A stretch of DNA of 38,860 bases, from NCBI GenBank assembly GCA_009839835.1, contig VXOY01000032.1, positions 1-38,860 on the forward strand, given 5' to 3'. Shown in pieces: positions 1 through 38,860 of this stretch. Within the stretch, counting starts at the first letter, position 1, and each line of letters begins with the position of its first letter. The notes under the pieces are model-generated. The model was not told the DNA's origin, ran no database searches, and saw only the letters and a list, made by a program, of their open reading frames with translations. The position numbers and the translations under genes are program-made. The stretch is from Candidatus Spechtbacteria bacterium SB0662_bin_43 (GTDB lineage Bacteria > Patescibacteriota > Minisyncoccia > Spechtbacterales > 2-12-FULL-38-22).

Positions 1-103
1 ATACCATATGTTTCATGTATTTTTTTACAAGATTCGAGGTCGTTTATTAATTTTATAATATCTTGTCTATTCACAACAAATTAAATTAATTATAGCAACT
101 ATT

Positions 104-625
104 TTATTTTCCATTTTGCTCTGGCAATCTCTCTACAATCTGCTTGCCCATGATAGATAACTGCATATTCTCTTTACTATTCTTACTTTTTGTTTTTATA
201 TATTCAATGTATCCATACTGAGGATTACTACGTGTTGCCTTTATGGCACTGTCTAAGTAAGTAGTGTTTTTAATTGTAGTATCACCTGGATAATCACGAA
301 CATATTGTATAATCTCCTTTTTTGTGATGTGACTATTACCTAACTTTTCTGTATGATAATAAACATCACAAGCAATCCTCTGGTATATGTTTTTGGGGTG
401 CTTCTTTTTTATAAATTCTTTATGTACATCCGTATCATCATTAACTACATTCACTCCACCCATAGCATTATTACTTGATAATTTGCTCTGATTTTGCCCA
501 GAATTTAATAAATGCCCCAACACAACCCCAAATGCTGATTCATAAAAGTCAATATTAACCTCGCTATTATTTACTATTTCTTCTGTCTCTTTTATTTTTT
601 CTATGATGTATTCATTTTCGCTCAT
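104..625 (-). CDS. hypothetical protein with probable C-terminal winged-helix domain
   Basis: 173-aa ORF. The C-terminal half (EFIKKKHPKN...YY...LSIMGKQIVERL) parallels the neighbouring ORF and ends in a wing-like L(S/T)xxG motif. Last gene of a tight 3-gene unit. Confidence 0.6.
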   Translation of the reverse strand: MSENEYIIEKIKETEEIVNNSEVNIDFYESAFGVVLGHLLNSGQNQSKLSSNNAMGGVNVVNDDTDVHKEFIKKKHPKNIYQRIACDVYYHTEKLGNSHITKKEIIQYVRDYPGDTTIKNTTYLDSAIKATRSNPQYGYIEYIKTKSKNSKENMQLSIMGKQIVERLPEQNGK

Positions 626-636
626 ACTAAAATTTA

Positions 637-1065
637 TTATTGATTTGTAACTTCATTGCTCATTTGATTCACAACCTCATTACCAGATTGCGTAAGCTCA
701 TACCTCCTTTTCTTTGTACCAGATTCTTTATTATCAGAAAGCATTATCCATCCCTTGTTGACACACTGACTTATTGCATCGCTTATATTAACTGGAATTT
801 TTATCTTGCTATTTTTTACTCCAGAAAGTATATTTTTAACATCCTCGCTTTCAAAATTTTTCATATCTTTTTTATAATGCGACAAATAAACCACAGAACA
901 TACCACTGTTTCATTCGTAGTTTTAGGCTTTCGCTCCAATAAAAACTCTACTATACTTTGTTTTTTAGTAAATTTATTCATACTTTTCTTTGATAGAACA
1001 TCTTCCAATGCCTCAACTCTATCACGCAACTGATTAAATTCCTTTCTTGTAATACTATTACTCAT
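637..1065 (-). CDS. hypothetical winged-helix protein
   Basis: 142-aa ORF with EFLLERKPKT...PVNISDAISQCVNKGWI...YELTQSGNEVV, a wHTH-type ending. ATGA overlap with the upstream gene. Confidence 0.65.
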   Translation of the reverse strand: MSNSITRKEFNQLRDRVEALEDVLSKKSMNKFTKKQSIVEFLLERKPKTTNETVVCSVVYLSHYKKDMKNFESEDVKNILSGVKNSKIKIPVNISDAISQCVNKGWIMLSDNKESGTKKRRYELTQSGNEVVNQMSNEVTNQ

Positions 1066-1493
1066 ACTTCGCTTTTGTTATTAATTTTAGTTATAAAATC
1101 CATCACAACACGCACTCTATATTTGGGGATGTGATACAAAACTTCCCGATTATTTTTCCCAACTCTCTCTATAGCATTTTTCATCCTGAGATCCTTCACA
1201 ACTCCATCTGCTTCATTTTTAGAGATACCTATCTTTTTTTGCAATGACTTAGAAGATGAATATATCAACTCTTCTTTACCAACTCCACTAAAAACAAGAA
1301 CACATTGACCTAAGAGGAAATACAGTACCTTCAATTTCGCGCTTTTATGTAATAGCAGATCTGAGGACAGAACAACCTCATTAGTATCTTTAACTATAGA
1401 TACCTTGCTTCGCAAAAATGGAACTATAACATCAATCATATTCTCTGGTTTCTCTACATAAAGATCGTTTATTGTGAATCTCTGGTTCATCAT
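1062..1493 (-). CDS. hypothetical winged-helix-like protein
   Basis: Start moved to ATG 1493 (or 1490), after AAGGTG. HTH-like LQKKIGISKNEADGVVKDLRMKNAIERV. Stop overlaps the next start. Confidence 0.55.
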   Translation of the reverse strand: MMNQRFTINDLYVEKPENMIDVIVPFLRSKVSIVKDTNEVVLSSDLLLHKSAKLKVLYFLLGQCVLVFSGVGKEELIYSSSKSLQKKIGISKNEADGVVKDLRMKNAIERVGKNNREVLYHIPKYRVRVVMDFITKINNKSEV

Positions 1494-1884
1494 ACACCTT
1501 AAGTATAACAAAGAAAAAATAAATAGCCAACTCATTTAACGTCTCGTTGCGATAATATATCGCATACATCAAAATAATGTCTAAAAATAAGGGGAAAAAG
1601 CAGTTATTGTCTATAACAGTATCATTATAATGAATAGCAGTTAGACGTCAATCTGTTGATAAATATAACCTACTATTACAAGCATCGCCTCTATATACAC
1701 ATAAATACTCATTGTCAAGACTATTTTCTGTGTATAATAATGGCTCTATATAGATAATCAACAATAGAATATTGAAAAACAGATAAGAAATAAGGTATTT
1801 GATAACGCTGCTCTACACAAAATAAAATAGTATTATTTCAAAATAGCTATATTCTTTTATTTTACCCCTAAAATCAGAGTTTAA

Positions 1885-1912
1885 ACCATTTTGTTGAGTT
1901 CAACAAAATGGT
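1885..1912. repeat. perfect 13-bp inverted repeat, operator-like
   Basis: ACCATTTTGTTGA-GT-TCAACAAAATGGT in the AT-rich intergenic region. Confidence 0.8.
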
Positions 1913-2038
1913 CACTTGAAAAAAGCCGGAGCATATCTTTCCACAATAATATACCCTACCACCATTATTGTGGTGTATATCGTATAAAAACACTCTTTTA
2001 TACGCACATCGCGGTTCTCTGTGTTATCTGTCAACATC

Positions 2039-2497
2039 CTATGCTTCGTATGCATCTTTATGTTGTTGGTATTTTTTTACCAATCCACTGCTGGATTGAA
2101 CTTTGCCGCCGTGCCCTACATTAAAAACAGGTTGTATGCCCAACGACTTACACACAACTGCCTCGGGTATATTACCGTGTTTTCTATCTCCTCCGTTCGC
2201 AAAAATATGGGGTTGTATCTTCTGCAATTCAGCTGCAACGCTCAAGTCTGTTGTGCCTTTTGTATGGAACGAAAGAATAACCTCATCAACACAATCTAAC
2301 GCGTGTAGTATCTCTTCGCGTTCTTTTTCAGGCATAAACACAAATCCTTTTTTTGCGCGCAGCCAGTGGTCATTATTCAAAATAACGATGTGCTTTGACC
2401 CCAGTTGTTTTGCTTCTTGGAACATCCGAATGTGCCCTATGTGCAGAGGGTCAAATCCTCCAGATGTTACAACAATAAGGTTCTTTTCTTGTGCCAT
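2039..2497 (-). CDS. cytidylyltransferase-like nucleotidyltransferase (HIGH family; TagD/RibL-like)
   Basis: SGGFDPLHIGH motif, ANGGDR, C-terminal KVQSSS. Confidence 0.85.
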   Translation of the reverse strand: MAQEKNLIVVTSGGFDPLHIGHIRMFQEAKQLGSKHIVILNNDHWLRAKKGFVFMPEKEREEILHALDCVDEVILSFHTKGTTDLSVAAELQKIQPHIFANGGDRKHGNIPEAVVCKSLGIQPVFNVGHGGKVQSSSGLVKKYQQHKDAYEA

Positions 2498-2498
2498 A

Positions 2499-3026
2499 CT
2501 ACGACAGATGATGTTCTTTATACGCCATTGCCATAATCAATCCATATTTTGTGTACTCTTTTCGTGTCATCCTTCCTCCTGTGAACAAGCCAACAAAACC
2601 ATCTGCGTGCCCTATGTTTTCCTCGCTTGTCAAACCACTCACCTTGCACGCACGGCTCAAATCAATATCGCCCTCAAGCGCAGTATCAACGAGCCGCTTT
2701 GGCAACGCAATGGCAGGCGAAAACCCTGTATAGAGACGGTCGCCATCGTACACCGAAACAACCGACACATCCATATACCCTACCTGCGGAACCTGCATCA
2801 ACCCCGATTCAATGCCAACGCTCAATACGCACTCGGAAAAACTGTTCTTTGCCCTGTTGTGTGATCCTTGTATTGTTTCGTCCAATGAGAGGGGCTGGTC
2901 AGAAACACCAGACTCCACAGAAACACCAACAACTTCTGCATCTTTATACTCATCGTACAACTGCAACCCTTCCTGTATTGCCTGAACCTTTGTATTATTT
3001 TTTGACCCAACGCAAACTTTTATCAT
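2499..3026 (-). CDS. yjjX: inosine/xanthosine triphosphatase (YjjX/DUF84 family)
   Basis: Likely start MIKVCVGSKNNTKVQA (ATG 3026). Family motifs SGVSDQP, G..NRA, VGIESG, GFVGLFT..R. Confidence 0.8.
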   Translation of the reverse strand: MIKVCVGSKNNTKVQAIQEGLQLYDEYKDAEVVGVSVESGVSDQPLSLDETIQGSHNRAKNSFSECVLSVGIESGLMQVPQVGYMDVSVVSVYDGDRLYTGFSPAIALPKRLVDTALEGDIDLSRACKVSGLTSEENIGHADGFVGLFTGGRMTRKEYTKYGLIMAMAYKEHHLS

Positions 3027-3115
3027 AGTTATCACAGTGTAGCACACAATGCATAGAACGCTCAACAACGGCTCTGTGTTGCAAAGAGCATACCCAACCA
3101 TTACAATACCCGTAT

Positions 3116-3640
3116 ATGCAACAAGATACACCAAACACTGCAACGACAACCGTAGGAATTTTCTCTGTGCCACACGAACGAATGCAAACGCACACATCCA
3201 GTGCGTTTGTTGTGTCGTGTATTGACCCTCGGTTTGCAGACGCAATATGGGAGTTTATGAAGAAACAGCATCCGTATCATTTTGACGCTCCTGTCAACAC
3301 GCCAGGAGGAGCGAAAGCGCTTGCAGAAGATACAGTAAAAAGACAAGAGATATACAACGATCTAACAGTGGCTATCGCCCTCCACTCTGTAGAGTATCTG
3401 TATGTCTTTGTTCACAGTCAGTGCGGAGGATACAATATACCAGACAGGTCTCAAGAACAACAGCAGCAAATAGCAGACCTGTACCAAGTACGCAATAGCA
3501 TCAAAACACATCCGCAAGACCAGGTTCGCAACCTGACAGTGCGCGCATTTATCGCAGATGGACACGACGATTCAATCCAGCAAACAAACGCATCCAAGAC
3601 CAGACAGTGGGACAACATCCTTATCAAACAGGTGTACTAA
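3116..3640 (+). CDS. beta-carbonic-anhydrase-like protein
   Basis: Zn-ligand motifs CxDxR (SCIDPRF) and HxxC (HSQCGGY), plus PGG. Start could be 3182. Confidence 0.7.
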   Translation: MQQDTPNTATTTVGIFSVPHERMQTHTSSAFVVSCIDPRFADAIWEFMKKQHPYHFDAPVNTPGGAKALAEDTVKRQEIYNDLTVAIALHSVEYLYVFVHSQCGGYNIPDRSQEQQQQIADLYQVRNSIKTHPQDQVRNLTVRAFIADGHDDSIQQTNASKTRQWDNILIKQVY

Positions 3641-3768
3641 ATCCTGTTTTTTCTTGTACAAAAAAGAGGTACGTATCCCCAAAAACAAGTGAAAAGAGTA
3701 TGACTTGTCGTACAATAACGTGGCGCAAGGGATACTCACCAAAAGAGGTTGTTTGAAAAAACAGGATT
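3640..3768. repeat. 129-bp element bounded by a 14-bp perfect inverted repeat, with nested inverted repeats
   Basis: AATCCTGTTTTTTC (3640-3653) / GAAAAAACAGGATT (3755-3768). Inner pair GTATCCC (3673-3679) / GGGATAC (3729-3735). Confidence 0.7.
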
Positions 3769-3781
3769 GATACAGTATAGT
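3753..3781 (+). promoter_or_regulatory. sigma70-type promoter of the GT2 gene, nearly leaderless
   Basis: TTGAAA-17 nt-TATAGT, ending 8 nt before ATG 3790. Confidence 0.55.
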
Positions 3782-3789
3782 AGTGTATT

Positions 3790-4632
3790 ATGGATGTTTC
3801 TATTATTGTGAATCACTATCGGCTGTCCAGTGTGCTTGAGCTATCGCTTACGTATCTTTTGAAGTGGCAGAAAGAGTACGAGATGCGCAATGGAGAAGGA
3901 AGTACAGAGATTATTGTTGTTGATTCTGGGACAACACGCAAGACACGAGAGATGGTGAGTACTGGATTTCCATCTATTGTTTTTTTGTCGCACGAGCACA
4001 ATATCGGTTTTGGAAAATCGGTGAACGCTGGGCTCAAACGCGCGCAGGGATCGTTCATTTTTATACTGAACGCAGATTGCATTGTTCCGTATCCAAAAGA
4101 AATTGATGTGCTGTTGGACTACTTGAAACAGCAACGACATGTTGGTTTAGTAGGACCCCAGTTATTGAATTTTGATAACACGCATCAGCACTCAGCGTTT
4201 CGTTTCTATACCCCTCTTACTATCTTGGCGCGCAGAACGCCGTTTGGAAGAACGACAAAAGGAGTACGAGCAATTGAGAGATTCATTATGGCGCGGAGCG
4301 CGAGAAGGTCAAATGAGGGCACAAATGTAGATTGGTTGATGGGGTCTGCGCTCCTCACAAAAAAGAAGTATGTAGAGAAAGTCGGCTTGTTTGACGAACA
4401 GTTTTTTATGTATATGGAAGATGTTGATTGGTGTCGCAGATTTTGGGAGGCTGGGTTGCGGGTTATGTACTGCCCTGCCTCTAAAATCTACCATTTTCAT
4501 GGCAAGGCGAGCAGAAACAAAAACCCATTGGCATTTTTATTCAATAAGTACACGCGCATCCACCTTATGAGCGCGTATAAGTATTTCAAAAAGTACGGTA
4601 CAAAAGCACCATCCTATACGATGAAGTATTAA
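3790..4632 (+). CDS. glycosyltransferase family 2 (WbbL/rhamnosyltransferase-like)
   Basis: IIVVDSG, NIGFGKSVNAG, LNAD, VDWLMGSALL, FDEQFFMYMEDVDWC. Confidence 0.9.
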   Translation: MDVSIIVNHYRLSSVLELSLTYLLKWQKEYEMRNGEGSTEIIVVDSGTTRKTREMVSTGFPSIVFLSHEHNIGFGKSVNAGLKRAQGSFIFILNADCIVPYPKEIDVLLDYLKQQRHVGLVGPQLLNFDNTHQHSAFRFYTPLTILARRTPFGRTTKGVRAIERFIMARSARRSNEGTNVDWLMGSALLTKKKYVEKVGLFDEQFFMYMEDVDWCRRFWEAGLRVMYCPASKIYHFHGKASRNKNPLAFLFNKYTRIHLMSAYKYFKKYGTKAPSYTMKY

Positions 4633-4659
4633 TTTCAACAAACCAACCTTCTTTGTGAA

Positions 4660-4687
4660 TATGAAAAAGGATTATACTTTTTTCATA
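4660..4687. terminator. AT-rich hairpin between convergent genes
   Basis: TATGAAAAAG...CTTTTTTCATA inverted repeat. Confidence 0.4.
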
Positions 4688-4723
4688 CAAACATCAAAAG
4701 GCAAGAGTTTCTGTGCTAATCTC

Positions 4724-4936
4724 TTATGCAAACACCTGAACAAAAAGAAAGGTGAATAAAGCAATGAGCCCGACAAAAACAAGAAACCCAATCACAAGAT
4801 AGGGCAGTGCTTTTTTCAGGGCTATTTTGATAATCCGTTCGCGTATCATATTCCTTTGTTGAAAGACAACTTTGAAGGCTGCTATCACGATACGCAGCCA
4901 CGAAGTATCTTTTTTCTTATATGAATCGTCTGTCAT
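4724..4936 (-). CDS. small membrane protein
   Basis: 70 aa with a C-terminal hydrophobic helix. Starts 5 nt after the metG stop. Confidence 0.55.
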   Translation of the reverse strand: MTDDSYKKKDTSWLRIVIAAFKVVFQQRNMIRERIIKIALKKALPYLVIGFLVFVGLIALFTFLFVQVFA

Positions 4937-4941
4937 AAAAA

Positions 4942-6432
4942 CTATGGAAGGTGCTGGAAGAGCGGTTCTCCTTTTTGTAGAGTGAACGATTGCGGCTCAG
5001 ATTCAACACTCACTCCGCATCGTCTCATCATCTCTTCTGCGCTATCAGGAATAATGGGCAACAACAACCACGCAATTGAGTAAAGGAGGTACGTCATATC
5101 TATCATCTCTTTTTGAAACCGCTCTCTATCTTGGGTGGGCAACTCCCACAAACGAATGTCGTTGATCCTCTTATCGCCCCACCGCATCAGAGAACGAACA
5201 GACGCTATAGCTTCGTTGATGGAAAACTGCTCCATAGAACGATGGTAGATCTGCGTGTGTTCTGCAACAACAGTGCGGCACTGTTTGGTTGGCATATTAT
5301 CAAACGCGCCCTTGTAATGCTGCTCTCCTAAGGACGAGATGCGCGAGGTAAAATTGCCAAACCCAAACGCCAAATCTGCATTACATCGCGTTTCTAACTT
5401 TTCATACGAAAAGTCGCCGTCTTGGGTGCTGGATATTTCAGCGAGCAAAAAATAACGGACTGGATCCGCGCCGTATTTCTCAACCAGTGCTAATGGATCA
5501 ACAACATTTCCCAACGATTTTGACATCTTCACCCCATCAACGCTCACAAAGCCATGGGCAACAATACATTTTGGAAGCGGTATATTGGCACTCAAGAGCA
5601 TCCCGATCCATATAGCTGAATGAAATCGCAAGATGTCTTTTCCAATAATATGGACATCAGCAGGCCAGTACTGCTGAAACTGATCGCTATTGTGCTCGTA
5701 CCCAAGCACAGAGATGTAGTTCGTGAGCGCGTCTGCCCATACATACATTGTTTGCGTGTCGTCGTCTGGAACAGGAATGCCCCACTGTAAGTCCTTTCTG
5801 GGACGGGAAAACGACACATCTTCTAACCCCTGACTGAGCAACGAAAGCACCTCGTTCTTTCGCTCTGTTGGGTAAATCATCAACTCATTGCTCTCAATCG
5901 CTTGCTGTATTGCGTCTGTGTACGATGAGAGGCGAAAAAAATAGTTTTCCTCCTCTACGACATCGGGTTTTGCGTTGTGCAGCTCGCATACACCATTGCT
6001 ATTCAAATCTTTACTTGTGACAAATGCCTCGTGTCCAACGCAATACAACCCTTGGTATTGCTTTTTATACATATCACCGTTTTCAAGTAATACGTTCCAC
6101 AGCTTCACAACACTCCCCCAATGCGCCTTTTTATCACTCGTCCGAACAAAAGCAGAGTATGAAACATTGAGCATATCAGCCATTGCACGAAAAACAGATG
6201 TGTTGCTGTCAACAAATTCTTGAACCGCGCTCCCTGCTTGTTCTGCTGCTCGCACGATCTTTGCTCCGTGCTCGTCAACGCCTGTTGCAAAAAATACATC
6301 CTTCCCTAAGAGCCGCTGGTAGCGCGCAAGTGCATCGGCTTGTACTTTTTCTAATGCGTGTCCGATGTGCGGTTTGCCGTTCACATAATCAATAGCAGTC
6401 GTAATATAGTACGATGATGGAAATGACCTCAT
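4942..6432 (-). CDS. metG: methionine--tRNA ligase (short form)
   Basis: YITTAIDYVNGKPHIGH, YVWADAL, IGKDILRFH, KMSKS. Confidence 0.97.
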   Translation of the reverse strand: MRSFPSSYYITTAIDYVNGKPHIGHALEKVQADALARYQRLLGKDVFFATGVDEHGAKIVRAAEQAGSAVQEFVDSNTSVFRAMADMLNVSYSAFVRTSDKKAHWGSVVKLWNVLLENGDMYKKQYQGLYCVGHEAFVTSKDLNSNGVCELHNAKPDVVEEENYFFRLSSYTDAIQQAIESNELMIYPTERKNEVLSLLSQGLEDVSFSRPRKDLQWGIPVPDDDTQTMYVWADALTNYISVLGYEHNSDQFQQYWPADVHIIGKDILRFHSAIWIGMLLSANIPLPKCIVAHGFVSVDGVKMSKSLGNVVDPLALVEKYGADPVRYFLLAEISSTQDGDFSYEKLETRCNADLAFGFGNFTSRISSLGEQHYKGAFDNMPTKQCRTVVAEHTQIYHRSMEQFSINEAIASVRSLMRWGDKRINDIRLWELPTQDRERFQKEMIDMTYLLYSIAWLLLPIIPDSAEEMMRRCGVSVESEPQSFTLQKGEPLFQHLP

Positions 6433-6472
6433 GGTATTAGTAACCTTGCGATAAAATTCTTTATATTCTTAC

Positions 6473-6570
6473 AGAGAAAGGATTCTACTTTTTTGTGCAT
6501 AAATACTACTACGCAAAATGAGTATATATTGATAGATGACCTTGGCACAAAAAAGTAGAATCCTTTCTCT
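6473..6570. repeat. 98-bp element with a perfect 26-bp terminal inverted repeat (MITE/REP-like)
   Basis: AGAGAAAGGATTCTACTTTTTTGTGC (6473-6498) and its exact reverse complement (6545-6570). Confidence 0.85.
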
Positions 6571-6626
6571 TCCAATGGTCTTGACAAAAAAGATGTCCTG
6601 TCTTCTTAAATATACACGAGTTTGTT

Positions 6627-7703
6627 CTATGGCGGTGGTTTACTGTCCTGCGGCACTTTTGTTTGTGATTCATCAGATTGAAAATCGCGCATTACTTCTC
6701 CAAGAACTGCAACGAGCGGAATTGCAATGATAATACCCCAGAACCCCAAGAGCTCTGCTCCTATCAATGCAGATGTCAAAATAACAAGAGGGTTTGAACC
6801 AACAACTCGCGCCATTACTGTTGGAAGAATAAAGTTCTGCTCTATTTGCTGGAACAAAACATACACAGCAACAGCGATAAGTCCAGTGATAATGTTAGGA
6901 TCTCCTGCCCCAAGCGACACAAAGAGGAGAATCAAGAATCCTGCGATAAGAGGACCAAGAAATGGAATAATCTCTAAAAATCCTGCCAAGATACCGAGTG
7001 TTGTTGCGTATGGCGACCCTAATATCGTCAAAAGGATAAACACACTCACTCCCATAAATATGGCAAGGATGAATTGTGCCTGGAGCCAGTGCCCTAACCT
7101 CTTTTGGATACGAGACCATAAGTCAGAAACATGGGATCGGTACGAAACAGGGGTAATCTCGGTCAGGAATCGCTCTACTTCTTTTCTATCAAGCGAGAGG
7201 TAGAAGGAAGCAACAAGGGTAAAGAAGAACGACACAACACCACCAAAAATGGAGGTGATAAATACAAATACATCGCCCCCCAAGTCTCCTATCTTGGATT
7301 GAATGCTCTGCAAGAGATCTTCAACATACGGCACAATAAAAGCAAGACCACCAGATTCATCTTCACCTGTTTGCGTATTCAGGAACGAAGTAATCTTGTC
7401 AGGGAGGTCTCTTGAAAGCGTATTAATCTCTGAGAAAAGACCTGGCAAGATAACGTAGAAAACACCAGCAAGTCCAGCAAATGCAACCAAATAAATAGCA
7501 GGCACGCTGACCGCCCTCCGTATTCTGTGGCTCTCTAACCATCGCAGGCTTGGCTCCAGTGCTGCCGCAATAACAATCGCCAAAAACACGCTCGCAAGAA
7601 TACGCCATGTCTCTAACAGCAAGAATATAAACGCAACAACACCCAAAATACGGATAATGGTGTTTGTTGATATATCAATTGTTGTAATGCGATGGTGGTT
7701 CAT
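6627..7703 (-). CDS. AI-2E family transporter (PerM-like)
   Basis: Multi-pass membrane protein with IPFLGP, QQIEQN.I.P and G..GIIIAIP motifs. Confidence 0.9.
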   Translation of the reverse strand: MNHHRITTIDISTNTIIRILGVVAFIFLLLETWRILASVFLAIVIAAALEPSLRWLESHRIRRAVSVPAIYLVAFAGLAGVFYVILPGLFSEINTLSRDLPDKITSFLNTQTGEDESGGLAFIVPYVEDLLQSIQSKIGDLGGDVFVFITSIFGGVVSFFFTLVASFYLSLDRKEVERFLTEITPVSYRSHVSDLWSRIQKRLGHWLQAQFILAIFMGVSVFILLTILGSPYATTLGILAGFLEIIPFLGPLIAGFLILLFVSLGAGDPNIITGLIAVAVYVLFQQIEQNFILPTVMARVVGSNPLVILTSALIGAELLGFWGIIIAIPLVAVLGEVMRDFQSDESQTKVPQDSKPPP

Positions 7704-7707
7704 TATA

Positions 7708-8997
7708 TTACTCTAATTGGGAGAGCGACCCAAGAAGCGATTCGTCACTATGCTGCGCAGCAACAAGTGCGATGTGCGTCTTTCCTTTTAAGAATACATC
7801 ATTTGCGACCTCTTGGGTATCCTGCAACGAAACACTCTTAAGAGCATCTATATACTCTCCAGGGGATTGAGTTGTTCCTACAATAACTTCTTGCATACCC
7901 CAAAACTCTGCAACGCCATCGGTGTGTTCTAATCCTAAATACAGATGTCCTTCTATGTTGTTCTTTGCGTTCGCAAGCTCCTGTTCTGTAATACCTTCAT
8001 CTTTCATATCTTGCATAACGCGAACAATAACCTCTATAGCTTCTTCGGTTTTTCCTTTTGCAATGCCACTCCGTATATATGAAAATCCATAGTCGCTACC
8101 CATTTCAGCTCCTGCACCTATAGCATAACATAGTCCCCGCTGCTCTCGCACCTGGTGGAACAACCGAGAACTCATACCACCGCCCAGCACGGTGAGTAAT
8201 ACTCGCAAAGCATACCTGCGCGAGTCGCCCATCGCATAGCTTGGAAATCCAAGGGCAATGTGGGTTTGATCTGTTGTTTTCTCTTGGATGCGAACAATAG
8301 GAGAGTGAGTTGCAGGTGGCTGTACAGGATCTTTCACGATGGCTGCTGTACCATCAGACACCCCGCCAAAATACTGATTCGCTAACTCCATAGATGCTTC
8401 GTGGGTGATATTGCCTGCAAAAACCGCAATAATATTCTCCCCTCTGTACTGTTTCTGGAAGTAATCAACAACATTCTCCCGCGTAATATTCTTGACTGTT
8501 TCAGGAATACCTCCAATATCTCGTCCTGCGGGTTGGTCTCCGTACAGCGCCTCTTGCAACACATCCATCACTCTCCGAGATGGTGTGTCGTAGTACATAT
8601 TCAACTCTTCCAGAATAACCGCCTTTTCTCGCTCAATCTCAGAATCAGTGAACAGCGGATGCTTCAGAAAATCACCCATCACATCCAACGCCACCTCTAT
8701 CTTGTCTTTGAGGAGCTTTACATAAAAGGCAGTCCATTCCTCGCTCGTGAACGCATTGAATGCAGCACCAACGCCATCAAGCGTGCTGCTAATCTCAATG
8801 GGTGTTTTGTACTTCTCAGACCCCTTGAAAAACAGGTGCTCTAAATAGTGAGATATACCACTCATCTCTTTTTCCTCGTGGTGAGACCCTGTACATACAA
8901 AAAAATAAACAGTGACCGTCTCAACACGGGGCATTGGTATTGTCATAACCCGAATACCGTTCTGAAGAGTGCCTTTATGCATTGTTTGTTTCATCAT
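7708..8997 (-). CDS. M16 family zinc peptidase (pitrilysin-like)
   Basis: Inverted zincin motif HYLEH, NAFTS, GGGMSSRLF..VRE.RGL.Y. Confidence 0.93.
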   Translation of the reverse strand: MMKQTMHKGTLQNGIRVMTIPMPRVETVTVYFFVCTGSHHEEKEMSGISHYLEHLFFKGSEKYKTPIEISSTLDGVGAAFNAFTSEEWTAFYVKLLKDKIEVALDVMGDFLKHPLFTDSEIEREKAVILEELNMYYDTPSRRVMDVLQEALYGDQPAGRDIGGIPETVKNITRENVVDYFQKQYRGENIIAVFAGNITHEASMELANQYFGGVSDGTAAIVKDPVQPPATHSPIVRIQEKTTDQTHIALGFPSYAMGDSRRYALRVLLTVLGGGMSSRLFHQVREQRGLCYAIGAGAEMGSDYGFSYIRSGIAKGKTEEAIEVIVRVMQDMKDEGITEQELANAKNNIEGHLYLGLEHTDGVAEFWGMQEVIVGTTQSPGEYIDALKSVSLQDTQEVANDVFLKGKTHIALVAAQHSDESLLGSLSQLE

Positions 8998-9109
8998 AAA
9001 CTATGTTTTTATATGTAGTAATTGTAACACTTCAGTAAAGTTCTTTGCATCCTACAGAGGATTGGGATTTTACCTTTTTATGCATAATTGAAGTGCTCTA
9101 TGGATTATA

Positions 9110-9178
9110 GAGAGTATGAGAATATGCTTTTATGAGCATCCGTCTTCGGCGTGAAGAAAAGCATATTCTCATACTCTC
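9110..9178. repeat. perfect 22-bp inverted repeat with a 25-nt spacer, downstream of glyQS
   Basis: GAGAGTATGAGAATATGCTTTT / AAAAGCATATTCTCATACTCTC. Confidence 0.8.
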
Positions 9179-9220
9179 GCCGTATAAACAACTGTGGCAT
9201 AAAAAGCATAATCATAACCT

Positions 9221-10624
9221 CTATACGCTATACCTTGACTGTATATCGGCAAACGATAATCCCTGCAAAACATCGTGAATACAACGAGATATATCAGAGC
9301 ACTGAACTCGCACCTGCTCCATCGAGTCGCGGTCGCGGAGCGTTGCAGTATCGTCCTGCAATGAGTCGCCATCTATGGTCACGCACAACGGTGTTCCTAT
9401 TTCGTCCTGCCTGCGATACCGTTTTCCTATGGCGCCACTCTGGTCGTAGAACGCGCTATACGAGCCTGACAACGAACCCCATAGAGTGGTTGCTTTTTGG
9501 CGCATCTGACTGTCGTTCGCAACCAACGGGAATACTGCAACAGTGTAAGGCGATAGCCAAGGTGCAATTTTCAGAACAATCCGCGTATCGTTTTCCAATA
9601 CTTCTTCTGTGTACCCATCTACCAACACTGCAAGGAGAGTCCGTTCAACGCCGAATGTTGGTTCAATGGTGTGCGGAACTACCTTTTCGTTCGTTTGTGC
9701 ATCTACTATCACAAGCGTCTCGTTGCTGTGGGATGCGTGTTGTTGCAAATCGTAGTCGCCACGATACGCCAGACCATACAGCTCTTTTCTCCCAAATGGA
9801 AAATCGTACTCAATATCAACTGTTCGTTGCGAGTAGTGCGCTCGCTCCCCTTCAGGAATCTCTGCACGATGGATACGCGTTTTCTTGAGTCCGAGTCGCT
9901 GTATCCACGCATCCATCTCCTGCAACCACTCTTCAAAATGCTCCTCCCACTCGCTTGCACGGACAAAATACTCAATCTCCATCTGCTCAAATTCGCGGGT
10001 ACGAAAAATAAAGTTCCGTGGCGTTATCTCATTACGAAACGCTTTCCCTATCTGCGCAACACCGAACGGCAACGAGACACGGCTGGAGGAGACAATATTT
10101 TTGAAATCAACAAACATTGCTTGTGCGGTCTCAGGTCGAAGGTACACAGTGCTCATTGTCTCTTCTGTTGTGCCAATGTGGGTTTGAAAGAGCAGATTAA
10201 AGTGTCGTGCGTTTGTTAAAGCATTTCCATCTGGGCTCTTGATGCCGCGTTCCTCTATAACAGCAGACATCTCGTCAATACCCATACCAGTTATATCAAT
10301 ATCGTGTTCTTCCAAAAGGTGATCCAAACGATACCTCTTATGTGTTTTGACATCTTCCACCAAAGGGTCGCTAAATTCTGCAACATGACCGCTCGCTTCC
10401 CATACTTTTGGGTTCATAATGATGGATGCGTCTAAACCAACGATGTTCTGCCGTTTCCGAACAAACATCTTCCACCACTCGTTCTTGATATTATTCTTCA
10501 TCTCAACACCCAATGGCCCATAGTCAAACGCATTTGAGATACCGCCATAAATCTCAGAGCTTGGAAAAATAAAACCCCGTCTCTTTGCCAATGCTACAAT
10601 AGCGTTTATGTCCTTTTGTTCCAT
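9221..10624 (-). CDS. glyQS: glycine--tRNA ligase, homodimeric (alpha2) type
   Basis: KRRGFIF.SSEIYGG, YLRPETAQ, FRNEITPRNFIFRTREFEQME, IGKRYRRQDEIGTP. Confidence 0.96.
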   Translation of the reverse strand: MEQKDINAIVALAKRRGFIFPSSEIYGGISNAFDYGPLGVEMKNNIKNEWWKMFVRKRQNIVGLDASIIMNPKVWEASGHVAEFSDPLVEDVKTHKRYRLDHLLEEHDIDITGMGIDEMSAVIEERGIKSPDGNALTNARHFNLLFQTHIGTTEETMSTVYLRPETAQAMFVDFKNIVSSSRVSLPFGVAQIGKAFRNEITPRNFIFRTREFEQMEIEYFVRASEWEEHFEEWLQEMDAWIQRLGLKKTRIHRAEIPEGERAHYSQRTVDIEYDFPFGRKELYGLAYRGDYDLQQHASHSNETLVIVDAQTNEKVVPHTIEPTFGVERTLLAVLVDGYTEEVLENDTRIVLKIAPWLSPYTVAVFPLVANDSQMRQKATTLWGSLSGSYSAFYDQSGAIGKRYRRQDEIGTPLCVTIDGDSLQDDTATLRDRDSMEQVRVQCSDISRCIHDVLQGLSFADIQSRYSV

Positions 10625-10632
10625 ACAAAATC

Positions 10633-12324
10633 TCAGAACGTAACAATACCGTCTGTGCGAGAAATGTTCTCATCGTCAGGCAGTGAGGAATCAACAGAAG
10701 GAAGGACTTGCTCTATCACATCCTTTGCTTCAGCATCAAGCGCACGGAACGATGTTGGTTGGAGGATTTGAACAAGATTGCCCTCGTGCTCAGAGCGTGG
10801 AATCACCCATACAGCAAACGAAATTTCATCGTAGAAAAACGGATCTAATGTGTCCAACTCCCACACAACCTCCTTTTTCTCTTCGTCATAAAACAACGAA
10901 TCTTGTCTCACAGGATACACACTGCCACCAAAATCAACGTTATCGGGCAGTCGTGCAATGACTTTTACATTATTCAGTGCGCTCAAGCTGTTATGAATTC
11001 TCCAGTACACAACAAAACTGGTCTCCTCTCCAACAACAGGTGGAATAGGGCCATTCGCAGGAAAATACTGAGAAGAGTGTGTTACCCGTTGCGAAAATTG
11101 CGGGTTGCCTGTAAGCGACAACTCCTGTTGAGCTGTTTGACGCAACTCACCTCTCTTTTCTAAAGAGGCGCGCGCCTCTACCTCAATCAGAAAATCTTTT
11201 CTCTGGTCTGACGCAAGCCGTTCAAAATCCCGTACAGAGAATGAGAGGATTGCCCTCACCTCTTGTTGCTGCGGCAGAACACGGAACGTGTTCATAGTGA
11301 GGTAGCCCCACGAAATCTCATTGTTGTTCTTCTGGGATCCATACCCACCTGTTGCGGTCTGAATATCAACGAATTCTTCAGGGAGAACCGCGCTCACAAC
11401 AACATTACTCATATCTACATCTCCCTTATTTTTTACAATAATATCTAAAACAACCTCAGAACCTGATTTTACATTTTTACTATTACCTCTTTTGGCAACC
11501 TCTACCAAGAGTGGTGAGCTTGTAACACGTACTGCCTGCTGTGTTGCAAACAACGGCAGAAAGTCAAGACCTCTATAGTGCCCAACTTCCACAGTAAGGG
11601 AAAAACTATTGGAATCACCTTTCCACGTTCCAGTAAAATTCAAATCCTTCTTTTCTCCTCGTTTTACATCGTCAAGTCGCCACGCCAACTCTCTATCAAA
11701 GTCAGGCATAGAGTGTTCTATCTCAAACTCTTCAGGTGCAATAATCCGTGCGTATAAAGACGCCTTGTCAAGTGAGGAACGAGGTGTGATACGAATCACG
11801 CCCTCTAACTTTTCTTGAATATACACTTCTTTAGGAATATCAATCTCCACCTCTGCATCCAGAGAACCAATAATGATATTCTCCGATTCCTTCGTTGAGT
11901 ACCGAACATTAATGTCTTGAGGTGAATAATCAGCTCGTGCCTCCACCTTGACAGTCTTGTCGGTAGAGATAGCAGAGATGTTTGTGGCAATACGATGCTC
12001 CCTACCCGGATGCAAAGAATCAATGGTTGCGCTTTTGAGACGCATACCATCATCGAAGACTAACTCTTCTGGTAGATGGATGGCAATACGGATGTCTTCA
12101 ATAACAGATGTTGATCCATTATAGAGAGCAACCTCTATAGGAGTAGTACTCCCTCCCTCAATGCTTGCGGGTGCATCAATGATCAAATGAATATCGTCAC
12201 GGATAAAATCACCCCGAGAAAAATAAGTGAATACAATCGCACCTGTCAATAACACAAACGCAAGGAGCGCTGCTTGCCACATTTTCAGTACAGGAAATTT
12301 GTGTTTCGTAGTAGGTTTATCCAT
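10633..12324 (-). CDS. membrane-anchored extracellular beta-sandwich (DUF11/Ig-like) protein
   Basis: One N-terminal TM helix. Repeated beta-rich units such as IIVKNKGDVDMSNVVVSAVLP and NVKVIARLP, plus GPIPPVVGEET. Confidence 0.6.
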   Translation of the reverse strand: MDKPTTKHKFPVLKMWQAALLAFVLLTGAIVFTYFSRGDFIRDDIHLIIDAPASIEGGSTTPIEVALYNGSTSVIEDIRIAIHLPEELVFDDGMRLKSATIDSLHPGREHRIATNISAISTDKTVKVEARADYSPQDINVRYSTKESENIIIGSLDAEVEIDIPKEVYIQEKLEGVIRITPRSSLDKASLYARIIAPEEFEIEHSMPDFDRELAWRLDDVKRGEKKDLNFTGTWKGDSNSFSLTVEVGHYRGLDFLPLFATQQAVRVTSSPLLVEVAKRGNSKNVKSGSEVVLDIIVKNKGDVDMSNVVVSAVLPEEFVDIQTATGGYGSQKNNNEISWGYLTMNTFRVLPQQQEVRAILSFSVRDFERLASDQRKDFLIEVEARASLEKRGELRQTAQQELSLTGNPQFSQRVTHSSQYFPANGPIPPVVGEETSFVVYWRIHNSLSALNNVKVIARLPDNVDFGGSVYPVRQDSLFYDEEKKEVVWELDTLDPFFYDEISFAVWVIPRSEHEGNLVQILQPTSFRALDAEAKDVIEQVLPSVDSSLPDDENISRTDGIVTF

Positions 12325-12919
12325 ATATATGTTCTCTGACTGTCAAGCCAAAAAAATGAATTGGTGTATTAAAATGACGTTGGAGCGTTTGCTGCAGAGA
12401 GGCATCAATATCGTACCCAGGGCGGTCATTGAACGAAGAGACTATGCTATCATCTCCTACCCCCATTATACCAAGAAGTCTGTTCAACCATTGCTTTTCA
12501 GCATTCCACAACACCTCTTCTGTTTGATTCGTGCTACACTCTTCTACAATCCCTGCAACATCGTGTAGCGATGACACCAACAAATCCCACATACTCTCGT
12601 CTCGTTCATTGTCGTAGAGCAAGGTATTGCATAGTAGCAAAAAAGAGTAAAGATAGCCATACCCATACATTGTGCGCCCTATATCAGGAAACAAAGAAAT
12701 AGCAGACACACTACGCACAAAAGGAATATGTTTTCCCAAGATAAACACAATCCGCACCACTCCGAAATGATGGAGAAAGTGAGCTTGCTTGGTGGTAATT
12801 TTTTTTCCGCCACGGACTATCATCTGCATTTTACCAAATTCTCGAGTAAAAAAAGATACCTTCATGTCGTGTTCGCCGTAATCGTGCATATTCAATACAA
12901 TAGCGTCTGTTCCGTACAT
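12317..12919 (-). CDS. recO: DNA repair protein RecO
   Basis: AIVL...DYGEHD..V.FFTREFGK...VRG OB-fold start. Lies close upstream of glyQS. Confidence 0.85.
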   Translation of the reverse strand: MYGTDAIVLNMHDYGEHDMKVSFFTREFGKMQMIVRGGKKITTKQAHFLHHFGVVRIVFILGKHIPFVRSVSAISLFPDIGRTMYGYGYLYSFLLLCNTLLYDNERDESMWDLLVSSLHDVAGIVEECSTNQTEEVLWNAEKQWLNRLLGIMGVGDDSIVSSFNDRPGYDIDASLQQTLQRHFNTPIHFFGLTVREHIYG

Positions 12920-12924
12920 ACCAC

Positions 12925-15900
12925 CTATACAAATGGAGCAATAGAAAACATCACAACATCTTTATCGTTCACAGGAACCTCAACTTTTACCTCATTATGA
13001 AGGTGCGACACCCCTTCTTCTAAGGTACGTGCTCCTGTCTCGCTCGCTATTCTCTCCTTATCTCCATCAAAAATATCAGCCACCTGTTGTGGTACGCGGT
13101 AGTAAATAGCAATATCGTCAGACGCATGCAATCCAAGTGTTTTGCGAGCTTCCTGTATTCTGCGAATACATTCGCGTATCATGCCTTCGTGTTTCAGTTC
13201 GGGGGTAAGACGAATATCAAGTCCAACATCGTGCTCTTCGTCGTACTTCCAAGAGCCGTTATGATATTTTTCCTTGACAATTGACTCAACATTGACCTCT
13301 TCTCTGAGAAGATTGGAAAACGCAGACGATACGTGGCGCGGTAGAATAACCGCAGACAGAGGTTGACGTACCCGTATCTTATGCTCTGCCCGTACCCTCA
13401 ACACTGCCTGGGCGTACAGCCGTATAGAGTGCATAGAAGAAAGAATGGTCTTGTCCTGTTTTGTCATCTCCTTTCGTATCTTCCACTCCTCCCAATGAAC
13501 GCTCTGTTTCTGCGTATTGTGGATTGATTGCCACACCTCTTCTGCAATAAATGGAGTGAAAGGAGCGAGTAATTGAGCAGTCTCACTCAACACCCACAAC
13601 GCAACACGCGCTCGTTTCCTCAGCTCTTGAGACGAAGAGGGGCGCTGAAACGCGTTGCGCGATCTCCTGATATACCAACGAGAGAGGTCGTTCACAATAA
13701 AATCTTCCAAAGTGCGAGCCGCGTTCATAACATCGTACTCGTCTAAAAATGTTGCAACAGAAAGAGCAACCTCTCCAAGGCGAATGAGAATCCAGCGCTC
13801 CAGAACACTGTCTGCTCGCGGAGCACGGCTCGGCACTGTCTCGTTCGGAGCATAGGTGCGCACGAACAGGAACGAGTTATAAAACAGTGCAATGCTCGTC
13901 CGTTGCGCCTGCGCCACGTCTTTTTCAGTAAATCGTTTCACGTCCCCAGGGTTGTTCACGGTGAAAAAATACCAACGAACAGCGTCCATCCCATACTTAT
14001 CTGCCAACAATATCGGGTCAACGATATTACCCTTGCTCTTTGACATCTTCTTTCCTTTGCTATCCAGCACATGACCCAACGAGATGCCATTCCGAAATGG
14101 AGGGGTTGTAACGTTCGGAGACTGAACCATTGTACTCACAGCAAGAAGCGTATAAAACCACCCGCGTGTTTGATCTACTGCCTCGCTAATGTAGTCAGCA
14201 GGAAATACCTCACCCTTTTCTATCTGCTGTTTTCGCTGAAAGGGGTAGTGTGTACTTGCGTACGGCATCGCACCAGAATCAAACCATACATCTGCTAAGT
14301 AAGGTTCTCTCCTCATCACTCCTGTGTCGCATTTTTTACACGAGAATGTAATGTCGTCTATGTAGGGTCGGTGAAAATCAAGGTCGCCTTTATCATTGAT
14401 TGGAAACTGAGCGTACGAACAAACTTTATACGCACCAGGGGATAATTTTAATGCATCAAGTCGTGTAATAGTTTCATCTACCGTCCATCCTTGTATCGCC
14501 TTTTCTAATAAAAAGAGAGGGTCTCCATGACTTACAAGAGCAATCTTTTTCCCACTGTATTTTTTTTCTAAATCTTGTATAAAGCGAACCACTCGTTTCT
14601 GTACCTGCGTAAATGTTTCAGCACCCTTTGGAGCGTCAACGAACATCTTTCGTAGATCCGGGTACTCCTCGTCTAATAAACGTACAGATTTTCCCTCCCA
14701 CACGCCGTGTCGTGTTTCTGCTAATCGCTTGTCAACAATAACCTCTACACCCCCGAGTTGTTTCGAAATAATATCTGCTGTCTGCCGTGTTCGCAAAAAT
14801 GGTGATGTAAAAATAATATCAATACCTCCCTTTTTTTGAATATCCTCTGCTGTTTTTTGAACAACCTTACTACCTCTTGGCAACAAATCATACTCTACTG
14901 ATTCAGGATAGTCGCCAGCAAACAGCCCTTTTGAATTTTTTGCAGTCTCTCCATGCCGCACAAGGATATACGAGTTGCGCCCCTTTGTCGCTTCTGCAAT
15001 ATCTTTTCGCGAACCCAGTACAGAAAGGGCATCGCACTCTTGCGCGTCACAACGCCAAATAGGGAGGGGAGTCCCCCAGTAGCGGGAACGGGACAGTGCC
15101 CAGTCCTTTACATCAACAAGCCACTCTCCAAATCGCCCATTCTTGATGTGCTGAGGAACCCAATTGATTGCGTTGTTTGCTTCAATCAAATCGTCTTTCA
15201 ACGCGCTCATCCGTAAAAACCACGAGTGTCGTGCGTAATAAATGAGCGGAAGAGAACAACGCCAACAGAACGGGTACGAGTGTTTATAGCGTTCCTTTTT
15301 ATAGAGCAGTGAACGTTTTTTCAACGCATCAATGATAAGCGAATCCGACTCCTTAGCGTTCTTTCCTTTCCAACCCTTCACAAGGTTATTGAACGCACCG
15401 TCAAGATTAACAGTATGAACAACAGGAAGACCGTGCTTGAGAGCCAATTGATAGTCGTCATCTCCGTACGGAGGAGCAATATGAACAACACCTGTGCCCT
15501 CACCTGTTGTAACAAAATCTGCTCCATACACACAAAACGCTTCGTCTGTATCGCTGTGCTCACGCAAGGCATCAAACGGTGGGTCGTATCGTAACCCAAC
15601 AAGATCTTTCCCTGAAATGGTTCGTATTTTTTTGAACGAATCTCCCAAAACACTCACTTGCTCCTCTGCAATAATAAAGTGTTCGTTCTCCTGTTCTACC
15701 ACTGCGTACGGTATCTTTTCACCAACCGCAAGCGCAATGTTGGCGGGGAGTGTCCAGGGCGTTGTAGTCCAAACCAAAATACTCGTTCCTTCTGGAATAG
15801 TGTCGGATTGAGTGTTGTGGACACGAAACCGCACAAAAACACTCTGGTCAACAACATCTTCATACCCTTGCGCCACTTCGTGCGAGGAAAGCGAGGTGCC

Positions 15901-16431
15901 GCATCTGGTACAAAACGGAGAAACGCGATACCCCTCATAGAGTATGTCTTTTTTAAACGCTTGGGACAAAACCCAAAACAACGACTCCATATAGAGCGGG
16001 TCGTAGGTAGTGTATGGATCACTCACATCAACCCAATAACCCATTCGCTCGGTCAAATGTTCCCACTCCTGCCGATACCTCCACACAGAATCGCGACATC
16101 GCTGGTTAAACTTCGCAATACCGTACTCTTCAATATCTTTTTTGTTCTTAAAACCCAACTCTTTTTCAACCTGTATCTCAACAGGCAGACCGTGCGTATC
16201 CCATCCTGCTCGCCTCTCAACACGGTACCCCCGCATCGTCTTATAGCGGCACATAACGTCCTTGAACGACCGTGCCAAAATATGATGCAATCCAGGCATC
16301 CCATTCGCTGTTGGCGGTCCTTCGTAGAAAACAAACCGCTTGTTTTTCGGACGCAACAAAACACTCTTTTCAAATGCTTTTATTGCTCTCCATCGTTTTA
16401 TAACTTGTTCTTCCAGAGGTGCAAACTCCAT
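12925..16431 (-). CDS. ileS: isoleucine--tRNA ligase type 2 with an inserted histidine-phosphatase domain
   Basis: FYEGPPTANG.PGLHH, GWDTHGLPVE, WTTTPWTLP, DWALSRSRYWGTPLP, DQTRGWFY, KMSKS. The insert carries RHG...SHGD. Confidence 0.96.
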   Translation of the reverse strand: MEFAPLEEQVIKRWRAIKAFEKSVLLRPKNKRFVFYEGPPTANGMPGLHHILARSFKDVMCRYKTMRGYRVERRAGWDTHGLPVEIQVEKELGFKNKKDIEEYGIAKFNQRCRDSVWRYRQEWEHLTERMGYWVDVSDPYTTYDPLYMESLFWVLSQAFKKDILYEGYRVSPFCTRCGTSLSSHEVAQGYEDVVDQSVFVRFRVHNTQSDTIPEGTSILVWTTTPWTLPANIALAVGEKIPYAVVEQENEHFIIAEEQVSVLGDSFKKIRTISGKDLVGLRYDPPFDALREHSDTDEAFCVYGADFVTTGEGTGVVHIAPPYGDDDYQLALKHGLPVVHTVNLDGAFNNLVKGWKGKNAKESDSLIIDALKKRSLLYKKERYKHSYPFCWRCSLPLIYYARHSWFLRMSALKDDLIEANNAINWVPQHIKNGRFGEWLVDVKDWALSRSRYWGTPLPIWRCDAQECDALSVLGSRKDIAEATKGRNSYILVRHGETAKNSKGLFAGDYPESVEYDLLPRGSKVVQKTAEDIQKKGGIDIIFTSPFLRTRQTADIISKQLGGVEVIVDKRLAETRHGVWEGKSVRLLDEEYPDLRKMFVDAPKGAETFTQVQKRVVRFIQDLEKKYSGKKIALVSHGDPLFLLEKAIQGWTVDETITRLDALKLSPGAYKVCSYAQFPINDKGDLDFHRPYIDDITFSCKKCDTGVMRREPYLADVWFDSGAMPYASTHYPFQRKQQIEKGEVFPADYISEAVDQTRGWFYTLLAVSTMVQSPNVTTPPFRNGISLGHVLDSKGKKMSKSKGNIVDPILLADKYGMDAVRWYFFTVNNPGDVKRFTEKDVAQAQRTSIALFYNSFLFVRTYAPNETVPSRAPRADSVLERWILIRLGEVALSVATFLDEYDVMNAARTLEDFIVNDLSRWYIRRSRNAFQRPSSSQELRKRARVALWVLSETAQLLAPFTPFIAEEVWQSIHNTQKQSVHWEEWKIRKEMTKQDKTILSSMHSIRLYAQAVLRVRAEHKIRVRQPLSAVILPRHVSSAFSNLLREEVNVESIVKEKYHNGSWKYDEEHDVGLDIRLTPELKHEGMIRECIRRIQEARKTLGLHASDDIAIYYRVPQQVADIFDGDKERIASETGARTLEEGVSHLHNEVKVEVPVNDKDVVMFSIAPFV

Positions 16432-16452
16432 ACTTCTCCTGCATTACTTCTC

Positions 16453-18189
16453 CTACATTGAATCAGGGTGGGATATACCCATTAAGTCAAGTGTGCTTTG
16501 CAGTACAACACCCGTTGTTGCAACCAGCGCCAAACGCGCTTTGTGAACCGTACCATCCTCTATCACGCGACAATCCCGATAGAATTGGTTGAACTGACGG
16601 GCAACCTCCAACACAAAAGAGCTCAAAAGATGAACCTGATAGTGTTGCGCAACCTCTTCTACAACATCAGGGGTGCGAACAATGCTACGCAACAACCGCA
16701 TCTCTTGCTCTGTGTGGAGCTCGTCCAGCGCGGATGGCTCAGGGCGCTCACCGCACTCTTCTGCTTTTTTTACAATACTACAAATCCGTGCGTTCGTATA
16801 TTGAATATAATAAACAGGGTTCTTGTTGGTTGTCTGGGTTGCAAGATCTAAATCAAACTCCATCTGCGAATTGAGGGATTTTGTAAGGTAAAAGTACCGC
16901 GCAACATCAACTCCAACCGCGTCTATCATGTCAGACATCGTAATAATCGTGCCTTTTCGCTTTGATAACTTTTCACCGTTTTTGAGACGCACCAACTGGG
17001 CGATGAGGATATGGAATTGGAATGGAGAAATATCTTCCCCATACACCTCTTGCACTGCTGCACTCAATCTTGGTTTATGCCCTTGATGGTCTGCGCCCCA
17101 GATGTCTATAAGGGTCGTAAACCCTCGCTTGAGCTTATCAACGTGATACGCAATGTCTGCCAGAAAATACGTGTTTTCACCATTGGAACGAACCAAAACA
17201 TTATCTTGGCTCAAGCCCAGCTCTTTTGTTCTCAGCCACAGTGCTCCTTCGCTCTCATACACCAAATCTCCCATCGTGCCAGAGTCAAACATCTCATCAT
17301 CCTCTGTCATCTGCTCTTCACTCACCTGAACCCTGCTCTTCAAAAGATCAATTACCTCGCGTATTGCTCTTCCATTGTTTTCATACAAATCCTCTTCTTC
17401 TTTCCATACATCAAACGCAATACCTGCTTTTTGTTCTAAAAATGCAGCAATATCTTTTTGAATTGCACCTGCCATCACATAACCCGCTTCTGCGTACGAC
17501 TTACACCGTTCTATCTCGTCACGGTGCTGCGCTATTTTTGTATCCAAATACTCCCCTTTGTACGACTCGCCTTCTCCTTGTACTGTTTTGCCCAGCTCTT
17601 GTATCTGCACGCTGTGCTGTGCGTTGTTGATGTAGTACTCGCGCGTAACATCGTACCCTGATGCAGATAATACCCGCCCCAGCACATCGCCATAGAACGC
17701 GGTACGGGCGTGCCCAACGTGCAACTCGCCCGTTGGATTCACTGACACAAACTCAAGGTTCAATTTCTCACCCTTGCCCACCTGCACAAAACGCGGAGAG
17801 GTATTTTTGAACGTATCGTGCGCTTGACGGATGAGCGCTGACGGTGCAAGATAAAAATTAATATACCCTGGTGCTACTGCCTCGCAACGAGAACAATACG
17901 AGGAAAACGCCTCGTTTTCTTGCAAGAGAGCACAGAGCTGTTGAGCGACCTCAAGAGCGGTCGCGTTGCTATACTGTGCCAATTCCATAATAGGCAACGA
18001 GTAATCGCCGTGATCCAGCCGAGACGAGTGCTTCATTGTATAAAAAGTCCGCTCACGGACAACCTTTCCGATAGCATCAGTGTCCTTATCCAGCGATTCG
18101 TTGTGGACAAAAAGCCCCTCCTTGTGAGCGTTCTTAATGCTTTCCCATAGTAAATCGTGCAGTTCCTCGCGGATAGTTTTTGTAGGCAT
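16453..18189 (-). CDS. argS: arginine--tRNA ligase
   Basis: LEFVSVNPTGELHVGH, WGADH, KLSKRKG, NPVYYIQY..ARI.S. Confidence 0.96.
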   Translation of the reverse strand: MPTKTIREELHDLLWESIKNAHKEGLFVHNESLDKDTDAIGKVVRERTFYTMKHSSRLDHGDYSLPIMELAQYSNATALEVAQQLCALLQENEAFSSYCSRCEAVAPGYINFYLAPSALIRQAHDTFKNTSPRFVQVGKGEKLNLEFVSVNPTGELHVGHARTAFYGDVLGRVLSASGYDVTREYYINNAQHSVQIQELGKTVQGEGESYKGEYLDTKIAQHRDEIERCKSYAEAGYVMAGAIQKDIAAFLEQKAGIAFDVWKEEEDLYENNGRAIREVIDLLKSRVQVSEEQMTEDDEMFDSGTMGDLVYESEGALWLRTKELGLSQDNVLVRSNGENTYFLADIAYHVDKLKRGFTTLIDIWGADHQGHKPRLSAAVQEVYGEDISPFQFHILIAQLVRLKNGEKLSKRKGTIITMSDMIDAVGVDVARYFYLTKSLNSQMEFDLDLATQTTNKNPVYYIQYTNARICSIVKKAEECGERPEPSALDELHTEQEMRLLRSIVRTPDVVEEVAQHYQVHLLSSFVLEVARQFNQFYRDCRVIEDGTVHKARLALVATTGVVLQSTLDLMGISHPDSM

Positions 18190-18218
18190 AGGTACATTTT
18201 ACCACAAAAAGAACGAGT

Positions 18219-18662
18219 ATGAAAACGTATATAACAAACAAAAACGCGTCTTTCAACTACACCATTAGCGAGAAATACGAAGCAGGAATAGTCCTGAGAG
18301 GATTTGAAGTAAAAGCAGTAAAAACAGGGAGGGCGACTATACAAGGATCTCATATTACCGTAGAACACAACGAGGTATTTCTTGTTGGAGCAACGATCGC
18401 GCCATACCAACCAGCCAACACACCGTCAGACTACGACCCGCAAAGAAAACGGAAATTGCTCCTCACAAAGCAAGAAATACAGACCTTGCTTGGAAAAAAA
18501 ACACAGGCAGGATTGACAATTGTGCCTCTTAAGATTTATAATAAAAACAATACTATCAAACTTGAAATTGCCCTTGCGCGCGGAAAGAAAAAGCACGACA
18601 AGCGCGAGCACATCAAGAAACGAGACACAGACCGAGAGTTAAGAAGAGTGCACGCACAATAG
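18219..18662 (+). CDS. smpB: SsrA-binding protein SmpB
   Basis: NKNA.FNY, EAGIVL.G.EVK, R.RKLLL, GKKKHDKRE. Adjacent to tmRNA. Confidence 0.97.
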   Translation: MKTYITNKNASFNYTISEKYEAGIVLRGFEVKAVKTGRATIQGSHITVEHNEVFLVGATIAPYQPANTPSDYDPQRKRKLLLTKQEIQTLLGKKTQAGLTIVPLKIYNKNNTIKLEIALARGKKKHDKREHIKKRDTDRELRRVHAQ

Positions 18663-18674
18663 TATTATAGTAGA

Positions 18675-19050
18675 GGGGGCGTACGCTTCGATCAGTTACC
18701 CCTTTCAAAAATTGCAGGCTCGTGTGTCGGCACGATAAAAACCGAAAATAAATAAGAGTAAACTTATTTGAGCGGGTCAAAGTTGCTTTTAGCAACCTAA
18801 CTCCTGCACCTGTTTACGCCTAAACCCGTAAACCATCGCTTTGTGTGACACCTGATAGCACGATAGCGGTGACACACCACACCATCAGGTTCGCGTATAT
18901 CCCCTCTCCAGGATATACGTTCAAAAACGGAGATTGGGCTTATGGTATTTTGACCATTTTTAGTCATACGCCTGAAAATATAAATGGTCTATGCATGTAG
19001 ACATTTTTGGAAGATAATTGAGACGGGAGTTCAATCTCCCCGCCTCCACA
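18675..19050 (+). ncRNA. ssrA: tmRNA
   Basis: 5' GGGGGCG pairs with 3' CGCCTCC-A, including the G3-U alanine determinant. T-arm GGGAG/CTCCC. Internal tag frame 18758-18823. Immediately after smpB. Confidence 0.93.
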
Positions 19051-19067
19051 CATCATTAACTACTTCG

Positions 19068-19616
19068 TTGTCAAGAATACGACACAGGAAAAAACCACAA
19101 GAAATAAGCGTCAGACGACCCCCTGCCAATCATCAAATTCGCGTAAAAGAAATACGGCTCATTGATGAAAACGGGGTCAATAAGGGTATTGTCGCAACAG
19201 AATCCGCTATCAGACAAGCGATTGATGTGGGAATGGATCTTGTCGCTATTGCTCCATCTGCCACCCCTCCAGTTGCACGAATCGTAGATTTGGGGAAGTA
19301 TATGTACGAACTGGAGAAAAAAGAACGAGACACCAAGAAAAAACAGAAGGACAACAACGTGGTAAAGGGAATACGAATATCCATGCGTATGTCTTCTCAC
19401 GACCTTGAGATACAGGCGCAAAAATTGGATGGATTCTTACAAAAAGGCAATAAAGTGCGAGTTGAACTTATGATGCGTGGACGAGAAAAAGCACTCAGAG
19501 ATTTGGCAGACGAACGGATAAAAACCTTTCTCTCTCTTATCCAAGAACCGCACAAGATAGAGCAAGAACCGCAAAGACAACCGCGTGGACTCTTCCTCGT
19601 CATCAGCAAAACATAA
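19068..19616 (+). CDS. infC: translation initiation factor IF-3 (non-ATG start; exact start uncertain)
   Basis: NHQIR...IRLIDENG, DLV.I.P...PPVARIVD.GKY.Y, GNKVRV. Candidate starts TTG 19068, ATA 19077, ATA 19104. Confidence 0.92.
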   Translation: MSRIRHRKKPQEISVRRPPANHQIRVKEIRLIDENGVNKGIVATESAIRQAIDVGMDLVAIAPSATPPVARIVDLGKYMYELEKKERDTKKKQKDNNVVKGIRISMRMSSHDLEIQAQKLDGFLQKGNKVRVELMMRGREKALRDLADERIKTFLSLIQEPHKIEQEPQRQPRGLFLVISKT

Positions 19617-19624
19617 CGACCACT

Positions 19625-19828
19625 ATGGCGCGCAAAAAACTCAAAACAAGAAAATCTGTAACCAAACGTTTCAAGATAACTGCAACAGGCAAAATACTCC
19701 ACCGTCCTCAGTCGCAAAGCCATTTTAATGCCAAGCAGTCAGGCAACACCAAGCGGCGAAAGCGACGACTTGTTCCTGTTGCAAAAAGCGACGCAAAAGC
19801 ACTAAGGCGTCTTATTCCTTACCTATAA
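19625..19828 (+). CDS. rpmI: 50S ribosomal protein L35
   Basis: KLKTRKSVTKRFKITATGK. Conserved infC-rpmI-rplT order. Confidence 0.95.
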   Translation: MARKKLKTRKSVTKRFKITATGKILHRPQSQSHFNAKQSGNTKRRKRRLVPVAKSDAKALRRLIPYL

Positions 19829-19833
19829 CCACT

Positions 19834-20178
19834 ATGCCCAGAGTAAAACGAGGTTCTACGCGATCCCAGAAAAGAAAAAAAGTTTTAATACACACAAAAG
19901 GATTCAAATGGAGACGAAAAAACGTCTACCGTATTGCGATAGACGCAATGCGACACGCACTTATGCGCTCGTACGTAGGACGAAAAGAAAAAAAGCGAAC
20001 CCGCCGTGCGTTGTGGCAGACCAACATCAACGCAGCTGTACGAAACGAGGGAATGAATTATAGTACATTTATATATAAATTGAAACAAAACAACATAGAA
20101 ATAGACAGAAAGATATTAGCACAGATTGCAAAAGAACAACCCCAAACCTTCAAAGAAATTGTAGAAAAAGTGAAGTAA
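19834..20178 (+). CDS. rplT: 50S ribosomal protein L20
   Basis: MPRVKRG, R.LW...INAA.R, YS.FI, IDRKILA. Confidence 0.97.
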   Translation: MPRVKRGSTRSQKRKKVLIHTKGFKWRRKNVYRIAIDAMRHALMRSYVGRKEKKRTRRALWQTNINAAVRNEGMNYSTFIYKLKQNNIEIDRKILAQIAKEQPQTFKEIVEKVK

Positions 20179-20248
20179 ACGTGATACTACTCAAACCCCT
20201 TCCTTGATTTTGCTACCACGCTTAAACGCGGAAATAACTACTATATAC

Positions 20249-20284
20249 AACAATACACTGCACAACGCAGTGTATTGTTTTTTT
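20249..20284 (+). terminator. intrinsic terminator after rplT
   Basis: 13-bp stem AACAATACACTGC/GCAGTGTATTGTT followed by a T run. Confidence 0.8.
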
Positions 20285-20322
20285 ACAATAGCGCCACAAC
20301 CGCCCATACCCACCCCTCAACC

Positions 20323-20727
20323 TTATTTCAAAAAATCATCTTTTGTATAATCATCAACAGCAGGCGAGTTTCTCACTCCCTCCTGTAAACGAGATACCAG
20401 GTCCTTACTCGCATCATCGCAGTACCCAGTCGCTCTATTAATAACATTATTTACAGGCAATGGTCTTACGTCATTACAATCAAAACACGTCTCTTTACTG
20501 AGAGAGCATTTACCACTATTCAATTCGCTTCTATATGCATCAGGACTAACAATCACCACAGAATTTGCGTTATAAAACAGAGTTGTCTCCGCGTGTTCCA
20601 CTTTTTTATCTATCTGCGATGTCGCCATAACACATAGCGCCATCTTACTCTTCCTCCCTATCACAAAGTATCTATGATGCTTATTCGTATCGTACTCATC
20701 CCACAAAAATACACTGCCAATTTTTAT
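20323..20727 (-). CDS. putative toxin, PemK/MazF-like fold; start uncertain
   Basis: Directly downstream of the Panacea gene. The frame reads IKIGSVFLWDEY..KHHRYFVIG..CVMATSQ..LSKETCFDCN, a PemK-like pattern. First canonical start is TTG 20706. Confidence 0.5.
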   Translation of the reverse strand: MKIGSVFLWDEYDTNKHHRYFVIGRKSKMALCVMATSQIDKKVEHAETTLFYNANSVVIVSPDAYRSELNSGKCSLSKETCFDCNDVRPLPVNNVINRATGYCDDASKDLVSRLQEGVRNSPAVDDYTKDDFLK

Positions 20728-20758
20728 GACATTCTTTGCTGTCTTGCCTATAGAATAG

Positions 20759-21415
20759 TTATTCGAATACCCCCCATGCTGCTTGCCTTTGATGATATAG
20801 AGACCTTACTTCATCCAAGTCCTCTTCTTGAACATCTCCCAACAAATCGTTTTCACCACTTTTTGTTGTGCTAATAAGCTCTTGTATTTTTATATCCTCC
20901 CATGTTTGACTGTCATCAAACTTTGCCCCTTCGGGATACTTGTGTGTCTCTTGCCACAACCTATCGTCAGATGTATCATCGGTAAGAAATGTATGGAACG
21001 CGTCCCATACTGCTCGTAAAGCGGCTATATCTGATTGCGACAACACCTTATCATCAACCTTCTTTTTTGAGGATATACGAATTGACTGAGACGCACCATC
21101 TCTTTTCTGAGCACTATCATCATAGTGTATATCCAAAAAATCTTTTGCGTATTTTATATTACTCACATCCACTTCTCCTTCCCTGTCTAACGCTATGGTC
21201 TCAATCAAGTCAATGGTATCTCTCGCAACAGGACCATACTGCTTTGCTTTATAAGAATCTCCAGTGATAGTGCGAATGGTTGACTCACGAAGATGTTTTT
21301 TATCCGCAAAGTATATAAGTTTTAGGGCATTTGTTTTACGCAATACTTTTCCTTCTTTCTCAGCTTGTATCGCAAAAAAGTTCAGCGCCTGAACTTTTTT
21401 TTGGTAATTGGACAT
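20759..21415 (-). CDS. Panacea (SocA/DUF4065, GepA-like) antitoxin-domain protein
   Basis: KTNALKLIYFAD..H......ITGD.Y.A..YGPV, LSQSDI..L..V, THKYPE. Confidence 0.8.
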   Translation of the reverse strand: MSNYQKKVQALNFFAIQAEKEGKVLRKTNALKLIYFADKKHLRESTIRTITGDSYKAKQYGPVARDTIDLIETIALDREGEVDVSNIKYAKDFLDIHYDDSAQKRDGASQSIRISSKKKVDDKVLSQSDIAALRAVWDAFHTFLTDDTSDDRLWQETHKYPEGAKFDDSQTWEDIKIQELISTTKSGENDLLGDVQEEDLDEVRSLYHQRQAAWGVFE

Positions 21416-21457
21416 ATACGATAGTAAAAACTAATAGTTAGTGACTTGTTGTATAAT

Positions 21458-21486
21458 ATAATACCACCTGCTATAAAACTTGTCAT
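21458..21486 (-). promoter_or_regulatory. sigma70-type promoter of the Panacea operon
   Basis: ATGACA-17 nt-TATTAT with an extended -10 TG, minus strand. Confidence 0.45.
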
Positions 21487-21592
21487 TTTTTGTAGCATTG
21501 CAGCCAATTCTTACACTCGCACATAAAAGAAATGTTTGTCAAACATTTTGGTATAGTCTTTGTACAAAGGTTAATACATTCATACTGAGTTG

Positions 21593-22747
21593 TCACCTCA
21601 ACGCCTCAATACCAGGGAGGGTTCCGTCTGCTAAGTATTCCAGCATTGCACCACCGCCTGTTGAGATGTGATCTACTGCGCCTCTTGCCTTTGCCATATC
21701 AAGCGCAAAAATTGACTCGCCACCCCCAACAGTTATCTCTGCGTTGGATCTCCGAAATGAGTCAATCACCCGCAGGGTTCCAAAATCAAAATCATCGTCT
21801 TCAATGTACCCTAATGGCCCATTGAAAAACACGGTTTTTGCGTTGATGATGTGTGTTGCGAATACATCTACGGTCTGTGGTCCAATATCCAGTATCATAT
21901 CACTGCCCTGTATCTCGTCTATCATCTTGATGGTCTTGCCCCCTTTCCCCTCCATATCAGGAGATACGACAAAATCAACGGGGAGGATAATCTTTTCCCG
22001 CGGCACCCTCATTGACGCAAGGTAGTTTTGTACCTCTGCGTCTTCGGTGATAACGCTCTTTCCAACATCAATGCCGTGCGACACCAGTATCTCGTTTGCC
22101 AAAACACCTCCAAAGCAAAAATGAGAAACAGCACCTTGCAACGCCTCAATCATACGAATCTTGGAACGGGCTTTTGCTCCTCCCATAATGAAAACAACGG
22201 GTTTGCGATGTGAGTGGCGCAACGAACTCAACGCATCAATCTCTCGCTGAAACAGCAACCCTGCGTACGACTCCATACGTTTGGGTAGTGCAACAACAGA
22301 GGTGTGTTTCCTGTGCGACACTGCAAAAGCATCGTTAACAAACACATCACCCAGTGCTGCCAACTCAACAGCCAACTCACCTGAATTCTTTTCTTCGCGC
22401 TCATCAAAACGAATATTCTCAAGAACCGCAATGCCTCCCTGCTTCATCCCCGACATACCTTTCTTTGCATCGTCCGTTGTGCGAAAGAACGATACTGGAG
22501 CATCCAATAACGTGCTCAAATGGGTTGCTATTGGTTCAAGAGAGAGCGAGCTATCAACGCCTTCTGGTCTGCCCCGATGGCTCACAATGAGTACAGTGCC
22601 ACCATTCTCAACGATGTACTCTATGGTTGGAATACACGCAACAATACGAAAATCCTCTTTGATACTACCGTTTGCAACAGGCACATTAAAATCTGTACGG
22701 AGTATAATTTTTTTTCCTTGTATCTCTTTATTACGAATGTACTTCAT
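21593..22747 (-). CDS. pgk: phosphoglycerate kinase
   Basis: RTDFNVP, SHRGRP, LENIRF, VNDAFAVSHRKH, HISTGGGAMLEYL...LPG. Confidence 0.97.
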   Translation of the reverse strand: MKYIRNKEIQGKKIILRTDFNVPVANGSIKEDFRIVACIPTIEYIVENGGTVLIVSHRGRPEGVDSSLSLEPIATHLSTLLDAPVSFFRTTDDAKKGMSGMKQGGIAVLENIRFDEREEKNSGELAVELAALGDVFVNDAFAVSHRKHTSVVALPKRMESYAGLLFQREIDALSSLRHSHRKPVVFIMGGAKARSKIRMIEALQGAVSHFCFGGVLANEILVSHGIDVGKSVITEDAEVQNYLASMRVPREKIILPVDFVVSPDMEGKGGKTIKMIDEIQGSDMILDIGPQTVDVFATHIINAKTVFFNGPLGYIEDDDFDFGTLRVIDSFRRSNAEITVGGGESIFALDMAKARGAVDHISTGGGAMLEYLADGTLPGIEALR

Positions 22748-23550
22748 AGTAATTCTTGTTGAATAGTAGCGTACATCGCGATAAACTCCTTTGCATCCTC
22801 CTTTACGCTTGCGCCACCAACCAGTAATCCTCGCATCCCTGTATTTTTCAGCAGAACAACCGCGTTGTTTGAGTCTGTACTTCCGCCATACAAAATGGGG
22901 ATTGCTATACCTGCCTGCCCATACAGTGTATGGAGTGTTTTTTGAATAAAAATACGAACCGTCAAAATATCGTCTGGGTCAGCACTCTGTCCTGTGCCGA
23001 TTGCCCACACGGGTTCGTATGCAATAATGACTCGCTTTGCCTGCCGTTCATTGACACCTGCGAGCGCGTCTGTAATTTGACGTTTTATCATTGGGTCAAC
23101 CATTACAGTGCCGTTATCTGCCTTTCGAGTGTGCTCACCAACCGCAATAATGGGTCTCATCCCTTCTTGCAGTAGTGCGAGCACTTTTTTGTTGACCATT
23201 CCGTTTGTTTCCCCCATTGCCCTCCGTTCTGAATGACCAACAATACAATACGAACACCCCATACTTTTGAGCATCCGCGAAGACACCTCACCTGTGTACG
23301 CACCTGCATCCTCGTAAAAACAGTTCTGCGCCCCCACATCCACATCTTTACTGACATCGCTCACAATCGACACATAAGGAAAAGGAGGACATATAACCAC
23401 ATTTATCCGCGAATCAAAGATTGTGTCCTGTGCTCCGCCACCAATGCCATGCACAGTTTTTTGCGCTAATGACTCTGCTTGCTTATACGTGGTTGGGTTC
23501 ATTTTCCAGTTCGCAACCAAGTATAGTGTGTTGTTTTTGTGTTGTGCCAT
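22744..23550 (-). CDS. tpiA: triose-phosphate isomerase
   Basis: ANWKMN, GAYTGEVS, VGHSERR, AYEPVWAIGTG, LYGGS, LVGGAS. Confidence 0.97.
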   Translation of the reverse strand: MAQHKNNTLYLVANWKMNPTTYKQAESLAQKTVHGIGGGAQDTIFDSRINVVICPPFPYVSIVSDVSKDVDVGAQNCFYEDAGAYTGEVSSRMLKSMGCSYCIVGHSERRAMGETNGMVNKKVLALLQEGMRPIIAVGEHTRKADNGTVMVDPMIKRQITDALAGVNERQAKRVIIAYEPVWAIGTGQSADPDDILTVRIFIQKTLHTLYGQAGIAIPILYGGSTDSNNAVVLLKNTGMRGLLVGGASVKEDAKEFIAMYATIQQELL

Positions 23551-23551
23551 A

Positions 23552-24220
23552 TTATCTCCGCACCTTACGAACGCCGTTTAGTATTGTGTCTGTTACTTTC
23601 TCTCGCAACGACTTGTTCTTATGAAATTTATAAAGAAGAAAGGCTATACCAAGAACGACAAGGGCAAAAACAATGTACGAAATATACTGAGTGTACTCTA
23701 CTGATCGTTCCCATTGCTCTCCTAAGTACCACCCGATAAAAACGAACAAGAATACCGATACAAATGAGCCCAGGAATGTGAAAACACCAAATAACGCAAC
23801 GTTCATCCTTGAAGCACCAGCTATAAATGGCAGAATGCCGCGAACGCCTGGCACAAATCTACCGAAAAACACAATAGTCGCTCCGTGCTTCTCAAACATC
23901 TCGTACCCGCGGCGCAACTCTTTCTCGCGAATAAAACAGTACTTCCCGTATCGTGTTAAAAATGGAGTGCCCCAGTATCGCGCAACGCCATACGACATCA
24001 AGTTGCCAAGGGTTGTGGCGCCACTCCCGATAAAAACAATGAGCCAAAACGACATTGCGCCAGAAAAAGCAAGGAATCCTGCAAAGGGTAACATCACCTC
24101 TTCTATAGGCAGTGGAAGGACAGTTCCTTCCAAAAACATTCCGAAAAAAATACCTTCATACCCGCCCCGTTCTACGATATTGATACAAAAATCTACAACG
24201 CCTTGCAACATAACTACCAT
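23552..24220 (-). CDS. dedA: DedA family membrane protein
   Basis: P.P.E..LPFAGF, FEKHG...VFFGRFVPGVR...AG...M. Start probably 24220 or 24211. Confidence 0.9.
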   Translation of the reverse strand: MVVMLQGVVDFCINIVERGGYEGIFFGMFLEGTVLPLPIEEVMLPFAGFLAFSGAMSFWLIVFIGSGATTLGNLMSYGVARYWGTPFLTRYGKYCFIREKELRRGYEMFEKHGATIVFFGRFVPGVRGILPFIAGASRMNVALFGVFTFLGSFVSVFLFVFIGWYLGEQWERSVEYTQYISYIVFALVVLGIAFLLYKFHKNKSLREKVTDTILNGVRKVRR

Positions 24221-24306
24221 TAGTATATCACACAAAAAGACAGAGTGTATGATAGTGTTGTGCATTCCCTTTTGAAGCGCGACAGAGAAGAACAGGGATT
24301 TGTTAC

Positions 24307-24406
24307 GAAAAGGATTTTTACCTTTTTGTGCCTACAATGCCACCGCTGTACATACCATTATCTATAATAAATGAGATGGGGTATAAAAAAGGTAAGAATC
24401 CTTTTC
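24307..24406. repeat. 100-bp element with an imperfect ~26-bp terminal inverted repeat, same family as 6473-6570
   Basis: GAAAAGGATTTTTACCTTTTTGTGCC ... GGTATAAAAAAGGTAAGAATCCTTTTC. Confidence 0.75.
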
Positions 24407-24472
24407 TTTGAGTATGTGGCACTTCAAGAAAGAATGTACCTATATGCTTTGAATTGTACTACACAATCTCTC

Positions 24473-25111
24473 CTACTCTTCTTCTAAATAAATAACTCTC
24501 CGTATGATTTGAACTGGGTCGTTATCCCTATAGGTTGCCAAAAATGGTATGGTGTTCCACCCATTATCTAATAGATAGTCGTGCGAAAACGAACCATCAG
24601 AAATATCCACCGCACTCCCATCAATGGTAAGAGTATCAACCTGTTGCACAGTCCCTGTCAACGTTATGGCTTTGTCAGCACTCACGCTGTGGAGCTCTAC
24701 AGGATGAGTAATTTTCACTTGGGGCGAACGGGTAATAATTGATTGGTTGTAGTACACATACACCAGGGATACAAGCACCACAATAATACCCATAGCAACA
24801 AGGTGCCGAACGGTAATAATCGGTCGTGAACGAAAAACGCGGATCCTTTTTTTGACACGATTGTTTTCTAAAAATGTACTCCTCTTTCTATGAATAAACG
24901 CGTTTTGCAAAGCCGCCTCATCGCCACCTGTTGCTTGCGCCCAAAACCTCAAAAACCCCTTGGTATAAACAGGTGGGGGTAATTTTTCATACTCCTCTTT
25001 TTCAAGGTGCTTCAAATAGTGGATTGGTATTCTCGTAAGACGAGATAATTCTTCAAAGGAAAGGTTCGCGTTTTTACGAAGCGCACGAAGTTGAGTTCCT
25101 AACTGTTTCAT
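24473..25111 (-). CDS. RodZ-like membrane protein (HTH_25 + TM + Ig-like domain)
   Basis: LG..LR..R...LS.EE....TRI...YL..LE....LP..VY..GFL, then a TM helix. ATGA overlap with ftsK. Confidence 0.8.
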   Translation of the reverse strand: MKQLGTQLRALRKNANLSFEELSRLTRIPIHYLKHLEKEEYEKLPPPVYTKGFLRFWAQATGGDEAALQNAFIHRKRSTFLENNRVKKRIRVFRSRPIITVRHLVAMGIIVVLVSLVYVYYNQSIITRSPQVKITHPVELHSVSADKAITLTGTVQQVDTLTIDGSAVDISDGSFSHDYLLDNGWNTIPFLATYRDNDPVQIIRRVIYLEEE

Positions 25112-27441
25112 CCTGGTGGATTGTGGTTATGGGTACTATTGTGCTGTGATGATTGCGGATGAGACAATGGATCGTCACCATTCTCTTCGCCACCCTGCTG
25201 GGATTGCGGCGCTGCATCGGAAGGTATGGGTTGTGCAAGGTGCGATTCGGTCTGACGTACTCCATCCACAGGTTCTGACGGCGCCACAGGTCCTCCGTAT
25301 TGCTCTTCTTCTGACAGGGCGTACACTTCTCTGGGACGGGCTCCATCTGCAGGACCAATAACATTATTCTCTTCCAAGAGGTCAAGGAGCCGCGCTGCAC
25401 GTGCGTACCCAACGCGCAAACGACGTTGGAGCAGTGAAGCAGATGCCTTTTTGCTCGCAATAACAATATCCTTTGCCTCATTGTATAGTGTATCCTCTTG
25501 GCTTGGGTCGCCTGCACCACTGCTTGAGGAAACAGAGTCAAAATCAACAGCACTCAGCGAAGATGGGTCGCTTGCTTTTTGTTCCCCTGCAAAATCCTTC
25601 ATATCACTCTCTTTGGCAGACGATTGGCTCCTGATAAAGTCAGCAACTTTCTTGACTTCAGAGTCTTGGACAAATGCTCCTTGTATACGAATAGGGGTTG
25701 AGGATTGGGGAGGTATAAAGAGCATATCACCTTTCCCAAGCAATTTTTCGGCTCCTGGCGCGTCAAGGATTGTCCGCGAATCAATCTGAGACGCAACAGA
25801 AAAAGACATCCGTGAAGGGAGGTTTGCTTTAATAGTGCCAGTAATAACTTCTACAGAAGGTCGCTGTGTCGCAACAATGAGATGAATACCTGCTGCTCGC
25901 GCGAGCTGAGCAATACGAACTACCAGCCCTTCGACTTCTTTTCCCTTCACTGCCATCAAATCCGCAAACTCGTCAATGATAACCACAAGGTATGGCAGAG
26001 GACCCTCTTGCTGTATGGCTTCTTTGTTTTTATGGTACGACCCAATATCGCGCGCGCCAACGCGATTGAATATGTCAAACCGCCGCTCCATCTCGGCAAC
26101 AGCCCACTTCAACGCGTTGATAGCTTTGGAGCTCTCGGTCACAACAGGGGCTAACAGGTGTGGAATGTTTGCGTACACCCCGAACTCAACTCGTTTTGGA
26201 TCTATTAAAATAAGGCGCAACTGCTGAGGTGTATTTCTATACAACAAACTCATAATCACCGTTGTTACCGCAATAGTCTTACCTGAACCAGTGCTCCCTG
26301 CTATCAAAAGATGGGGCATTTTTGTGAGGTCAGAATACACAGGTTTTCCTGAAACATCGCGCCCCAACGCAATCGCTAAATCTCCTGCTTCTTGAAATTC
26401 ACGTCTCTCTATCAGGGCACGCAACCGCACGAGCGCTGTTGTTTTATTCGGCACCTCAAGCCCAACAAGCGACCTCCCAGGGATCGGTGCCTCAATACGC
26501 AACGAGCGTGCTGCCAAAGCCAACGCAACATCATTTGTCAAAGCAGTAATTTTTGATAAACGAATTCCATCTGCAGGCTTGATAGTGTATTGCGTCACTG
26601 TTGGTCCTACATTGACCTCGCCCATATCAACGCTAATACCAAATGTCTGAAACGTTTTTTGTATTGCGCGGGCATTCTCCTGAATATTGCCACCTAAAGG
26701 TTTTCCCTCTTCTTGCTTTAACAAGTCAAATGGTGGCAAACGAAAACGGGCATCAACGGCTGCAAACGCAGTCTTCTGTACTCCTCGTCCCTCTTGTGTG
26801 TCGTGTTGTTTCTCTCTAATCACAACAGGAGAAGTAGATGCAAGCTGCGGTTCTGTAGATTCTCCATCTGTATGATGGTGTGCCTTTTCAAACGGCGTCT
26901 CCTCTTCCTCTTGAAAAGCAACATCGCCTTGTTCTTGCGACTCCTTCTTTCTCCATTCTTGCAAAACATGCAACAACGAGATGTTGAACCCAACAATAAT
27001 GGTGGCTACGAGGAGAGCCATTATCACAAGAAACCCTCCTATTGTTCCTACGATACTGGAAAGCGCAGAGGATAAACCTTCGCCCACAACACCTGCATCA
27101 ACAGAGATGAACGACAAAAACCCTAAGAACGCGAAGAAGAAACCGATCGACGCAAAAGCAATGCTGTTTGACCGTTCTCCTCCTACTCGTGTTGCAAAGA
27201 GCACGCCACACAACAAAACAACAAGAGGAAGACCGTACCGACCGACTCCTATCACAGCATCCAACGAATCACGAATCAGCTCACCAGCCTTTCCACCTTG
27301 ATTGAAAAAACTAAGGACAACAATCGCGACAATAACAAATAGGGTAAGTGCCAAAATACCCTTCAAAACACTGTGCTGATTCTCTTCCTGTACTACCTCT
27401 TCTTCTTTTTCTTTTTTGGTTTTTCTTTTTCTCCTCGGCAT
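25108..27441 (-). CDS. ftsK: DNA translocase FtsK/SpoIIIE
   Basis: N-terminal TM domain, Walker A AGSTGSGKT, IIDEFADLM, ATQRPS, gamma domain SASLLQRRLRVGYARAARL. Start set to MPRRK. Confidence 0.96.
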   Translation of the reverse strand: MPRRKRKTKKEKEEEVVQEENQHSVLKGILALTLFVIVAIVVLSFFNQGGKAGELIRDSLDAVIGVGRYGLPLVVLLCGVLFATRVGGERSNSIAFASIGFFFAFLGFLSFISVDAGVVGEGLSSALSSIVGTIGGFLVIMALLVATIIVGFNISLLHVLQEWRKKESQEQGDVAFQEEEETPFEKAHHHTDGESTEPQLASTSPVVIREKQHDTQEGRGVQKTAFAAVDARFRLPPFDLLKQEEGKPLGGNIQENARAIQKTFQTFGISVDMGEVNVGPTVTQYTIKPADGIRLSKITALTNDVALALAARSLRIEAPIPGRSLVGLEVPNKTTALVRLRALIERREFQEAGDLAIALGRDVSGKPVYSDLTKMPHLLIAGSTGSGKTIAVTTVIMSLLYRNTPQQLRLILIDPKRVEFGVYANIPHLLAPVVTESSKAINALKWAVAEMERRFDIFNRVGARDIGSYHKNKEAIQQEGPLPYLVVIIDEFADLMAVKGKEVEGLVVRIAQLARAAGIHLIVATQRPSVEVITGTIKANLPSRMSFSVASQIDSRTILDAPGAEKLLGKGDMLFIPPQSSTPIRIQGAFVQDSEVKKVADFIRSQSSAKESDMKDFAGEQKASDPSSLSAVDFDSVSSSSGAGDPSQEDTLYNEAKDIVIASKKASASLLQRRLRVGYARAARLLDLLEENNVIGPADGARPREVYALSEEEQYGGPVAPSEPVDGVRQTESHLAQPIPSDAAPQSQQGGEENGDDPLSHPQSSQHNSTHNHNPPG

Positions 27442-27593
27442 ATCGTACAAAACAAAAAGGCACACAAACACACTATCATTCACTCTCTACCGTCACTCCT
27501 GCCGCCTTGTCGGAACAAAAGACTGCAGAAACGCGCTATCTTCTGGCAAGGAACCAGCGTACACAAAAGAATACTGCGTATGGCTGGTCCTTG

Positions 27594-30500
27594 TTACTCT
27601 GCGTGAAAACCTGTGCCTGCTGGAATTATTTTACCAATAATGACATTCTCTTTCAATCCAGTCAGGTTGTCGCATTTACCCTCAAGCGCTGCACGAATGA
27701 GAATACGAGATGTCTCTTGGAACGACGCAGCAGACAAAAACGAGTCAGTACTCAACGCGACTTTTGTGATACCCAACAAAACAGGAACACTCTTTATAGG
27801 TTGCTTTTTCGCTTTTTTCAACACCTCGTTCTCGTGCTTCAACTGGGCTGTAGAAATGATCTCGCCAACGCTCAATTGCGAATCCTTTGGGTCAATAATT
27901 TTCACCCGTGAGAACATTTGGCGAACAATAATCTCAATGTGCTTATTGTGAATAATCGCTCCATTGGAGTTATAAATTTCCTGTACCTCCATCACGATTT
28001 TTTTCTGCACCTCTTGTTTTGGAACCTGCTTATACAGATCTTTCAAATCAACGTGCCCCTCGGTGAGTTGCGAGCCAGCAACCACTTTCTCGCCTTTGCT
28101 CACGATTACCACCATATCTTGAGGAACTGCGTACTCTTTGATATCGCTCTTCTTCCCCTTTTTTGTCGTTGCATTCCGTGTTTCATATGAGATACGAACA
28201 AGGTACTCGTTGTCTTTTTTCTTAATATCCTTTACCGTACCATTCACATCAGAAATAATTGCCTGCCCTTTTGGAGAACGGGCTTCAAAAATTTCTTCAA
28301 TTCGCGGAAGCCCTTGCGTCACGTCTTGGGCGCTCGCAACACCCCCTGTATGGAATGTACGCATTGTCAGCTGTGTGCCTGGCTCCCCAATTGATTGAGC
28401 AGCAACCACCCCAACCGCAGCACCCTTCTTAACAGGTTCTCCGTTCGCCAGATCCAAACCATAGCAACGTGCGCACAGTCGTTCATCCATACACGACAAC
28501 GGACTGAAAATAAAAAGTGCCTGAATGCTTGTATCCTTACCGATGATTTTTGCTTGTTCGCTCCCAATATGGCTATTGCGCTTCACGATGACTTTGCGAC
28601 CCTTACCTTTAATATCCTTGACCGCCACCCGTCCATACACCTGTTCCTCAAAATCCTGACCCACGTTTTCACTATCAGCACGCAAGACCTCTGCACCATC
28701 CTTATCAGCGCACACATCGTTGTGTATGATAAGATCTTGCGCTACATCAACAAGCCTTCGCGTCAAATACCCTGCCTTTGCAGTACGCAGCGCCGTGTCT
28801 GTTGCCCCTTTTCGTGCGGCGTGCGTCGAAAGAAAGTACTCCAACGTTGTAAGACCCTCTTTATAGCTCGAGGTAACAGGAATTTCCATCGTCTGCCCTG
28901 AGGGGTTGATAACAGAACCCTTCATACCCATCATCTGCACCAGCTGTGTCTTTGAGCCACGCGCACCAGAGGAAACAATCATAGTTACTGATCCATGGTC
29001 ATCAAGGTATGACGAGAGTTTTTCCTCAATCTCTTGTTTGGTGCGATGCCACACCTCAATAATTTTATCGCTACGCTCCTTTGCGCTTAATAACCCTTCC
29101 TCAAACTGTTCTCGAATCGCACCCACCTCAGCAGACGCAGAATCAATAATATCGGATTTTTCGTTTGGAATAGTCAAGTCGTCCATTGCCCACGTTATGC
29201 CTGAGATTGTTGAGTAGTAAAATCCTAAATTTTTAACTTTATCCAACACATCAGTAGTCACATCCATGCCATATAAACTAAAAATATCAGATGTAACTCG
29301 CTTCATAGCGCCTGCGGCAAGTTCTTCGTTCACAAATGGAAAGTCTTCAGGGAGTATCTCATTGAATAGGATACGGCCTGCGGTTGTTTTCACAAAACGC
29401 TCACCTTCTTGTGCGTATTTTTCTAACCGTGCATTGCCTGCTACCCGTACTTGTATCTCTGCTTGTATCGCAATGAGACCTGCATCAAAGGCAAAAATTG
29501 CGTCATTCAAGGATGCAAACGATTTTCCTGTTCCTTCTGCATCTTTTTTGATCTTACTCATCCAGAAACATCCCAATACAATATCTTTTGTTGGGTTCAC
29601 GATTGGCGTACCTGTTGCAGGCTTAATAAGGTTCTTTGACGAGAGCATCAGGGTTCGCGCCTCCTCTTGCGCCTCTTCAGATAACGGAAGGTGTACTGCC
29701 ATCTGGTCTCCATCAAAGTCAGCGTTATACGCTGCACACACAAGCGGATGAAGCTGTATTGCATTACCTTCAATAAGGATAGGTTGGAACGCCTGTATTC
29801 CAAGGCGGTGGAGCGTTGGTGCGCGATTCAGAAGCACATACTTATCTGCTATCACCTCTTCAAGAATAGCCCACACTTCGGGCGGTGCCTCGTCAATCAA
29901 ACGGTTTGCTGCGCGAACATTGAACGCAAGTTCTCGTTCAATGATTTGGTTGATAACAAAAGGACGGAAAAGTTCAAGCGCCATCTTCTTTGGAAGACCA
30001 CACTGCGAAAACAAAAGATCAGGACCCACGACAATAACAGAACGACCAGAATAATCTACTCGCTTACCAAGCAGGTTCTGACGAAATCTCCCCTGTTTCC
30101 CTTTCAACATATCTGCTATCGATTTGAGGGTTCGCTTCCCGCCTGATGACGCAGCGGTGAGCGTCTGACCGCTACGCGCAGAGTTGTCAATCAGCGCATC
30201 AACTGCTTCTTGTAACATCCTTTTCTCATTACGAGTGATAACCTCTGGAGCATTGAGTTCTAACAACCGCTTCAACCTATTGTTTCTATTGATAACTCGC
30301 CTATATAAATCATTGAGATCGCTTGATGCATACCTTCCACCATCAAGCTGAACCATTGGTCGCAACTCAGGCGGTATCATTGGGAGATGAACCAAAAACA
30401 TCCATTCAGGACGAACGCCTGCCCGCTTCATTCTCTCCAAAAGGATAAGCCGCTTCTGTGCCTTATCTTTTTCCAACTTCTTGGCTGACTTCAACTCTTC

Positions 30501-31199
30501 TTGTATCTCTGCGATCTTCCCATCAAAATCTAATTCTTCAAATATCTTTCTTACAGGTGCTGCACCAGTAGATGCTTGGAATATTTCGCCGTACTTCAAG
30601 CTCATATCGTAGTAATCCGACTCATTCAAGATAGCAAGCACCTTCAATTCTTTGAGCCGTGTCAGTTCTGTATCCCTCGCCCTTTTTAGCTCGTCCCGAA
30701 TCTCCAAATCTTTCTCTGTCTTAGACTTCTTTTTGTACTCTTCTTGGACCCGTTGTATAACGTCCTCTCGCTGTTCATCATCGACCGTAACAACAATGTA
30801 ATGGTTGTAGTAAATAACTTTTTCCAGTTTGTTCAAAGGAACATTGAGAATAAGCCCCATAGCGCTTGAGATGCCGCGCAAAAACCAAATATGCGCAACA
30901 GGAACTGCTAACTCAATGTGCCCCATTCTTTCGCGCCGAACGCTGGAACGGGTAACCTCAACACCACACCTATCGCACACAACACCCTTGTAGCGAATCC
31001 GCCTATACTTCCCGCAGTAGCACTCGTAGTCTTTTTCAGGCCCAAATATCCGCTCGTCAAAAAGCCCGTCCCGCTCTGGTTTTTGGGTACGATAATTGAT
31101 TGTCTCTGGTTTGATGACCTCACCGTGCGACCACTCAAGAATATCGTCTGGTGACGCAATTTTTAGTTTTATGGATTTAAAATTGGATACTTTTGCCAT
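27594..31199 (-). CDS. rpoC: RNA polymerase beta' subunit
   Basis: Catalytic motif NADFDGDQM, GKRVDYSGRSVI, SIGEPGTQLTMRTFH. Confidence 0.99.
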   Translation of the reverse strand: MAKVSNFKSIKLKIASPDDILEWSHGEVIKPETINYRTQKPERDGLFDERIFGPEKDYECYCGKYRRIRYKGVVCDRCGVEVTRSSVRRERMGHIELAVPVAHIWFLRGISSAMGLILNVPLNKLEKVIYYNHYIVVTVDDEQREDVIQRVQEEYKKKSKTEKDLEIRDELKRARDTELTRLKELKVLAILNESDYYDMSLKYGEIFQASTGAAPVRKIFEELDFDGKIAEIQEELKSAKKLEKDKAQKRLILLERMKRAGVRPEWMFLVHLPMIPPELRPMVQLDGGRYASSDLNDLYRRVINRNNRLKRLLELNAPEVITRNEKRMLQEAVDALIDNSARSGQTLTAASSGGKRTLKSIADMLKGKQGRFRQNLLGKRVDYSGRSVIVVGPDLLFSQCGLPKKMALELFRPFVINQIIERELAFNVRAANRLIDEAPPEVWAILEEVIADKYVLLNRAPTLHRLGIQAFQPILIEGNAIQLHPLVCAAYNADFDGDQMAVHLPLSEEAQEEARTLMLSSKNLIKPATGTPIVNPTKDIVLGCFWMSKIKKDAEGTGKSFASLNDAIFAFDAGLIAIQAEIQVRVAGNARLEKYAQEGERFVKTTAGRILFNEILPEDFPFVNEELAAGAMKRVTSDIFSLYGMDVTTDVLDKVKNLGFYYSTISGITWAMDDLTIPNEKSDIIDSASAEVGAIREQFEEGLLSAKERSDKIIEVWHRTKQEIEEKLSSYLDDHGSVTMIVSSGARGSKTQLVQMMGMKGSVINPSGQTMEIPVTSSYKEGLTTLEYFLSTHAARKGATDTALRTAKAGYLTRRLVDVAQDLIIHNDVCADKDGAEVLRADSENVGQDFEEQVYGRVAVKDIKGKGRKVIVKRNSHIGSEQAKIIGKDTSIQALFIFSPLSCMDERLCARCYGLDLANGEPVKKGAAVGVVAAQSIGEPGTQLTMRTFHTGGVASAQDVTQGLPRIEEIFEARSPKGQAIISDVNGTVKDIKKKDNEYLVRISYETRNATTKKGKKSDIKEYAVPQDMVVIVSKGEKVVAGSQLTEGHVDLKDLYKQVPKQEVQKKIVMEVQEIYNSNGAIIHNKHIEIIVRQMFSRVKIIDPKDSQLSVGEIISTAQLKHENEVLKKAKKQPIKSVPVLLGITKVALSTDSFLSAASFQETSRILIRAALEGKCDNLTGLKENVIIGKIIPAGTGFHAE

Positions 31200-31200
31200 A

Positions 31201-34200
31201 TTAATCTTCTTTAGTTTCCTCTATTTCTACATTGAGCCCAAGACCTTTAATTTCGTTCACAAGCACGTTGAACGATTCGGGGATATTCGGTTTTTTTATC
31301 TCTTCCCCTTTAATGATTGATTCGTATGCACTGGAGCGACCAAGCACATCGTCTGATTTAATCGTCAGAATTTCCTGTAAATTGTGTGCTGCCCCATACC
31401 CTTCCAGAGCCCACACCTCCATTTCTCCAAATCGCTGCCCTCCGAACTGCGCCTTTCCACCAAGTGGTTGCTGGGTAATAAGAGAATAAGGACCGATAGA
31501 ACGCATATGTATTTTATCCTCAACCATATGCACTAACTTCATAATATACATATACCCAACAGTAACGGGTTGATGGAACGGTTCCCCTGTTTGACCATCT
31601 CGCAACGTAATCTTTCCATCTTCAGGCAGACCTGCTCGCACCAGCTCGCTTTTAATATCTGCCTCTGTTGCACCAGAAAACGCAGGAGTAATCGCCCTGT
31701 AGCCAAGCGTACCAGCAGCCCATCCCAAATGAACCTCCAAGATTTGACCGATATTCATACGGCTCGGTACGCCAAGAGGATTCAGGATAATATCAACAGG
31801 CGTTCCATCAGGAGCAAACGGCATCTCTTCCTCGGGTAATACCCGCGAAATAACTCCTTTGTTTCCATGTCGTCCTGCCAACTTATCCCCTGCCTCAATT
31901 TTGCGCAACTCCGCGATTTCAACCTGTATCTTTTTGATAACTCCTGTTGGTAGCTTCTCGCCATTATCACGAGAAAATACCGTGATACCAACAACTCTCC
32001 CTCGTTTCCCGTGCGGCATCCGTAACGATGTGTCTTTCACGTCTCGTGCCTTTTCACCGAAAATAGCACGCAGCAGTCGTTCTTCGCTTGTCAAATCTGC
32101 CTCGCCCTTTGGTGAAATTTTCCCAACCAAGATGTCGCCAGGACCAACATCAGCACCAATGCGTACGATGCCCTCCTCGTCTAAATTGCGCAACTTATCC
32201 TCGCCAACATTTGGAATATCAGGCGTTGTGATTTCAGGACCTAATTTTGTCTCCCGCACATCAGTACTTTGATCCTCAATGTACACAGAACTCAAAACAT
32301 CGTCCTTTACCAGCCGCTCGTTCAACACAATCGCATCCTCAAAGTTACACCCTCGCCACGACATAAACGCAACCAGTAAATTTTTACCAAGTGATAGAAA
32401 CCCATCTTTTACCGAAGAGGTGTCAGCAAGAATATCACCCTTCTTCACGACAGCCCCAGCGTTGACTTTTGCAGATTGATGAATAACAGTGTACTGGTTG
32501 CCGCGGACAAAATTGTTGAGGTCGTATTGTTTTGTATGGCTTGCCTGTTTTTTTGTCGCGTTGTACCGCACTTTAATGTGCTTTGCATCTGAAGAGACCA
32601 CTTTTCCATTGCTTTCAGCGATCACAAGGAGTCCTGAGTCTCGCGCCACCCGCTCTTCTAAACCAGTGCCCACAAACGGATCCTCGGGTCGGATACATGG
32701 AACCGCCTGCCGTTGCATATTAGAGGCCATCAACGCCCGCTTTGCATCGTCGTGTTCAATAAACGGTACAAGCGCTGTTGCAACCGAGATAAACTGTTTT
32801 GGAGAAACATCAATATACTGTATTTTTTTCGTTGGTATCTGTGTTGGTGTTCCACGAAACCTGCAGCTCACTTCCTTATCTAAAATAACACCATCTTTGA
32901 TAGTAATATCTGTGGTGCCTGCCGCAATGTATGCTCTCTCCTCCTGCAACGCGTTTAGGTAGTGAATCTCGTTCGTTATTTTTCCATTTTTCACAACGTA
33001 GTAAGGGGTCTCCAAAAATCCAAACCCATTGATTCTTGCAAAAATAGACAGCCTCCCCACAAGCCCAATGTTCGGACCCTCAGGAGTCTGTATCGGACAG
33101 ATACGCCCATAGTGGGATGGCTGAACATCTCGCACCTCAAACCCTGCCCTGTCGCGCGTCAACCCACCAGGACCTGTTGCAGAAAGAATCCTCTTGTGCT
33201 CAAGTTCTGCCAATGGATTCGTATTATCCATGAATTGAGACAGCTGGCTGCTTGCAAAAAACTCATTCACAACAGACGCAACGGGACGAATGTTAATAAT
33301 TTGAGACGGTGTAATTGAGTCAATATCCAGAGTAGACATCTTGTCTTTTGCAATCCTCTCCATTCTTGTTAAACCTAGTCGCAGACGATTTTGGAGCGTC
33401 TCACCAACAGAACGAACTCGACGATTTCCCAGATGATCTATATCGTCTGGAACTGCGTCGTGGTCGTTATTCATACGTATAATCTCTGCGATAATCCGTA
33501 TCACATCATTTTTATGGAGAACCCGTTCCTCTTTCGTGTACGAAAATCCATCCTTTGCCTCCTTCGGTGTATCACCTGTTATCTCAAACAACTCCCCCAA
33601 ACGTTGGTCTGTTTTCCACCGCCCAACATTCGACAAATCATACCTGTCAAAATTGAAAAAGGTGTTTTCCACAAGAGACTGCGCGTTTTCAGGCGTCGCA
33701 AGGTCGCCTGGACGAATCCTCTTGTATATTTCAATAAATGCCTCTACTTGGTTTTTCGCAGCGTCTTGTTTGAGGGTCTCTGCAATGTACTGCACGCTCC
33801 CAGTATCAACCTTTTGAAACGCCTTTTTGATATCAGCTGTGCTCATCCCAAACGCACGCAACAACGTTGTTGCTGCAACCTTTCTTTTTCTGTCTATTTT
33901 TACGTAAATAACATCGGTATACTCTGTCTCAAACTCAAGCCACGCACCTCTGTTCGGAATAATCTTGGCACAAAAAAGATGTTTGCCTCGCGACATCACA
34001 TCTGTGAAGAACACTCCTGACGAACGAATAAGTTGAGAAATCATCACTCGACCCACCCCATTGATGATAAAAGTTCCTCGTTCGGTCATAATAGGGAATG
34101 TCCCTAAATAAATCTCCTGCTCTTTGATCTCCCCTGTTTTCTTCACTAAAAGCTGTGCAGTAACGCGCAACGCAGATTCATAAGATGCGTTCTGCCTACG

Positions 34201-34425
34201 CGCCTCTACTTCGTTATACTTTGGTTCCTCAAACTTGTAGTCGCCAAACGATACCTCTAATTCCTTGCCTGAAAAATCAGTAATAGGAGAAACCTCATCC
34301 AGCAACGAACGAAGTCCAGAGGCGAGGAACCATTCGTACGATGCTCGCTGTATCTCCAGTAGGTTTGGTATCTCTGTTTCCTTGTGGGAATACCGAGAAA
34401 AAACTTTTGTTTTGATGGTAGTCAT
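31201..34425 (-). CDS. rpoB: RNA polymerase beta subunit
   Basis: SQLSQFMD..NPL, HYGRICPI.TPEGPNIG, GDKLAGRHGNKG, GGQRFGEMEVW. Confidence 0.99.
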   Translation of the reverse strand: MTTIKTKVFSRYSHKETEIPNLLEIQRASYEWFLASGLRSLLDEVSPITDFSGKELEVSFGDYKFEEPKYNEVEARRQNASYESALRVTAQLLVKKTGEIKEQEIYLGTFPIMTERGTFIINGVGRVMISQLIRSSGVFFTDVMSRGKHLFCAKIIPNRGAWLEFETEYTDVIYVKIDRKRKVAATTLLRAFGMSTADIKKAFQKVDTGSVQYIAETLKQDAAKNQVEAFIEIYKRIRPGDLATPENAQSLVENTFFNFDRYDLSNVGRWKTDQRLGELFEITGDTPKEAKDGFSYTKEERVLHKNDVIRIIAEIIRMNNDHDAVPDDIDHLGNRRVRSVGETLQNRLRLGLTRMERIAKDKMSTLDIDSITPSQIINIRPVASVVNEFFASSQLSQFMDNTNPLAELEHKRILSATGPGGLTRDRAGFEVRDVQPSHYGRICPIQTPEGPNIGLVGRLSIFARINGFGFLETPYYVVKNGKITNEIHYLNALQEERAYIAAGTTDITIKDGVILDKEVSCRFRGTPTQIPTKKIQYIDVSPKQFISVATALVPFIEHDDAKRALMASNMQRQAVPCIRPEDPFVGTGLEERVARDSGLLVIAESNGKVVSSDAKHIKVRYNATKKQASHTKQYDLNNFVRGNQYTVIHQSAKVNAGAVVKKGDILADTSSVKDGFLSLGKNLLVAFMSWRGCNFEDAIVLNERLVKDDVLSSVYIEDQSTDVRETKLGPEITTPDIPNVGEDKLRNLDEEGIVRIGADVGPGDILVGKISPKGEADLTSEERLLRAIFGEKARDVKDTSLRMPHGKRGRVVGITVFSRDNGEKLPTGVIKKIQVEIAELRKIEAGDKLAGRHGNKGVISRVLPEEEMPFAPDGTPVDIILNPLGVPSRMNIGQILEVHLGWAAGTLGYRAITPAFSGATEADIKSELVRAGLPEDGKITLRDGQTGEPFHQPVTVGYMYIMKLVHMVEDKIHMRSIGPYSLITQQPLGGKAQFGGQRFGEMEVWALEGYGAAHNLQEILTIKSDDVLGRSSAYESIIKGEEIKKPNIPESFNVLVNEIKGLGLNVEIEETKED

Positions 34426-34555
34426 AGTGAGTGGGTTTTAGGGTGAAAAAATTACAACAGAACACCTGCCATTGTTACGGCAGTTTCTAAAATGCACTAT
34501 AATAAACCCAGCGTGCGAACATTGATCTCCCGCACACTGCTTGTTTGTTCTTTTT

Positions 34556-34584
34556 ATTGTAATACACTATGTTTATTTCGTCAA
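34556..34584 (-). promoter_or_regulatory. sigma70-type promoter of rpoBC
   Basis: TTGACG-17 nt-TACAAT on the minus strand, giving a leader of about 125 nt. Confidence 0.7.
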
Positions 34585-34610
34585 ACTATGTTTCCCAAGA
34601 AAAAATCATA

Positions 34611-34754
34611 CCTCTCTCTCCCTCATTCTCCCTTCCCTCTCCCTCTTTCTCCTTCTCCTTTCCTCCCCCACCTATCTCTTCCTCTCTTTTCTCTCTCCTT
34701 TTTCCCTCTTCCCCTCCCTCTTTTTTTCTCTTCTCTCTTCCTCCCCCTCCTCTC
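34611..34754. repeat. polypyrimidine/polypurine low-complexity tract
   Basis: 144 nt of C/T on the + strand, with only three A and no G. Confidence 0.9.
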
Positions 34755-34905
34755 ACACACTGGAATCTGGAATATGGAACAAAAATAAAAACAGGCAGAT
34801 GGGTTGGTAGGGATACAATTCTTTCAAAAGGTATCGTCAAGGAGTGATTGAAATTAACTGATTTTAGAAAACACGCATTTTTGGGGATAATTCGGTGTTT
34901 TGAAT

Positions 34906-34934
34906 ATTTAATTTCAACCCCCTTGAAATTAAAT
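34906..34934. promoter_or_regulatory. 12-bp inverted repeat, operator-like
   Basis: ATTTAATTTCAA-CCCCC-TTGAAATTAAAT, plus an extra half-site TTGAAATTAA at 34848-34857. Confidence 0.5.
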
Positions 34935-35054
34935 GAAAGTACGAAACGGCTATGGATATAAAAAGATACCTTTGGTAGAGAAGAATCAATAACACAGAAT
35001 TTGGTCGTACTGAGTTAAGAACATAAATAGGTTCATAGATAAGATTAAAGAGTA

Positions 35055-35081
35055 AATCCCCCCGCTTGTAGCGGGGGGATT
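35055..35081 (-). terminator. intrinsic terminator of the 95-aa gene
   Basis: AATCCCCCCGCT/AGCGGGGGGATT stem, followed on the minus strand by T-rich sequence. Confidence 0.7.
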
Positions 35082-35086
35082 ACCCC

Positions 35087-35374
35087 TCAGAGAAGGAGAG
35101 GAGAGTGCGGCTCCAGGATGTCGCCATCAAATGGCTCCAGGTAGTAGTCAAGGATAGGTCTTCCGTCGTCATGGATGTCAACGGTGTACCACCCTTTTCG
35201 AACCCACCACTCTGGGTGACCATAGTGCTTCTCACAGAGCCTGCAAAAGAATGCTTTACAGGGATTTCTCGCTCCCCTCTCCTTTGCTCGCACCCCATTC
35301 ATCACAACATTGCGATGCCTGGGACACTTCACCTCTCTGCGTCCTGGTACTATATGAGGTCGAATTCCAGGCAT
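35087..35374 (-). CDS. small hypothetical protein, putative Zn-binding (CxxH...CxxC)
   Basis: GGAGG shortly before the ATG, an upstream TTGACT...TGnTATAAA, a downstream terminator, and motifs CPRH and CRLC. Confidence 0.6.
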   Translation of the reverse strand: MPGIRPHIVPGRREVKCPRHRNVVMNGVRAKERGARNPCKAFFCRLCEKHYGHPEWWVRKGWYTVDIHDDGRPILDYYLEPFDGDILEPHSPLLL

Positions 35375-35465
35375 CTCTGCCTCCCTTCAGTACATTCTTT
35401 ATAACATATTTTCAAAAAAAGTCAATACCTATAGCGCCCCTCAATTATTGACTATGACACATATA

Positions 35466-35494
35466 TTGACATAAAGCATATAGTATGTTATGCT
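35466..35494 (+). promoter_or_regulatory. sigma70-type promoter of the 20-aa peptide gene
   Basis: TTGACA-17 nt-TATGCT with an extended -10 TG. Confidence 0.7.
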
Positions 35495-35528
35495 ATATAT
35501 ACCTGTCAGCAGTTAGAAAGGATACGAG

Positions 35529-35591
35529 ATGGACGCCGAGATTGCGACGCTCGCAATCCTTGCTGGGCTTTTCGTTCTCAGTCTGTTGTGA
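35529..35591 (+). CDS. 20-aa hydrophobic peptide MDAEIATLAILAGLFVLSLL (below the ORF-track cutoff)
   Basis: Has its own promoter, an SD AGAAAGGA 6 nt before the ATG, a TGA stop and its own terminator. Confidence 0.65.
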   Translation: MDAEIATLAILAGLFVLSLL

Positions 35592-35604
35592 TTGCAGCAC
35601 TCTT

Positions 35605-35638
35605 GCAGAGGAGAGTATAAACCCTCTGCTTTTGTTTT
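35605..35638 (+). terminator. intrinsic terminator
   Basis: GCAGAGG/CCTCTGC stem followed by TTTTGTTTT. Confidence 0.7.
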
Positions 35639-35705
35639 AATACAATTATTCGGATCTACCCATTGCCTCAACCCTTCTTGTGTAATGTATGCTCCGCAAC
35701 AGAGC

Positions 35706-35736
35706 ATATAAACATAATGAACAATTATGGTTTTAC
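35706..35736 (+). other. putative tyrosine-recombinase crossover site A (dif-like), overlapping the pilin A start codon
   Basis: ATATAAACATAA-TGAACAA-TTATGGTTTTAC. Same core as site B, in opposite orientation. Confidence 0.65.
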
Positions 35737-36256
35737 CTTGATTGAGTTACTTGTTGTGATTGCAATTATAGGAACTCTATCTACGATAGGTTTCATTGCT
35801 CTTACATCCTCACAAGAGGGGGCAAATGAGTCCGTGACGGTTAGTGAGTTGCAAACAATACGGTCTGCAATCACTATTAACTATGTATCAGCGGCTGGAC
35901 TACCAGAGGTCGTGGGTGGTAAAGGGGCTATAAAACTAAAGACAAGTACATCGGCAGGTATTTTGGGATGTGAGTTGGCGAATACCGCAAGCTCTATTGG
36001 CACAAAGTTGGCAGGAAAGGTTGAGGGTATTGATTGGAGCAAATATGTGTTCTGTGCTGATAAAGCAGGAAAAGGAGACGGGGCAAGAACGGTTTTGATT
36101 GGTACAGTTGCGGGAGGAGCATTGGATTCAAAACACACATTCTTGGGTGGTAGCGCAAAAGATGTAGTGCCTGTAGGAAATGGAGTAGTAGGCTTAGATT
36201 GTAGCCTAAAAACAGCACCTACAAAAACGATACCCTGTATAAAAATAGAGAAATAA
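35717..36256 (+). CDS. type IV pilin-like protein A (possibly a silent cassette)
   Basis: Class III signal MNNYG|FTLIELLVVIAIIG and 4 Cys in the variable domain. No clear SD. Confidence 0.88.
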   Translation: MNNYGFTLIELLVVIAIIGTLSTIGFIALTSSQEGANESVTVSELQTIRSAITINYVSAAGLPEVVGGKGAIKLKTSTSAGILGCELANTASSIGTKLAGKVEGIDWSKYVFCADKAGKGDGARTVLIGTVAGGALDSKHTFLGGSAKDVVPVGNGVVGLDCSLKTAPTKTIPCIKIEK

Positions 36257-36274
36257 CATAGTGTATTCCTCGCA

Positions 36275-36310
36275 ATACAAAAAACACCTCGTTTGAGGTG
36301 TTTTTTGTAT
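36275..36310. terminator. bidirectional terminator between the convergent pilins
   Basis: 16-bp perfect stem ATACAAAAAACACCTC/GAGGTGTTTTTTGTAT with A/T tracts on both sides. Confidence 0.85.
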
Positions 36311-36336
36311 GATGCTATGTGCAATATGTCTATGGA

Positions 36337-36870
36337 TTACGGTGTAAGTGTTCCAACACAGTAAAGCCCTCCTGTTGTACCACCCGCTATACATGTAATT
36401 TGCTTCGGTGCTGTAGAACCACCGTATGTTCCTGCAGCCGCACCGCCATTAGGTAATGCTCCTTTTAGTGTTGTTGCTACTAAAAACTTACTTCCTGTGC
36501 CATCACTACAATAAAAGTAGTTGTCTTTATCCACGCCCGTAAGCTGTCCAATCATACTACCAAGAGGTGTTGCTGATGCTCCCGTTGTCGTTGCTGATGT
36601 CTTTGAGGTGTGGTCAGCCGCTGTGGTGTCTGTGTTTTGTCCATCTAACCTTATACAATCCTCACTTCCAGCAGTTACAATAGGATATACTCTATTTTTG
36701 GAAAGCTCAACAGTCGCTGCAGACCTTATGCTTTGTAGCTCTGCTAACCTTTTTGCATCATCTGCACCATCGCTTGCCCCACTTAGAGCCAAGAACCCAA
36801 TCGTTGATAGAGTTCCTATGATTGCAATAACTACCAGTAACTCAATCAAGGTAAAACCATAATTGTTCAT
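36337..36870 (-). CDS. type IV pilin-like protein B (promoter/RBS-linked copy)
   Basis: MNNYG|FTLIELLVVIAIIG and 4 Cys. GAGGG SD-like motif and TGnTATGAT extended -10 upstream. Confidence 0.9.
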   Translation of the reverse strand: MNNYGFTLIELLVVIAIIGTLSTIGFLALSGASDGADDAKRLAELQSIRSAATVELSKNRVYPIVTAGSEDCIRLDGQNTDTTAADHTSKTSATTTGASATPLGSMIGQLTGVDKDNYFYCSDGTGSKFLVATTLKGALPNGGAAAGTYGGSTAPKQITCIAGGTTGGLYCVGTLTP

Positions 36871-36881
36871 TATGTTAATAC
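36851..36881 (-). other. putative tyrosine-recombinase crossover site B (dif-like), overlapping the pilin B start codon
   Basis: The + strand reads GTAAAACCATAA-TTGTTCA-TTATGTTAATAC. The arms are 9/12 palindromic, and the right arm matches the XerD arm of E. coli dif (TTATGTTAAAT) at 9 consecutive bases. Confidence 0.7.
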
Positions 36882-36930
36882 CCTCTTTTCTTTTTGTTTT
36901 TATCAATATGCTTGATATCATAACAGTATA
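36880..36930 (-). repeat. 51-bp pilin promoter/leader, left copy of an exact inverted repeat
   Basis: Its reverse complement is identical to 38806-38856. Confidence 0.9.
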
Positions 36931-37005
36931 TAATATAAATAATAATTAGATACTCCAATTATACCACACCGACAATAGAGGGTTATACACAAGGGGTGTC
37001 TTTTT

Positions 37006-37926
37006 TTAATTCATAACTTTTGCGACAATATTTTCTATGTCTTGTTGCCCATAATGAAGATATATTTGCGTGGTTACAATGCTTTTATGTCGCATGATTT
37101 CTTTTACAGCATACAGGTTTTGATTATGACGTAGGTATTTTGTTGCTGTATAGTGTCGCAAGGTATGGGGTGAAATAGGATATTGTACATCAGCTCGTAT
37201 GCCAGCCTTTTTAACCATATTATAAATTGCTGTACGACTCATTCTGTTCCACTTCATTGTTTTGGTGTTTTTTGATAAAAAAAGAGCTCTATTTTTTTCT
37301 GTACAACGATGAAGGTATTCTCGTATATGGTTATACGTATGCATCGTGAGAAATACAGTTTCGTTTTTACCTCCTTTACCTCGCACTGTTATGCGTGAAA
37401 CCCTCTTCAGTAACGCCTCTTGGGGTATATCCTCTCTATTGAGGGAACATAACTCGCTGACACGCAGTCCACTGGTTGCAAGAAATGATACAATAGCCCT
37501 ATCACGTAATCCTTCTATGGTAGAGGTATCAAAACTGTTGAGGATATTTTTTATCTCCCTATCGCTGAGAATAACTCTTTTGTGTGTCGTATGCTTTACG
37601 GACTCAAGTAACGCAATACGAATGTTGGCGTATTCCTGTTTGTTCAACCAAGATGCAAAACACTTATATATAGTCATAAAATAACGTATAGATGACATTG
37701 ATAATCCTTGTATTCTCATTTTTCCTATACAACTATTGATGCAATGATGATCTAAGTCTTCAATATATTCTACTTGAATATATTCTGTAAAACGGTTCAT
37801 AGCGTGTGTGTACATCAAAACACTGTTTTGCGACAATCCTCGGTCCTCACAGGAAATAAGGTACTCTTTGATGTAGTGGTTTATATGCGTTTCTCTTCTA
37901 CTCTTTGTTGTTGATTGATTTTTCAT
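37006..37926 (-). CDS. Xer-like tyrosine recombinase
   Basis: 306 aa with catalytic R (SGLRVSEL), K (GKGGK), HxLR (HTLRH), H (MRHKS) and Y (TTQIY). N-terminal SAM-like core-binding domain. Confidence 0.93.
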   Translation of the reverse strand: MKNQSTTKSRRETHINHYIKEYLISCEDRGLSQNSVLMYTHAMNRFTEYIQVEYIEDLDHHCINSCIGKMRIQGLSMSSIRYFMTIYKCFASWLNKQEYANIRIALLESVKHTTHKRVILSDREIKNILNSFDTSTIEGLRDRAIVSFLATSGLRVSELCSLNREDIPQEALLKRVSRITVRGKGGKNETVFLTMHTYNHIREYLHRCTEKNRALFLSKNTKTMKWNRMSRTAIYNMVKKAGIRADVQYPISPHTLRHYTATKYLRHNQNLYAVKEIMRHKSIVTTQIYLHYGQQDIENIVAKVMN

Positions 37927-38000
37927 ACTATAGTGATAATTGATACGATATTTTCATAGAGTAGATTACTATTTCGGTCAAGAAATTCGTTGCTCAAAGA

Positions 38001-38024
38001 AAAAATGCTCATCACAGCATTTTT
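38001..38024 (-). terminator. hairpin/terminator between the NYN gene and the recombinase
   Basis: AAAAATGCT/AGCATTTTT stem with T-rich flanks. Confidence 0.5.
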
Positions 38025-38027
38025 GTT

Positions 38028-38082
38028 AAGGAGTGTAAGGGTGTTAGTACCTAAGCTACTCTTTTCTTTTTTTAGTTTAAAC
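38028..38082 (+). repeat. diverged second copy of the NYN-adjacent structured element
   Basis: GGTGTTAGTACCTAAGCTACTCTTTTCTTTTTTTAGTTTAAAC versus GGTGTTGGTGCCTAAGCTACCCCTTTCTTTTTTTTTAATTTAAAC (38193-38237). Confidence 0.8.
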
Positions 38083-38133
38083 ACCCTACAGTATGTATTT
38101 CGTGAAATAAAAACAGTGTGTGGATAATGCTTA

Positions 38134-38162
38134 TTGACAAAAAAATGGTGGGGATTTATAAT
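38134..38162 (+). promoter_or_regulatory. perfect consensus sigma70 promoter
   Basis: TTGACA-17 nt-TATAAT, pointing at the 3' end of the NYN gene with no ORF downstream. Confidence 0.85.
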
Positions 38163-38168
38163 GGAGAT

Positions 38169-38228
38169 GTAACCACGAAGGGGGGCGCGAACGGTGTTGG
38201 TGCCTAAGCTACCCCTTTCTTTTTTTTT
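38169..38228 (+). ncRNA. putative ~60-nt structured small RNA, convergent with the NYN gene
   Basis: Consensus promoter, stems AAGGGG/CCCCTT and GGCGC/GTGCC, a terminal U tract, and a second covarying copy nearby. Confidence 0.6.
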
Positions 38229-38712
38229 AATTTAAACGTTCGATTTTATGTTTTATAGTCGAGAGATGCATTGCGTACCTGTCTCCAATGCTTTTGTATA
38301 ATGAAGATTTGTTTTTATTAGGGAATAGTATTTTTCCGAATTTATTTTCATCAATAAGAAAATTTACCAATTTATAATAATCACCATCTCCTGAAACAAT
38401 AAAAATCTTTTCAATATCGCTTCGTTTTAGTAAGGCTTTCATAACAGAAAATACAAGATCAACATCAATGTTTCCCTTTTTAGGAGACAGCATTTTTTCA
38501 TTATGATCCTTGAATTGAAGAATATACCCAATTTGTTGTAGTGTGTTATATAAATCTGTTTTTCCCGCTTTTACATACCCAAAAAAGCAATACACCTCTT
38601 CAATATTGTATTTATCCCGTAAATAAATACGAAATTTTTTATAATCTACTCTCCACCCATATTTTTGGGTTCCATAGTATAAGTTTTGTTCATCTATAAA
38701 TGCGATATTCAT
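38227..38712 (-). CDS. NYN domain protein (LabA/DUF88, PIN-like RNase fold)
   Basis: Acidic active-site motifs AFIDEQNL, KGNIDVDL, IVSGDGDY. Confidence 0.9.
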   Translation of the reverse strand: MNIAFIDEQNLYYGTQKYGWRVDYKKFRIYLRDKYNIEEVYCFFGYVKAGKTDLYNTLQQIGYILQFKDHNEKMLSPKKGNIDVDLVFSVMKALLKRSDIEKIFIVSGDGDYYKLVNFLIDENKFGKILFPNKNKSSLYKSIGDRYAMHLSTIKHKIERLN

Positions 38713-38805
38713 AGGTTTTGTTGCTTAGATATATATCTTATTATTATACAGCATTTATGCTTGTTTTTCTATTTTTAGAATACATAGAATAATCGTAACT
38801 CATTG

Positions 38806-38860
38806 TATACTGTTATGATATCAAGCATATTGATAAAAACAAAAAGAAAAGAGGGTTTTA
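38806..38860 (+). repeat. right copy of the pilin promoter/leader repeat; runs off the window edge
   Basis: 54 of 55 nt match the reverse complement of 36876-36930, and the first 51 are identical. Confidence 0.9.

What the first reader, a model, noticed from the sequence alone, without database searches (positions are those of the whole stretch)
35706..37926. Candidate pilin-switching inversion system: dif-like sites built into pilin start codons next to a Xer-like recombinase
Seen: two convergent type IV pilin genes share a bidirectional terminator. Each ATG lies inside a 12-7-12 imperfect palindrome (site A ATATAAACATAA-TGAACAA-TTATGGTTTTAC; site B GTATTAACATAA-TGAACAA-TTATGGTTTTAC, read in gene orientation). 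The asymmetric cores are identical and the sites are inverted relative to each other, about 1.15 kb apart. An intact tyrosine recombinase gene ends about 125 bp from site B. Pilin B has an SD-like GAGGG and an extended -10; pilin A sits behind a terminator with no clear SD. Established: tyrosine recombinases act on inverted arms around a 6-8 bp core, inverted sites give inversion, and E. coli dif is GGTGCGCATAA-TGTATA-TTATGTTAAAT. Known pilin inversions use Piv (Moraxella, a DEDD enzyme) or Rci (the pilV shufflon, which swaps C-termini). Inference: crossover at the start codon would swap whole pilin ORFs between an expressed and a silent position. That would give phase variation of pili, plausibly affecting host attachment or phage evasion in an episymbiont. 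I do not know of this architecture being described in Patescibacteria.
Basis: partly seen in the sequence, partly recalled or inferred. Interest (0 to 1): 0.92.

Follow-up and report, generated by a model that had tools for sequence, protein, structure and literature searches.

The report
Candidate invertible pilin switch beside recombinase
Two tail-to-tail pilus-subunit genes in a tiny sponge-associated bacterium share an oddly perfect stretch of DNA at their starts, next to an extra DNA-flipping enzyme, so the cell may swap which pilus protein it makes, but no flipped copy has yet been seen.

Summary
The two convergent type IV pilin genes, their shared terminator and an intact tyrosine recombinase 124 nt away are confirmed. 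The shared inverted repeat is 105 nt (88%) with a 41-nt exact block, not a 31-nt site. The 12-7-12 palindrome is common in this window (44 copies).

New points:
- pilB most likely starts 51 nt further upstream, at a basic 14-residue leader peptide. This leader lies in a 59-nt repeat that recurs at the contig end and on contig C31.
pilA starts inside the same insert and lacks the basic leader.
- A related strain appears to have four pilins. The two that lack the insert carry the plain leader.
- The exact block has no synonymous changes. Pilin paralogues in relatives always differ there.
- The recombinase is an extra, rare paralogue, not the conserved Xer.

Against the switch: no read evidence for inversion could be obtained, and a strain with a near-identical recombinase seems to carry a different insert.

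Verdict: a plausible (about 0.5) recombinase-driven swap of mature pilin bodies, mechanistically like Mycoplasma vpma/vsa. It would be a new variant of a known kind and is unproven.

The parts
35717..36256 (+). pilA. Type IV pilin of 179 aa with the short uncharged leader MNNYG. It has no copy of the 59-nt leader repeat upstream. This is the candidate silent or weakly expressed position.
   Evidence: ORF; PF07963; TIGR02532. P0121 is 91% identical and has the same short leader.
36337..36921 (-). pilB. Type IV pilin read from the upstream ATG at 36921 (194 aa). It consists of a 14-residue basic leader, an 8-residue insert and the mature pilin.
   Evidence: ORF 36337..36921. P0125 and P0127 carry the same 22-residue leader. 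P0122, P0123 and P0128 carry the 14-residue leader joined directly to FTLIE.
35698..35802 (+). Left arm of the 105-nt inverted repeat: 19 nt upstream of the pilA ATG plus 86 nt of coding sequence.
   Evidence: I1, 88% complementary; self-BLAST E 3e-28.
36785..36889 (-). Right arm of the 105-nt inverted repeat, at the 5' end of pilB.
35711..35751 (+). The 41-nt block that is exactly identical in both arms (its mate is 36836-36876). Candidate recombination site. Codons 1-11 show no synonymous difference.
   Evidence: control with pilin paralogues of relatives.
36856..36879 (-). 24-nt in-frame insert (8 residues) between the Gly that ends the basic leader and Phe+1 of pilB. The matching stretch in pilA is 35708-35731 and holds the pilA ATG.
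   Evidence: Comparison of the window sequence with P0122, P0123 and P0128, which lack the insert.
36876..36934 (-). Repeat R1: 13 nt upstream of the ATG at 36921, the 42 nt that encode the basic leader, and 4 nt beyond.
   Evidence: I2, 59 nt, 97%.
38802..38860 (+). Repeat R2: an inverted copy of R1 at the contig end. It reads rightwards and breaks off after the codons Glu-Gly-Phe, so it is the start of a third pilin gene that lies in the assembly gap. Contig C31 starts with the reverse complement of the last 55 nt.
36275..36310 (.). Bidirectional terminator hairpin between pilA and pilB.
   Evidence: I3, 16 nt, 100%; z -7.0 and -7.7.
37006..37926 (-). Extra Xer-like tyrosine recombinase of 306 aa. 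It has the same orientation as pilB and ends 85 nt upstream of the pilB leader ATG.
   Evidence: PF00589 and PF02899. It aligns with XerA 4a8e over residues 11-303, including the conserved LRH, RH and IY stretches. It is not the conserved Xer of the order.
36958..36966 (-). TGnTATAAT motif, a candidate extended -10 promoter for pilB. It lies between the recombinase stop codon and R1.
   Evidence: Read from the sequence printed. Consensus match only; not tested.

Best explanation
The 1.1-kb segment 35752-36835 carries the bodies of two type IV pilins tail to tail. It is probably an invertible cassette.

Fixed on the right is an expression site. It consists of a promoter, a 14-residue basic prepilin leader and a 24-nt in-frame insert. 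Fixed on the left is a position that has only the insert, with its own ATG, and no basic leader.

The adjacent extra Xer-like tyrosine recombinase is proposed to exchange strands inside the 41-nt block that is identical in both copies. Either mature pilin would then be fused in frame to the promoter and basic leader, and the other would be parked. The leader is cut off by the prepilin peptidase, so the site costs the mature protein nothing.

Two further pilin genes carry the plain leader without the insert. One starts at the contig end. They would be constitutive.

Shown here: the anatomy, the DNA-level identity of the block, and the identity of the recombinase. Inferred: the inversion itself, which enzyme performs it, and where the crossover lies.
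For: 1. The anatomy fits. The arms are inverted, 105 nt at 88% with a 41-nt exact block at the 5' ends of two convergent pilins. The shared terminator lies between them.
2. The shared element is an insert, not just the conserved pilin N-terminus. P0122, P0123 and P0128 have the 14-residue leader joined directly to FTLIE. pilB (P0125) and P0127 have 8 extra residues there. pilA, P0121 and P0124 start inside those 8 residues. The contig end encodes the direct junction.
3. P0001 (recombinase, 97% identical), P0122, P0124, P0127 and P0128 are all listed with a longest contig of 124,800 nt. This suggests four pilins in one locus, of which only one pair carries the insert.
4. There is a constraint at the DNA level. 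Codons 1-11 show 0 synonymous differences, against 7 in the 15 codons 12-26. By my arithmetic the Fisher p is about 0.01.
5. In 17 within-genome pilin paralogue pairs from 9 relatives, 0 pairs are identical over the GFTLIEL codons (mean 4.1 of 7 differ). The pilA/pilB pair shows 0 of 7.
6. The short leader is atypical. It has no Lys or Arg, against 1 of 50 listed leaders in the relatives. Its coding pattern was found in 0 of 400 other genomes of the class.
7. The recombinase is an extra gene. The conserved Xer is the C13 gene, 52-67% identical in 11 of 15 order relatives. The window enzyme reaches only 24-40% identity over its aligned stretches (26-32% for the near-full-length matches) in the 40 relatives searched. 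It has no match at E <= 1e-38 in 400 genomes of the phylum. Among 5.8 billion proteins only two are closer than 40% (P0001 at 97%, P0002 at 48%).
8. In the 15 order relatives, neighbouring pilin hits lie on one strand in every cluster in the table. Only this genome has an opposite-strand pair.
9. The short-leader genes are intact in three assemblies (pilA, P0121, P0124).
10. One pilin body, 93% identical in its variable part, sits behind a long leader in P0130 and behind a short one in P0132.
Against: - No orientation variant was seen, and none could have been. All four runs are k=31 contigs that stop at the block. The k=55 assembly gives one orientation.
- Run X2 has recombinase pieces with 12 differences in 356 nt and 16 in 501 nt. 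Its loose end at 36858 reads as the P0132-type leader, a different and longer insert. If these pieces come from one genome, nearly the same enzyme faces a different sequence. The recognised part would then have to lie elsewhere, or the enzyme is not involved.
- P0001 is cut short at 245 aa, before the catalytic His and Tyr region. This is either a real frameshift or an assembly error.
- The pilA-family body sits at the short-leader position in 3 of 3 assemblies (G000, the 124,800-nt contig and the 20,412-nt contig). Free switching would predict some variation.
- The palindrome is not unusual in this window.
- The 59-nt leader repeat is also 97-100% identical among its copies, while the neighbouring NYN genes are 74% identical. 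Gene conversion is therefore active or plausible in this locus and could explain the exact block.
- pilA may be expressed on its own. A weak promoter-like site exists, and the genome does not rely on SD sequences.
Confidence: 0.5

Rival explanations
1. The genes are static paralogues. pilA and pilB are ordinary duplicated pilins. Their 5' ends look alike because the pilin N-terminus is conserved and is now and then homogenised by gene conversion. The recombinase has another role, for example a second Xer or a remnant of an integrated element, and its position is a coincidence.
For: - Only one orientation is seen in the assembly.
- The pilA-family body is at the short-leader position in 3 of 3 assemblies.
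- The leader repeat R is 97-100% identical among three copies beside NYN genes that are only 74% identical, which points to gene conversion in this locus.
- Palindromes of this quality are common in the window.
- P0001 is truncated.
- A different insert appears beside a near-identical recombinase in run X2.
Against: - This does not explain why the expressed copy carries an in-frame insert that matches the start of the other copy, while the paralogues with the same leader lack it.
- It does not explain why the exact identity is confined to 41 nt, flanked by diverged synonymous sites.
- The recombinase has no phage or plasmid relative above 32% identity, and it is kept at 97% identity at the same place in a second strain.
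- A 755-kb genome has little room for idle genes; this last point is inference.
Confidence: 0.3
2. The segment does invert, but by general homologous recombination between the 105-nt arms, or it only undergoes gene conversion. The neighbouring recombinase plays no part.
For: - The arms are long for a site-specific system and hold a 41-nt exact stretch.
- The insert differs between strains while the recombinase hardly does.
- Pilin bodies seem to have moved between leader contexts, with junctions downstream of the insert (P0130 against P0132).
Against: - A 41-nt exact match is near the lower limit for RecA-type exchange; this is recalled, not tested.
- This reading leaves the extra recombinase unexplained. 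It is co-oriented with pilB and directly upstream of it.
- Homologous exchange would tend to homogenise the whole arm, not a sharply bounded block.
Confidence: 0.12
3. The locus is a wider system with several sites. All four pilin 5' ends, including the leader repeats R1, R2 and R3, are substrates. The recombinase-NYN segment (36935-38801) would also flip, and bodies would shuffle among four positions as in a shufflon.
For: - R1 and R2 are inverted 59-nt repeats that bracket the recombinase and the NYN gene.
- The assembly breaks exactly there, and C31 starts with the same 55-mer.
- Four pilins are listed with the same 124,800-nt contig length.
- The Logan unitig of X4 spans exactly 36901-38835, from one repeat to the other.
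Against: - Contig breaks at repeats of k or longer are expected without any inversion. Six other contig-end pairs share 55-mers in the same way.
- Flipping between two promoter-bearing copies changes nothing obvious.
- The insert is absent from the other two copies.
Confidence: 0.08

Closest known systems
Mycoplasma agalactiae vpma / Xer1, with M. bovis vsp / Mbr and M. pulmonis vsa / HvsR
   Same: - A small genome with a Xer-like tyrosine recombinase gene beside a family of surface-protein genes.
- Site-specific inversions place alternative silent genes behind a single promoter.
- The recombination sites lie in the conserved 5' region of each gene and include a short stretch of complete identity (21 bp in vpma). 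(PMC2268961, passages read.)
   Different: - Here the genes are type IV pilins, not lipoproteins.
- Only two sites carrying the insert were seen.
- The candidate site lies inside the coding sequence of a cleaved leader peptide, not in the 5' UTR.
- Two further paralogues seem to have their own promoter-side leader.
- Inversion is unproven here. No sequence comparison with Xer1 or HvsR was made.
Moraxella bovis / lacunata pilin inversion by Piv (recalled; only named in search listings)
   Same: Two pilin bodies lie in opposite orientation in one invertible segment. The crossover lies in the conserved 5' coding region. The promoter and the 5' end stay fixed, and the recombinase gene lies next to the segment.
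   Different: Piv is a DEDD-type enzyme (recalled). The enzyme here is a tyrosine recombinase. Here the junction would lie in the leader, so the whole mature pilin is exchanged.
R64-type shufflon, Rci with pilV (mentioned in PMC9881135)
   Same: A tyrosine recombinase alters a type IV pilin gene by inversion. Rci sites are asymmetric, with one conserved arm and a 7-bp spacer (recalled). That would be one way to reconcile different inserts with one enzyme.
   Different: The shufflon swaps the C-terminal segments of a minor pilin among many sites on a plasmid. Here the whole mature bodies of chromosomal pilins would be swapped between two sites.
Xer / dif chromosome dimer resolution
   Same: The enzyme is Xer-like by Pfam and NCBIfam ranking.
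   Different: - The enzyme is not the conserved Xer of the order.
- There are two inverted copies inside genes.
- All Xer model cut-offs are missed.

Membership tests
Type IV pilin (prepilin with class III signal peptide) | N-terminal cleavage and methylation motif G|FxxxE followed by a hydrophobic helix | tested here: met
   PF07963 at 30.4 and 31.2 bits, cut-off 21.2. TIGR02532 at 31.9 and 32.7 bits, cut-off 16.3.
Type IV pilin (prepilin with class III signal peptide) | Short, positively charged leader before the cleavage Gly | tested here: inconclusive
   Met by pilB if it is read from 36921 (leader with K, K, R, K). Not met by pilA (MNNYG). Of the 50 leaders listed for relatives, 1 lacks K or R.
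Tyrosine recombinase | Catalytic domain with the Arg, His-x-x-Arg, His and Tyr residues | tested here: met
   PF00589 at 110.6 bits. The alignment to XerA 4a8e shows the conserved glRvSEl, LRH, gH/rH and TTQIY stretches.
XerC / XerD / XerA (housekeeping dimer resolvase) | Score above the curated equivalog cut-off | tested here: not met
   XerA_Arch 181 bits against 220, XerD 160 against 330, XerC 147 against 335. The C13 paralogue also misses the cut-offs but scores higher.
XerC / XerD / XerA (housekeeping dimer resolvase) | Orthologue conserved in related genomes | tested here: not met
   The C13 gene is 52-67% identical in 11 of 15 order relatives. The window gene reaches only 24-40% over its aligned stretches, 26-32% for the near-full-length matches.
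dif site | Two arms of about 11 bp around a 6-bp spacer, one copy per chromosome at the terminus | tested here: not met
CATAA-N6-TTATG occurs 0 times in the genome. There are two inverted copies inside genes. The position of the terminus cannot be tested in 32 contigs.
FimB / FimE-type tyrosine DNA invertase | Match to NF007370 or NF007371 above the cut-off | tested here: not met
   41.1 bits against 221 and 29.2 bits against 222.
Programmed (site-specific) inversion system | Inverted repeats flank the segment and a recombinase gene lies next to it | tested here: met
Programmed (site-specific) inversion system | Both orientations present in one population, with junctions at the repeats | not testable with these tools
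   The only runs offered are Logan k=31 contigs. They end at 35751 / 35722 and at 36865 and cannot bridge the 41-nt block.
Shufflon (Rci type) | Several sites, usually four or more, that shuffle alternative C-terminal segments of one pilin | tested here: not met
   Only two copies of the insert were found in the genome. The junction lies at the N-terminus.

The most novel reading that the evidence does not exclude
A Patescibacteria-type episymbiont with a 0.76-Mb genome keeps a dedicated Xer-like invertase whose recombination site is written in frame into the cleaved leader peptide of its type IV pilins. One promoter and leader can then be fused to either of two complete mature pilins. Strains exchange the pilin bodies as cassettes. 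This would be the first programmed DNA inversion described in this phylum, and a new design in which the site is hidden in a signal peptide.
Probability: 0.45. Interest if true: 0.75.

Novelty: new variant of a known kind. Interest (0 to 1): 0.6.

Why it matters
Type IV pili are the best supported attachment and host-recognition device of Patescibacteria. This rests on listings and abstracts only, such as PMC12206443. These organisms cannot yet be grown without a host.

A switch that changes the major pilin would give a concrete, testable route to variation in host range or to evasion of phage and host defences in an episymbiont of a sponge community. It would also extend the Mycoplasma-style way in which small genomes vary their surface, with a Xer-like enzyme beside a gene family, to another reduced lineage and to pilins.

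My two searches that combined inversion terms with names of the phylum listed no paper holding both among the 15 rows shown. This is weak evidence that the subject is unpublished. A survey of gene-altering inversions did find 'Pilin' enriched among predicted targets (PMC9881135), so the general idea is not new.

Tried and rejected
1. Read evidence. The look-up of sequencing runs gave six runs, all held as Logan contigs. Read laying on four of them showed contigs that stop at the repeats. No conclusion about orientation is possible. The depth of the middle unitig (63 against about 50) was not interpreted.

2. Searching for the recombinase elsewhere.
- Genome contigs gave only one distant locus, 25% identical.
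- Metagenome contigs gave nothing.
- A second metagenome scan with P0126 gave nothing. The DNA of the contigs that hold P0001, P0002, P0121-P0132 could therefore not be read. Their layout is inferred from equal contig lengths and from the protein N-termini only.

3. Synteny. The pilin clusters of seven relatives in the same family share no neighbouring genes with this locus.

4. Rfam found nothing credible in 34300-38860, and there are no tRNAs.

5. Shine-Dalgarno argument: rejected.

6. Mobile-element origin of the recombinase: no phage or plasmid relative above 32% identity.

7. Integron-like reading of the small repeated hairpin elements beside the NYN genes: rejected. Each has its own promoter-like site and a T-run, so they look like small transcripts.

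8. The other six contig-end pairs that share 55-mers were checked and are unrelated repeats.

9. Supplementary files of papers were not opened. Those of PMC9881135 may list pilin inversions that bear on novelty.
Full report
SETTING
The window is the whole of contig C1 of a genome of 755,616 bp in 32 contigs, 93% complete. The nearest database proteins are named as Patescibacteria or Paceibacterota by their sources. The runs that hold the stretch are sponge metagenomes by their record.

- pilA lies at 35717-36256 on the + strand. pilB lies at 36337-36870 on the - strand. Both carry the prepilin N-terminal motif.
- Their stop codons are separated by a perfect 16-bp hairpin. It folds equally well on both strands, z -7.0 and -7.7.
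- A 306-aa tyrosine recombinase lies at 37006-37926 on the - strand. It aligns over nearly its whole length with XerA 4a8e, and the conserved catalytic stretches are present.

THE REPEAT
- The shared inverted repeat is not a 31-nt site. It is 105 nt at 88% identity (35698-35802 and 36785-36889; E 3e-28).
- Its longest exact block is 41 nt, 35711-35751.
- The 12-7-12 palindrome scores 9 of 12 at both copies. The window holds 44 palindromes of that quality, against 16.6 +/- 4.4 in shuffles, so it carries no weight alone.
- CATAA-N7-TTATG occurs three times in the genome: the two pilin copies and C9:2191. The N6 form typical of dif occurs nowhere.

A SECOND REPEAT CHANGES THE READING
- Contig C31 begins with the exact reverse complement of the last 55 nt of C1. 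The k=55 assembly therefore broke at this repeat.
- The repeat contains an ATG at 36921 that is in frame with pilB (ORF 36337..36921, 194 aa).
- Database relatives settle what it is. P0122, P0123 and P0128 begin with the 14-residue basic leader MISSILIKTKRKEG, followed at once by FTLIE. The last letters of C1 encode the same leader and then Gly-Phe.
- The repeat is therefore the coding sequence of a normal, positively charged prepilin leader plus 13 nt upstream.
The 'extended -10' contains the leader's ATG.
- The genome shows no SD enrichment at all: 73 of 443 ORF starts, 16%, the same as random 17-mers.
- A TGnTATAAT motif lies at 36958-36966 on the - strand, between the recombinase stop codon and the repeat.

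THE INSERT
- Compared with the plain-leader genes, pilB has 24 extra nucleotides in frame (36856-36879, eight residues) between the leader's final Gly and Phe+1.
- pilA starts inside the same 24 nt (35708-35731). It has the leader MNNYG and nothing of the basic leader.
- P0001 (recombinase, 97% identical), P0124 (short leader), P0127 (long leader plus insert) and P0122 and P0128 (long leader without insert) are all listed with a longest contig of 124,800 nt.
- I take this to mean one locus with four pilins in a sister strain, of which only one pair has the insert. That they share a contig is inferred from the equal contig length. I could not read the DNA.
- In G000 only pilA and pilB are assembled. 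The other two would lie in the gap between C1 and C31.

IS THE BLOCK MORE THAN PROTEIN CONSERVATION?
- The first 26 residues of the two pilins are identical. Codons 12-26 differ at 7 of 15 synonymous positions. Codons 1-11 and the 6 nt upstream differ at none. By my arithmetic the Fisher p is about 0.01.
- As a control I took pilin paralogues within each of 9 relatives of the same order, 17 pairs in all. Over the seven GFTLIEL codons they differ at 2-5 codons (mean 4.1), and 0 of 17 pairs are identical. pilA and pilB differ at 0 of 7 there.
- Something therefore keeps about 41 nt identical at the DNA level.
- The short leader is itself odd. It has no Lys or Arg, against 1 of 50 listed leaders in the relatives (one gene is listed twice). 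Its coding pattern was found in 0 of 400 other sampled genomes of the class.
- In the 15 order relatives, neighbouring pilin hits lie on one strand: 13 clusters in 12 genomes. The only opposite-strand pair in the table is this one.

THE RECOMBINASE
- The genome has a second tyrosine recombinase on contig C13.
- That one is 52-67% identical to a gene in 11 of 15 order relatives. It is the conserved Xer-like enzyme.
- The window enzyme matches in 36 of 40 relatives (E <= 0.001), for most of them at the same genes. Identity over the aligned stretches is 24-40%, and 26-32% for the near-full-length matches.
- It has no match at E <= 1e-38 in 400 sampled genomes of the phylum.
- It has no phage or plasmid relative above 32% identity.
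- Among 5.8 billion proteins only P0001 (97%), P0002 (48%) and P0003 (36%) stand out.
- It misses every curated Xer and invertase cut-off.
- It points the same way as pilB and ends 85 nt before the pilB leader ATG. The scan found no terminator-like site between them.

STRAIN COMPARISON
- In X1, the likely source, the contigs end at 35751 / 35722 and at 36865. With k=31 they cannot bridge a 41-nt repeat, so they say nothing about orientation.
- In X4 and X5 the flanks and the recombinase-NYN segment are about 97% identical (56 differing letters in 1937). The 80 nt around the pilB start show no difference. The pilin bodies are not covered. A 959-nt contig with the terminator in its middle replaces the 1144-nt one. 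The bodies are therefore exchanged wholesale between strains.
- In X2 the recombinase pieces differ by 12 of 356 and 16 of 501 letters. The loose end at 36858, read on the minus strand, encodes the leader type of P0132, a longer and different insert.
- P0126 and P0132 share a 17,859-nt contig length. Both carry that second insert type, one behind a long basic leader and the other behind a short one.
- The insert thus covaries within a pair. This fits two sites that must match.
- It also differs between strains whose recombinases are nearly the same. This argues against the insert being the whole recognition sequence, provided the X2 pieces come from one genome, which I cannot show.
- P0130 (long leader, first insert type) and P0132 (short leader, second insert type) have bodies that are 93% identical in the variable part. 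Other pairs lie at 24-61%, and pilA against P0121 is 90%. Bodies therefore do move between leader contexts.
- Against free switching, the pilA-family body is at the short-leader position in all 3 assemblies that show it.
- P0001 ends early at 245 aa, before the His and Tyr region. This is either a real frameshift or an error in an A-run.

MECHANISM PROPOSED
I propose that the tyrosine recombinase inverts 35752-36835 by exchange inside the 41-nt block. The promoter, the basic leader and the left part of the site stay in place, and the mature pilin that follows is swapped. Because the junction lies in the leader, which is cleaved off, both fusions are in frame and yield unaltered mature pilins.
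- Shown: the anatomy, the block identity, and the extra recombinase.
- Inferred: the inversion, the enzyme that performs it, and the crossover point.
- I put this at about 0.5.
- The main rival is static paralogues with gene conversion and an unrelated recombinase, about 0.3. It draws on the equally high identity of the leader repeats beside NYN genes that are only 74% identical.
- RecA-type inversion without the enzyme is about 0.12.
- A wider four-site system is about 0.08.

COMPARISON WITH KNOWN SYSTEMS
- The closest working model is Mycoplasma vpma/Xer1, with vsp/Mbr and vsa/HvsR. A Xer-like gene sits beside a surface-protein family, and inversions at sites in the conserved 5' region place silent genes behind a single promoter (PMC2268961, passages read).
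- The geometry also matches the Moraxella pilin inversion. That comparison is recalled, and the enzyme type differs.
- The Rci shufflon alters a pilin with a tyrosine recombinase, but at the C-terminus and with many sites (mentioned in PMC9881135).
- That survey also found the annotation 'Pilin' enriched among predicted targets of gene-altering inversions, and tyrosine recombinases enriched among their neighbours.
- The finding is therefore a new variant of a known kind. New are the lineage, the exchange of whole mature pilins, and a site placed in frame in a signal peptide.
- Two literature searches that paired inversion terms with names of the phylum listed no paper holding both in the rows shown.

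LIMITS
- No raw reads were on offer.
- The DNA of the most informative related contigs could not be fetched.

Noticed in passing
window 38028-38237 and 38227-38712; C31:216-902 (L003); also C16:14241-14582, C13:12799-12903, C12:9001-9051, C29:898-1007: A multi-copy module. It consists of an NYN-domain gene (PF01936) with one or two small GC-stem hairpin elements of about 50 nt, each ending in a T-run, that converge on its 3' end. One element sits behind a perfect TTGACA-17-TATAAT at 38134-38162. It looks like a small antisense transcript beside a putative RNase, possibly toxin-antitoxin-like. There is no Rfam match.
   Followed up: partly
window 35466-35640: A promoter-like site (TTGACA-17-TATGCT with TG) at 35466-35494 is followed by a 20-codon hydrophobic ORF at 35529-35591 and a weak hairpin with a T-run at 35605-35638 (z -1.9). 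This may be a small membrane peptide gene just upstream of pilA. Read-through from it could transcribe pilA.
   Followed up: partly
window 34426-35716: About 1.3 kb between the rpoB start and pilA has no convincing ORF. It includes a CT-rich low-complexity stretch at about 34586-34850 with an internal repeat (34613-34673 and 34690-34751). In strain X4 part of it is replaced or deleted (joints at 34619/34767 and 34842/34923). There is no Rfam or tRNA hit.
   Followed up: partly
whole genome G000: There is no enrichment of Shine-Dalgarno-like motifs upstream of 443 long ORFs (16%, against 16% in random 17-mers). Start-codon calls and 'no SD' arguments in this organism therefore need care.
   Followed up: partly
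P0001 (related strain), matching window 37006-37926: The recombinase of the sister strain is 97% identical but ends at 245 aa after what looks like a one-base change in the length of an A-run. It loses the catalytic C-terminus. This is either a real inactivation or an assembly error.
   Followed up: no
G000 contig ends (C2/C22, C7/C24, C10/C30, C12/C16, C20/C21, C27/C28): Six further pairs of contig ends share the same inward 55-mer, the same signature as C1 and C31. They are unrelated repeats: a G/C-run element, a repeated Gln/Asn-rich coding stretch, and terminators. They show how the k=55 assembly fragments.
   Followed up: partly
P0133/P0134 (14,477-nt contig) and P0140/P0143 (122,657-nt contig): More distant relatives have pairs of pilins with identical 22-24-residue leaders and different bodies. 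Paired pilins with homogenised 5' ends may be a wider habit of this clade.
   Followed up: no

Follow-up and report, generated by a model that had tools for sequence, protein, structure and literature searches.

The window analysed here (38,860 nt) is the whole of contig C1 in the 32-contig, 755.6-kb genome of Candidatus Spechtbacteria bacterium SB0662_bin_43. Its right-hand end carries two tail-to-tail type IV pilin genes, an accessory tyrosine recombinase gene, an NYN-domain gene and, at the very edge, the start of what is very probably a third pilin gene, together with inverted repeats that recur at the start of a second, 47-kb contig (C31). The features are as follows, with a slash marking the prepilin cleavage site.

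35711-35751 and 36836-36876, no strand assigned: exact block of 41 nt common to pilins A and B, inverted (longest exact run 41)
35714-36256, plus strand: pilin A, type IV prepilin with leader MNNYG/F and A-type body (Pfam N_methyl PF07963, E 2.6e-7; ORF list)
36337-36921, minus strand: pilin B, with B-type body (Pfam N_methyl, E 1.4e-7; ORF list)
36856-36879, minus strand: 24 nt coding INIMNNYG in pilin B, absent from the C1-end and C31-start copies of the repeat
36880-36930, minus strand: copy 1 of the 51-nt repeat, comprising the pilin B codons MISSILIKTKRKEG and the 9 nt that precede them
37006-37926, minus strand: accessory Xer-like tyrosine recombinase, Phage_integrase/SAM_1 (PF00589, 9.5e-32; PF02899, 9.2e-8)
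38227-38712, minus strand: NYN-domain gene NYN1 (PF01936, 5.3e-14)
38806-38856, plus strand: copy 2 of the 51-nt repeat, inverted (repeat search and BLAST)
38815-38860, plus strand: 5' end of the probable third pilin ORF, running off the contig (translation MISSILIKTKRKEGF, Phe+1 codon at 38857-38859)
C31, 5-55: copy 3 of the 51-nt repeat (BLAST)

Pilins A and B both read G/FTLIELLVVIAIIG and carry the N-terminal methylation motif (PF07963). Pilin A is 180 aa long and pilin B 177-194 aa, depending on whether its long ORF starts at ATG 36921, with leader MISSILIKTKRKEGINIMNNYG/F, or at the alternative start 36870 (MNNYG/F); the 194-aa form is present in the protein collection as P0001, and the homologues (163-186 aa) are all full length. 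The 5' ends of the two genes form an inverted pair (I1, 105 nt at 88%) around the 41-nt exact block, and outside this block the arms, over 24 residues in common, differ synonymously at 8 codons, so that homogenisation is local. Both the 41-nt and the 51-nt inverted exact blocks hold one palindrome of the 6-5-6 type, that of the former (CATAAT-GAACA-ATTATG, at 35713 and 36858) spanning the pilin A start codon. The chance of a 6-5-6 palindrome in a random segment is 1.8% for 51 nt and 1.3% for 41 nt, rising to 7.8% and 5.6%, respectively, when spacers of 3-9 nt are allowed. A further candidate at the locus, an HNH nuclease at ORF 35087-35374, was rejected as it had no Pfam match.

The recombinase retains the catalytic positions R, K, HxxR, H and Y in an alignment, and its close relatives are few. 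Matches were found in 57 of 61 related genomes, none above 35% identity and all housekeeping-like Xer genes, while the best match at 66 loci from GTDB representatives was partial and reached 37%. Among the best 120 of 3807 recombinase matches, only P0121 (97%) and P0122 (48%) exceed 36%, and the nearest named relatives among the matches listed, 36% identical at most, resemble XerD or integron integrases. By these sequence comparisons the recombinase is private to its lineage.

An earlier note on this DNA had claimed that the window ends in an inverted copy of the pilin B 5' region, and both the repeat search and BLAST bear this out. The inverted pair (I2) has arms of 59 nt at 36876-36934 and 38802-38860, 97% complementary and 1867 nt apart, with an exact core of 51 nt (36880-36930 versus 38806-38856); the recombinase and NYN1 genes, as placed by Pfam, lie between the arms as had been described. 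The abrupt 5' boundary seen in the terminal copy holds for all three copies (pilin B, C1 end and C31 start), which diverge sharply just 5' of TATACTG. They are 100% identical over the 51 nt, whereas identity between pilin bodies of different types is 27-44%. The signals that the note had recognised are present as strings, with TGTTATGAT at 38811-38819, the palindrome TATCAA-GCATA-TTGATA at 38819-38835, and AAGAGGG, but the label of Shine-Dalgarno (SD) sequence given to the last is doubtful because the 3' end of the 16S rRNA reads ...GGATAGAACATTTT, without the anti-SD motif CCTCC, which leaves it without a partner. A further string, TGGTATAAT, was seen by eye within the bracketed segment, some 30 nt 5' of the pilin B copy, with none comparable before the C1-end copy. 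A consensus promoter scan found no plus-strand site at 38713-38815, flagged neither TGTTATGAT nor TGGTATAAT, and found no outward promoter at either end; an Rfam search of 34300-38860 (E <= 1) returned only two sub-threshold chance matches.

To judge from its translation, the terminal repeat is probably coding rather than a promoter and leader. Read from the ATG at 38815, in the pilin B frame, it gives MISSILIKTKRKEGF, with 15 residues visible and both Gly-1 and Phe+1 present, and the N-termini of the full-length pilins P0004, P0009 and P0010 are identical to it over residues 1-15. The repeat would thus begin with 9 nt of upstream sequence and go on, from a start codon, into a basic class-III signal peptide (MISSILIKTKRKEG) that ends at a Gly/Phe cleavage site. 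The last 7 nt of the window, GGTTTTA, match exactly the codons for Gly-1/Phe+1/Thr in pilins A and B, and the sequence in homologues from the same species is MISSILIKTKRKEG/FTLIELL; past 38860 the third gene, pilin C, would accordingly run into CCTTGATTGAG-like FTLIELL codons. The apparent mismatch at 38857 is better read, in an alignment of the copies, as a 24-nt indel (INIMNNYG), which makes the predicted continuation ACATAATG... probably wrong. The third pilin that had been placed about 5 nt past the edge is therefore right in its outward, plus-strand orientation, but its start probably lies inside the window, at ATG 38815 or TTG 38830.

The window end is also a contig end at a repeat node, as had been suspected. 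Reverse-complemented, the final 55 nt of C1 equal the opening 55 nt of C31, and the break in C1 falls at a graph node that two contigs enter. In this assembly the overlap is exactly 55 nt at eight pairs of contig ends and 77, 99 or 127 nt at none, which identifies 55 as the assembler's k; an exact inverted repeat of at least this length, common to C31, explains the break, and heterogeneity from inversion, which had been offered as its cause, is not required. Both the 55-nt length of the repeat and the contig break should be taken, as a practical lesson, as products of the assembler's k.

Adjoining DNA was sought by exact 41-mer scans of a metagenome contig collection and a genome contig collection (0 matches in each), and by a related-locus search with P0002, a JGI-sourced homologue (201 pattern stretches, none confirmed). 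Altogether, no DNA past the window end came to light in three scans of collections and one based on proteins, so the continuation is inferred from homologues. When the repeat and the pilin N-termini were compared by BLAST with all 32 contigs, copies were confined to C1 and the start of C31, and a tblastn search of the genome's contigs with ten homologous pilins gave matches in C1 and otherwise just distant pilins, on C6 and C18, from which it follows that the bin lacks a third pilin body. Logan contigs of runs from two studies carry the terminal copy, each extending 40-49 nt past the window edge: a 105-nt contig of run X1 holds the 55-mer plus 49 nt beyond the window end, and a 481-nt contig of run X2, from a different study, matches the 55-mer with 0 mismatches. 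The C1-end and C31 copies are 100% identical over at least 104 nt (Logan contig). In run X4, a 51-nt Logan contig equals 36880-36930 exactly, at a depth of 10 versus 3.1-4 in the flanks (about 3x), and in X1 one contig has a depth of 79 versus about 50 in the flanks, which is compatible with one or two physical copies. The 49-nt overhang in X1 was considered as an arbiter between the two continuations and rejected, as either fits given synonymous differences in pilins C and D. The Logan contigs of X1 stop exactly at the 41-nt block; they leave 38325-38776 uncovered, to which no meaning is attached.

A same-species contig of 124,800 nt from ENA carries a recombinase (P0121) that is 97% identical over 241 aa, orthologues of NYN1 (P0367, 97.5%) and of the C31 NYN gene (P0244, 98%), and four pilins, each with a start codon and a signal peptide, the evidence being their co-residence on one contig. 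The four pilins are:

P0007: leader MNNYG, A-type body
P0003: leader MISSIL..INIMNNYG, B-type body
P0010: leader MISSILIKTKRKEG/F, A-type body
P0004: leader MISSILIKTKRKEG/F, B-type body

Leaders are common within a strain and different between strains, and a 94%-identical pilin body stands behind different leaders in two assemblies (P0008 versus P0014).

Third and fourth pilins in the locus are well supported, and so is the earlier proposal of more than two pilins beside the recombinase. The same 55-mer opens C31 in inverted form, and a fourth gene, pilin D, would face the opposite way there. Since this 55-mer is shared, inverted, by the end of C1 and the start of C31, the two contigs are most likely neighbours, and we consider their adjacency in the genome probable. 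The gap between them would measure about 1 kb and hold two tail-to-tail pilin bodies between perfect inverted repeats of at least 55 nt, which an assembler with k = 55 cannot cross. The predicted order is pilin A (rightward), pilin B (leftward), recombinase, NYN1, pilin C (rightward), pilin D (leftward) and NYN2, and the locus looks like a duplicated unit of a pilin pair and an NYN gene, one of the two copies having a private tyrosine recombinase inserted into it.

The best overall explanation, to which we assign a probability of about 0.5, is a four-pilin locus with recombinase-driven re-pairing of 5' ends. The recombinase would invert the DNA between the 41-nt (A/B) and 51-nt (B/C/D) inverted 5' coding blocks, which match perfectly inside one genome and differ from strain to strain, and each inversion would re-pair fixed 5' ends (promoter and signal peptide) with different pilin bodies; the outcome would be shufflon-like variation of the pilus in an episymbiotic CPR bacterium. 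Inverted repeats lie within oppositely oriented paralogous coding sequences (I1 and I2), with the recombinase between the pairs, as in programmed inversions. Recombinase-driven inversion itself may be real, at a little under even odds. The fuller picture is more tentative: in it the locus would be a chromosomal shufflon-like system of a sponge-associated CPR/Patescibacteria episymbiont, in which a private recombinase reassorts the 5' ends and bodies of four complete pilins, and with them host-attachment specificity, leaving as footprints a broken contig and, between strains, reshuffled leaders and bodies.

A static family of paralogues, with four pilins in two convergent pairs and nothing programmed, is the strongest competitor and a serious possibility, if not the one we would choose. 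The 5' identity would then come from recent segmental duplication, occasional gene conversion and constraint on the protein sequence of both the signal peptide and the N-terminal helix; the recombinase, an accessory Xer-like gene, would be unrelated or in decay, and the break would reflect an assembler meeting a long inverted repeat, for which a repeat of at least k indeed accounts. The units are visibly duplicated: NYN1 is 67% identical to its paralogue NYN2 at the start of C31, beside each NYN gene stand two copies of the same small hairpin element, and the regions upstream of pilin B and of the C31 copy resemble each other. Every pilin has its own start, and the gene-pseudogene size asymmetry of inversion cassettes is absent, pilins A and B and their homologues all being full length; if all four complete pilins are expressed, a swap of 5' ends changes little. 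In the sister strain with the 124.8-kb contig, the recombinase ORF is cut short at aa 245 of 306, ahead of the HxxR, H and Y positions, yet three identical MISSIL leaders occur there, so leader identity needs no active enzyme; alternatively, that truncation is recent or a sequencing error. No inversion was seen in any of the four runs, all represented by Logan contigs that end at repeats and are for that reason uninformative on orientation. Set against the static view are the perfect identity of three copies over 51 nt, and of the two copies at the C1 end and in C31 over 104 nt or more, beside bodies so divergent across types; the abrupt boundaries of the blocks; the leaders shared within a strain and differing between strains; and the position of a private recombinase, with an intact catalytic set, exactly between the pilin pairs.

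The first reading of the sequence took the 51-nt repeat as a non-coding promoter and leader, placed a third pilin about 5 nt beyond the edge with ACATAATGAACAATTATGG, and proposed a Hin-like flip of the recombinase-NYN segment that would give two outward expression sites; it predicts ACATAATGAAC... past the window end. The string TGTTATGAT does make a fair extended -10 in all three copies, an ungapped alignment gives 54/55 matches, and with TGGTATAAT only upstream of the pilin B copy, a flip could move a promoter between pilins B and C. This reading is nevertheless improbable. The ATG within TATGAT opens a frame into pilin B and, in P0004, P0009 and P0010, into FTLIELL; copies of the KEGF type lack an ATG after the supposed SD, which itself has no CCTCC anti-SD in the 16S rRNA, and a start there would lose the G/F cleavage site. 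Among the pilin matches listed, KEGF occurs in 3/120 and the KEGFN that this reading would produce in 0/120, which together with the terminal Gly/Phe/Thr codons makes ACATAATGAACAATTATGG an unlikely continuation. The promoter scan likewise gave it no plus-strand site at 38713-38815, and the enzyme is a tyrosine recombinase rather than a Hin-type serine invertase. A repeat that looks like a promoter with an SD is thus better read as coding in an organism whose 16S rRNA has no anti-SD. That the terminal 55 nt are a fold-back, chimeric read end or mis-join in a genome without a third copy, as might be suspected from their position at the very contig end and a length equal to k, can safely be set aside, because the terminal copy departs from the internal one after nt 51 and is shared exactly with C31, recurs without mismatch and 40-49 nt further in runs from two studies, is represented in X4 by a 51-mer at about three times flank depth, and has counterparts in three MISSIL-type pilins on the sister-strain contig.

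Recombinase-driven re-pairing of pilin 5' ends would have parallels in several known systems. In the R64/IncI shufflon, the tyrosine recombinase Rci acts at sfx sites on one pilV gene with a constant N-terminal part and C-terminal segments without starts of their own. The present locus is alike in having a tyrosine recombinase beside oppositely oriented type IV pilin coding sequences and inverted repeats inside the coding region, but its repeats lie at the extreme 5' end and its pilins each have a start and a signal peptide, pilins A and B and four homologues being complete instead of sharing one constant 5' part; it is also chromosomal, in a CPR bacterium, and the nearest named relatives of its recombinase among the matches listed are XerD-like. 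In the Q/I switch of Moraxella bovis and M. lacunata, Piv inverts DNA at a tail-to-tail pair of pilin genes, the end-points falling where the conserved N-terminus is encoded. Piv does not belong to the tyrosine recombinases, and that system has just the one pair, served by one expression site. Tail-to-tail pilins, an adjacent recombinase gene and one 5' end joinable to either body are common to both, whereas the present locus would have two such pairs with three or four 5' ends, and its enzyme is of the Phage_integrase family. The Mycoplasma switches (Xer1 with vpma/vsp, HvsR with vsa) use one promoter or expression site and many silent lipoprotein genes. They resemble the present locus in the accessory Xer-like tyrosine recombinase beside a surface-protein family and in near-identical 5' ends (5' UTR plus signal peptide), which in Mycoplasma hold the recombination sites, and differ in that each gene here looks complete and encodes a pilin, not a lipoprotein. 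An invertible promoter of the Hin/Gin type depends on a serine invertase, unlike the Phage_integrase (tyrosine) family enzyme found here.

Shufflons are also described as a cause of assembly breaks (PMC5430464; on shufflons see also bioRxiv 10.1101/2024.10.25.620183). Among the targets of predicted programmed inversions, 'pilin' is enriched with an odds ratio of 8.4 according to Table 1 of Milman et al. 2023 (PMC9881135), where gene-altering inversions are said usually to pair a full gene with 5'-truncated cassettes ('gene-pseudogene size asymmetry'). As far as that account goes, our locus shares the inverted repeats in opposed paralogous coding sequences near a recombinase and differs in lacking the asymmetry; the terms 'Patescibacteria' and 'Candidate Phyla' are absent from the article's main text. 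A full-text literature search joining Patescibacteria or CPR with pilin or pili and with inverted repeat or DNA inversion found no papers.

Attachment to host cells and DNA uptake in CPR/Patescibacteria are believed to rely on type IV pili. If the proposed re-pairing is true, recombinase-driven variation of the major pilin would be a first example of programmed surface variation in these bacteria, and would have a bearing on their host range and escape from phages.

The inverted repeat that the earlier note had placed at the window's end was borne out, as a repeat search recovered a 59-nt pair that is 97% complementary, with 51 exact nt by BLAST (36880-36930 against 38806-38856). Its arms bracket a tyrosine recombinase and an NYN gene (NYN1), and the convergent pilins A and B lie to the left. 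The window is all of contig C1 (38,860 nt) in a genome of 755.6 kb and 32 contigs, and the runs that contain this stretch are labelled sponge metagenome.

Features of the locus and its hairpin elements (L001 is a stretch at the start of contig C31)
35714-36256, + strand: pilin A (PF07963)
36337-36870/36921, - strand: pilin B (PF07963)
35711-35751 and 36836-36876, inverted: 41-nt exact block of pilins A and B
36876-36934 and 38802-38860, inverted: the repeat pair
37006-37926, - strand: tyrosine recombinase (Pfam PF00589, 9.5e-32; PF02899, 9.2e-8)
38227-38712, - strand: NYN1 (Pfam PF01936, 5.3e-14)
38130-38240 and 38037-38082: hairpin elements in the window
L001 216-267 and 363-425: hairpin elements on C31
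L001 417-902, - strand: NYN2, paralogue 67% identical to NYN1
C13:12799-12894, C12:8981-9051 and C29:1116-1153: hairpin elements elsewhere in the genome

A perfect inverted repeat of 16 bp (36275-36310, loop of 4 nt) separates the stop codons of pilins A and B; A and T runs lie on both sides of it, and it is likely a bidirectional terminator of the convergent pair. No recognisable gene lies in the ~1.3 kb from rpoB to pilin A (34426-35700). Low-complexity, CT-rich sequence occupies 34590-34790 (repeat families D1 and D7), and a 95-aa ORF lacking a Pfam match (35087-35374, - strand) lies in a stretch richer in GC. Upstream of pilin A (35466-35713), a promoter-like TTGACA-17-TATGCT with TG (10/12) stands ~220 nt 5' of the ATG, which would give a long leader with a hairpin (35540-35560); Rfam returned no match at E <= 1 for this stretch.

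The last 55 nt of C1 are the exact reverse complement of the first 55 nt of C31 (47,466 nt). When 64 contig ends were compared, eight end-to-end pairs had exactly 55 nt in common, three further ends matched inside another contig, and none overlapped by 77, 99 or 127 nt, which is the signature of de Bruijn assembly with k = 55; C1 and the reverse-complemented C31 thus enter one graph node, and 55 is not a biological length. Shorter blocks, the 51-nt block upstream of pilin B and the 41-nt A/B block, were assembled through without a break. A repeat longer than k, present twice in inverted orientation, is enough to account for the contig end, so that heterogeneity from inversion, once offered as its cause, is not needed. 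A fold-back or chimeric read end is contradicted, since the terminal copy departs from the pilin B copy after nt 51, is common to two long contigs (C1, C31), and recurs with further sequence in run X1 (a 105-nt contig with the 55-mer and 49 nt past the window end; 0 mismatches in all aligned pieces) and in run X2, from another study and ~3-11% divergent in its aligned pieces (a 481-nt contig with the exact 55-mer and 40 nt beyond). In run X4, a 51-nt contig spanning exactly 36880-36930 has depth 10 versus 3.1-4 in its flanks, which suggests about three copies of the 51-mer.

The repeat, described earlier as promoter and Shine-Dalgarno (SD) sequence, is probably coding. The pilin B ORF is open upstream to an ATG at 36921, reading MISSILIKTKRKEG-INIMNNYG|FTLIELL..., and the same ATG near the window end (38815, + strand) opens MISSILIKTKRKEGF. 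Versus pilin B, the C1-end and C31 copies are without 24 nt (ATT...GGT, INIMNNYG, 36856-36879), and the window's last 7 nt, GGTTTTA, equal the Gly-1/Phe+1/Thr codons of pilin A (35729-35735), so that an indel junction is the best explanation of the "mismatch" at 38857. A protein search with pilin B gave 177 proteins at E <= 1e-5; among the best 120 listed, the MISSIL leader occurs in five, namely window pilin B, P0003, with a long leader as in pilin B, and P0004, P0009 and P0010, in which MISSILIKTKRKEG runs directly into FTLIELL. Leaders of the other 110-odd homologues listed are short, basic and Gly-ending (e.g. MKKKG), a pattern to which MISSILIKTKRKEG conforms and MNNYG does not. The continuation predicted earlier is probably wrong, as its product, KEGFN..., appears in 0 of the 120 matches listed. 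If the extended -10 candidate TGTTATGAT (38811-38819) is used, the start would have to be the in-frame TTG at 38830, with leader M-IKTKRKEG. The expected third pilin is very probable, and a fourth is well supported, but with either start (38815 or 38830) the third begins inside the window and not past 38860. The SD label on AAGAGGG is probably wrong as well, because the 16S rRNA gene (C22:26270-27742; ~2940-2975 of the C22 stretch L017) ends in ...GGAAGCTGTGGATAGAACATTTTT / ...GGATAGAACATTTT, without the CCTCC anti-SD partner, a point that matters for every SD assignment made in this genome.

Past the 55-mer, C31 continues with a terminator-like hairpin and the small hairpin element in two copies, as beside NYN1, followed by NYN2 and uvrC. 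The regions upstream of pilin B and of the C31 copy are alike, both having AAAGACACC...hairpin and GGTG(T/G)GGTAT, and with the NYN and hairpin copies the locus resembles a duplicated unit (pilin> <pilin, hairpin elements, <NYN), in the first of which the recombinase looks to have been inserted. One ENA contig (124,800 nt) of a same-species strain holds together four pilins, P0121 (recombinase orthologue, 97% identical), P0367 (NYN1 orthologue, 97.5%), P0244 (orthologue of the C31 NYN, 98%) and P0245, a third NYN. Its pilins have two A-type (P0007, P0010) and two B-type bodies (P0003, P0004), and their leaders (one MNNYG, one long, two KEGF) match pilin A, pilin B and the C1-end and C31-start copies, which argues that C1 and C31 are, quite probably, neighbours; the short gap would most likely hold two tail-to-tail pilin bodies. 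The hairpin and T-run elements number at least seven, convergent to the 3' ends of NYN genes or remnants. A perfect TTGACA-17-TATAAT promoter (38134-38162, 12/12) stands in front of a window element, which folds no better than shuffles (z = -1.3) and has no Rfam match; these elements may act as a bidirectional terminator or encode a small RNA, linked in either case to NYN genes.

The pilin bodies are hypervariable between strains, as runs X2, X4 and X5, from related strains, cover the flanks, recombinase and NYN at ~90-99% identity and yield no contig at >= 90% over the bodies (35839-36177, 36517-36629); in an X4 contig of 959 nt, the same N-termini and terminator enclose different bodies. No inverted arrangement was seen in the runs examined, all of them available as Logan contigs that end at the repeats.

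We put recombinase-driven inversion at roughly 0.45; the shufflon idea is attractive, and we infer it from sequence. The recombinase retains all catalytic positions and is private to the species (best match <= 35% among 60 relatives and <= 37% in GTDB representatives; only P0121 (97%) and P0122 (48%) stand out among the matches listed from a 5.8-billion-protein search). A convergent pilin pair lies on each side of it, and the 5' ends of these pilins are formed by exact inverted blocks with sharp boundaries. The blocks are identical within the genome, and other strains have other leaders (MQRFFLGIKNDKKG, MNTNIIRGYVANNKG). Each exact block contains a 6-5-6 palindrome (0.53 per kb genome-wide; chance per block 1.8% and 1.3%). 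Bodies 94% identical stand behind different leaders in two assemblies, MQRFFLGIKNDKKGINIMNNYG in P0008 (20,412-nt contig) and MNTNIIRGYVANNKG in P0014 (17,859-nt contig), and within each contig two pilins have a common leader part beside the cleavage site, a pattern that reads as 5' ends and bodies being reassorted as modules. Predicted programmed inversions are enriched for pilins among their targets (PMC9881135). A static duplicated cluster is a somewhat less likely alternative. Against inversion, each pilin seems complete, without the usual asymmetry between gene and cassettes, and the A/B arms outside the 41-nt block differ at 8 synonymous codons in 24 shared residues. The sister recombinase P0121 stops at residue 245 of 306, ahead of the catalytic HxxR, His and Tyr. 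In that strain one assembled contig holds the whole four-pilin locus, and this combination may reflect chance, a frameshift from sequencing or a frozen switch.

Full-text literature searches yielded nothing joining Patescibacteria/CPR, pilin/pili and inverted repeat/DNA inversion, and Patescibacteria were absent also from the top 12 matches of a broader search. If inversion occurs, its working mode would be like the pilin shufflon and Moraxella pilin inversion. In architecture the locus seems closest to the Mycoplasma Xer1/vpma type, in which an accessory Xer-like recombinase accompanies a gene family with common 5' ends. Two defining features are absent: in the R64 shufflon a single expressed gene is served by cassettes that lack starts, and the inversion signature published in PMC9881135 includes size asymmetry. 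The locus is therefore not filed as a member of either class. If inversion is confirmed, the locus would be a new variant.

Follow-up and report, generated by a model that had tools for sequence, protein, structure and literature searches.

A small RNA gene with a covarying hairpin adjoins an NYN-domain nuclease gene in a Spechtbacteria genome and its relatives: a possible nuclease/RNA-antidote module

Introduction

Near the end of the 38,860-nt stretch of Candidatus Spechtbacteria DNA analysed here (the window), a gene for a predicted nuclease of the NYN family runs tail to tail against a perfect promoter that is followed by no evident protein-coding gene. The locus raises the question of what this promoter drives and whether its product has a bearing on the nuclease. 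Bacterial NYN proteins (PF01936/COG1432) are very numerous and are listed as being of 'function unknown' (PMC5499597), with no toxin role shown for proteins of PF01936 in the available part of that source. An earlier note on the same DNA had proposed that the promoter drives a structured small RNA serving as a candidate antitoxin of the nuclease.

The NYN gene and its product

The features identified at the locus are given in Table 1. The NYN gene product matched PF01936 over residues 5-134 (score 53.4 bits, cut-off 24.2, E 5.3e-14), and with this as the only Pfam family found the protein represents a bare NYN domain. The catalytic residues of this predicted nuclease, which are largely acidic, are intact: D7, N10, D83, D85, D109 and D111 were invariant among six homologues of 41-67% identity. 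The AlphaFold2 model (pLDDT 78, pTM 0.78) displayed a PIN-like alpha/beta fold, with the closest fold matches in the PDB being 2qip (E 1.8e-6, TM 0.63) and the MARF1 NYN structures 5yaa and 6fdl (TM ~0.6); crystal structure 2qip (VPA0982) was also matched at the sequence level (E 1e-8). No NCBIfam family was found for the protein, PADLOC returned just a weak NYN model and HEC-09, and no NYN match was obtained among the cultured phages and plasmids of INPHARED and PLSDB using either the protein of the window or a viral one as query. The NYN ATG is preceded at approximately 7 nt by a -10 box in most relatives, whose NYN mRNAs therefore look leaderless, making it unlikely that the RNA described below pairs with an NYN 5' UTR.

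Table 1. Features of the NYN/RNA locus in the window
Feature	Position	Strand	Remarks
RNA copy A, degenerate	38022..38075	+	33.2 bits, E 3.2e-6
DnaA-box-like 9-mer TGTGGATAA	38119..38127	+	6 nt upstream of the -35 of copy B
RNA copy B promoter, TTGACA-17 nt-TATAAT	38134..38162	+	12/12 consensus positions
Small RNA gene copy B	38169..38228	+	covariance-model match 81.4 bits, E 6e-21
P1, 5' strand	38177..38184	+	pairs with 38212-38219; 8 pairs, 7 with compensatory changes (87 sequences)
P1b, 5' strand	38187..38188	+	pairs with 38208-38209; both pairs covary
Internal loop, 5' side GAAC	38189..38192	+	opposite UAA at 38205-38207
P2 hairpin GGUG / loop UUGG / UGCC	38193..38204	+	strands 38193-38196 and 38201-38204
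P1, 3' strand	38212..38219	+	pairs with 38177-38184
U tract, intrinsic terminator of copy B	38220..38228	+	overlaps NYN stop codon 38227-38229 on the opposite strand
NYN-domain (LabA-like, PIN-like) predicted nuclease gene, 161 aa	38227..38712	-	PF01936 profile match
Promoter-like site upstream of NYN, TAGAAA-17 nt-TATAAT	38743..38771	-	10/12, consensus match only

The RNA gene and its covarying hairpin

Nine promoter-like sites were identified between 37000 and 38860, a number not above that of shuffled sequence (mean 10.3), and the promoter of copy B is the single perfect one among them. As previously noted of it, no open reading frame follows: none of at least 30 aa starts downstream on the + strand before 38541. 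The start of the RNA was inferred at approximately 38167-38170, with the covariance model spanning 38174-38228. At its 3' end, P1 as a G+C-rich stem followed by nine U residues provides an intrinsic terminator, the U tract being located at the NYN stop codon as the earlier note had placed it; the hairpin is absent from a simple terminator scan because the scan rule requires a loop of 3-8 nt. This terminator is a component of the RNA gene and not an alternative to it. Among family copies, a promoter with at least 9 of 12 consensus positions and ending 11-14 nt before the motif was found for 74 of 85, against 2.2% of control positions. Family members have a conserved 5' leader of 6-10 nt and a P2 loop of 4-7 nt.

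In an alignment of 87 sequences, 96.4% of 1173 cells were paired and compensatory changes were present at 12 of the 14 pairs, a level of pairing and covariation reached by none of 500 shuffles. The consensus structure of the family is a nested hairpin consisting of P1, a P1b of 2 bp, a GAAN/UNA internal loop and a short P2. The first P1b pair occurs as C-G in 74 sequences, G-C in 11 and U-A in one, while bases of the internal loop are conserved though unpaired (A17 95%, A18 97%, U39 98%, A41 100%). P2 contains G.U pairs that are possible on the + strand only, with U.G present in 50/87 and G.U in 52/87 sequences. Since alignments A4, A6 and A7 were made by fitting to the covariance model, they are biased towards its structure; the same pairs were recovered from the ungapped MAFFT alignment A3, of only five sequences. 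Folded as a single sequence, copy B was ordinary (-19.7 kcal/mol, z -1.49), with 15 of 200 shuffles folding as well. The RNA is a genuine strand-specific gene family with a covarying hairpin.

Terminator function and the overlap with the end of the NYN coding sequence may each account for some of this conservation. Coding constraint was considered as its source and rejected, as the NYN tails that overlap the RNA use three different reading frames (examples being ...KKEKGS, ...KKKRAP and ...HK), and the constraint is therefore on nucleotides and not on protein. The NYN gene of the window ends before the hairpin, which also counts against coding constraint.

The two-helix fold of the earlier note stood in part, as its P1 is supported by covariation and relatives do not preserve its P2 (GGCGC/GTGCC). 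Since covariation supports P1b and the revised P2 instead, the TAAGCTA linker that had been described as unpaired becomes half paired. Compensatory changes had also been reported between this copy and a second one; the exchange of G-C to A-U in P1 was borne out, while that of C-G to U-A in P2 concerned the wrong helix.

Copies of the RNA in the window and in the genome

The second copy, reported to lie about 150 bp away, was found as copy A upstream of copy B, the two forming a 37-nt repeat of 86% identity with a spacing of 153 nt. A degenerate core of 20 nt occurs twice (0.00 expected). The 10-mer CCTAAGCTAC, which had been highlighted as unchanged between the copies, is not significant alone, with two matches against 1.43 expected and at least two in 38 of 100 shuffles. 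Copy A, which was outside the covariance-model seed, has a 3-nt deletion, carries the single G-C to A-U exchange in P1 relative to copy B and has no comparable promoter.

Eight copies of the RNA were found in the 756-kb genome. At C16 and C12 only remnants of NYN exist with the RNA and promoter kept, and the orphan copy C13 persists without NYN; orphan copies retain promoters matching 12 of 12 positions. Weak model matches at C32 and C17 were treated as ordinary terminators, as were eight located away from NYN in 60 relatives (E 6e-5 to 8e-3).

Linkage of the RNA to NYN genes

An RNA unit adjoins the NYN gene in all 80 homologues examined and in all six on viral contigs. Searching in the opposite direction, from RNA to protein, gave matches in five of 150 evenly sampled genomes of the phylum, each abutting an NYN gene, and the four strongest NYN-linked matches of the RNA model in 60 relatives likewise all abut NYN. 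All these counts, together with covariation and a conserved promoter, strongly favour the earlier note's expectation of a conserved motif beside homologues, and its fallback that the element is only a terminator is therefore close to refuted. In ultra-small bacteria and prophage-like contigs alike, physical linkage ties the RNA to this NYN clade.

Among the 80 loci the layout is convergent in 77, with the RNA upstream and co-directional in two and downstream and co-directional in one. At convergent loci the overlap of RNA and NYN 3' ends ranges from -29 to +33 nt. The co-directional loci L113, L069 and L077 show no overlap with NYN and keep the unit of promoter, RNA and terminator, with L113 and L069 in the order promoter, RNA, intrinsic terminator, nuclease gene; a promoter-plus-hairpin unit next to the NYN gene is found in L113, L069 and L136. 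These exceptions are scarce and of one common RNA subtype (3/80 loci, plus two relatives). Most loci carry a single RNA unit, while one viral locus has two adjoining units, head to tail. The NYN proteins of the family are approximately 50% identical, against 95-100% for the unpaired RNA bases. At 12 of 16 loci of an NYN subfamily with ~40% identity, another hairpin occupies this convergent position. Four loci show just a plain long hairpin there. The type of RNA tracks the nuclease subfamily.

Neighbourhood and decay of the module

Neighbouring open reading frames differ at all loci compared, both on the NYN side (75/75) and on the RNA side (72/72), and include genes for AbiEii, type I R-M, HNH and RT proteins. 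The conserved neighbour at the NYN loci is the RNA, and no gene for an antitoxin protein is kept beside NYN. The earlier note had linked the module to a recombinase segment, a suggestion that did not hold in relatives, where no neighbours were recombinases (0/75 NYN-side, 0/72 RNA-side), though an integrase lies beside the module in two of six viral loci. Some prophage-like copies are flanked by a CI-like repressor on one side and an integrase on the other, and the tyrosine recombinase of the window shows similarity to viral integrases at the family level only. The distribution of the module is patchy and sometimes multi-copy. Among relatives, NYN decay with retention of the RNA was identified at L136 (NYN truncated) and L137 (RNA orphan). 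One exact degenerate pattern for RNA-only mimics gave no matches on viral contigs, a single pattern being a weak test. Variable neighbours, patchiness, NYN decay with the RNA retained, the position between repressor and integrase and the intact catalytic residues are all traits of a toxin-antitoxin (TA) kind.

Comparison to known RNA families and TA systems

The comparison to Rfam suggested in the earlier note gave no family match. For positions 37800-38860 the sole match in Rfam 15 was BjrC68 (E 4; score 12.4 bits, gathering threshold 39), which aligns with the terminator part alone, and nothing was obtained at E <=1 at the RNA position in the loci of seven relatives. The window contained no tRNA or tmRNA in a search for these. 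The RNA is thus a family absent from Rfam 15, and the available portions of the literature on NYN proteins with type III TA, on NYN with antitoxins or small RNAs and on structured RNAs of Patescibacteria describe no such RNA.

The module resembles type III TA systems (ToxIN, AbiQ/antiQ, CptIN, TenpIN) in that a ribonuclease-type protein is linked to a small structured RNA set for excess, the RNA type follows the nuclease subfamily, the module occurs on prophage-like DNA and one locus has two units. The ToxIN layout of promoter, RNA, terminator and toxin gene (PMC5086642) is common to L113 and L069 only. Membership of the type III families is nevertheless not supported, given differences in toxin fold, repeat array and operon layout. 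An NYN/PIN-like fold characterises the nuclease in place of that of ToxN, CptN or TenpN, and the antitoxins of type III are tandem arrays of 34-45-nt pseudoknot repeats, whereas here there is a single hairpin of 55-60 nt with an internal loop, the copies in the window being 153 nt apart, downstream of NYN and convergent with it. Moreover, type III systems form one operon, while 77 of 80 loci here are convergent with separate promoters. The module is type III-like in logic but falls outside ToxIN, CptIN and TenpIN.

Type I TA systems with convergent, 3'-overlapping antitoxin RNAs include txpA/RatA and the par locus of pAD1. The bsrG/SR4 system of B. subtilis is a further precedent for 3'-overlapping antitoxins (PMC3834814). 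With loci of this kind the present one shares convergence, overlapping 3' ends, a strong RNA promoter and available RNase III. Type I toxins, however, are small hydrophobic peptides, in contrast to the soluble 161-aa predicted nuclease, and the RNA described here has a sequence and unpaired loops conserved over phylum-level distances and co-directional variants without overlap. Its antisense complementarity to NYN is one of geometry only and does not exist in L113, L069 and L077.

The protein shares with VapBC/PIN toxins the PIN-like superfamily and at least four conserved acidic residues (classification in PMC5499597), but belongs to the NYN and not the VapC branch, with an RNA in place of an antitoxin protein as partner. 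Its Pfam, 2qip and MARF1 NYN matches place it with LabA-like NYN proteins (PF01936, COG1432), for which the part of PMC5499597 at hand describes no RNA partner, whereas the attached RNA gene is the defining feature of the present clade.

A possible antidote RNA and its alternatives

With moderate confidence, the locus is interpreted as an autonomous two-gene module of nuclease and RNA antidote with type III-like logic. The RNA would be made in large excess and keep the nuclease harmless, mainly through direct recognition of the RNA by the protein; in the common tail-to-tail layout it would in addition form a duplex with the 3' end of the NYN mRNA. Were the unstable RNA lost or diluted, the nuclease would be freed, upon which the module would act as an addiction or phage-defence cassette. 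The overlap geometry of 77 of 80 loci, which is exactly that of a cis-antisense regulator, counts against such an antidote, as do the missing tandem repeat array and the nested consensus fold without a predicted pseudoknot, in both of which the RNA departs from known type III antitoxins, and the PF01936 proteins being without a toxin role in the part of PMC5499597 available.

Pure cis-antisense control of a type I-like kind is the main rival, and although unlikely it carries appreciable weight. Here an RNA without a protein partner would anneal to the convergent NYN mRNA, whose 3' end is fully complementary to it, RNase III would cut the duplex or 3' end formation would be blocked, and NYN expression would fall. 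Convergent overlap or abutment in 77/80 loci, in all six viral loci and in all five RNA-first matches is in agreement with this, as are the RNase III gene present in the genome, the bsrG/SR4 precedent and the convergent place kept both by the other hairpin of the ~40%-identity subfamily and by the plain long hairpins. Antisense pairing needs no sequence conservation, yet unpaired loop bases show 95-100% conservation between lineages that are very far apart; in addition, L113, L069 and L077 keep the unit without complementarity to the NYN mRNA and the orphans C13 and L137 persist with perfect promoters. The earlier preference for structure over antisense pairing gains support from the three co-directional loci without overlap and from the conserved unpaired bases. 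Together with the leaderless-looking NYN mRNAs, these favour a structure-based action.

Less probable again is that the RNA is a positive partner of NYN, namely a cofactor, scaffold or preferred substrate within a ribonucleoprotein effector, with no antidote involved. The same linkage and conservation would be expected, and NYN domains have an exposed active site with specificity thought to be gained from extra domains (PMC5499597), while the 161-aa protein is the NYN domain alone. However, the RNA has no variable guide-like segment, its leader and P2 loop being short, which also disposes of the guide RNA suggested in the earlier note, and it outlasts deleted or truncated NYN, which fits an antidote better than a cofactor. 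That the RNA is functionless, being a (bidirectional) terminator common to the convergent units beside an incidental promoter match, is very improbable. A U tract does follow the hairpin at the NYN end, the BjrC68 near-match covers the terminator part alone and the fold has an ordinary z-score, but a terminator would not account for the promoter at a fixed distance in 74/85 copies against 2.2% of controls, the conserved internal-loop bases and covarying inner helices, the unit being kept when upstream of or co-directional with NYN, or the 12-of-12 promoters of orphan copies.

For one large clade of the bacterial NYN proteins listed as 'function unknown' (PMC5499597), an obligate RNA partner offers the first direct way in for experiments, and a well-supported, widespread RNA family missing from Rfam 15 can enter annotation pipelines. 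The natural occurrence of convergent and co-directional variants makes type I-like and type III-like mechanisms cleanly testable. Should the RNA prove to be an antidote, RNA-antitoxin systems would gain both a nuclease fold and an RNA architecture that are new to them, and CPR bacteria would be likely carriers of a cassette for defence or addiction.

A DnaA-box-like site upstream of the RNA promoter

An extended form of the antidote interpretation is offered tentatively, as we lean somewhat against it. The module may be the first of a new RNA-protein TA or defence class, with a dedicated single-hairpin RNA neutralising a PIN-like/NYN nuclease that recognises it by way of the conserved GAAN/UNA loop, occurring Patescibacteria-wide and in temperate phage-like immunity regions, with a DnaA-box-like promoter site in its own lineage possibly coupling release of the nuclease to replication status. 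The 9-mer upstream of the copy B promoter equals the reverse complement of the DnaA-box consensus. As a family-wide feature this site was rejected, being found at 4 of 75 loci of the wide set against a background of 3.8%. Its enrichment exists only within the class of the source genome, where a DnaA box with at most one mismatch was identified in the same place for 6 of 12 copies from this genome and four class relatives. Among type-2 copies, 6 of 10 have such a box there.

The NYN nuclease gene and the RNA element of the window

Between positions 37927 and 38712, the region examined for features, the window was found to contain an ORF for an NYN-domain protein, a predicted PIN-like nuclease, and a strong promoter directed towards its 3' end. 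The catalytic residues of the protein are intact in alignment, and its predicted structure (pLDDT 78) matches 2qip and the NYN domain of MARF1, with 2qip also being reached by sequence profile. A survey of the PIN superfamily describes NYN.COG1432 as of unknown function, with no mention of an RNA partner in the part of the survey available (PMC5499597).

As the earlier note had observed, the promoter drives no evident protein: it is an exact TTGACA-17-TATAAT match, with no plus-strand ORF of at least 30 aa behind it. The approximately 60 nt downstream of it (copy B) end in nine U upon the NYN stop codon. The second copy that had been placed about 150 bp away was likewise recovered (copy A). 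Taken alone, the element of the window is statistically not striking. Copy B folds at -19.7 kcal/mol (z -1.49), which was equalled by 15 of 200 shuffles; its opposite strand folds worse (-13.3 kcal/mol, z -0.06). The 10-mer common to both copies occurs at a frequency within chance, while a 20-nt degenerate core occurs twice against 0.00 expected. The proposed comparison with Rfam (release 15) identified no family for the element, the best match being BjrC68 (E 4) with the terminator part alone aligned. No tRNA genes were found in the window.

Features of the window associated with the NYN-RNA locus
Feature	Position	Strand	Details
Pilin-like gene	35663-36256	+	
105-nt inverted repeat	35698-35802 and 36785-36889		88% identity
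Pilin-like gene	36337-36921	-	
59-nt inverted repeat	36876-36934 and 38802-38860		97% identity
Tyrosine recombinase	37006-37926		
Second, weaker RNA element (copy A)	38022-38075	+	37-nt repeat, 86% identity, spacing 153 nt
DnaA-box-like site	38119-38127		just upstream of the promoter -35
Promoter	38134-38162	+	TTGACA-17-TATAAT, perfect match
Small RNA gene (copy B)	38169-38228	+	
NYN-domain ORF	38227-38712	-	161 aa; PF01936, E 5.3e-14, 53.4 bits (cut-off 24.2)

Copies of the RNA in the same genome

A covariance model (R1) was built from five ungapped copies, with the structure written from their sequences. In the genome of the window (755,616 bases on 32 contigs, the window being C1) it identified eight copies at E ≤3.2e-6, E-values of this and of the broader model R2 being rough as both are home-built; three of these lay outside the seed (contigs C12 and C29, and copy A). 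Seven to eight copies of such an RNA in one genome is unusual. Three adjoin an intact NYN gene, namely those of C1, C31 (67% identical) and C29 (44% identical), and two are second copies approximately 150 nt further out (copy A and C31a). Two others adjoin NYN remnants, C16 retaining residues 59-160 with an internal stop and C12 a 36-aa C-terminal piece, and that of C13 is an orphan with no adjoining NYN. A strong promoter lies at a constant distance from the motif in all copies except copy A, with TTGACA-17-TATAAT present in copy B, C13, C16 and C12; on the latter three contigs NYN has decayed with RNA and promoter retained. Such decay of NYN with the RNA and its promoter kept is also seen in Saccharibacteria, where NYN of locus L136 is reduced to residues 80-158 and L137 carries an orphan RNA.

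Approximately 100 nt beyond the orphan RNA of C13 (~12900-13080; L005 1540-1720), an opposite-strand frame of 30 codons, read by eye, encodes a Lys-rich and then hydrophobic peptide.

Linkage of the RNA to NYN genes

Scanning 60 relatives with R1 gave 12 hits at E ≤0.01 outside the genome of the window. Four of these, which include the top three, have an NYN homologue (42-52% identical) in the fetched locus (genomes G021, G015, G020 and G050), the RNA being convergent with it and abutting or overlapping its 3' end. For the other eight (E 6e-5 to 8e-3) no NYN lies within ~1.5 kb, and these were treated as ordinary terminators.

A protein-first scan, with one genome per species, gave 532 relatives of NYN; the analysis covered the best 80 of these loci, being those most similar to the query. 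By record titles, with organism labels of metagenome bins as deposited, they belong mostly to Parcubacteria-type groups, Saccharibacteria, Peregrinibacteria/Peribacteria and Gracilibacteria, with six otherwise labelled. R1 matched at the NYN stop on the convergent strand in 75 of the 80 loci (E ≤0.005), and R2, run unfiltered, added convergent matches in L075 and L096. In L113 and L069 the unit precedes NYN on the same strand (R2 E ~1e-6 per genome), which we think is a minority arrangement of the same RNA family, while in L077 it follows NYN on the same strand under a promoter of its own. The conserved motif anticipated beside NYN homologues was therefore found at 80 of these best 80 loci (77 convergent, three co-directional), four of the convergent units being simplified plain hairpins (L061, L063, L075 and L110).

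Among 150 genomes sampled evenly from the phylum, five had one R2 hit each at E ≤1e-5, every one of them convergent with an NYN gene that it abuts. NYN itself was found at E ≤1e-20 in 22 of 61 related genomes, and the distribution of the module is patchy. A second NYN subfamily, approximately 40% identical to the NYN of the window, was found in more of the relatives; its RNA (type 2) is a different but related hairpin, with an identical 5' start and promoter geometry, and it occupies the same site in 12 of 16 loci (R2 E <1).

In most NYN genes of the clade (L034-L113, 10-40 nt upstream of starts) a TATAAT-like box ends ~7 nt before the ATG, frequently with an extended-10 TG, and the mRNAs of most members are probably leaderless judging from this spacing. 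The NYN of the window is unlike the clade in this, its best -10 lying ~30 nt upstream of the ATG.

Structure, promoter and conserved loop

The element is a conserved, independently promoted and strand-specific structured RNA gene tied to one NYN clade. Among 87 model-aligned sequences, an alignment fitted to the model and hence favouring its structure, pairing is seen in 96.4% of 1173 cells, and both positions change in 12 of 14 pairs. None of 500 shuffles matched the observed pairing and covariation, and pairing fell to 38-75% when the partner strand was slid. Three compensatory pairs are already present in an ungapped MAFFT alignment of five copies, and five in a 12-sequence set. G.U pairs of helix P2 occur in 50 and 52 of the 87 sequences and would be mismatches if read on the NYN-sense strand. 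A promoter that has at least 9 of 12 consensus positions and whose -10 ends 11-14 nt ahead of the motif is found for 74 of 85 copies versus 2.2% of 2000 control positions (at least 10 positions: 53 of 85 versus 0.35%).

Relatives do not keep the inner helix GGCGC/GTGCC drawn in the earlier note; for the inner part the comparisons support helix P1b, followed by a GAAN/UNA internal loop and P2. The loop, which may resemble the UAA/GAN internal-loop motif, is conserved at A17 (95%) and A18 (97%) on one side and U39 (98%) and A41 (100%) on the other, with unpaired A2 and C3 conserved at 99% and 90%. The 3' strand of the RNA (window 38205-38213; model-fitted alignment A6) reads UAAGGAG or UUAGGAG in most relatives versus UAAGCUAC or UUAGCCAC in the genome of the window. 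The form of the relatives is Shine-Dalgarno-like, which may be a coincidence since the change is compensated in P1b.

The NYN ORF of relatives often extends 4-33 nt into the RNA gene. This overlapping tail uses at least three reading frames with varied stop points (...KKEKGS, ...KEKGSLGS, ...KKKRAP, ...HK), and the NYN of the window ends before the hairpin, arguing against the overlapping gene as the cause of RNA conservation. The NYN proteins are ~50% identical while most RNA positions are kept.

Possible role and comparison with known systems

The RNA may act as an antidote to, or partner of, the NYN nuclease. Direct recognition by the protein, with a logic like that of type III systems, is the favoured reading. 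A serious rival, or an additional layer, would be antisense control at the 3' end of NYN, since the tail-to-tail overlap is near-universal and RNase III is present. However, an antisense effect in cis would not need its loops to be conserved, and the unit is kept in three layouts, two of which share no complementarity with the NYN mRNA. Orphan copies have also kept their promoters, and most NYN messages look leaderless and so would offer no 5' UTR target; for these reasons direct recognition is preferred to antisense control. It is also possible that the RNA is a cofactor or substrate of the nuclease, while an element acting as a terminator only is essentially excluded.

Defining features of type III systems were taken from the part of PMC5086642 available, and by these membership of ToxIN, CptIN or TenpIN was ruled out. 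The toxin fold differs, the tandem repeat array of those systems is absent as a rule (two units occur in L144), and they form a single operon whereas the NYN module usually does not. A classical type I locus was ruled out as there is no small hydrophobic toxin. A search at the level of titles and abstracts found no description of an NYN-associated RNA of this kind.

Genomic surroundings and viral contigs

Neighbouring genes vary among loci (75 ORFs scanned on one side and 72 on the other). Housekeeping genes are among them, as are AbiEii, HNH and Bro-N genes and one for a reverse transcriptase; none is a conserved third partner. In L055, L071 and L078 the module lies within type I restriction-modification operons or clusters: HsdR or HsdM lies upstream, and HsdS, the specificity gene, directly past the RNA.

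All six NYN relatives (40-49% identity) on IMG/VR contigs, viral as deposited, have a convergent RNA (E 1.6e-6 to 0.057), at loci of 45-62% G+C. A CI-like repressor (HTH and S24 peptidase) is immediately upstream of NYN in L142 and L143, an integrase immediately past the RNA in L143 and L144, and L141 is surrounded by head-morphogenesis genes. Between NYN and integrase, L144 (2982-3085, 62% G+C) carries two head-to-tail RNA units with a period of ~47 nt, placed behind a single promoter-like region, the sole tandem array observed, which received no score from Tandem Repeats Finder.

DnaA-box-like site and a possible invertible segment

Just upstream of the RNA promoter -35 lies TGTGGATAA or its complement TTATCCACA, the DnaA-box consensus, in the window and also at C31:309, L118, L121-L123, L125 and L128. 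It is present in 6 of 12 copies of the own genome and class relatives and 6 of 10 type-2 copies, and elsewhere in just 4 of 75 (background 3.8%). The genome contains 20 perfect boxes of this kind, four of them beside a TTGAC.

The 59-nt inverted repeats bracket the tyrosine recombinase, both RNA copies and NYN; the repeat continues past the window end and is found again at the start of C31. The 105-nt repeat links the 5' ends of the two opposed pilin-like genes, which have a common N-terminus. From its sequence organization this region looks like a shufflon-type invertible region, which probably explains the contig breaks.
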